Counted from the whole stretch's first letter, positions 1 through 60,941 are shown. The stretch is DNA of 60,941 bases, filler included, from Dugesia japonica (GCA_001938525.1; 5 parts of 5 records of this genome joined end to end with filler, not necessarily neighbours in it); one strand, 5' to 3'. Made by a program: numbers and translations. The notes: generated by a model from the letters alone, not told the origin.

Positions 1-11269: not shown

Positions 11270-12061
11270 GGAAGAACTGAAGAAGACAATCACAGAAGTG
11301 ATAAGACAGTGTGAAGCGTGCCAAAAGAAAAAAGTTAATACGGTGTCAACAAAAGAAACAACAGTAAAATTAGGCGCAAATTGTCCATTTGAAAAGATAT
11401 ATATGGACATATTGGGCCTTTTCGAGAGACTGTGAACAGACGAAGATATGTATGTTGAATAATAGACCAATACAGTCGATACATAAGCCTAATGGCAATC
11501 AGCAAGCAAGATGATGAGACAATTAAAAAAGTGATAATGGAAAANTGGATCCTGAGATTTGGAGCACCAAGAGAAGTTCACGTAGACAGCTGTAAGACAT
11601 TCGAATCGTAAAACTTCAAGAATCTGATGGAATCGATGAATATAGAAATACACTTTTCAAGTCCGTACCATCACAATAAAAACGGAATTATAGAGAGACA
11701 ATTCCACACAATTATAAACTGTATTAACGCAGCCGCAGATGAAGATAGAAGAAAGGATTGGAGTAACAGTATACCGGATATTGAATACATGATGAATGCA
11801 ACAAGGCAAAGGACATTGGNNNNNNNNNNNNNNNNNNNNNNNNNNNNNNNNNNNNNNNNNNNNNNNNNNNNNNNNNNNNNNNNNNNNNNNNNNNNNNNNN
11901 NNNNNNNNNNNNNNNNNNNNNNNNNNNNNNNNNNNNNNNNNNNNNNNNNNNNNNNNNNNNNNNNNNNNNNNNNNNNNNNNNNNNNNNNNNNNNATACAAG
12001 ATCACGGATAAGGTACATGAGAGAAGATATCGTATACGAAATACAAAGTGAAAAGAGCTAG
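11270..12061 (+). pseudogene. Gypsy integrase
   Basis: QCEACQK..PFEKIYMDILG..WILRFGAPREVHVD..SPYHH..NGIIER. Confidence 0.85.
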
Positions 12062-12106
12062 AAAGGAACGTAGAAAAGCTTTAAAAATTATTTTAATCGA
12101 GGGGGA

Positions 12107-12270
12107 TGTAAGGATTAAAACTTGAAAATCGCAATTTAAATTTTGAAGAAAATGTTAAAAAAGACTAAAATAATTTTTTAAAATATGATAAAAAATTTAT
12201 GACCATAATAAATAAATAAAAAATTTATTGAATTTAATGGACTTTTCAGAAAGTTTATCAGTAACTAACA
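12107..12270 (+). repeat. Putative 3' LTR
   Basis: Starts TG right after the polypurine tract and contains AATAAA. The end at ..TAACA 12270 is tentative. Confidence 0.5.
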
Positions 12271-12936
12271 TACATAATATATAATATATAATAATATATA
12301 ATGTTCATATTAGTATAAACAAATCTTCAAAAAATCATGCAACAAAATGTAATTTAATGCGTGTTGATTATAGGAAAATATTTAACTATTTGTATGGTAA
12401 TAAAATTAAAGTTGATATAAAACAACCGACTACTAAAAAATGATTTTCTTTACCAGAATCAAGTATTTGATCAGTGAAAACGGAAAAAGATTAAAAAAAC
12501 TTAATATAATTGGATACTTCAGAAAGATGTATTGAAGTGTTGGTTATCAGCAACATTTTTATTTGATGATAATAAAAAAAATCAAGAATCTATCGAAGTA
12601 TGGATTTACTTATAAAGTAGATCAACCAGAATTAAAATTTTACAAAGTTAAAATCCTTAACTCTAAGATTCCATATTTTAATTTCAGAAGTGAGGTAGAA
12701 AATATTACAATCTAGATTTTAACAGGTTTTTATAAATTACCATTTATTTAAATTACTACGAGTAAGAAAATTAAAGCATATATTGGAAATGAACAGATAG
12801 AGGAAATAAGAATTTTTACTAATAACCTTATTAGTTATGGACCGCTGGTTGTAAACCTTTAGATATTGACTTAACCGAATGAAAATTGTTTCACCATAAC
12901 TATTTGCATAAATTATTTATTAAAGTGAAAACTTAC

Positions 12937-15900
12937 AGGATCAAGTAAAAGTATCAAATCAATTATATTTTGACGACCTTCCCGTTTGGCAAGTTCGATA
13001 AGAGAATCTCCGTTCTGACACGATTAAATATATTCCAAATAATAATTATTAATAAATTACTTCTGTCAAAGCGTTCATGTTGCATTTATTATCAAACAAT
13101 ATTTTTATAATATCAATATAACCATATTTACAAGCCAAATGTATCGGTTGATATCCATTCTAAATCATCATTTATTCATAAAGCATTTTGTATATAACAA
13201 ATAAAATTACATAACCAGATGCATTGATATCACATTTGTTTTCAATCAAAATTTTCACAATATCAATATGACCATTCCAACATGCAAAATGTATCGGTTG
13301 ATATCCATTCTAAATTTTCATTTATTCATAAATAATTTAGAAAATAACAAATTAATTACTTTTTCAGATGATGTAATATCACATTTGTTTTCTATCAATA
13401 TTTTCACAATATCCACATAACCATTCCAACAAGACAAATGTATCGGTTGATATCCATTCTAATTTGCGATTTATTCAAAAATTAATTATTAAAATGAATT
13501 AAATGACTTTATTAGATGCATTAATATCACATTTCTTCGCAACCAATATCTTCACAATATCGACACAACCATACTTCAAAGCAAAATGAATAGGTCTATT
13601 TTCATACTAAGTTATCATGTATTTATAAATTATTAAGTATAAAAAACAAATGAATAACTTTATCACAGGCATTGAAATCACAATTGGTTTCTTTCAATAT
13701 TTTTACAATATCAATATGACCATTCTCACAGGCCAAATGTATCAATTTATTTCCCCACTATATTATCATTTATTCATAAATTATCAACCAATAACTTACT
13801 TTATCTGATGCATTCATATCACATTTATTTGCAATCAATAGTTTCACAATATCAATATGACCATTCTTATAAGCAAAATGTATCGGTTTATTTCCATTCT
13901 AAATAATCAATTATTCCTAATTTATTTAGTAAATAAAAAATATAAAAACCTTATCAGATGCATTGATATCACATTTATGATCTATCAATATTTTCACAAT
14001 ATCAATAAAACCATTCTTAGAAGCATAGTGTATTGGTTGACATCCATCCTAAATAATCGTATTATATTATTTGTAACATATTATTTGAATAAATAACAAA
14101 TGCATTACTTCATCAGATGCATGGATATCACAGTACTTTTTTAACAATATTTTCACAATATCAATATGCTTATACATTAAAGCCAAATGTATGGGCTTAC
14201 AACCCAACTAAATTATCATTTATCATGAAATCAATTCGTCAATAACAAATATAATACTTTAGCAGATGCATTGATATCACATTCATTTTCAATCAAAAAT
14301 TTAACAATATCGATACTACCAAGAATACAGGCCAAATGTATCGGTTTAAATCCATTCTAAATTATCATATATTCAGAAACTATTTGCTAAATAAATATAT
14401 TACATAAACAGATGCATTGATATCACATTTTTTTGAAATCAATATTTTCAAAATATCTAAATGACCCTTTTTACAGGCCAAATGAATCGGTTGATCTCCA
14501 TCCTAAATTATCATTTATTCACAAATTATATAGACAAAATCAAATAAATTACTTCATCAAATGCATTGATATCACATTTATATTCCAAATATATTTTCAC
14601 AATATCAATATAATCATTCTTATAAGCAAAATGTATAGGTTTATTTCCATTCTAAATTTTCGTTTATTCAAAAATTATTTAGTAAACAACAAATAAATTA
14701 CTCTATCAGATGCATTGATATTACATTTGTTTTCTATCAATAATTTTACAATATCAGTATTACCATTCTTAGATGCAAAATGTATTGGTTGATATCCCCA
14801 CTAAATTATAATTTTATCGTAAATACTTTAATAAATAACAAATAGACTACAATTTTATCAGATACATTAATATCACATTTGTTTGCTATCAATAATTCAA
14901 CAATATCAATATGACCATTCTTGAAAGCAAAATGTATCGGTTTATTTCCATTCTAAGTTATAGTTTATTCTTAAATTATTTAGTATAAAGAAAATAAATT
15001 ACTTTATCAGATGCATTAATATCACAGTGGCTTTCTAATAAAATTTTCACATTGTCAATATAACCATTCTTACACGCCAAATGAATTGGTTTATTTCCGT
15101 TCTAATTCATGGATTCATGAATTATTTATTAAGTAACAAATACATTACTTTATCATATGTGTTGATATCGCATTTGTTTGCAATCAATATCTGAACAATA
15201 TCTTTATAACCATTTTTAAGAGCCAAATGTATTGGTTGATATCCGTCCTAATTTATCATTTATTCGTAAATACTTTAGTAAGTAAATAAATTACAAATTT
15301 ATCAGATGCATTGATATCACATTTGTATTTTATCAACATTTTCACAATATCAATATGACCATTCTCACAGGCAAAATGAATTGGCTTCTTTCCATCCTAA
15401 ATTATTAATTAATAAATTATTAAAAAAACAACGAATAAATTACTTTATCAAATGCATCGATATCACACTTCTTAGAAATCAATATTTTAACAATGTCAAT
15501 ATGACCATTCCTAGAGGCTAAATGTATCGGTTGATATCCCCACTAAATTATCATTAATTGCATACATTATCTAGTAATTAACAAATAAATTACTTTGTCA
15601 GTAGCATTCATATCACAATTGTTATCGATCAGTATTTTCACAATATCAATATAACTATTCTTAAAAGCCAAGTGTATCGGTTTATATCCATACTAAATTT
15701 CCATTTATTCAAAAATTATTTGTTAAATCAAAAATACGTTACTTTATCAAATACATCGATATCACATTTGTTTTTTATCAATAATTTTACAATATCAATA
15801 TGACCATTCTCACAGGCCAAATGTATCGGCTTATTTCCATACTAAATTATTATTTATACATAATTGTTTAGTAAAAAACAATTAAATTACTTTATCAATT

Positions 15901-18900
15901 GTATTTACATTACATTTATTTTCAATCAACAATTTCACAATATCAACATGACCCCTCTCACTGGCCAAATGTATCAATTCATTTTCATCCTAAATTAACA
16001 TTAATTAATACATTATTTAGTAAATAACAAATAAATTACATAATTAAATGTATTGATATCACATTTGTTTGTAATCAATATTTTCACAATATCAATATAT
16101 CCATTTTTATAAGCAAAATATATTGGTTTATTTTGATTCTAAATTATTATTTGCTCATATATTACCTAGTAAAAAACAATTAAATTACTTTATCAGTTGC
16201 ATTGAAATCACATTTGTGTTCTATCAATATTTTCACAATATCAATATGACCATTCTCACAGGCATAATGTATCGGTTTAATTCCATTCTAATTTATGATT
16301 TATCAATAAATAATTTAATAAATTTAATATAATGTTTTGTTTTTTGTGGTTACTGTGTGTTTATTATAATTTTTGTGTCGTCTGTTATATTATATAACAT
16401 GATTTACAGGGGGGTTATGGAAACGATCGGTGCCACTCATATCCGGATTTTAAAATAGCTATGTAAAATTTAAACAAATTCAACTTTTCACTTGACTTTT
16501 CTTAAACTTCCACCCAAACTGGCTATCCCGAGAAAATTATCATTCAAATACTCCATAAACTTAACCTTGTAAAGAAATAAATGACTAAATCGTCAAAAAC
16601 TGACCAAAACAAACTAATTTGAGAAAAATTCAATCAATATTACCTAAACCGGGTAAATAATTAACCATTTCTGAGGAAATAATTGACAAATTTCATCAAG
16701 AATTACCCTTCTTAGCAAATAATTAACCAAGTTTGTCTATACTGAGTAAATAATTGACCAAATTGTCCAAAACTGACCCAAATTGATTAATCCCAAGGAA
16801 AATTTCAGCCAAATTGCCCAAAAATGAACCAACTTAACAATTCCTGAGAAAATAATTGACTGAATCACCCAAAAATGACCCGAACCGAGCAATCTCGAGG
16901 AAATATTGAACCAAATCATCTAAAAATTACTCTAGACCGTTAAAAAATTGACAATATTCGACCTCACCAAGAAAACTTTCAACCAATTTCACCTTAGTCA
17001 CCCAAAAATTACCAATCCCGAGGATAGATTCGACCAATTCATCCAATAAATTACCCAAACCGAGCAATTCTGAGGAAATATTAGACTAAATTTACCTGAA
17101 CCAACCAAAAAGTCACCTCATTCGACTTCACTGAATAAATTCCCAACTAAAATGCTTGAAAAAATTCTTCTGCTTAAAAGCCTAAAGAATTTTCGCAACT
17201 AAATACACAGGGAAATACTAAAACAGTTGATCCTATTACATAAAATTTCACCGATTAAATTAATCTCATGACATAATTTGTGTGCAAAAAATTTTTCCAA
17301 CTAAATTTACAGGGAAATACGAAAACAGTAACGTAATATTGACCAAATGATACAATTTATGATGAAATTTTTAAATTCCCAACTAAATGCATTAGGATTA
17401 TGTTTCGTTACATCATTTATTCTGGTGGGTTCACACACACCTTGGAATGTGTGTGGTGCGGAGTGCCGGTATATATCTACTGATAACCTATACCATAAAT
17501 CATACAACAGTGCAATGTGTTTTCGCTAGTGGATGGTTCAGTGTGCTCACATTTACCTATTTTGCTTTAATAATACTCAATTGAAAAATAGCAAACGCGT
17601 TTATTTATTTCTACAACTTAAACAAAATCCGGAATATATACAGCTAAATAAAACAAACTCAAGATCTAACAATTTTCATAAAGATTTTTTAGCAAGGAAT
17701 ATTTCCTGAAATATGAGAAATTCTAACAGGCAGAAATACAGATAATCTGAAAACAATGGAAAAAATTCAGATAAGATAAATGAAGAAAGGTTTCCTACAA
17801 TCTACAGTACAAAGATATACAATACATATCAAAAGAACGCACTTGATGAACCAAAACAACAACAACACGGAGATAACAATAAAATATCTTACCGCCAAAA
17901 TGAACAAAATGTTCACTAAAAATAAGGAAATCTGGAAAAAAAATTAAATTAAATTAGAAATTCCCGCACACGAGAACGAGATCACAGCCATTAATAAATT
18001 ACAATAGTAAATCACATCTTAAAGACTTCCTACAAAACCTATTCAATTCAAGGAATTAACACTCCCGAAATTTATTCAGGAACTATGATAACAAAAAAAC
18101 CAATATACACTACTTTCACAATAAACTTCGTTAAAGAAAAACAAAAATGTTACCAGTGGTAGCACCAACATTCAGTGATAATCATCACACTATCACAGTG
18201 AATCTATCAGTATAGATTTTTTAATTCCATACAGGACATGTTATTTCCCTAATTCCTCTATCAAATATTGAACAACTGTTTAAAAACACAAAATATCAAC
18301 TGCAGTCAATGGTTCAACAACTAACACGTTTGGTGACAAGTAATTAGAAATGATCGTTAACAACAGACCCTTTAAATGGACCTTTACAATCGCTGAAGTT
18401 CAAAAGGCAATACTACGAGAAAATTTCCAGACATCTTATCAACATTTAGTAGATTTACACAATAGGAAACTAATACGACGCAGAAACAAGTAAACCCAAA
18501 CAAATACAATGCAGTTCAACAGAACAATTCAAAATAAAATTGATATTGTGTTGAACATAGTATTTATAACTCAAAAATTCCAGATAAAATAACCAAATTA
18601 CTAAAAAAACATAAAATCATCACTGAAAATATAGAAATAACAAGAAATATTTTGTGAATCGCAGAACATGCTTTCATAACTAATGGTAACTCTATCAACT
18701 CAAAAGTTAGACAGCTTGACTCTAACAAAAATGAAATCGCAAAACTAATCTTTACAAACCTAGAAACAAACAATATCGTTAAAAGATCCAAATTAACCTG
18801 GTCATATGCGTTAATGCTCAACAGAAAGCAAACGGATATTGAAGAGCTTGTGGTAAATATCGAATTAGAATAAAATAGCTTATCTACAAATGCTTACTAT

Positions 18901-21081
18901 CAATTATCAAAGACATAATAATCGGGATAATTGAGACTTAATTACTTTCAAAGATGACTTACCAAATGTATATCATTACATCCAAATCAAAAATGAAAAT
19001 GTAGCAAAACTGAAATTATTACATCCATTGGGATGTATGAGAACAACATGGGGTTTTTGGGCTTAGAAATACACCTTCCACATTTCCAAAACTCATGAAC
19101 CAAATGTTTAAAGATAAAAACACATTATAATATTTAGATATTTTAATTGCGAGTCCTACGACGAAACAATATTTAACAGAGATAGAACAAGTATTCAAAA
19201 CACTATACAGTAATAACTTAAAATTAACCACAAAGAAATTTGAATAAATCAAAAGAAATTGAATTCGTGGAATATACATTAAATCACATAGATACAAAAC
19301 TTATAGAAAACAAGCTAAATAATATCAGAAGATATGAATTACAAAAAAACCATAAGAAAATTCAGAGGATCCCTGGGAATTTTAAGGTTTTACCATTCTT
19401 ACATTGATAAAAACCATTTCAATCAGCGATGTGTATTCCATTTTAATCAAAAACCTTCAATCTTTCTATAACTGTCATTATTCCCCATTCTTAGAACTTA
19501 TTGGCTTTATTTTCCAAAAAACAAATTATCGTGCCTTTTAACGGACTTATCATAAATTATGATAGATAACAATATTATATAACTATGAATATATAAATCC
19601 CGAAATCAAAATTTTAATACAGAAAAGAACAATTAATTACTTCGTCAGATACATTGATATCACATTTGTTAACTATCAATATTTTCACGATATCAATATG
19701 ACCATTTTTACATGCCAAATGTATTGGTTTGTAACCATTCTTAATTACAATTTATTCAAAAATTATGAAGTATTTAACTAAAAAAAAATACTTCATCAGA
19801 TGAATTAATGTCACATTTTTTTGAAATCAATATATTTACAATATCTATAAGACCATTCATACAGGCCAAATGTATCGGTTGATATCCATTCTAAAGTAAC
19901 ATTTATATATGCATTATTTAATTAAAAAGCATATAAATAACATATTTATCAGATGAATTCAGAGTACATTTGTTTTCTATCAATATGCTCACAACACCAA
20001 TATGACCATTTTTACAGGCAAAATATATCGGTTTATTCCCATACTAAGTTAACAATTATTCAAAATTTAGTAAAAAACAAATAAATTACTTTATCACATA
20101 CATTGATATCACATTTTTTAGCAATCAAAATTTTAACTATATCAATATGGCCATTCTTACAGGCATAATGTATTGGTTGATAGCCCTTCTAAATTAAAAT
20201 TTATTCATAAATTATTTATTAAATAATTAATAAAATACTTCATCCGATGAATTGATATCACATTTTTTTTCTATCAACATTGTCACAATATCAACATAAC
20301 CATTCCTATAGGCCAAATGTATTGGTTGATATCCATTCTAAATTATCATTTATTCACAAATTATTGAAAAAAGAACAAAAAAAATTACTTTACTAAATGC
20401 ATTGATATTACATTTATTTTCTATCAACATTTTCAAAATATCAATATTATTATTCATACAGGCCAAATGTATTGGTTGATATCCATTCTAAATTATCATT
20501 TATTCAAATATTATTTAGTGAATATCAAATAAATTACTTCGTCAAATGCATTAAAATCACATTTATTTTTTATCAACCTTTTCACAATATCAATATGACC
20601 ATACTTATAGGCCAAATGTATCGGTTGATATCCTTTCTAAATTGTTATTTATTCTTAAATTATTTAAAATATGATAAATTACATATTTATCAGAAAAATT
20701 GATATCACAATTGTTTTCTATCAATATTTTCACAATATCAATATGACCATTCTGGAATGCAAAATGTATCGGTTGGTATCCATTCTAAATTATAATTTAC
20801 TAATAAATTATTTAGTAGATAAAAAATAAATTACTTTATCAGATACATTGACATCACATTTTTTTTCTATCAATAATTTTAGAATATCAATATGACCATT
20901 CTTAGAGGCATAATGTATCGGTTGATATCCATTCTAAATTTTCATTTTTAAAAAATAATTAGGTAAATAACCCGTAAATTACTTCATCATATACATTGAT
21001 ATCACATCGGTTTTCTATCAATATTTTCACAATATCAATATGACCATTTTTATAGGCAAAATGTATCGGTTTATATCCATT
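12937..21081 (-). CDS. Spliced multi-ankyrin-repeat host gene, one repeat per exon (at least 32 ANK exons plus a C-cap exon; 5' end missing, 3' end unresolved)
   Basis: Exons, all AG|exon|GT, phase 0 and stop-free: 20983-21081, 20835-20933, 20683-20784, 20538-20636, 20389-20487, 20239-20337, 20090-20188, 19942-20043, 19792-19890, 19641-19739, 16189-16287, 16040-16138, 15891-15989, 15743-15841, 15594-15692, 15444-15542, 15295-15396, 15149-15247, 15003-15101, 14851-14952, 14702-14800, 14553-14651, 14404-14502, 14258-14356, 14109-14207, 13950-14048, 13800-13898, 13659-13757, 13508-13606, 13360-13458, 13211-13309, 13061-13159. Cap exon 12937-13014 reads NGDSLIELAKREGRQNIIDLILLLDP. Repeat consensus NGYQPIHLACKNGHIDIVKILIENKCDINASDK. 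Confidence 0.93.
13061..16320 (-). repeat. ~150-bp tandem array A: 22 units of ANK exon plus ~50-nt intron
   Basis: Unit spacing is about 141-159 nt, and the introns are also homologous to each other. Confidence 0.95.
16555..17130. repeat. Degenerate short-period repeat tract (ccaaaa/aattgacc-like) inside the enlarged ANK intron
   Basis: Recurrent aataattgacc, ttaccc and ccgag words. Confidence 0.5.
17165..17335 (+). repeat. Dispersed repeat homologous to 29865-30035
   Basis: Shared words gcttaaaagcctaaa, tcctattac, aaattaatctcatgac, tttgtgtg and aactaaat..cagg in the same order. Confidence 0.75.
17540..19400 (+). mobile_element. Heavily decayed Ty3/Gypsy gag-pol remnant in the ANK intron
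   Basis: Fragments TAVNGST.NTFG, FKWTFTIAEVQKAIL, SKVRQLD..IAK and GLRNTPSTFPKLMNQMF, with many stops and frameshifts. Confidence 0.7.
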
Positions 21082-21101
21082 CTAAATTACGACTTATTCA
21101 T
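19641..21101 (-). repeat. ~150-bp tandem array B: 10 units of ANK exon plus intron
   Basis: Same unit as array A. Confidence 0.95.
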
Positions 21102-22614
21102 TGTCAGGATAAGTAAATAAATATCTTTAAGTTTTCAATTTTCAAAATTAATTAGAAATTAAAAANNNNNNNNNNNNNNNNNNNNNNNNNNNNNNNNNNN
21201 NNNNNNNNNNNNNNNNNNNNNNNNNNNNNNNNNNNNNNNNNNNNNNNNNNNNNNNNNNNNNNNNNNNNNNNNNNNNNNNNNNNNNNNNNNNNNNNNNNNN
21301 NNNNNNNNNNNNNNNNNNNNNNNNNNNNNNNNNNNNNNNNNNNNNNNNNNNNNTATGTCTAATTGAGTATCTATGCTTTGCTTCTAATATAGTGACAGCG
21401 ATTAATTCAGATAGTATTATGGATAGAATGATGCTTGTTATGTTTAGAAGACATTGAAAATATTGAAAGATTCATATAGATGTATGAAATGTATTTCGAT
21501 GTTAAGAACATAAGCAATACAAAAGAGCAGGAAAGTTTGGTAACTTGCTTGATAGAAGAATGGTTAGCGAAATACATGGAAACGTTTCAAAAAACATAAG
21601 GATTTGTGTCTCGGCATCCCAGGGCATTTGAAATAATAAGAAATATGATTCGGGATTTTAAAGATCTATTTAAATTCAGGCGATAATATGAAGATATGGA
21701 AACTTATANNNNNNNNNNNNNNNNNNNNNNNNNNNNNNNNNNNNNNNNNNNNNNNNNNNNNNNNNNNNNNNNNNNNNNNNNNNNNNNNNNNNNNNNNNNG
21801 GGTAATAGTCGAATATAAAAAGTTTTACTGAGAAAAATAAAGGAAATTTATGGTATTAAAAATACTTTACGATTAATCGACAAATTAGAAACTAAAAGAG
21901 AACAAATTAATGTAATACAAGGTGCTCCAAAAGAGATGACACAGTTTAAACAGATAGACGTTTGTATACAGAGAAGGAATATATTGGTTGCAGACAAATG
22001 GGATGTGGATCAGATGGATATTGTAAAACAAAAATCAATATGAAAGGAGATCCAATACAGACAACCAATAGGTTTGGAAAACTGTATTATAATAGAATAA
22101 GAAGACGATGCAATTCTCACTGTAATTCAGCATTGCTATGCGCATGGAAGAAAGATAGACAGGACATCCAGTAATGTTTGGATTTCAGGAAGCTAATTAA
22201 TATTACAGAGAAACAAGCATTTCCCACGACAAATATTGAAGAGATGCTTGATATGTTGAATTTGATGACTTACTTCGGCACAAGTAGAGTTGAATAGTGA
22301 ACAGTAGGATAAGACAACAATCTCAATTAGACAAGGCTAGTATTGCTTCAACAGAATGCCGTTTGGTATAGCAGCAGCATCTGATATGTTTCAGAAGCTG
22401 GTGCTAAAGGTACAGAGAAATCGGAGGAATACATATGCTCAAGATATTAAGGAAGACAGTTAAGATCAAGAATTAGAGAGATTATAAGAAGCTATATTTT
22501 CCGTTAAAAGGCCAAAGTTTCGAAAAGTATAAAACGTGAAGTAACGAAAGAATCAGATAGTTATTCTCTGTTCAAAGTGATGTTCATAGATTTTTGAGAC
22601 CCATGGAAGGTGAC
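21102..22614 (+). mobile_element. Decayed, internally deleted Gypsy element related to 8960-12270, inserted in an ANK intron
   Basis: Starts TGTCAGGAT (compare TGTAAGGAT at 12107) about 20 nt into a repeat intron. Contains CLDFRKL..KQAFP..NIEEML and YCFNRMPFGIAAA. Confidence 0.85.
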
Positions 22615-22714
22615 NNNNNNNNNNNNNNNNNNNNNNNNNNNNNNNNNNNNNNNNNNNNTTAATTAATTAANNNNNNNNNNNNNNNNNNNNNNNNNNNNNN
22701 NNNNNNNNNNNNNN
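22615..22714. other. Artificial contig linker
   Basis: 44 N + TTAATTAATTAA + 44 N. Confidence 0.97.
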
Positions 22715-23516
22715 AAATGCGTCAACATCTCCTCCTATTTGAAATGTGCTCGGAGGTTTAATAAAGTTTTGCCAATTTGGCGTGTTCGTCATGTTAAGTA
22801 ATAATAAGAGAGAGATAAGTAATGATATCAAAAATGTCTATTTCACAATTTGTATATATATTGGGATCAGGTATAGTAATTACCCAATTGACCTTGTTGG
22901 TAATTATATCATCAAACAGTCAAACATATCGGATTTTTCAGGCATACATGCAAACATACAAATACATAACATAAAATATTTAGTTATCATTATTATAATT
23001 AATCCCATCTCACACTAATAATAAAAAATAATTATATAAATCAACTGATTACCCTAGTAGTTGTAAAATGACGGTTTCGCGACAAGTGTTTTATTATATT
23101 TACAATACATTATTTTATCCCATGACAGGTTGGAAGGTAAACGAAAAAATAAAAATGTTATTTTTTAAAATATTTATAATTATTCTTACATGTAAAATTT
23201 TTAACATTAGATTTATGAATTTCGTCAATTTCCTCTTTTGTGTAAACTACGCCTGGTGGCTTAAATTTATTAACAAGACATAATTTTTTATGTTCTTTAA
23301 ATTTATTTTGGCTGGTCTGAAATTGTTTATTACAATAACCACATAACCATTCAAAATCAATTTTAAATCTACATTTACTTGAATTTAAATGTTTATATAA
23401 ATTAATTTTACCATCAAACTTTTCTTAACAATCATTACAAGTATATTCTTTCATTTTATTGTTTTTTAATTTTATTATATTTTTTTTTAATTTAAAAAAA
23501 TTAACCTAATTACATT

Positions 23517-23645
23517 AGTAGTGTATAAATGACAATTTCCCGATAAGTATTTATTTATATTTATAATACATTTTTTTATTCCATGATAGGTTGTAAGGTA
23601 AACGAAGGGTAGAACCTTGTCGGAAAACTGTCATTTATACATTAA
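23517..23645. repeat. ~125-bp inverted-repeat element (partial copy 23055-23145, full homolog 60445-60572)
   Basis: Arms gtataaatgacaatttcccgataag and cttgtcggaaaactgtcatttatac. Confidence 0.75.
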
Positions 23646-23904
23646 TAACATCAACTTTACATTTGTGAAGATAATCTTCATAATTCAAGGATAAGCAACC
23701 TTTAGTCTTTGAAATAATTTTTGGAATAATAGTTCTTCCATGCCATTTTTCAAAAGATATCATGTATTCATCATCATCATCTTCGATAACAACATCTTGA
23801 TATAATAGTTCTATTTCTTTCAACATTTCCATCTGTTTTTCTGACAAGATTACATCATCCATTTTGAAAAGTGTACATTGCTTACAATCATTTAATTTAA
23901 ACAA
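23635..23904 (-). CDS. Hypothetical acidic Polinton protein
   Basis: 89-aa ORF co-oriented and directly downstream of the TBP-like gene. Confidence 0.35.
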   Translation of the reverse strand: MFKLNDCKQCTLFKMDDVILSEKQMEMLKEIELLYQDVVIEDDDDEYMISFEKWHGRTIIPKIISKTKGCLSLNYEDYLHKCKVDVINV

Positions 23905-23923
23905 TGGTATTTAAATTATTAAT

Positions 23924-24345
23924 TTAATTAATTAATTCTTTTAATATTTCATTAACAATTGATTGATAATAAAATGTTTTTATTCTAATTAGTACAATCT
24001 TTCCACTTGAAAAAAAGTTAACACATATTGGATCATATTTTGAAATTCTTAATCCTGGAAATATTTCTGGTTCATATACTCATTTGATTACTTTGGATAA
24101 TTCATATAAATTAATCATAGTTCTCAAATCATGGACAACTGTAAGTGATTGTAATTGAATATTCTGGATGTTATACTTTAAATACTTTGGTCTTATTTTT
24201 TTCTTACAAACCCATGATTCTACAACTTCCTGACTGAAAGAAAACAAGGGTATATTTGTCTGTTTTTTCTACAACTTAAGCAGGTTTTCTACGTGATCAC
24301 TTCCTCATCAACGTTTACTCTGTAATTAATATTTGCAATCATCAT
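23924..24345 (-). pseudogene. TATA-binding-protein (TBP)-like gene within the Polinton
   Basis: Manual translation across two frameshifts and internal stops: MMIANINYRVNV../..YTLVFFQSGSCRIMG/CKK..IQLQSLTVVHDLRTMINLYELSKVIK*VYEPEIFPGLRISKYDPICVNFFSSGKIVLIRIK..IVNEILKEL. This matches the two TBP repeats (IFSSGK.V.TGAK and YEPELFPGL..IFVSGKVVLTGAK). Confidence 0.8.
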
Positions 24346-24432
24346 TTATGAATAATTAATTTTCAAAGTACTATTGATACCTGAAGAAACAATATTAATT
24401 GAATTGATACGTTAAAACAAGCATAAATTATA

Positions 24433-25050
24433 ATGGAATTAAGAAATGATGCTGTATATCGAATAGTTGGACCTAGTGGTAGTGGATAAACCTTGTTGGT
24501 GTGTAAATTATTGAAATCAAACTTATTCAAATCGAAATTCAATAAAATTCATTGGCATAGAGGTATAGATGAGGAGCATGGAATGACTCAATCAGAATTT
24601 TACGATATAAAAATGACCACAATTATTGTATTTGATGAAAATTGGAGCAAGAGATTGAAAACAGGTAATGTGATTATTGTTGATTATCTGTATCAAGAAG
24701 CTAATAAGGAAAATGACTTTAAATATTGATTCACAAAAATATCAAGACATTGTGGTGTTGCTGTTAATTACACAAAATCTATTCCATCAAGGGGGGGTGA
24801 TCATTGAACTCGTAATTTAAATGTTCAATATTTGGTTATATTTAAAAATTCAAGAAATCAAACTGTTGTTGATTTTCTAGCACGGAAAGCGTATCCAAAT
24901 AATCGACAATATCTATTGAATTCATTTAAAGATTCAACAGTAATGCCTCATGGATATACTTTTCTATATTTCACGCAGCAATTTCCAGATGAAGTTAGAG
25001 TTCGAACTGATATTTTCAATACAAATGGTGCTACAGTCTATAAACAATAA
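24433..25050 (+). pseudogene. Packaging ATPase
   Basis: IVGPSGSG*T; FTKISRH; LNVQYLVIFKNSRN..LARKAYP..DST..PHGY..RVRTDIF. Confidence 0.88.
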
Positions 25051-25439
25051 AAAGTAAGTCATTTAAAAATGTCTAAATTTTCTAAAGTTTTATTAGATCT
25101 ACATTCAATTAAACAGGTTAGCAATCACATGACTAATCAAAATGATTATACAGATAATATTGTTCCCAACGATATTAATTCGAAAAAAAGTCAATAAAGA
25201 AAACAACAAAGAAATCCATAAAGAAGTCAATAAAACAACAATCAAAGAAGTAATCAAGGGAGCAAACAAAGAATGTGAACAAAAAACAATCAAAGAAAAG
25301 GCCAAATAAGAATAAAAATTCAATCAACCAGTAAATGTTTAAAGCTATAAATAATCTATAAATGTGTAAGTTAATAAATATTATGGCATTGTAACAAAGC
25401 CTTCCTTATTTACAATTATTATTAAAGGCTCTACAAGAG

Positions 25440-25690
25440 TCTACAATGAAAATGTTACAGTCATTTACAAAATTTGTTTTGAACGATTTATTAGAGATTG
25501 TTGTACATATTCTTTGAGGAAATGTAATTCGTAACCAAGAGAAAAAACGTATTTTACAATATCATAAAAAGCCATTGCTTTCAATTTTGAAAACTAGGAA
25601 TAATAAAATAATGAGAAAAATAGTCTATAAACAATAAGGTTGATTTATTGCTGCATTATTACCAATAGCATAAGCTGCATTATGATTAAC
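25440..25690 (+). pseudogene. Maverick small basic core protein remnant
   Basis: LLEIVVHIL*GNV..KKRILQYHKK..RKIVYKQ*G*FIAALLP resembles the conserved LKGN..QKGGFL..LL family. Confidence 0.55.
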
Positions 25691-25779
25691 AAATTTAATA
25701 TAAACAATGGATAATTTAGAGTCATTATCAGGAATTTATTTCATATTCAAGAATTAATAAAGGTTATAAGTATATTTTA

Positions 25780-26170
25780 ACATGTATCGATGTAATTTAG
25801 TTGATTTGCAATAGCAATAACCACAAAATCCAAGCTAATTTCTAATGAAATGGAAGCTGCAGTCTAGGTTGTATTTAAAGATAAACATCCAGATTACTTG
25901 CAAACTGATTAAGAAAAAGACTTTTATAACTCAAAAATCAAGAATATTATTGATGATCTAAAAATTAACCATTATTCCATATTTGCACAATACAAAGCGG
26001 CATATGTTAAAAGATTTAATCGAACATTGAGAGATGCATTGAAAAGTACTTTGTGCATACTGGTAATATGACATGGATTCATGTATTACGGAAAATAATT
26101 GACAGTTATAATCATACAAGTCATAAAGAATTAAACGGAGCAAGACCAGTTGATGTATCATCTGACAATT
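25780..26170 (+). pseudogene. rve integrase remnant
   Basis: PDYLQTD*EKDFYN..KAAYVKRFNRTL..WIHVL..SYNHTSH..GARPVDV. Confidence 0.85.
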
Positions 26171-26254
26171 AAATTATATGTAAAATGGCATGGTTATGAA
26201 AAACCAAATTGGATATCTGCATCTAAATTAGTTAACAATGAACAACGCGAATAA

Positions 26255-26420
26255 TTTCTAAACCATTTTACTTAGTAATAGCTGTCCACATATTCACCCA
26301 AATAATAAAGCCAGTAAATTTATAGATGAACTTGATAATCCTATTTACTTGAATGGTAATTGGGAAGTAGCATTGATGGACTTTACTTTTCTTTATAATA
26401 CATTTCCAATTAATTACAAA
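26255..26420 (+). pseudogene. Penton N-terminal remnant
   Basis: HPNNKASKFIDELDNPIYLNGNWEVALMDFTF. Confidence 0.7.
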
Positions 26421-26589
26421 GCAATGGTTAAAAAAGATACTGGAAAATCAGAAAATAGGATATTCTTGTTATTATTTCAAACGAAGATAATAGATTGGTT
26501 TGTGAGAATCAAGAAATTGAAATAGTTAATGATTATGATATGAAAATAATATGAAAATATCATGATGAAGACGATGTACGGAATCAGTT

Positions 26590-29200
26590 TTTACAAGAAA
26601 ACCAAGTTTGATATATCTAAATTTGGATGTAAGTCATAAGAGTAAGGTTGAGGGAGGACAAAATCTTAATCTTTTATTACTAGAAAATAAGGATAAGTTT
26701 CCATACACTGCAATAATGAATTTAAATAGACTGATGAATGTAATAAATAATGGTACTCGAATCCGATCTACTTGGTGTCCAAATTGCTTGAATGGGGTTA
26801 ATGATAAGACTGCATTTGAGAAACATGAACCACTTTTTGAAAGGATTCAAACTGGTTATACGTTATATAGAATGCCTGATGAAAAATGAGTTAATTTTTA
26901 AGGATTACTCTAAGATAATCACTCCTTCTTTCTTTATTTAAGCTGATTTTGAATCAGTTTTACGCAAAGATCCAAAATACTTTCAACGTCATGAACTGAT
27001 GTCTGCTGGACTTTTACTAGTTTTTAATTTTACTAATGAATCTAAGTATTATCAGTTCATCGGCTATGAGTGCATTACCGATTTCTTGCAAATGATAGAG
27101 GATTTAACTAAAATCCTTGTCCAACCTTATTATGAGAAAAATAGTAAAAAGACAATTATAATTACAACTGATGATGAAATAAGCTTTAAAAGATCTACGA
27201 TCTGTTATTTGTGCAAAAAACAAATAAATAATCCAGTAAGAGACCATAATCATTTTACCGGTAAATATATAGGAACTGCTTGTTCCAAATGTAATGTAAG
27301 TAGGAAAATAAGGTTTGATCTTTCTGTTGAGTTTCATAATTTAAAGAGGTATGATCTCCATCATATTTTAAAGTATGGACTTATTAACTTTTGAAATTGG
27401 GAGATTTCTTGAGTTCTACTTACTAGTAAAAAATTCTTGAGTTTGACTGCACATATATGTATAGCATCAGTAAGGTTTAGGGATTGTTACCAATTTATAA
27501 AATCTTCTCTTGATGCTGCCATTAAGACAATAAATTCAACTCCATTAACATCAAAGGAGTTTAAGGATAGTAGACTTATTAAGACTAAGGAGATTTTTTC
27601 TTATAACTTTGCGACTAGTTTAGAGGGTTTAGAGGAAACATTATCATTACCACCAATTTAGGAAGAGGTTTCAAAGGAAAATTATTTGAAAGCTGTTGAA
27701 ATGCGGAAATGTTTTGGTTGTAAGAATCTTTTAGACTATAGGATGGTATAATTCAAACTTAATGTTTTAATTTTGGCTAATTTCATTTAGCAATTTTGGA
27801 CTAAATATTTAGAACATAATAGATTAGAACAATTTAATTTCTTTGGAATTCCTGGAATGAGTTGGGCTTCTGCATTGATAACTTTAAATATCCAAGTAAG
27901 CTTTTGACCAACAATGATATGTACACTTTCTTTGAAGGTGGAATTAGAGGAGGCCTTACTTTTGTGAATAAACCTTATGTAGCTACAGATGATAATACTG
28001 AGCTTCTATAGTAATAATATATACGGGTGGGCTTTAAGACGAAAGCTTCCTTATAAGAACTTTTAATGGATTCATTCTGATTAGGAAAAAATTCTTATTG
28101 ATTGTAGGGCTTTAGACTTAGATTCGTTGTCCTATGGTCATAGTGTTGAAGTGTGTTGATTCCTAGTGATTTACATAACTATTTAAGTGATTTTACAGTT
28201 GCTGCTGAACAATAATTATTACAAGGTACAAAATTTTAAAAATTACTACTTACACATCACCCAATCAAAAACTATGTAATACATTGGAGATTGCTTCAAT
28301 TGTATTTAAAAATCGGGGTTGAAGTGACTAAATTCATAGGGCTGTAAAGTTTGATCAAGACTATATCTTTAAGGCATATGAAGATGGAAACACTGCATTA
28401 AGATCTGAAAGTAAAATTGAGTTAGACAAAAATTATTATAAACTACTCAATAATAATCTTGACGGTAAAACTGTTGAAAATCTTAAGAAGAGAATTAATC
28501 TCCGTATCTGTAACTCTGATAAAAAGTTGGTGACCTATACTTCCAAACCGAGTTTTAGGAAAACATTTAAAATTGATAAGGATCTGATTGCTTTTCAACT
28601 TAATAAGGATGTTATTTGTTTAGATAGTCTGAGTTATATTGGACAATCTGTACTTCATTTATCAAAGCTTAGGATGTATCAGCTTCTGAATATAGATTTA
28701 CAAAAATACTGTAAGGAAGAAAAATTTTGTATAAATATTGTTGCAGGCGACACAGATAGCTTCTTTCTAGAGGTTAAAGATATTAATTTAGAGAAATTAT
28801 TATACTTAATGGTTCAGGATAATATTCTTGACTCATAAATTATGCTAAAAATCATCCACTTTTCAATAATGACTTTAATTCTGTTCTAGGGAAATTTAAA
28901 GACGAATCCAAAGGTATAAGGTATAAGAAATGGATTTTTCTGAGACCAAAATGTTAAATTCTTCTTAGAGAAAAAACTTCTATGAAGGCTAAGGGTGTAG
29001 CATTAAAAGGTGCTGACATAAATCATCAGTCATACCTTGATTGTTATAATAATAATCAAAAGGTCTCAGTAAATCAATTTAGAATTTTTACAAAAGACTA
29101 CACAACTAATGGTGCAAATAATTCAAAAGTAGCATTAACAAACACAGACGATAAAGAGTATGGGTAAAACAGAATGAAAGTTTACCATACAGACATTGTG
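26590..29200 (+). pseudogene. Protein-primed family B DNA polymerase
   Basis: ADFES; CYLC..VRDHNHFTGKYIGTACSKCN; FHNL..YD; GIRGG; YYKLLNN..GKTVEN; AGDTDSFF; LGKFKDE; KAKGV. Many stops and frameshifts. Confidence 0.93.
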
Positions 29201-31614
29201 ATATACCAACTTGTATGGAAGATGAATCAGAAGCAAATCAGATATTTTAAAGGTAATGATTTGTTATTTTTTAAATTTTAATTAATTAATTTATTAATTT
29301 GTTCAGTATTTTCAAACAGTTCAATAATCAAACAATAGACAGATTGATCAGATTTTTATTAAATAAATATTTTACTTTAAAAAAAATGACTTTATCTTTT
29401 TAGTTTTTAAAGTGCTTTTATTATTTTTAATGATACCAGGGATCCGTAAATAAAGTACCTGTTTCTCTATAACTTTTTTATGTATAAGGTTTGTTGATTT
29501 TTAAGAGTGTTATTCGTACTCACCGTAAAAGTTCCAGTCGAATAGTATAAATTTAGATAAATTTTGAGGTAATTTTGATATTTTCGAAAAACCTCACCAA
29601 ACTCCGTGAGAGTGGCTGTGCATATTCGTTAGGAAGTATTTTTCCTGTAAATTTTCAGCAGTTTGGTATAGAAATCTTTGAAATCTGATATATAGAACAT
29701 ATTTTTTCAAACATTTAGAGTGTTCACCTAAATTCTCATAAAAATTTCATTTTAAAAACATTTTAAATTTTCATATTACTTAAACAACATGAATAGTTTG
29801 CCGGATTCTTATTAAAAATTCCTATAAAAAAATATTTTCTACCTAAAAAACCTTAAAAACACTTGCCGCTTAAAAAGCCTAAAAAACATTTTGCCAATTA
29901 AAACCACAGGAAAAAGTAACCTCTCTTAGTCCTATTACGTAACGTTTCACTGATGAAATTAATCTCATGACCTGATTTGTGTGTAAATAATTTTCCTAAC
30001 TAAATACACAGGAAAAAATAGCCTCGCTTATGTAATAATCTCGCGACGAGATTAATAACATTATGTAACGCACACAAATGTGTGCCGCCGCCTATTTACA
30101 TTGGAAAAATATAGCCTCTATTATCTGATTTCGTCTTGGGGGGGTCTACTGAATGTGTGCTGAGGTTCTCATATGAGGGGATTTTGCAATTATCTGATTA
30201 AATCAGTCAGTTTAAATCATATATGACTTCACATTTTTAGTTGGTTTAAAATAAAATTAGATAATAGTTTTTGAAAACATAAAAATTGTTCAAAGTTTCT
30301 TTCGTATAAATCAATATATATATCAATTAAACATTCTGAAAAAATATATTGTTTATATAAAATTATTATACTAACTCTACTTAGTGCTGTAAAAACTGTA
30401 AGACTGAAAGCGTTTAAAAGTAAAATAATCCAAAGAATCCAAAAATCTAATTCCCATATAATTTGATGTGGTAAAAGTTCTTTTGTTTCATCATATAGGC
30501 TGAAATAAATTACAGATGAAAATTAATACTCTATATGAGATACGTCTCAAAAATAATTTTTAAAGTTCCAACTAAAAGTTTTAAACTTTATTCATATTTG
30601 GTTGACTTTTCATGCATGCAAAAAATAAGGTTTTTTGTCACTTTTTTCCCATTCAGGAAATCAAATGCATGTATTTTGCTGCTTTTTGTTTAATAAGTTA
30701 AATAATAAATCCTAATAAAAATTAACACTTTTTTTTTATATATTAACTATAATTGTAGGTAGTTAGTAGCGCACGGTTGCAAACCCCCTGTTGGCTAGAA
30801 AACTTTTATGACTTAAAATATTTTCCCCATACACATGTTTCCACCGATTTGATTTTTCAAAAAGTTTTATGTGATTAAGTCATTTGTGGTTTCAATTTGA
30901 TTGGTCGAAATTTTGTATGTGTCGTGGTGTCGTAATGATGCCGTAATAGTTATACAATGATTAAGTAGTACATATATTTGTTTCAATTGACGAATTTTTA
31001 TAATTTTCCACAGTTATTTCATTCAATATATATTTTGCTATTATGTATTTAATTTTTGACTTGCTTTTCAGTGTAAATAGTGGATATATAAAAGTAAAAT
31101 ACCTCATGGCTACTTCCCAACAAAAATCAGAATTTGAATTTCAACAATGAATCTACTTGCTATATTTTCTGGGTGAATAAGTAGAAACAATTACTTGGTA
31201 AACTATAATAAAAAATACTTTATTTCATTTAAATTTTTTTCTTGATTGACTATTTGCGATGCTAATATCCAACTTGGTTTTAATATCCATGCTATTTTAC
31301 ATGGTATTGTTTATTCTTAGTCGTTCCTTTTAATTTTGATGATTTCTTTTATTCTATATATATCTGGTAATTCTATAAATCTCTTCCTTGTTCTTAGATT
31401 TTGCCTTGTAGGTATTCAAATTTTGACTTATCTATAGAATAGAAATGGATAATATTGATAGGTTATTTAGTGATTTTTGGATGTTCTCGTGATAACCATA
31501 ATTTTAATGTATTGTTTGAACTTAAATCAACCGATTTTTCTTTATATAATTACTTTTTGATATAATTAATAACTTTTTCTTGTACAATTTTGAAGATATG
31601 CTATAAATATTTGT

Positions 31615-31995
31615 CATCTTATTACGGTTTTAACGATACCCATTTCAATGAATGAAAATACATTTTAAAAGATTTAAACGGTTTCAACGGTTTTCCTTGA
31701 TACATCACAAGGTTTTGCAATACTAGAAATGTTTTTCATTTTATTATGGTATGAACGATACCCATATTGATGTATAAAAGTCAATTTTAAAGGGTCTTGA
31801 ATGGTTTCATAAGTTGTTATTGACTCTACATAGGGTTAATTTAACATGCTAAAAATGTCCACCAACTTATTGCAGTTTGAATGATACATATATTGACTCG
31901 GTTACAATATATTTTAAAGGGTCATGAATGGTACACCATACGGTTAATTTAGAATTATAGAAATGATCATCAACTCATTGCGAATCCATATTGAC
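31615..31995. repeat. Degenerate ~125-bp tandem repeat, about 3 copies
   Basis: ttatt..ggt..aacgatac..atattga..attttaaagggtc.tgaatggt recurs near 31619, 31741 and 31867. Confidence 0.6.
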
Positions 31996-32650
31996 TAGTT
32001 CAATGAGAACAGATTCGCTGTGTCAGTCAGTCTAAACGGGCCACAGTTTCGATGTGACGGTGGTTCAATCTTACCACAGTAAAGCTGTGGTTACAATTTA
32101 GTCCATAGATACTTTTGCAAAGCTGCAGCTACCAGTCAGAAATAGTGAACCAATAGTCAAAACTGACCTGCAGTCAAATTTAATAACCAAAACCTTTAAA
32201 AATAGAAGAAAATGATAACATACTAATCAAAATTGGTAACAAATCAGTCAAACGTTGTACTCACTCATTCAGAAATTATAAAAAACAGTTGAAATTAATG
32301 AACCAAGTAGTCAGACAAAAATGGCTGACCGCAGGGTTACCAATCAGCCATGGTTTGATGAGTGAGGTTTCCTTACTATGGTAAAAATTGGTTGAAATGC
32401 GACAAATATGTCTGATGTGGGCTAATTAATAGCTAGATGATAGCTTAGTGATAAAATTATGACATTCAATTAATAGGTAACAGTTGCTTTGAAATATCTT
32501 ATCATTTTGCGGATCAGTGTCTAGCCAATTATTATCTAATTACTCATAACTATAACCCTAAGACAATAATAACCTACGACTATCATAGACAAGATTCAAT
32601 GCCCATTCAAATCCATCATCGAAACCTTTAAACATTTAAACTTTTTGCAG

Positions 32651-34844
32651 TAACTAAAAAATGAAAAGCGTTGTAATGGCAACGGTATTTGAACCGTGAT
32701 CGCAACCGTAGTCATGGCAACGGCCGCGAAAATGGAAAATTTGATTTTGCGCAATGACTAATGGCAATGGTGCGCACAAACTGATTGCATAATGTGTATC
32801 CAAGATAGGCGTATCGTTAGCACTTGGTACCATGGCAACAAAAAATTTGTTTATATATTTTTTTGAATTTTTTCTGAAAAAATAAAATAAAGTTATTAGA
32901 TATTTGAAAATTTTAAAATATGAATAAAAATATAGAAAAATATGTAGAGTCTAAAAGTTTTTTTTTGAAATTTTTCTAAAGAATTTTAGTGACGATTTAA
33001 CGTTTCAAAGTTCCTGTCCTCGATTCCTCCCATAGTTTTGAGTAATAGATGAAATTTATACTATTGATTAGGTAGACTTATATATAGAAAAGTTATAATT
33101 CATTTTTTATAATTTTAGAACAATGATGAAAATGGAATATTTTGAAAATAAAATGGTGGAGAAGGAAAGTGAAAATATCTTAAAATTATGCAACCAGCAA
33201 CAACAACATCAAAGAGAAACACAAACGACCAGTAAGTATCCATTCCAACTTAACTCAATTCTCGCCAACAATATGGATAAATATATACGTGATTGTAGAT
33301 ATTTAATTTCTGAAAAATTACAAAAGTGATTCCAGAACATAAATACCATCGAAAGAAATTCAAAAGATTAAATGACTGGGAAATATTAGAATATAGATAT
33401 TTATTAGAAAAGGATATTGAAAGAGGAATTCATGCTTTGAATTAAGTAAGATAAAATAATGATTGTTAGAAATGTTGTTACAAGAAAGAAATAAACGAAG
33501 AGAACCTCAATTTCCATCAAATGTATCAAAAATAGTCGAAGAGTTGGCCTAGATAGTACAATAGAAAATATGCTGAAGAAACCGTACGATCCGCAGGAAA
33601 CAGTTCAACAGCAAAAAATATTTAATCTTCAAATAGTATTGGATGCATTACTGTCACTGAAAGGATGCGATTTACATCAAGAAGGAGAAATTGGAGATTT
33701 AAGTAATAATATTTATAATAATAAACAACTTTAATATTACTTTAGTTGGCCGTTTCAATCATCCAACAATTGAAGACAACGATAGTTAACATCATCAATG
33801 ACGTTTTTTAATATAAATAAATATTGAAAAATATTTTATTATCTTTAGAAAATTATAATAATAAAGTTTACTAAAATTGTTTAATAAAATTTTTTTAAAA
33901 ATAATACAAATTTAAATTAGTTATCAAACATCATATTAAACGAATATACAAAAAATTATCAAAATAAAAACAAATTTCATATTTCACAAATTTTTATTTA
34001 GATTTCTGCTAATAAAAATATTTACATCCCAATACAAAAATATTTTTTCAAAAAAGTTTAGTAAAAGTCACTCAAAACTATGGGAAGAGTCGAGGACAGG
34101 AACTTTGGAACCTTATCTCGTCACAACTATTCAAAATAAAATATTTTAAAAAATATTATTAAACTCAACATATTTTTTTATATTTTTAATATTTTAAAAT
34201 TTTCAAATATCAAAACAAATTATTTTATTTTTTCAGAAAAATCTCAAAAAGAAATATTTAAAATTTTTTAATTGTCATAACAACCAATGAGATTAGTGCG
34301 GACACTTGCCGTACAGGCAAGTAAATAAATATCATAACATTAAATATCTTAGTTGTTGAGAAAAATCAATAAAACCGTAAGTTTTACCGTTTCCATGGAA
34401 ACCAGCCCATTTCTTATAATCATGCCAAGAAAAAAATCTATATTTTATTACAAAAATAATTTTTCAAAAAAGTAAATTAGAAGTCACTCAAAACTATGGG
34501 AGGAGTCGAGGACAGGAACTTTGAAACGCTATATCGTCACTAATATTCTTTAGAAAAATTTCNNNNNNNNNNNNNNNNNNNNNNNNNNNNNNNNNNNNNN
34601 NNNNNNNNNNNNNNNNNNNNNNNNNNNNNNNNNNNNNNNNNNNNNNNNNNNNNNNNNNNNNNNNNTTCAAAAAAATATATAAACAAATTTTTTGTTGCCA
34701 TGGTACCAGTTGCTAACGATACGCCTATCTTGGATACACTTTATACAAGCAGTTTGCGCGCACCATTGCCATTAGTCATTGCGCAAAATCCAATTTTCCA
34801 TTTTCGCGACCGTTGCCATTACAACGCTTTTCATTTTTTAGTTA
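32651..34844. mobile_element. ~2.2-kb element with ~390-bp terminal inverted repeats and a decayed unidentified interior
   Basis: 32651-33043 is the reverse complement of ~34484-34844. A second diverged copy of the inner arm lies at ~34030-34280. Confidence 0.8.
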
Positions 34845-36033
34845 TTGTGAGCTCCTTCCCTACCCCTTTTGTCCTCAACTCCTCCCTTCTATCTACTAAA
34901 GTATATATTCAGTGTGAATTATAGAAATTAAACCATTAACTGAATAATCAATAGGCAAATGATTGTGTATCTTAATATTTGTTTGTAACGAGTATTATAT
35001 ATGTTAAGACTTGATTATATCAAGTATTGTTTGTAGTAAGACTTGATGATAGTGACAGTCGTATTTTCCAAAAGCTGTTGGTAACGAGTATTGTGTACTT
35101 TTAGATATTCTCCACGATAATATTAACAATTGAAACCAATTTTTACAAAGTAAATATAAAAATGAATTAGTTGGTCATGAAACTTGTTAGTATTAGAATC
35201 AATAATTTGCATGTATTTCTTTTTTTTGGGTAATATTAAAATTTCATGTAAGTGGCATTCATATTGCATTATTTTCACACTTGTAATGGACACATACTTT
35301 GTATGTATTGCAACATATTATTCATTCATCTTGCATACTTCATGTAAATTTCATAAAAATTGATAACAACCTAGACAAATTAAGCATGTTAATGACTGTG
35401 TATAAAAAAATGTAATATAATTAGTGACTAAATATTCTTTATTAAATATTTTCTATGTCCAAACTAATGTTAAGTACATTATTTTCCAATGACGAAACTC
35501 ATATTTTCTATATCGAAACCATATAATAATGCTTAAGTTATAGTTTAAAGTTTGATTCCACTAATAATGTAACTGATAATTAAGTATTTAAAAGAAAATG
35601 AAACCCATGAAAATTAAAGTGCACGCAGAGAAACTAATGAGCAAAGCTAAGAAGAAGGTAAATGGTGAAGTTTTTTTTGACAGGGATATCTATATTTCAT
35701 ATGATAAACTCATATTTTTCATGTTGAAATGTATATTGAACTCAAATTGTAATAAACTTAATCCTTTATTAAATAAAATAAACCATGAGTTATTATTATC
35801 ATTTGAAGCTCAATACATAAATATAAAGAAAATATAGGAAAAACCGGCAAAATATAGTAAAATAGGGTAAAACAAGGTCAAATAGAACTAGATAGGGACA
35901 AAAAGAGTCAAACTGTTAAAATAGGTCCAAATAGGGCAAAATCACGAAAAGTTGATGAAAATAGGATAAAACTGGGTAAAATATGGTATTTAAGGGTAAA
36001 TATAGTATTAATAATAATAATAATAATAATAAT

Positions 36034-36133
36034 NNNNNNNNNNNNNNNNNNNNNNNNNNNNNNNNNNNNNNNNNNNNTTAATTAATTAANNNNNNNNNNN
36101 NNNNNNNNNNNNNNNNNNNNNNNNNNNNNNNNN
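36034..36133. other. Artificial contig linker
   Basis: 44 N + TTAATTAATTAA + 44 N. Confidence 0.97.
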
Positions 36134-36499
36134 ATTTTAGACACATCATGCTTTATTATTTTTCCTTATTTTTCGATAATTTATTCGTTTTTTGAGATTT
36201 TATTGGCTTTTTTAACGTTATAACTAATTTGGTTTGAATATTGAACTTTTTCTTAATTTTCACAATTACAAAAATTAAAAATAATTTCTTCGTTATTATT
36301 GAAATTCAAAACCAAATCATTTTTTTTNNNNNNNNNNNNNNNNNNNNNNNNNNNNNNNNNNNNNNNNNNNNNNNNNNNNNNNNNNNNNNNNNNNNNNNNN
36401 NNNNNNNNNNNNNNNNNNNNNNNNNNNNNNNNNNNNNNNNNNNNNNNNNNNNNNNNNNNNNNNNNNNNNNNNNNNNNNNNNNNNNNNNNNNNNNNNNNN

Positions 36500-37468
36500 N
36501 TTTTTTTTTAATGAAATTTTTAGTGCCATAATTGGAAACAAAAGATTTCTGCTTCCGAAGCAGATGTTGAAACGGTGGTTTGTCAAGTTCAACAACGGTG
36601 ACACAAGTCTTGAATGCGAACTAAGATCCGGTAAACAAACGCGTCTTGTTAAAGTATGTAGAATCCTATACGTATTTCATATACACATCAATTGTGCAGG
36701 TAGACTTGGTGGCTCTTCAAAATCAGCCATCTTCGCACAATGGCTAAAAATATAGAGCTCCTAAAACGGATTCTTATGAGCTTATGGAAATTCAATTGAT
36801 CAAACGGCTCCCATTTTGTAACACATTGGACGAACTGTTTTTTAAAAAGATTCTTGTAATGGACAATAAGTGGGTATTGTTAAACAATCTNNNNNNNNNN
36901 NNNNNNNNNCTAACCCAAAATTAACCACCTATTTTTTATCTGAAAGTCCGGCAATTTGTAAAAAAGGTCATAATTACTGTTTTTTGGAATGGTGATTGCA
37001 TCTTGTTTTTTGAACTCCTGTCGGCAGGTCAAGATATAAATAACGATATTTACTCAACACAGTAAAGACTTCACGGAGTTATGAAAGCAAAATATTCCTA
37101 TTTAATCAATTTGAAGAAAGTTTTGTTACAAGTTGTCAATGTTAAACCACATGTCTCACGAAAATAAATTGAAACTATCAACAGTCTTCCACCAAATTTC
37201 CCAGGCCTTGCGGCTACTGAGCTTAATCTATTTCAATCTGTATCACATTTTCTCGTGCTTTGAGATTAGAGAAGACCTTCATAATAACCTCACAATGTTC
37301 TTTGACTCCAACCCCCAAATTGATACAAAAATGGGATCCAAATTATTGTCCAACATTGAGCCCTTTTTTGCCAAATTTTACTTTATTATTATTAAACTTT
37401 GTTTTGGGCAATAAAATATTAATTGAAATTTCTTATAGCAAAAACGCTCATTTTTTTATGGGATATCC
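36500..37468 (+). mobile_element. Decayed Tc1/mariner transposon
   Basis: RWFVKFNNGDTSLE..RSGK; ILVMDNKWV (cf. IVTGDEKWV); KVIITVFWN..ILFFELL..INNDIY; a YSPDLAP-like remnant; a mariner-like end ..TTTATGGGATATCC. Confidence 0.8.
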
Positions 37469-37545
37469 CAGGGTTTCCCAAAGTGTGGGTCGCGACCCGG
37501 AACCGGATCGTAGAACAATTTTGCCGGGTTGCGAAAAAAAATTGT
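37469..37545 (+). mobile_element. hAT (Charlie-like) terminal fragment
   Basis: CAGGGTTTCCCAAAGTGTGGGTCGCGACCC is a typical Charlie/SPIN-type end. No partner end was identified. Confidence 0.55.
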
Positions 37546-38284
37546 AAAAACATAAAAAAAACATTAGCATCATTACCTCCTGAGTGATATAAATATATTT
37601 AATTGTGAATTTTTTGATTACTTATATATATATATATATATAATATTAATTACTTTGCTTTATAATTATTATATATAATTATAATTGAATAAGAATTTTA
37701 ATAACTTTAATTGTGAAGTGTTGTCTTGAAAATTATAAATAGGTTATGATCTATACATAATGATCGTGCGCTGTTTGTAATTTGTGATTTGACTGAAATT
37801 ATCTCAATTGAATAATATCTGATTTGTTCTGCATAATCAACAATGAATCTCGACATAAAGCATCAAATATAATACACTATTTATTGTCAATTTTAAACAA
37901 TTATCAGATATTTATAATTTGGCAGACTTTGTTATAAAATAAACTTAATAAAAAGTGCTGAAAATTCCGCAAAAGTCAACTTGTATTGCAAAATGCTCTC
38001 TAATTCAAAACTAAAGTTAATGTTTTTTATATCATATTTTTTTACAATCAAATTGTGGAACTTTGTTTTTAATTAAAGTCATTTCTTTTTAATAAAAAGA
38101 AAAGAACACCATCTGATAAAATATTTATTTGTTGCTATTAATTTCGACGGAATAACCGTCATCATCAAACAATTTATGATTATTAAAATAAACTATTTAT
38201 AAAGTTTAAATGAATACATCATTTCAATTATGCAATCTCATTAAATAATCAATAAAATAATTTTAACAGCAATGTTGAATTCGT

Positions 38285-38530
38285 CAACTGAATATTAATT
38301 TTAGAATTAAATGCCCTTATCAACAAAGCTTCAAACGTAACTCTCTCTCCCTCTGAATAATTGTTAAATCCAGATTTTAAAATCAGAAAACTCTATTGAC
38401 TTTATACATTTTTTTCGATGCTCAACAATATTACTATTTCGACTATGATCTTGTACTCTGGCGCAAATACGACAGGAAGTCTCTTCAATGTATATGGCGT
38501 TACACCTACAGTCGTAGCGAAGGTATATGC
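38285..38530 (-). mobile_element. Penelope-like element GIY-YIG endonuclease remnant
   Basis: YDCRCNAIYIEETSCRICARVQDH..SNIVEH..C..FSDFKI / RVTFEALLIRAFNSKINIQ. Confidence 0.75.
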
Positions 38531-41416
38531 CGCCGGATGCAGTCCTTAAAATTGAACGCCACTCTCATACAAATCATCCTATTGCTTTACCCTTTCTACG
38601 CCACTGGTTACATCCATAATATTTATATTTTAGTTAGAAAATTAAAAAATATCTGTTAAATATTTGAAATTTTAATTTTTCGCATTTTNNNNNNNNNNNN
38701 NNNNNNNNNNNNNNNNNNNNNNNNNNNNNNNNNNNNNNNNNNNNNNNNNNNNNNNNNNNNNNNNNNNNNNNNNNNNNNNNNNNNNNNNNNNNNNNNNNTA
38801 AAAATAAAAAAATTAAAATATAATTGATTTTTTCATATTAAATATTATTTCATAAAAGATTCCGGTTAAAAAAGAAATTGTGGAAAATAGTAAATGTTTT
38901 ACTTTGAACCAATCGGCCAATAAGTAGACATTTAAAATTTTATCACTCTATTTTAGTTTTACTTGTGTATGTCATCAATGTAATGTAATATGCATATTCA
39001 CAAACGAAATCATTTAAATCCACTTTGAATTTTATTGTATTTACTCACAAAGTATTTGATTTACTCCTAACTTTTTGTTATTCATAGTACAATAAGAATC
39101 AAAATAATTTAATGTTTATTTGAATTTGTATTTTTAATTGAATTTTAACAAACAGTATATTATCTTATTACTTTTCTTCATTTTCTGTTTTATGGAGTTA
39201 AACGATTTGGCAAGTGAGCGTATTTTTGTTTTAATATTTTTGTAAAATTATTTATTAAAAAAAAAATTTCAAGTTTTTATTTGTTTTAAATGATCATTAT
39301 TAAATATCACTTTACAAAGGATTCCTTTAACAGTTCGACTATCATAATTTGTTTCGATTATTTTTAAAATAAATCTTAATAATTATAAATATNCCTANAA
39401 TAATGGCAATTTTTATTTTAAAAAATCTTTCTTTTGAAGAAATACAAGTAATTGTTTGTTACACTGAATGATATTTATTTCCAAAATGAATAAATCCACA
39501 TCAATGACAATAATCTATAAGAACTAGGAAGTTACATAACTTACTTATATAACAGTACAAATTTAAACGCGGGCTAAACTTAAGTTTAAAAATATAACTT
39601 CTCTCTACGTTTAAATAAACAAACTCATGGATCTATTGAGTGATAAAAAAAATCAACGAAAAACAGATCTGATCAAAAAGACAGACGAAAATATTCCAAA
39701 AGTAATATAATAAATAAAAACAATATTTGAACTTAATTATAATACACGAAAACAGCTGACAGGGCAAACACCACATAAATGAAATATAAACATACTTGTA
39801 CAAACATTCAGATCATCGAAATTACACCACAACGAACATTCTATTGACGTAATTCAAAATGTCCGCCGACAACACTCAGATGATTTTATATTGGATGCTA
39901 TAATTTATTATTGGGATAAAGTGGCTTCCAATTTCAAACCTCTTATTTTATAAAATGTTCATAAATTATATTATTAAATTATAAAAAAAAATATTTTAAA
40001 AAAACGTAGAAAATGTTTAAAAAGAAATATAATGTAAATTATATATTAGATTTCAATAAAATAAAATAATAACTTCGATCAAATTAAATTGTTATTTCAT
40101 AGATATTTGAATATTCAACTAATATTTTCCATGTAATATGATATTTTTCTGCTAAAATATTATGATTTTGTTGAAAGTGTTTGAAGACTTTTTACATATG
40201 GAAAAAATTAGGAACATGCGACATTTCTACACTTCACGGGGAAAAACATGAACAAATTTTGATCAAAAAGGATTAACCTAAAATCAATGTGATTTCTAAT
40301 AATTATATAAATTAAAATAAATATCAATAAATTAAATTTATTAAAAAACGAAAAAATTTAATATAAATTTAAAATTTTAAAAATTAAGTATTTTTATTAA
40401 TTATTACACAAATAAAACATTAAATATTTATATAATAAAAAATAAATAAAACACAAATTCTAAAAAGAAATTTAAATAATAAAAATATTAATCAAAAAAT
40501 TTATATATTTTCTTTTTTCAATTGAATCAAATTAATGCAATTTTTGATAATTATAACTAAATAAACTTTTGCAAATGGAAAGAATTTTAAATATTTAAAA
40601 ATAAAATGCGAATTTAATAATTAAAATTTTCAATTTAATTAGAATTTTGAGAGAATTTTTGAATATTATAATCCAATAAAATATTAACAACTTTATAATA
40701 ATTTTATAATCGATAAAATCTATCAAAAAGAATACAATTGTCGAAAATTTGAATATCTATAAAACAACAATTTAATTTTATTCTAATAAAATCTAAAATG
40801 CGATCAATGGTTAAGTTCAACAATTATTGTCGCAATAATTGTAATTATATATATTATATATTAAATTAAAATTTGTTCTAAATAAAATAAAAATATTAAG
40901 AATAAAAAGAAAGTCTTTTTTGAAAAAAAATTTTAAAAATAAAAATAAACTACTTTAGTTTTAATTCAATTAAATACATAAAAACGTTGATTGTTTTTTT
41001 TTAAATCAATAAATAAATAAAAATAAAAATTACACTTTCAAAAAATAGAAGTAAAACGATAGTTATTTGTAATAGTTATTTGAATGTTATATTATAAACC
41101 GAAGTTATTTGAGAATACAAATTTAGAAAATTTTCACACAGTCCACAATTTATCTTAATTTTTATTGATCTCAAAGAATAAAGTTGTTCATTGAGTCAAT
41201 TATCTGGTTAATCAAATGTGAAAAATAAGAGATAAGGGATTATAGTTTTTGTCACATGTAAACTATTTTAGTTGAGATTTTCTTCTATATTATATTATTC
41301 AAATAATAAAAATATTAAATACCGATAAAGTTTTCCCAATTAATTAAAAAAATAAAAAAAAATACAAAATTCATCTAATTTACATTTGAAGAAGCAGATT
41401 TAAAGAACTAAACATA

Positions 41417-41635
41417 ATTCATTAAAATAAAAGCTTCGATCAAAATTTGTTTTTTGATAATAATTCTATATTTCGACTTTGTATTCATTATGAATTAAAA
41501 TTTAATTGACGAAGATAAAGTCGAAATATCGAATTATTATCAAAAACAAATTTTGATCGAAGATTTTATTTTAATGAATTCTGAAAAACGATCAATGGTT
41601 ACGTCGAACAATTATTCTCGCAATAATTGTAATTG
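41417..41635. repeat. Fold-back dispersed repeat (family members at 40735-40847, 56168-56355 and 60866-60941)
   Basis: A ~165-nt palindrome followed by cgatcaatggtta.gt..aacaattatt..caataattgtaatt. Confidence 0.8.
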
Positions 41636-42979
41636 TAAAACAACTAAACATAATATTAAAATATATTAGAAACTTTTGCTGCATAACAAAGTCTAATTAC
41701 GGCACTGGAGCATACTCCAAAATGAATCAATATGTGACAAAATATGAAAGAAAAGATATTGATTTGTCTAACATCGAATATTTTATCGTCTCTTAAATAC
41801 TGATACTCAAACAATTGTCTTTTAAAACGGTATTTATTCTAAAATTTTATTATTCTGGATTTTAATAAGATTTCTAAAAGCTTTCAACTACTACTGATAA
41901 TTTCAACTCTTTTTCATTTATAATATCAAACTTATTAAAACGAAACACAAATTATAATAATTGAGATTTTATATGTTTTAAATTTATAAGTGTTACTACT
42001 AATTCACTTTTGGAAAATTTCCAATAAGGCAATATTGATTTTATTTGACTACAATTAAATCGAATTATATATATACAAATATATCAAATAAGAAAAAGGT
42101 TGAAAAATATTTTGGCTTTTCAATCATTCATCAATACTTTATTATTAAGTCAATATTAAAATTGTATAATCGATTTAATATCGTTATCGATTGTCAATAG
42201 TTTATTTCAGATTAAATTTTAATTTCAATTTTGTTATGTAATACATTGCTCAACTTTAATAATTAATTCGTATTCATTTCCCAATTATTTTTTTTTTAGC
42301 ATGTCGATTACGTTATCGATTAATATGAGAAATTTAGTACATAAAATAGTAAATGTGTGTGTGAAAATTTTACAACTCATCTTATTAAATTTAGACTCAA
42401 AACGAATCGATATTCATGTATGAAGCGATCTCTCGCACAAAACATATCAATTTGCACACACTCAACTCACAACAATCGAGTATTTTATTATGTCACGTCA
42501 CAGGCGGCCTACTCAACCGTGCCATATGTCTGCGTTATTTCTATTACCAAAGCTGAGCTCGAAATGCGGCGCGACCTACAATTATGCACTCACCAACTGT
42601 GATGAGTCAGCTTAGGTATTTTGCTCGATGAAAAAAATAATTCTTTGTCTCAGATTTCGTATTAAAGAAAAGCACGATATTTATCAACTCGGTAGAACTT
42701 TACAAGCAAATCCAATGTAATGATGATGCCACACCCGATAATGTTGTTTCAAAATTGAAAAAAAAAGAAATCTAACTCACTCGGTTTGCTCGATATACTG
42801 CATCGAGTTGACTGGAAAAAATGCATCTTTGTTTTCTTCACTTGTGAAAAATAAATTACTAGCTTCTTTTTTTTATTGATTTTTACCCATGTACTTATTT
42901 ATTTGAAAATAAATTGGCACTTATTTTTAAATAGAAAATAGATTAATTAATTATAATTTTAAAAATTTGCAAATATTTT

Positions 42980-43705
42980 TTAATTAATAAAATGTCTCAC
43001 TAAATAGTTTTCTGAGTTATTATTTTGATGATTGTTTGTATTGGTATAAAGGGAATATAAATTAACTTCAGATGTTTTATTTTCTGGGCTTGGATTATTG
43101 GTCTTTGATAATTCGAATGAAATCGATGGAGATAGTGTTTCAGTTGGTGATTCATTTGCTCGACTATGATTCTGACAATTTGGTGTGTCTGATGAGCTGA
43201 TTATTTGTGAGTTGCGCATTTTTTTCCACTCTTCACTTTCAGCAATTTTCGGATGTCGACTTTTCAAATGATTTAACATTGTCGTCGTTGTACCAGATGC
43301 ATTGAATGCCAATTGGCTTTTACATTCGAGACATTCTGTTCGAGATCTATCTTCGATTCCGTCAACGTTTTTCGGATGAGTGAAATATTTCCAAACGAAT
43401 GATTTTTTATTGCCNGATTTCAAATTTTTTGATTTCGTCAATTTCGTTGATTCAGATAATGAACCGGTATGGAATTTCGTTGGAAATCCTAAATCTTGTT
43501 TGATTTCAGTCGGTTCTGGTATGAAATTCGTTACATAATTTGTTGGATAATTGAGTTCTTGTTTAATGGGATTTGTTTCAAATTCTATCGATTTCATATA
43601 TTTCGTTGTTAAATCTGTAGCTGAATTGATATCATTTGAATCAGCAGTTTCCGTGGTGTTGTCAGCAGTATTTGATGAAGTATTGCTATTGATTTCAATG
43701 TTCAT
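42980..43705 (-). CDS. Host stand-alone BED zinc-finger protein
   Basis: KKSFVWKYF..TECLECKSQL..GTTTTMLNHLKSRH within an intact 241-aa ORF with low-complexity flanks. There is no transposase domain. A likely 5'UTR intron acceptor lies just upstream of the ATG. Confidence 0.85.
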   Translation of the reverse strand: MNIEINSNTSSNTADNTTETADSNDINSATDLTTKYMKSIEFETNPIKQELNYPTNYVTNFIPEPTEIKQDLGFPTKFHTGSLSESTKLTKSKNLKXGNKKSFVWKYFTHPKNVDGIEDRSRTECLECKSQLAFNASGTTTTMLNHLKSRHPKIAESEEWKKMRNSQIISSSDTPNCQNHSRANESPTETLSPSISFELSKTNNPSPENKTSEVNLYSLYTNTNNHQNNNSENYLVRHFIN

Positions 43706-46209
43706 TTAATTTCTATAAAAAAAAATTATCATTAACTAATAAAATTATTCGATTTACAATATAAATATAATGTATGTAAAAAATAATAATTAATATACCA
43801 TTTAATTCAACTCGAGATATATAGCCAGAAGCGAGTTGTAGAGTAATTGACAAGTTTCTATTGTAGCGAAAATAGCAACTGGTCTTTATGTGCGATCTAC
43901 TCAGGCATGGCCATTAATGTTTGTAAGTGAAGAGAAAATTGTGACTATTACTTGCTTGATATTCGACCACTCGAACAACAACCAATCCATGGCGTGTGCA
44001 GCAAATGAGAAATGCAAGGCAAAGTGTGTTTGGGTGTTGCTCTTTCGTAAATATCGCACGCCTGGTTTAGCTATATCGAGCATGATTTAGATATTAGCAA
44101 AACGCATTGCTTCAGTTCGATGATATTGTGTGTATTTTTATTTTTATGTTAAATGATTAAAAACCGACACGAGTCAGGGAATAATTTTTTTTCTCTTTTC
44201 GTCTCTGTTGTTCTATCTTGTTCGCAATGAGCCAGTGTTTGGGTGTTTGCTGACACAGCCGATCGAACAAGTCTTCGCGAACTGGGACAAGACATTCATT
44301 CATCCATTAATTAAAGAAATTACCCGAGCTATCCACGAATATGTAACATGACTAACTGGAATTGTGTATATTTTTTTTTTTGACTGATTTTTCTATTTTT
44401 AATAAATCAAACTTCAATAACAGTCGGGACAAGGAAACTTATCAATTCGCAAATGCCATTTATTATCGAATAGTTTTTATTTGGATTTCGATTGGTTGAT
44501 AAATAATTGATTGAAAAGTTCAATTAGAAATAAAATTCAATATTTTAATCGATTAATTTTTACGTTTTTTTATGATAAAATTATTTTTACAAAAAAAAAC
44601 AAAAAAATTATATCAGCTTACTTTTAGAAACTGTTAACTCGAAAAAAATGAATTTGCTTTGTTAGTTCACGGTAAATGTAGCAGAGAGAGAAGAATGAGA
44701 AATCGTAGATACTTTCAGGATAATCTTTTGTTTCAATATTGATGTAGTCACTCCGAATGTGGCAGTAAGGCTTTTAATCGTATGCCCAGTAGTAATATTG
44801 AATGAATATAATGTAGCAGTCGCGTTGGTAATTGTTGTAGTTTTTTTCAATGAATGCTTTTCAAACCAGGTTTTGAATAGAATAGCGAATTGCAAGAAGG
44901 TGAAGAAACATAACTTACAAGCAATTGTGCTCGATTTAGTAACTCAAGTGGTTGTGTGTTGCTGGTGTGTTGCTTTACTGTCTGCGAGTGGAGCTGTGGT
45001 GTGCGCTGCGATTGTTTGTGTGTTTAATGTATTGTGAGCGTTGCTCATTCATCCGTGCAAGATCTGGCTGGTTACTTGTGGAGTTACAATCGACAAATAT
45101 TTGTGCTCTACTGTGTGTGTTATTCATGCTTCCTTTTTTATATCGAGAAGCTGCCTGAATCGCGATGAGGCCAAATCAATAGAAAAAACTAAACTACAAA
45201 ATTATAAATGACCTCGTTAACTCGTTTAACTGAACAATAGAGTTGAATGGTATGATTTGTTTAACGCAGCTACCGGATAATGAGCAGTAGTAGAAATGCG
45301 CACATTCTCTTGATTCACCAACCGTATCTATTTACAGACCTAATCGAAAATTTTAGTACAATAAAATTGTGCATTTAACAAATACAAATGCATTAATTAA
45401 TTGTTACTCTTTGAACTCCGATGTGCTTTGCACAATCAATAAGATTATTTTTTTATTATTACTAAATTGATTATTATTTTTTTTATTGCGTCACAAAAAA
45501 AATTATTATCAAAACAATTATATTTTCNAAAGAAAATAAAAATTCGAATTTTTCTATGAATTGTTTTTTTGAATTAAAATTTAACTAAAAATATTTGTCA
45601 TTATTTCGAATTATAAATTATTAAAGTTGATTAATGTTATTTATTTTTAATCAGAATGCATTACAAATTGATTATTATTCAAGTGCTATTCAGACTCGTA
45701 AATAATGATAAAAATCTCGTTCTAGTTTTAACGTGTTTTAAGCTAACTGACTTAAAAGAATTTTTTTTGTGATCCTTCATTTAATTTTAAAAAAAAAACA
45801 CATTTATTTTATAAGTAGTATTTCGTCATATTTAAAATTTAATATATTTTCTCAATCCAGCCAGCAATGAGATATTTTTATTAAAATTTGAAAAATACTT
45901 CCGGTTTGTTTCGATGCTTAATAAAGAAGGAGAAAAAAAATCGGTTTGAATCTGATTTTTTTTCTTTAATAAAACTCCTGCAGAGTAATTCATTTTAAAT
46001 TAGTTTATTATTATTTTATTAAATGAATTTTAATGGATATTTATTGGTTTTCTTAATTCAATAAATCTGACTTGGTTTTATAAATGGAAAAAAAAATTAA
46101 TTCGAATAAATGTCGAATAAAATTGATATTTATGTTATTAATTTTATTTCTATTAATTTCACTCTCTCAAATAATATGTACTAATATTGGATTTTAAGTT
46201 CGAAAGTAA

Positions 46210-47075
46210 AAAGGGATTTTTGAAAAAAAAATACCAGAAAAAAGAATTTTATTTAAAAAATACCTAAAAATATTTATAAAATTTGTAAAATACCTAAGAA
46301 AATAAAAAAATCAATTAAAAAAATTATTTAATGATATCAATCTGTTGTTTAATCAAATCTCGTATCTTACATATTTATTTTATTACATCTAAAATTGGAA
46401 ATGTATACAAAGAAATTCAAAGATTCCGAAACTCACCTATAGATCAATTGCTATAAAATTCAGTATTTTGAAGAGAAGATAAACAATTAATTTATATTTA
46501 ATTTTTAATTGNNNNNNNNNNNNNNNNNGTGTTAGTTAAACATGGGGCAAAAATTTATGGTTAGATGTAAAATTAAAAAGTAAGATAGGAATGTCTCATG
46601 AACCTGTATCCTAAAATGCTTCCTTCCGATCGAAAAATGGGAACAAAGGAATGTAGTATTTTGAAGACAGAGTCAAGTAGAAACATGACATTGCGCCGAA
46701 CTTTACGTCGTTGGACGCACAATTACACGACGGACAACTTGGTGTATGGAAAAAGTTCTAGTGACGTATTCCTAGAAAATTATTAAACAAAGAAATCTTT
46801 AAAAGTGGATAAAAAGCCGCCATTTTGAATTTTTTTTAATTGTTTCTTGTANAATTTGGTAAAGTATTAAAAACTATCTATACATTGTTTAAAGGATTAA
46901 CATGCAAAAATGTATATTTTACGAATAAATCACATTAATTTTTGGCACCATTTCTTTATCAACATGTATCAAAGTTGATATATATTTTTTTCTTGGGTAT
47001 TTAATAAATTCTAAAAATATTTTTAGGTATTTTATAAATAAAATTCTTTTTTTAAAGTATTTTTTCAAAAATATC
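46210..47075. mobile_element. Probable non-autonomous DNA transposon with imperfect AT-rich inverted ends
   Basis: 46216-46280 is approximately the reverse complement of 47010-47073. Confidence 0.45.
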
Positions 47076-48293
47076 AAATAAAACCTAAAAATCAACTAGA
47101 TCGTCTATAAATAAACAATTTCTTTTCTATAATTCGAGAATATTAAAATAAAATTCGAAAATAGAAATCATAATTGAAAATACAATTTGAAATAAGAAAA
47201 TTTTAACTTGAAAACAATTTAACTTATTTCTGTTCTATTCGGTAACATATTAAGGTTCTCGAGGGTTATTAAGAAAAAAAACTTTTGGAATTTGTAAAAA
47301 AGGGCATCATATGAACAAAAGAAAACATTATTTATAACAAAAATAAACAGTTTTACAATAATTTTTTTTTAAAAAATTACCGTATATTCTGGATAGAGGA
47401 AAATTGTAAGAAAATTTCAAAATCATTTTACTTTACACACTTATGAAGCAGAAATCTATGAATTATTTCTTTTCTTTATAATGGTTGTTCGATTAATGAA
47501 ATAAACATATGACTAACACAAATACGAATGATTTATTAGCTAAAATAACGGAAATTTTATAAAAAATAATAGAAAAATAATAATCTACTGTTCAGTAATC
47601 TTCCGGTTAAGTATGCACAAATAATGGTACACATCCCAGATAGGTACACATATAAAATGAAACAAATATTTGAAAAATATTTTATTGCAAATTCTTTACA
47701 AAAATGCCAAGAATTGTCAATTACCATAAATTTTTTCGATTTTCTGCTTTGTTTTGTTTGTTCTGATAATGCAATTTTTATTAATTTCTTTAAAAAGCTT
47801 TGAAGAAAACTTAGAAAACTGTTATAATTAGCCCCAGCTGCATTATTAGACATACTGAAAACTTTTGATTGTGATAAGTTGATAACAAGTCACAAAACAT
47901 CTAAAAATAATGTGGCGCGTAGTCAGAACGAAGAAGATCCTCGCACAAGTACTGCTTATTAAACAAAGCTATGTCAAATGTTCAAATAATAATTAGAAGT
48001 TCACGGGTCTAATAATCTTTTTTATAATCTTTTCATTACTGATTTGACTGATACACATTTTAATCTGTTTCTGTAGTGATATTTAATAAAGGTTTTCTGT
48101 GTAAAATTTGATTTTTTGGTATATGGTGTGGTGCATGGGTTCTTTTTAATAATAAGTATGGTCCATTTCTTAAATAGGTTGTACCACACTGATTTAATCA
48201 ATATTTAATTTCGGAAAAGTTATTAAATAATTTTTCAATTATAAATACATTATAATGCTTTTATTTCTTAAGATGATTTTTTTTTAAAAATTC

Positions 48294-48852
48294 GGTGCTT
48301 ATCCATTTTTTTCCGGCAATTTTTTTTGAAAATTAATAATTAATCTCAAATCACTCAATAATTGGAGGAATTTGCCGAGAAACCAAACAATGTTTTTTAT
48401 ACACAGTACCCGATAGATCTGCGGCAACATTGTTACGAATTATACAGAATGCAATTCTTCCAGGAACTACTATTATATCGGATATGTGGCCATCACATAA
48501 TGGTATTCAATAATTTGGCTACAAACATCTAACTGTCAACCATTCTCAAAATTTGTTGATCCGGTGACAGGTGCTCATACGCAGAATATTGAAGCCTCAT
48601 GGAACTACTCGAAAAGCAGGAACAGGCGATACTTTGGTACAGCTAGAAGTATGTTAGACAGCTACTTGTGTGAGTTCATGTGGTGACGTTGTTTCGCAGG
48701 TAACAATTTGTTTGAACAAATACTGGATGATATAACTGTATTTATGCCTCTTTAAAGGCAGTTATACATGAACATTGGTTTTATAATAAATTTGTGGTCG
48801 ATGTCAATTTTCTTTTTTCAAAAAAATTGCGGGAAAAAAGTGGATAAGTTCC
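48294..48852 (+). mobile_element. Merlin (ISXO2/IS1595-like) transposon deletion derivative
   Basis: TIRs GGTGCTTATCCA.. and ..TGGATAAGTTCC, with an 8-bp TSD AAAAATTC on both sides. Transposase C-half GGICRETK..VPDRSAATL..PGTTIISDMW..HLTVNHS/FVDPVTGAHTQNIE..YLCEFMW. Confidence 0.93.
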
Positions 48853-49099
48853 AAAAATTCTAATATTTTCATTTTCATTAAAAATTATAGGGTAAAAATA
48901 TATTTATTTGTAGAGTTTTTAGTTTAAATTTATTATTTTTCATTTGACATTTATTTTCAAAATATAAATACACTGACTTTTAAACGGATAAAACAATAAC
49001 ACATAAATAATAATAATAAACATAAATAAAACATTAAAAACCATTTTATTCTTCAAGTACATTTACACCTTAGCATTTTATGGTGTTATTGGTAACATG

Positions 49100-49199
49100 N
49101 NNNNNNNNNNNNNNNNNNNNNNNNNNNNNNNNNNNNNNNNNNNTTAATTAATTAANNNNNNNNNNNNNNNNNNNNNNNNNNNNNNNNNNNNNNNNNNNN
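49100..49199. other. Artificial contig linker
   Basis: 44 N + TTAATTAATTAA + 44 N. Confidence 0.97.
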
Positions 49200-49600
49200 T
49201 GATAAATTTCTTAAAGAAAACGATATTAAATTATATCACACTGAAAATGAAGGTAAATCAGTTTTTGCTGAAATATTTATTAGAACTCTAAAAAATAAAA
49301 TGTGGGAATATTTTACATTAGTTGGCAACCGAAAATGGGATAATAATTTATTACAAAAAATTGTAAATGATTATAATAATACAATTCATAGTTCTATTAA
49401 AGTAACTTCAAAAGAAGCTAGTCAAAATCCAGATGAAATAAAAGAAATAATCGAAGATCATAACCATGAAAATGATTTTATAAAAGAAAAACAAAAACTT
49501 AAAATTGAAGATAAAGTTAGAATCTTTAAATACAAATATAAATTTGAAAAAGGTTTTACAGCAAAATGACCAAATGAAATTTTCATAGATGTAATGATAC
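49200..49600 (+). pseudogene. rve integrase, C-terminal part
   Basis: YHTENEGKSVFAE.FIRTLKNKMW..YNNTIHSSIK..DKVRI..FEKGFTAK*. Confidence 0.88.
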
Positions 49601-49836
49601 AAAAAAGATGGATGAAACAAAAACTGAAATGAATAAAATTTTTAATATACTATTTTGAAACATATAAATTTACTAATATGGATGTATTTAGTATAGGTAT
49701 AATTAATTTAGNAGTAAGTAAATTTATTATTGAGGATGAAAGTGGTAATATGTACAAAACAGATTTAAAAGAATTCTTTGGTAAAACAATAACTTCTGAT
49801 TATGAAAACAAATCTTAATTTTTTTACTTAATAAAA

Positions 49837-50363
49837 ATGTCTCAATTAATCTGGAATAAAAATAAAAATATATTTAATAATAAAATCTTCCCATCTAATT
49901 TTAGATTATTGATAATTGGTTCTTCCGGCTCGAGTAAAAATGTTTTATAATGAAAATGTTATTAACTCCAGAGTTTTTAGATTATGATACTTTAATAATT
50001 TATTCTACAACTATAAATAAATTTGAAATACAATTAGTTTATCACGGTTTTATTAATGGATTAACAAAAGAAGATATTATTTATATTTTCGTACATCAAA
50101 ATATAATTCCTGATTCTTTATCAACACCGTTAGAAGTTGTACAATGGTTTATATATTGGTTTATATATATGGTTTATATTTTTTAAATTAAAAAAACCGA
50201 TAAAGATAATGTTTATTATGATTTGTTTAGTAACATTTTTTTTAGTAAAATTGAATATGATTATGAAGTAAATTTACATTGCAAAACTAAATATAATTAT
50301 TATTATTTAGATAGAGAAGCCGAAGTTTTAATGGAGGATTTATTTGAAGAAGAAAAAGAGTGA
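49837..50363 (+). pseudogene. Packaging ATPase with an internal deletion
   Basis: WNKNK..FPSNFRLLIIGSSGSSKNVL*MKMLLTPEFLDYD aligns with 4135-4884. The Walker B region is absent. Confidence 0.88.
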
Positions 50364-50395
50364 CAGTGAGAGTGAAAATAGTGGAACATGTTTCA

Positions 50396-50980
50396 CTTTA
50401 TTATTCATCATTTAAAATTGCTTCATTGAAATTTGGAATTTCATTTTGTTTTTCAAGGTCTTCTAAAATCTTTTTAATTTTATTTGGATTTTTATATATT
50501 TGATGCCAAGATAAAATACAATGAAATAACATTGGATATTTAAAACATAACTTATAATATTTTATTAATTTAAAAAACATGAATCTGAGTAATATATTAC
50601 ATTTCTTTTTAGAATTTTCATCATTAATGATTTTGAGTTTTAAACTTCTTTTTGAATATTANCTAATTGTTCTCCTAATTTAGAATAAACTTTATTTGTA
50701 ATATATTTATAATTAGCCAACCAAGAATCTAATGTTTTAATATTTTTAATACAAGTAAATATAGGTATTACTGTACTAGTTGGGTTAACTACTTCTGGTA
50801 AATTATCAACAACATTTTTGAATGAATTTAAAAATAAAACTTTAAAACTATCAATTCCTTCTTCTAGATCAATTTCACTATGAATTTCACACTCTGCTTG
50901 CACTAATAATTGATTACTTTCATTATCAGTTTCACTAATATTTTCATTTTGACTATCAATTTCAGTTTTAGTTTCAACAT
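50396..50980 (-). pseudogene. Uncharacterised Polinton protein, counterpart of 3104-4152
   Basis: YYKLCFKYPMLFHCILSWHQIYKN motif; convergent with the ATPase. Confidence 0.5.
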
Positions 50981-51272
50981 GATTTCTTATATCACATAAA
51001 TATTATATTTTTAATCTATATTTTAAGTTAATTTCTTTATTTTTAATGAACCCTTTTTGGCTTTTGGTTTTGCTGGGTTTTTTTAATCTTGTAATATATT
51101 TATATATGTTTTAAACAATTACAATTGTTAAGATCTTTAATCATTAAACAACTCTAAATTATTTTTATCTTGAAAAATTTTATTATTGTTTCTTCTTTAT
51201 TAGAAAGCTTTCTTTGTTCGCGAGTGTTTGAAAACGCCATTTTATATAATAAAAAAAATTTAACTTAATAAA

Positions 51273-51760
51273 ATGTCTTCTACATCAGAACAAGAATTAT
51301 TTGATTTGGTAAATTCAAATGAAAGTAAATCTGTAAAAATTAATGGTAAAAACTATTGGATTGGTAAACAAGTAAAAGAAGAAATAAAAAAGAAAATGGG
51401 TGGAACATGAANGNGGATTTGCTTTTCTAGCTGCAATACCAGCTATAATTGCTGGTTTAGCATCAACAGCTGGTATTGCCAGTGGAATTGCAAGTACAGT
51501 AAGTAATTCTAGAGATGCAATTAAAAAAGAAACAGAATTAGTTGAATTACAGAAAAAAGAAATATTAATTCAAATAGAAAAATTAGAAAAATAAGGTTTA
51601 GATAGAACTAGTTCTGGTTNAGGACTTTACTTAAAACCATATCAAGGAAGTTCAATTCATAAATATTTTAAAAATAGTTTACCAAACTCAGAATTAAAAA
51701 TGATTACTAAAAATTTTAAAAATGGAATACAGGTTAAAATAAAAGATGATGGTTTATATT
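51273..51760 (+). pseudogene. Virion core / membrane-active amphipathic protein
   Basis: KKKMGG..GFAFLAAIPAIIAGLASTAGIASGIASTV..GLYLKPYQG, a pattern typical of Maverick core proteins. Confidence 0.65.
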
Positions 51761-51775
51761 AAAAACCTTTTAAAA

Positions 51776-52560
51776 ATGGATAATGTGGAAATAACAGCAA
51801 GAATAAAACTTTTGAAAGAATTAATAAAAGCTCAAGATGATTATGATAATTTATTTACTGGTAATGTAATTGAATCAAAAACTTTACAAAACACTTTAAC
51901 TACACAACAACAACCTACTATTAAAGCAATTTAAGACTTGGGTAAAAAATCTTCAAATCCTTTTGAAAATAGAATAACATTCTTTCCTAAAATTAATTTA
52001 AATATTGATAATTTATCTAATATAAATAAACCTGTATTTGAAATAGAACCTATTGATAATAAAGCTTTCAAAAAATAATTTATCCTAATAAAAAAGGATC
52101 ACAAACAGTAATATATTTATTTGAAGAAGATGGAAAGAAATACNNNNNNNNNNNNNNNNNNNNNNNNNNNNNNNNNNNNNNNNNNNNNNNNNNNNNNNNN
52201 NNNNNNAGCAAAAGATATTTATGTAAAAAATAAATATTAGATTTTTTCATAATTCTAAATATTATAGAAACTTTATAAAACCAGTTGTTGAAAAAGAAAT
52301 CCCAAAGGGCCCCGTTCCAATAAAAGAAACTCCTAAAAGTCGTGAGCGAGAGCGAACTCCTGAAGATATCAAAGGTGATGGTTTAGAATAGTTTTCAAAT
52401 TTAGATGATCCAGTATCTTTATTTGAAATATAAACATTATTAATTTCAGCTGTAAAAGCTGGGCATAATAATTTACACAACGAAATTAAATCTGTTTGTA
52501 AAGAATTATTAAGCCAAGCCCAAGGGAGCCCATTAACTACAAAAAAAATATAATGTTTAT
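51776..52560 (+). pseudogene. Conserved Maverick protein remnant
   Basis: C-terminal DDPVSL..LLISAVKAGHNNLHNEIKSVCKEL matches the recurrent DDP.EL..LL.AS..AGH..NEI..EL motif. Confidence 0.6.
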
Positions 52561-52586
52561 AAAAATAAATATTTTCTATAAAGAAA

Positions 52587-53045
52587 ATGTATCATCAATT
52601 TTTAGTTGTTGGTAAAGAGTCTGATTTAAAAGTTGATTTAAGATTTCCAATAGAATTAGATTCAGACTATGAAATGGCTTTATTATCTTTTAGTTGTTAT
52701 AATATAATTTTCAATGTTACTAATAAAAAATACTTTCAACTGTAATGATAAATTAATAACCATAGAACCAGGCGCTTATGAAATTAAAGAAATATCTAGT
52801 AAATTAAAAGATCATGGAATTGAAATTATCCCAGATTTATCCACAGCAAAATGTACTTTAACAACAAAAAATTCTCTCAAGTTTAATAAAAATATTTTTT
52901 TCGTACAATATTAGGTTTTCTACCAAAATAATATTCACCAGGAAAATATTATTCAGAAAATAAAGTTGACATTTTAAGCATTAATATGATAAATATAACT
53001 TGTAATTTAATCTTTCTTTATTATTTCTGTATTAGTTCATATAAG
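52587..53045 (+). pseudogene. Minor capsid protein (penton)
   Basis: FPIELDSDYEMALLSFSCYNIIFNV..IEPGAYEIKEI..INMINITCNL, with a C-terminal deletion relative to 1-453. Confidence 0.85.
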
Positions 53046-53048
53046 AAA

Positions 53049-53480
53049 ATGTCTTGTGTAAACTATGGGATTTTAGATTTTTTAAAAACATTTGGTATAA
53101 ATACTAAAACTAATTTTGATTTGTATTCTATTGCTGATTTTTGAAATTTAGAATTAGAAGTATTAATAAAGATGAAATTAATAAATCGGTCCTGCAGGGC
53201 CGAATTCCTAAAATTATTAATTATCAAAATACAAATCAAAGGGAACTTGTTGGATTGCTTTTTATAACCCTAAAGGAACCAATAGTTATTATTTTGATTC
53301 TTATGGTTTAAAAACTTTTAAAGAAATTGAAAAACATGTATATAATAAAATTCGAGTTCAACCTTTTGGAACTAGTATTTGTGGATTTTTATGTTTATAT
53401 TTTTTATACTCTATAAATTTTAAAACATTTGACGAAATTATTGATGAATGATATGAGAACTTAAGAGAATTACTTTTAAT
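53049..53480 (+). pseudogene. Adenain-like protease
   Basis: LDFLKTFGINTKTNFDLYSIA..WIAF..YFDSYG..YNKIRVQPFGTSICGFLCLYFL. Confidence 0.85.
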
Positions 53481-53501
53481 TGTATAATATCTTTAAAGAA
53501 A

Positions 53502-54740
53502 ATGAATAAATTTGAAGAAACTTTAAAAAGTCAAAATAATACAGAAGTATTAAAACATGTTTCTGATAAATTAAAATTAGAATCTGTTAACAACGACAAA
53601 AGGTTTGTTAATGAAAGTGGAGATTCAATTACTTGTTTGAAAATTATAAATGAACCTAAAAATGAATTAGATTCTATTAATTTAAAATTTATAAAAAATT
53701 TAAAGAATGAATTTAAGAATAATATCAATAGTGAAATTAATAAATTAGTAAAACAATTTTCTGAGCTAACGCAAACGACGAGTGATGTTAAAAATCAATT
53801 GAGAAATCAAAATATTTATATTCAACAACTTTTAGAAAATAATAAATCATGGATTAAAACCAATAGTGATTTAATTATTAAAATAAATAAATTAAATGAG
53901 CTAACACAAACGATGAGTGAATCTTTTAATTCTTAAAAAACTGATTTTAAAAATACACAAGTTAAAAAAGAAATCGAAAAGATCTTGGAAAAAATTGAAA
54001 AACTATCAAAAGAAATGAATAATTTATCTAGTATTTTTTCTCCTGAAAAATTTAATAAAATTAATTCAGAATAGGAAAAACTAAATTAAATAATCAATTT
54101 TAATAAACAAATGATGAACGATCCTTTAATTCCTTTAGAAAAAGAGTTTAATAAAATAAAAGAAGATCTTCATATTGATCGTGTTAAAGAAATTAATGAT
54201 TGTATTGATAAATTAAAAAAACAAGTATCATCTGGAAAACTTTATGATCAAGATTTATTAAATAGAATAAAAGAAATAATTGATAATTATTTTTTATTTC
54301 TTGTTTTAAAAAATTATGGTAAGTATAATGATGTATTAATATTTTTATNAACTACTTTAATTACAAAGAATGAATTACCAAGTTATTATGGTTTAATATC
54401 ACCATTTAAAATAAAAAGAAAAAGAATTTTAAGTAATCCATAAGGACCCCATAAATTTTATTTCCTTGAAAAACCATTAGAACTCTATTTTTGTTTAAAT
54501 AGGATAAGAGATAAAGCTTATTTTATAAGTCAAGGATATTGTGATATTTCATTTTTTGAAATTTTATGTAATGATTGATAACATTCCAAAAATATTTGAA
54601 TACAATTTTATTAAAAAACAAGAATTTACTTTTTTTAAAGAATACAAAGAAGTTCTATTAACCGATAAAATACTGTAGATAGAGTTACTTTAATTTTACC
54701 TAAAAATATTTATATTTATAAAATTATTATTTTAAGTGAT
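53502..54740 (+). pseudogene. Putative fibre / coiled-coil protein
   Basis: RFVNESGDS..EPKNELDSINLKF followed by a long coiled-coil-like region. Homolog of ORF 897. Confidence 0.45.
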
Positions 54741-54877
54741 TACTCANTTGCTAAAAAATCATATTCTGAATTATCCCATCGAAAGCCAAATTATTACTAA
54801 GATAAAATNTCTGAGCGATTGCAAACAAAGAACGAGCAAATATTTGGTGAAGAGTTAAATCCCAGAGGGTCCCATGA

Positions 54878-55490
54878 AATGAAAGTAAAAAAATATTTAT
54901 CCAGATCTAGAAAAATATATTTACAAAGATCAAAAAAATACTATTCAAGATCTTAAAACTAAATTATCAAATTTAAGAATTGAAGATTTTGAATCTGATC
55001 TTTATTTTATTGATGATAAAATTAATCATTATAAAAAGATTTATAAAAGATGGTCAAGNNNNNNNNNNNNNNNNNNATTTACAGAAATATTTATTGGAAC
55101 AGTTGTTGGAATAACTGGAACTGTTTTAATTTCTTTAGGAATTTTTGGTGTTGGAACAAGTTTTATTCCAATAATTTTAACTAGTGTAGTTTCTTGTATT
55201 CTAGTAATTGGTACTTTGAATGCATCTTTAATAAAATCTAAAAAGAAGAAGTATAAAAATTTAATTCATGAATTAGAAAAAGTAAAAAAAATTATTTTTA
55301 TTTCATAAAAAAGTTAAGTGACAATAATTTAACTGATGAAGAAATATCAATAAGCAAGAATATGGTTAAACAAGTTAAAGATTTAATTTCACATGAAAAT
55401 AAAAAAGAAGGTAAATTTGAAAGTGAAATTTTAAAAAATCTTGATGAACAAATTATTAAACAACAGAAAATAATTAGTTAATTAAAGAAA
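54878..55490 (+). pseudogene. Two-hydrophobic-helix membrane protein, homolog of 2439-3023
   Basis: LRIEDFESDLYFI..IFIGTVVGITGTVLISLGIFGVG..IILTSVVSCILVIG..KSKKKKY. Confidence 0.65.
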
Positions 55491-55699
55491 TAAAAGTGGC
55501 GTCCACGGACACCGCTTTAATATTTTAAATTTTAGAAAACGACATGCATGTCGTTCTTTATATTAAATTGCAATTTAGATTTTAGAAATAGTCTCATGCA
55601 TGAGCCACTTTTGAATTTTAATTTTAAACTTTCAACTTGTGTTAAATTATTTTTTCTTATTATTTCTAAAAAATTGAATCTGTGTATTATAATGTATTT

Positions 55700-58620
55700 T
55701 GTATTTATTTGTGATCGAATTATCTAACTGATTATAAATAAAATCATATATAACTTCTTTGGGATATTCTAAAATATTAAAACCTATATATGGAAATTTA
55801 TTATATTTTAATTTGCTTTGTCTTAAATGAATAGCAGCNNNNNNNNNNNNNNNNNNNNNNNNNNNNNNNNNNNNNNNNNNNNNNNNNNNNNNNNNNNNNN
55901 NNNNNNNNNNNNTAAAATTTATCTTTGAAGCAAACTTTATATAATCTTTATCTGTTCCAACTATTTCTACACTACATCTTTTTCTAATACCTTCTAATGT
56001 TTTACGATAAAATGCATTATTTTAAAATTTAAAGAAATAATCTCCAAATACATCATTATTTCTTTTTGATATGTTTCTCTGATCAATGTTAAATTGTATA
56101 TAATCCTTTAACCATGGTTTTTTAGCATAATATATTTACTATGTATTTTTTTAATTTTCATTCCTTATTTCATTAAAATAAGATAAAGCTTCGATCAAAA
56201 CAAAATTTATTTGTAAAAAAGTTCAAATAAATTTTGTTNNNNNNNNNNNNNNNNNNNNNNNNNNNNNNNNNNNNNNNNNNNNNNNNNNTTTAATGAAATC
56301 TCAAATCCGATCAATGGTTAAGTCCAACAATTATTTTCACAATAATTGTAATTATAAAATTCATTCCCTATTTTAAATATAAATCTAATGTTGAACCCAA
56401 AACAATATAATTTTGTTTATCAAATTAATTCAATGTTAATTTAATATTTTCTTGGATAATTTCTTGTTAAATGATTATTTGAAAATACTTGTCTATCACC
56501 ACAAACACCTCAATATCCTCCTCTTTCATTTTTTAGGAATATATTATACGTATTTTCTTGTGCATATTTTAATTTTTGTTTAGTAAATTTCATACCTGCA
56601 TTTCAAGTAAGACCCAGAGCTGAATAACAATAGCTTGGATCTATGTTATAATTATTTAAACAAATTTCTCTGAAATTTTCAAAGAAATCTGCTAAAATAA
56701 TTACATCTAATTTCATGTAATATATCATATATTCAAATAAATTTACAAATTGATTAAAATCTTGTATAAACCCATTCTATCCTAATTCTGTTATTTTTTG
56801 TTGTTTAAGTTTATTATTAAAATCTTTTTTTGTAGGTATATTTTCTGATTTTAATAAATTAATTACTTGATTAATATTTTCTTCTTTAAAATATTCATAT
56901 GGAAATGATATTTTCTTTGGAGCAAGATTAAATTATCTTAAATGATTATATTTTCCTGATTGTTTTATTAATTTACCCATTGTGTGGATTGATGTAAATG
57001 GACACATTCTTAAAGAATCTAGAAATCTAATTTTTCTAAATTCAAAGGAAATATACACATTTCATCTGTATGTGGAATTTTTTTTACTTCTGTTGGTTAT
57101 TTTGTTAATAATTCTTTGAAAAATAGATGATTTTCATAACCAGGCGCATTGTGAAAGTAAAATGGTATAAATAATTCTTTTATTGATTTATCTTGTAAAT
57201 TACAAATTTGATGAGCATAACCTCTGAATTCCCTGTTAAAGTGATCAAGATCAATAACTAGATTTTCAGTTATCTTTTTATTACAATATCTACAGTTTTG
57301 ATTGGGGTAAATTGTGGATGATTAGTTCCAGTATAATACCCAATTAATTTATTTTCTTTTATATCTTTTAATTTATTATTAATCTCTTCTAAAAATTCAA
57401 AGAACTGTTCATGTATATTTTCTCCAAAAAATTCTTTATATTCATTTTGAATTAAATGTGATATTTACTTTTGATGTAAATTCCTAGAGATAATGTTTTT
57501 TGTTTATTGATAATTGTACTGGTCTAACTTTCAAAATCACCATAAATTACAAACGGCAAATTATTTCAGAAATAATTATTTTTAAATGAAAAATATTTAT
57601 TATTTTCAAAATTTACTTTACATGAATCGGGGTTAATACATTCTTTTTGATGATTAATTAATAAATTTTTACTGTGATAACAATTCATACTACAAAAACA
57701 CAAATGATTTTTATATTTTTTAGTAACTGCAAAAACACCAACATTTCTACACAAAATATAATGTCCTTTATAAAATAATAAATTACATTTATTTTCATCT
57801 GGTTTAGGGTTACTATCATAATGAGAAATATATACAGGATAGATTTNNNNNNNNNNNNNNNNNNNNNNNNNNNNNNNNNNNNNNNNNNNNNNNNNNTTAC
57901 TTTAAAATCATTTAATTTTTCAAATATTTTTACATCATCAATACTTGCAGGAAAATTCATTTGGTGTGGTTCGTTGGATTTTATTTTTAATTCATTTAAA
58001 TAAGGAATATATTTTGAAACTCTAGTTGGTTGATCTTCAAATACATGTTTATGAGCTAAAATTGAATATAAAAAACAAANTTCATTTTTAATTTTAATTA
58101 CACCTGGTTTAATAAAAGGTAATTTTTTATATGCCCCAGAGTGGGCCCCAGAACCAACTATTGATTGATATTTTGAATGTTTAATTTTAAAATCGACAAT
58201 ACAATCCAAATTCCATCCACTTTCATTTCGATCTTCATCTTCCATGTATCTTTGAAGTTTATTTAATAACTCTTCCACAATAATTTTTACATCGCTTTTG
58301 ATAATAATTCTTTCATTACTTGAATATGAATTAAATATTCTTTCTTCTTCTTCTTTAGTGTAATTACAATTTACACTCAATCGTAGCATCTACTTTTTTG
58401 AATAATCAAAGTATAAATCAACAATTTTAGTAATTTCTTTTTTAAACCAAGTTATTAATTTAAAATTTAAATTTTGTACATTTCTAGTTAATTCAATTTT
58501 ACTTTCGTTAAAATATTCGATTTTGTAATATTTTATATTCTTTAAATAATTTTCGAGTTACATTCTTTTCAAAATAAATAGCATCATCTCCAGGTAATTC
58601 ATCAAATAACTTTTTAGTTT
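55700..58620 (-). pseudogene. Protein-primed family B DNA polymerase
   Basis: ESGW; CFLYSILA; FVIYGDFE; YFHNAPGYE; RFLDSL; FPYEYF; LDVIILADFFENFREICL..DPSYCYSALG; KPWLKDYI; NAFYRKTLE. Fragmented and interrupted by a host repeat. Confidence 0.9.
56168..56355. mobile_element. Host fold-back repeat inserted into pPolB
   Basis: Same family as 41417-41635. Flanked by an imperfect duplication ttcattcc(t/c)tatt. Confidence 0.8.
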
Positions 58621-58636
58621 CTTCTTCTCTCAATTT

Positions 58637-58978
58637 TTAAATACGCTCTTTGTGTACTCCACTATTAAAATGTGAATGTGCATGATTTTGTCTAGTAAAA
58701 GTTAAATTGCAAATATCACAANATAATGGAAATACGCCAATCCCAGAATACCCACTATTACTACCACAACTTGTGGAGTTTTTATGCAATCGCAAGCCTT
58801 TATCACTTGATAATCTTTTGAAACAAATGTTACATGTGTAATAATCGTGTACCGATCTTGCACAGGTTTGAGATTGGATATGCGACGACAACCCTGCGTT
58901 ATTTTTAAAAGTCTTGTTACAAACAGGACATTTAAAATCAACTGTCAAAGCTCTTCGATTTCCACTTGTGATATTCAT
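58637..58978 (-). CDS. Triple zinc-finger ORF, probably the frameshifted N-terminus of pPolB
   Basis: CPVCNKTF..LSSH..C, CNICFKRL..LRLH..C and CDICNLTF..HSHFNSGVH, immediately upstream of and co-oriented with PolB. Confidence 0.7.
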   Translation of the reverse strand: MNITSGNRRALTVDFKCPVCNKTFKNNAGLSSHIQSQTCARSVHDYYTCNICFKRLSSDKGLRLHKNSTSCGSNSGYSGIGVFPLXCDICNLTFTRQNHAHSHFNSGVHKERI

Positions 58979-59384
58979 TTTATATATAAATAATTTGATC
59001 GAACAAAAAAATAACTACCTTAAAGGTTCTTAATAATAAACAAGCAAAAATAAAATAAAAAGATAGAAAGAAGTTCATATTTTTTTAATCAAAAATAAAA
59101 AATACTAATATACATAATGTTTTATTTTGAATTAGAAGTTTTTAATGTATAATTTGGTAAATCGCTTTTAGCTGCGTAAATACTTTTTATATCTCCTTCA
59201 TATTCTTCCGGAACTTTTAATCTTGTTAATCTTTCACATAAACCATCACTATCTTCTTTTATTTTTTAGCAATATTAATACAACCTTCATTTGTAATAAT
59301 TAGATCATTATCTTCTTCCCTTTTTATCAATGTAAGTTTTAAACCTGGGTGTTCAATAAATTTTGGTTTTAGAGCTAAATTTAA

Positions 59385-59777
59385 TTATTCCCTTAATTTA
59401 TTATTTTCATCCCTTTCATTTTGGTAATCAATTTCTAATTGTTTTATAATATCAATATTTCTTGCGTCTTGTTTAGAAAATNNNNNNNNNNNNNNNNNNN
59501 NNNNNNNNNNNNNNNNNNNNNNNNNNNNNNNNNNNNNNNNNNNNNNNNNNNNNNNNNNNNNNNNNNNNNNNNNNNNNNNNNNNNNNNNNNNNNNNNNNNN
59601 NNNNNNNNNNNNNNNNNNNNNNNNNNNNNNNNNNNNNNNNNNNNNNNNNAAACTTTCAATTTCCATGATAGTAAATTTTTCAAGATTTGCTAAATTATTT
59701 ATACTATTATATAAAGTATTTATACCCAAATTTTCTTGTTGTTTTGGTTGCAGAACTATTTGTTTTTTACTAGCCAT
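59385..59777 (-). CDS. Hypothetical Polinton protein, gapped
   Basis: ORF with plausible composition on both sides of an N gap. Confidence 0.4.
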   Translation of the reverse strand: MASKKQIVLQPKQQENLGINTLYNSINNLANLEKFTIMEIESXXXXXXXXXXXXXXXXXXXXXXXXXXXXXXXXXXXXXXXXXXXXXXXXXXXXXXXXXFSKQDARNIDIIKQLEIDYQNERDENNKLRE

Positions 59778-60021
59778 TTTCTTTACTGAAAAAATAAAAT
59801 TCTATAACTTCTTGCGAACAGTATTTTCAACGACTTTTAGAAAATCTGAATCACTCATTGTGAGATAATCTATTTTAGGCTTTTGTATTTGTTGATTTTG
59901 AATTTGAATTGGTCTGATAGGATGGGGCCCTTTGGGATTTTGTGTTTGTTGATTTTCATTTGTTTTATCAAATCGTTTTATTAAAGATTCATAGTGACCA
60001 TTAACATCTCTTTTTGAAATT

Positions 60022-60204
60022 TTAATGTTTTTTTCGATTATAAGGAATATTAAATACTCTTAAATATTTTGTTATTGTTTTTTCATTTACATTATTTTGT
60101 TTACAAAACCTTGAAATAGGGTTTTCTATAAAATTATACCTTTTTAAGAATTTATAAAAATCACTTTGCGTTAGCTCATTCTGCATTATTTCATAACTAA
60201 CCAT
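60022..60204 (-). CDS. Small HTH-like Polinton protein
   Basis: ISRFCKQNNVNEKTITKYL, preceded by TTAATAAA-ATG. Confidence 0.4.
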   Translation of the reverse strand: MVSYEIMQNELTQSDFYKFLKRYNFIENPISRFCKQNNVNEKTITKYLRVFNIPYNRKKH

Positions 60205-60237
60205 TTTATTAATAAAAAATTTGACAATACCTTAACT

Positions 60238-60292
60238 GTACGATTACTATACGATTACGATACGATACGATACCATAACTATACGATTACTA
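60238..60292. repeat. (TACGA/CGATTAC)n short tandem repeat upstream of the last Polinton gene
   Basis: Directly visible. Its position is analogous to the tagcactttga and AT repeats at 8750-8859. Confidence 0.7.
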
Positions 60293-60444
60293 AAATATTA
60301 ATAAAAAACTACTGTTTTATTCTGATATTATATTTTTCTTTTAGGATTTTATTTTTATTCTTTGTTTGTGTTAGCATTCACATTTCTATTTTTAAAAAAT
60401 CAAAATCTAATCTAAAAATTAAAAAATCAAACCAACAGCCCAAT

Positions 60445-60572
60445 TAGATGTAATAATACGGTTTCCCGAGAAGTTGTTTATTTATATTCACTACACACTT
60501 TTTGCCCAAGACATATATGTAGGTGAAGAAAGGTCACAACCTTGTCGGGAAACCGTATTTTTACATCTACTA
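60445..60572. repeat. ~125-bp inverted-repeat element, homolog of 23517-23645
   Basis: Arms tagatgtaataatacggtttcccgagaag and cttgtcgggaaaccgtatttttacatcta. Confidence 0.8.
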
Positions 60573-60941
60573 ATGTTTAAATTAGATAAAATTTGGAACT
60601 CCTAAATTTTTTATTAGAAAACGATGTCAAATTTGTTAAAATAATATCACACTTGTTTGTTATTATTTTTCGATTTGAATAAATTGTAATATGGATTTAC
60701 TTAGTATTAATGATTTAAATACTCAAACGCCGGCAGAATTTTTGATTAATAAATTCAATGAATCATCTAATTGAAATTTATTAAAATAAAATGAATTCCA
60801 AACTTATTTCTCTTTTTAAGACATTAAAATAAAACCGATAATTTCTGTAGAAAATTATTGCAGAATTCCATTAAAATAAGATAAGGCTTCGATCAAAACA
60901 AAACAAAATTCATTTGTAAAAAAAGTTCAAATTTTCGACAA

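Follow-up and report, generated by a model that had tools for sequence, protein, structure and literature searches.

The window analysed here comprises 60,941 nucleotides, filler included, of Dugesia japonica (GCA_001938525.1; five parts of five records of the genome joined end to end), and contains on its minus strand a discontinuous array of short exons in two tandem blocks (13083-16323 and 19624-21101, as delimited by Tandem Repeats Finder), with a GC content of about 24% across the repeats. A mechanical scan for open stretches of 96-105 nt flanked by AG and GT recovers 32 in-register exons on this strand (Table 1), 28 of which are 99 nt long, while the other four (ending at 20683, 19942, 15295 and 14851) are 102 nt long, the lengths differing only by one codon placed at the 3' edge. 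Each of the 32 repeat exons keeps its AG and its GT (64 of 64 splice dinucleotides) and is free of stops in the coding frame, whereas the other two frames contain stops in 32 of 32 exons. All are phase 0 with a length that is a multiple of three, making them frame-neutral and interchangeable. Together with a further exon of 78 nt they sum to a predicted product of 1086 amino acids. The ORF listing of the window contains no minus-strand ORF across the array, and tRNA and Rfam scans of the DNA detected no RNA gene. In exon number, lengths and positions, phase, product size and absence from the ORF track, the locus is as described in an earlier note made from the sequence alone.

Exon array, introns and flanking elements

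The repeat unit of about 149 nt consists of a 99-nt exon and an intron of about 50 nt. The small introns measure 42-60 nt (mode 50, from which 18 of 30 depart), a range which the earlier note had given for the introns in general and which applies to the small ones, but not to intron 10, overlooked at that time. In a mutual alignment the introns differ pairwise by 0.267, where base composition would predict about 0.62; they are thus homologous, and the exon and its intron were therefore duplicated together as one unit, as had been proposed.

Table 1. Features of the ankyrin exon array and its surroundings, in window coordinates.
Feature	Position	Strand	Remarks
Exon block A, exons 1-10	19641..21081	-	Scan and splice-site table; introns 1-9 of 46-52 nt
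Exons 1-5	21081-20983, 20933-20835, 20784-20683, 20636-20538, 20487-20389	-	
Exons 6-10	20337-20239, 20188-20090, 20043-19942, 19890-19792, 19739-19641	-	
Intron 10	16288..19640	-	3353 nt; GT at 19640-19639, AG at 16289-16288
Decayed retroelement-like insertion	16322..19620	+	Inside intron 10, antisense to the gene; boundaries approximate
Exon block B, exons 11-32	13061..16287	-	Scan and splice-site table; introns 11-31 of 42-60 nt
Exons 11-16	16287-16189, 16138-16040, 15989-15891, 15841-15743, 15692-15594, 15542-15444	-	
Exons 17-22	15396-15295, 15247-15149, 15101-15003, 14952-14851, 14800-14702, 14651-14553	-	
Exons 23-28	14502-14404, 14356-14258, 14207-14109, 14048-13950, 13898-13800, 13757-13659	-	
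Exons 29-32	13606-13508, 13458-13360, 13309-13211, 13159-13061	-	
Exon 33	12937..13014	-	78 nt (26 codons), phase 0, flanked by AG/GT; predicted
Last intron	12936-12900	-	37 nt, GT..AG, intron-like; putative; aligned to the unit consensus
Two codons and TGA	12899-12891	-	After the putative last intron; read from the sequence
Two tandem intron-like stretches	21082..21165	-	Upstream of exon 1; no exon between them
Ty3/gypsy retrotransposon	9317..11818	+	Gag zinc knuckle, protease-RT ORF 9656-11254, integrase remnants; outside the gene
Second gypsy-type RT remnant	21354..22614	+	Beyond the gap, upstream of the gene; outside the gene

As aligned with the intron consensus, intron 10 retains about 20 nt (5') and about 33 nt (3') of ordinary intron sequence at its ends. 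The insertion between them carries a weak RT-like stretch (18664-18816) matching the RT of the left gypsy element at 31% over 51 aa (tblastx, E 1.3e-5) on the same (+) strand, contains 51/102-nt tandem repeats (16742-16927; Tandem Repeats Finder), and is A-rich on the + strand, as is the gypsy element. Its open pieces gave no Pfam match, and neither an LTR pair nor a clear target-site duplication was found in it; its identification as a retroelement is weak. The left gypsy element is recognised by Pfam RVT_1 (E 2.9e-31), with weak matches to zf-CCHC, Integrase_H2C2 and rve_3, and has relatives of up to 76% identity on short metagenome contigs. The second remnant shares 50-55% identity with the RT of this element (tblastx, E 1.9e-30) on the same strand. 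A further assembly gap lies at 21709-21799.

At the downstream end, exon 33 begins with an NG that keeps the register of the repeats, and has no Pfam match. It was rejected as an ankyrin repeat, as it scores 2.4 bits against the repeat profile and shuffled peptides reach 6.0. Of the divergent C-cap exon claimed earlier there remains an open 78-nt AG/GT exon, which is putatively a degenerate C-terminal capping unit, but whose profile score falls within the shuffled range. If the last intron were retained, a stop would follow after eight codons. At the upstream end, the intron-like stretches, which end at an N gap (21166-21353), show that the array or the gene extends, or formerly extended, beyond exon 1. 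A start codon, a 5' exon and an N-terminal domain are all absent from this piece, where upstream sequence consists of the N gap and then the gypsy remnant. The gene had been called intact, a claim which is unproven for a locus whose 5' end lies beyond a gap and a gypsy element and which harbours a 3.3-kb transposon remnant within intron 10.

Ankyrin identity, coding constraint and transcription

Eight exons scanned singly (three of block A and five of block B) all pass Pfam Ank (PF00023) with 28.7-39.1 bits against a gathering score of 21.1, and the matches cover Pfam Ank positions 1-33, each exon thus being exactly one repeat. The remaining 24 exons align to the eight tested ones at 48-85% identity, which upholds the reading of one ankyrin repeat per exon, the Pfam result itself coming from the eight exons scanned. 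Pairwise amino-acid identity among the repeats averages 0.61, with a maximum of 0.88. The framework has the peculiarities of PIH instead of PLH and an invariant cysteine at repeat position 26. A search of 1.84 billion proteins with the repeat profile returned 87,668 matches, among which no orthologue was found, the best repeats being 45-55% identical to the consensus; the best solved-structure matches are consensus-designed ankyrins, ankyrin-1/2 and NOMPC.

Selection acts on the reading frame, as dN/dS across the units is 0.47 (Nei-Gojobori) and no exon has a stop, whereas about 22 of 32 would have one under neutrality. The latter value comes from a simulation of 20,000 trials, in which every exon received as many changes as were observed between it and the consensus, and in which a mean of 22 and a minimum of 12 of the 32 exons acquired a stop; chance open frames are excluded. 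Differences at codon positions 1, 2 and 3 amount to 0.242, 0.160 and 0.296, respectively.

The comparison with RNA covered the positions from 15140 upward, with exons 1-17 and part of exon 18. Contigs of X8 and X14, from two studies, match the locus exactly and omit introns 3, 6, 7, 8, 9, 11, 12 and 17, with CT..AC ends on the + strand, and X8 record 9 connects exon 15 directly to exon 16 without mismatch and hence lacks intron 15. The classification of X8 and X14 as RNA is a guess, in favour of which the exact match and the lack of introns argue, but a near-identical paralogue or allele may be their source. Nine predicted introns are thus removed exactly at GT-AG, five in block A and four in block B, and consecutive repeats are joined in frame at all nine junctions. 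In the raw reads of run X22, placements of the first mate on the + strand outnumber those on the - strand by 10-70 times, and transcription is from the minus strand. These junctions and stranded reads agree with the spliced, active gene that had been expected. Only 20 of 331 X22 reads are at least 99% alike, which indicates that the exact locus is weakly expressed in this run; most mapped reads are 95-99% alike and fit only in part, which points to expressed paralogues. RNA depth is near zero over 17540-19539, within intron 10. Splicing across intron 10 is presumed, the joint from 19641 to 16287 being absent among the joints listed. None of the joints listed links both blocks in one mRNA, or all 32 repeats.

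Origin and nature of the gene

The locus is best explained, with a probability of roughly 0.7, as the 3' part of a minus-strand gene for a constitutively spliced ankyrin solenoid of at least 32 repeats and a short tail, which would act as a scaffold and belongs to a paralogue family. The 149-nt unit of exon and intron was probably amplified in tandem by one burst of copying, after which the units would have diverged independently, with selection holding the exons open and the splice sites intact, and a retroelement may have landed later in intron 10, sparing the intron ends. The gene is transcribed, with constitutive removal of its small introns, as the junctions above show in part. The stacked repeats are expected to form an elongated superhelical platform, in which each repeat would present its own fixed surface (hairpin and inner helix). 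Solely by analogy with the general role of ankyrin repeats, the protein is most likely a multi-site protein-binding scaffold, and the array may serve as binding arm at the C terminus of a larger multidomain protein with its N-terminal part beyond the gap. The gene is one member of a related, expressed ankyrin gene family in the genome.

The amplification had been called recent, a dating which the present results do not support: the unit tree is star-like, with 23 of 29 inner branches unsupported and end branches with a median of about 0.14 changes per site, no two exons are more than 0.90 identical, and identity is 0.77 at every lag, without a neighbour effect.

A non-coding 150-bp satellite with accidental open frames, as suggested by the 149-nt tandem period and the AT-rich, transposon-rich region, can be dismissed almost entirely. 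It is refuted by the scores of the scanned exons, all above the Ank threshold, by the codon-position pattern and dN/dS of 0.47 together with a neutral simulation that never yields fewer than 12 exons with stops, and by the existence of spliced transcripts; the array is protein-coding, as the earlier note had maintained. Somewhat more plausible, but still improbable, is a transcribed relic, recently dead, in which either the upstream gypsy element separated the gene from its 5' part or the insertion in intron 10 put it out of action. The piece contains no 5' end, transposons lie on both sides of the gene and inside it, intron-like remnants without an exon precede exon 1, and exact reads are few in X22, all of which would suit such a relic. 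However, units that have each diverged by about 14% still lack any stop or frameshift and keep 64 of 64 splice dinucleotides, which shows long-lasting selection. Exact spliced contigs come from two studies and both blocks, and both ends of intron 10 are intact, although a very recent death is conceivable.

The earlier note had further proposed a locus of combinatorial diversification, in which all-phase-0 cassettes are skipped, duplicated or swapped, within cells or lineages, to give many binding proteins, for example in immunity or transposon control. In its favour, the locus has expressed relatives with similar arrays, and some of the best profile matches elsewhere are NACHT-ankyrin proteins. 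Four of the about ten most variable positions (1, 3, 11 and 31) correspond, in our own mapping, to sites that are randomised when ankyrin binders are designed. As every one of the 32 exons is symmetric and phase 0, skipping of any subset would arithmetically preserve the frame, but there is no sign that this occurs. The single canonical exon-skipping joint among the joints listed (20337 to 20538; one contig of one run) has a 28-nt side equal to the identical first 28 nt of exons 5 and 6, and was rejected as a placement tie for this reason, while the remaining long skips end non-canonically, with sides of 22-27 nt; the test is limited by short contigs and a single mapping. The lack of a neighbour effect and of near-identical units and the star-like tree argue against ongoing exchange, and when the sites were compared one by one, in a crude test, with a neutral rate of 0.34, none exceeded neutral expectation after correction (lowest p 0.02, 33 sites). 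Diversification of this kind is thus quite unlikely, and equally so is its wider form, a large expressed family of frame-neutral one-repeat cassettes with their own introns, which would gain, lose and swap cassettes between alleles and paralogues, or skip them in a regulated manner, to serve as NLR-like immune or anti-transposon sensor arms, which, if true, would be an intron-based counterpart to the repeat shuffling of fungal NLRs.

The constitutively spliced solenoid gene is a neat but ordinary case in a transposon-rich region. It provides a clean example of a long repeat protein built by copying exon and intron at least 32 times in what was probably a burst, where the introns still record the duplication and selection has kept the exons open. 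Such genes escape ORF-based annotation and can be mistaken for satellites, and where their exon starts are near-identical, short-read or de Bruijn data can show spurious exon-skipping joints. Unless cassette variation or an N-terminal domain of immune type emerges from long reads, the locus by itself raises no new question for biology.

Comparison with known ankyrin-repeat systems

The canonical ankyrins (ankyrin-1/2; PDB 4rlv, 7tw3, 1n11) resemble the array in their long unbroken stack of 33-residue repeats, and rank with the best matches of the repeat profile in solved structures. Many repeats of vertebrate ANK genes are also encoded by 99-bp exons. However, the 24 repeats of canonical ankyrins are followed by ZU5, UPA and death domains, whereas here the frame ends within about 28 codons of repeat 32: the region C-terminal to the repeats contains no ZU5-UPA-death module, but 26 codons with a stop within 2-8 more, and its tail has no Pfam match. 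The present repeats also resemble one another much more closely (61% pairwise) and have homologous introns. NOMPC/TRPN1 (PDB 5vkq), in which the repeats act as a spring, has a comparable number of stacked repeats (29, forming about one superhelical turn; 29 as cited in PMC5100051) and matches the repeat profile, but carries a TRP channel C-terminal to the repeats, which is not present here.

The top profile matches are giant invertebrate NACHT-ankyrin and Peptidase_C48-ankyrin proteins with C-terminal arrays of 20-50 repeats, such as those of Aedes albopictus (KXJ71500.1), Tenebrio molitor (XP_068905980.1) and Haliotis rubra (XP_046559267.1). Their repeats are only 45-55% identical to the array consensus, which is generic ankyrin similarity. 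The A. albopictus gene is intronless over 2130 aa, unlike the array, and the first 1075 residues of the H. rubra protein are encoded in five exons of 132-1311 nt. A literature search for one-ankyrin-per-exon genes found nothing citable, and a scan of metagenome DNA with a codon-degenerate motif for relatives of the array found nothing. A two-unit pattern gave 120 loci in metagenome DNA, none of which has ankyrin exons, and these were rejected as chance matches in unrelated repeats. A giant-virus or bacterial origin of the repeats was likewise rejected, as the units contain spliceosomal introns, which are spliced out in RNA.

The closest model for diversification is offered by the ankyrin, TPR and WD arrays of fungal NLRs, which combine repeat identity above 85% with repeat-number polymorphism, concerted evolution and positively selected surface sites (PMC4986451). 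The locus shares with them unusually similar repeats and membership of a gene family, but its repeats are 61% identical, against the more than 85% of the shuffling fungal arrays, and it has a star-like tree, no sign of exchange and no site above neutral in the crude per-site comparison; internal conservation above 85% with concerted evolution was not found here (mean 0.61, maximum 0.88). The text of PMC4986451 makes no mention of introns. Nor was Dscam-like isoform variety found, the sole canonical skip among the joints listed, from short contigs, being the 28-nt tie.

DARPins (PDB 6mol, 5le2) are the best solved-structure matches (E 3.5e-67), which indicates that the units are close to the idealised ankyrin consensus. 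They are artificial proteins with identical frameworks, whereas the array belongs to a natural gene with its own PIH motif and invariant Cys26.

Exon-intron architecture and ankyrin identity

The locus is a gene of a known kind, encoding a long ankyrin solenoid, that arose as one exon with its intron was duplicated in tandem. A mechanical scan of the minus strand identifies 32 units of AG, 99 or 102 nt of open sequence and GT from 21081 to 13061, in agreement with the exon coordinates of the earlier note and with its four 102-nt exons (ends at 20683, 19942, 15295 and 14851), where the additional codon lies at the 3′ edge. The repeat exons contain no internal indels, and 18 of the 30 small introns between them (42–60 nt) depart from the modal length of 50 nt. 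Tandem Repeats Finder reports the array with period 149 in two blocks (13083–16323 and 19624–21101). The observation of the earlier note is confirmed and its interpretation as a gene is right; its claims of recency, intactness and diversification are wrong or, at best, not supported. In the prokaryote-style ORF list the whole array is missing, and spurious antisense ORFs are given instead of 50–87 aa on the plus strand (across 13268–16332 and 20472–20829), repeat artefacts which would mislead ORF-based annotation.

Features of the ankyrin array and its surroundings
Feature	Position	Strand	Remarks
Intron 10	19640–16288	minus	3353 nt; separates both tandem blocks; overlooked in the earlier note
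51/102-nt tandem repeat	16742–16927		about 3.6 copies; inside the intron-10 element
Exon 33, putative C-cap	13014–12937	minus	78 nt, open; 3′ of the repeat exons
Intron-like stretch of 37 nt, followed by two codons and a TGA stop	TGA 12893–12891	minus	3′ of the 78-nt exon
Ty3/gypsy retrotransposon	9008–12061	plus	3′ side of the gene; gag zinc knuckle, protease-RT ORF, integrase remnants; broken by N runs
Second gypsy RT remnant	beyond the gap		5′ side of the gene; sequence match to RT

Protein searches were run with single exons or with the alignment of exons. All eight exons scanned singly pass the Pfam Ank gathering score of 21.1 (28.7–39.1 bits), and their matches begin at model position 1 or 2 and end at 32 or 33; the exon borders thus coincide with the repeat borders of the family. 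The 32 exon peptides align without internal gaps, with Ile6 and Cys26 invariant and Gly2, Pro5, His7, Ala9, Asp16, Ile17 and Leu21 nearly so. Their mean pairwise identity of 0.61 is high by the standard of natural repeat proteins, in which more than about 40% identity between repeats is rare (PMC5100051), but is well below the >85% of the shuffling arrays in fungal NLRs (PMC4986451). The solved structures that match the repeat profile best are consensus-designed ankyrins, followed by ankyrin-1/2 and NOMPC.

Selection and age of the amplification

The array is under selection. Differences among the repeat exons amount to 0.242, 0.160 and 0.296 at the three codon positions, and the pooled Nei-Gojobori dN/dS is 0.47. 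A neutral simulation gave each exon as many changes as it actually shows, sampled with the base composition of the introns; on average 22 of the 32 exons acquired a stop (minimum 12 in 20,000 trials) against none observed, and the remaining two frames contain stops in all 32 exons. The introns are clearly homologous (pairwise difference 0.267 vs about 0.62 expected from composition), so the duplicated unit comprised exon plus intron, as previously proposed.

In the maximum-likelihood tree the 32 units form a star: 23 of 29 inner branches are without support, and the end branches have a median length of 0.14 changes per site. Exon identity is 0.77 at each lag from 1 to 11 and reaches 0.90 in the best pair. 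These values argue against the recent amplification that had been claimed; the star tree and the flat lag identity fit one old burst followed by independent divergence, and neither gives any sign of ongoing exchange or homogenisation between the units. Repeat positions 3 and 4 covary across the 32 exons (13 units have YQ and 8 have NK; Fisher p 2e-4), which hints at two founder unit types, and the sole well-supported clade (units 12, 20, 27 and 29) is of NK/NR type.

Expression, exon use and related genes

The RNA evidence covers 15140–21139, from four runs of four studies. Contigs of the coded runs X8 and X14, which are presumed to be RNA, show zero differences from the exons and lack introns 3, 6, 7, 8, 9, 11, 12 and 17, each removed precisely at its predicted borders, the removed introns having CT..AC ends on the plus strand (GT..AG on the minus strand). 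Exons 15 and 16 are joined without mismatch in X8 record 9, three raw X22 reads likewise lack intron 9, and intron 8 is found in an unspliced contig as well, at lower depth. First mates of X22 are 10–70 times commoner on the plus strand, which under the usual stranded protocol indicates RNA from the minus strand.

Most reads and contigs in this region (X8, X14 and X22) are 95–99% alike and fit only in part, and many very deeply covered joints connect exon ends in an order that is impossible. This is most simply read as a sign that the genome holds a family of related ankyrin-array genes with stronger expression. Only 20 of 331 X22 reads are at least 99% alike, meaning weak expression of this copy in that run.

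For the proposed combinatorial diversification, the joints listed for 15140–21139 give no evidence of cassette use. The lone canonical joint among them that would skip exon 5 (20337 to 20538) occurs in one X14 contig, with a shorter side of 28 nt. Exons 5 and 6 share the same first 28 nt (20460–20487 and 20310–20337, minus strand) and both exon 4 and exon 5 end in AA, so a k-mer contig leaving exon 4 must stop exactly there and fits either exon equally well. The joint is therefore a placement tie, not an isoform. Such identical exon starts are a general trap for isoform calls from short contigs. The remaining long skips show non-canonical ends and sides of 22–27 nt. The most variable repeat positions are 1, 3, 4, 10, 11, 14, 23, 24, 30 and 31, four of which correspond to what we take to be the positions randomised in designed binders, an overlap seen in any ankyrin family. 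Comparison of repeat positions site by site gave none significantly above the neutral rate after correction.

Searching 1.84 billion proteins with the 32-exon profile gave 87,668 matches, the best being giant animal proteins of 20–50 repeats, several with NACHT or Peptidase_C48 before the array. Their repeats are only 45–55% identical to the consensus of this array, and they are analogues, not orthologues. The one-repeat-per-exon build is not common to the single array checkable, the Aedes gene, which is intronless; in the Haliotis protein, residues 1–1075 map to five exons of 132–1311 nt, its ankyrin region not being placed on the locus. Two scans of metagenome DNA found no relatives of the array. 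The DNA-pattern matches (L003, L005, L006, L012, L062, L077 and L081, from metagenome contigs Ga0209149, Ga0209339, Ga0209428 and others) belong to an interspersed repeat that is unrelated to it, has about 43% GC and is found again and again on contigs from a small number of metagenomes; its source is probably an animal present in the samples.

Missing 5′ end and surrounding transposons

Immediately 5′ of exon 1, two intron-like stretches follow each other without an intervening exon, then Ns, so the gene start is absent from this piece and the earlier claim of an intact gene cannot be affirmed.

The gene sits in transposon-rich DNA. Intron 10 retains about 20 nt of normal intron at its 5′ end and 33 nt at its 3′ end, remnants that fit a simple insertion into a 50-nt intron. 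The insertion is A-rich on the plus strand and carries tandem repeats; it gives no Pfam match in its open pieces, and a single weak RT-like match, which lies antisense to the gene (31% over 51 aa, E 1e-5). Some RNA depth, partly of the plus strand, is seen within it at 16740–16939 and 17140–17339. In the Ty3/gypsy element, the protease-RT ORF (9656–11254, 532 aa) matches Pfam RVT_1 with E 2.9e-31. The closest relatives of this element, at most 76% identical, are on short metagenome contigs, and one is deposited as a Bacteroidales MAG protein, which is probably from a mis-binned eukaryotic contig.
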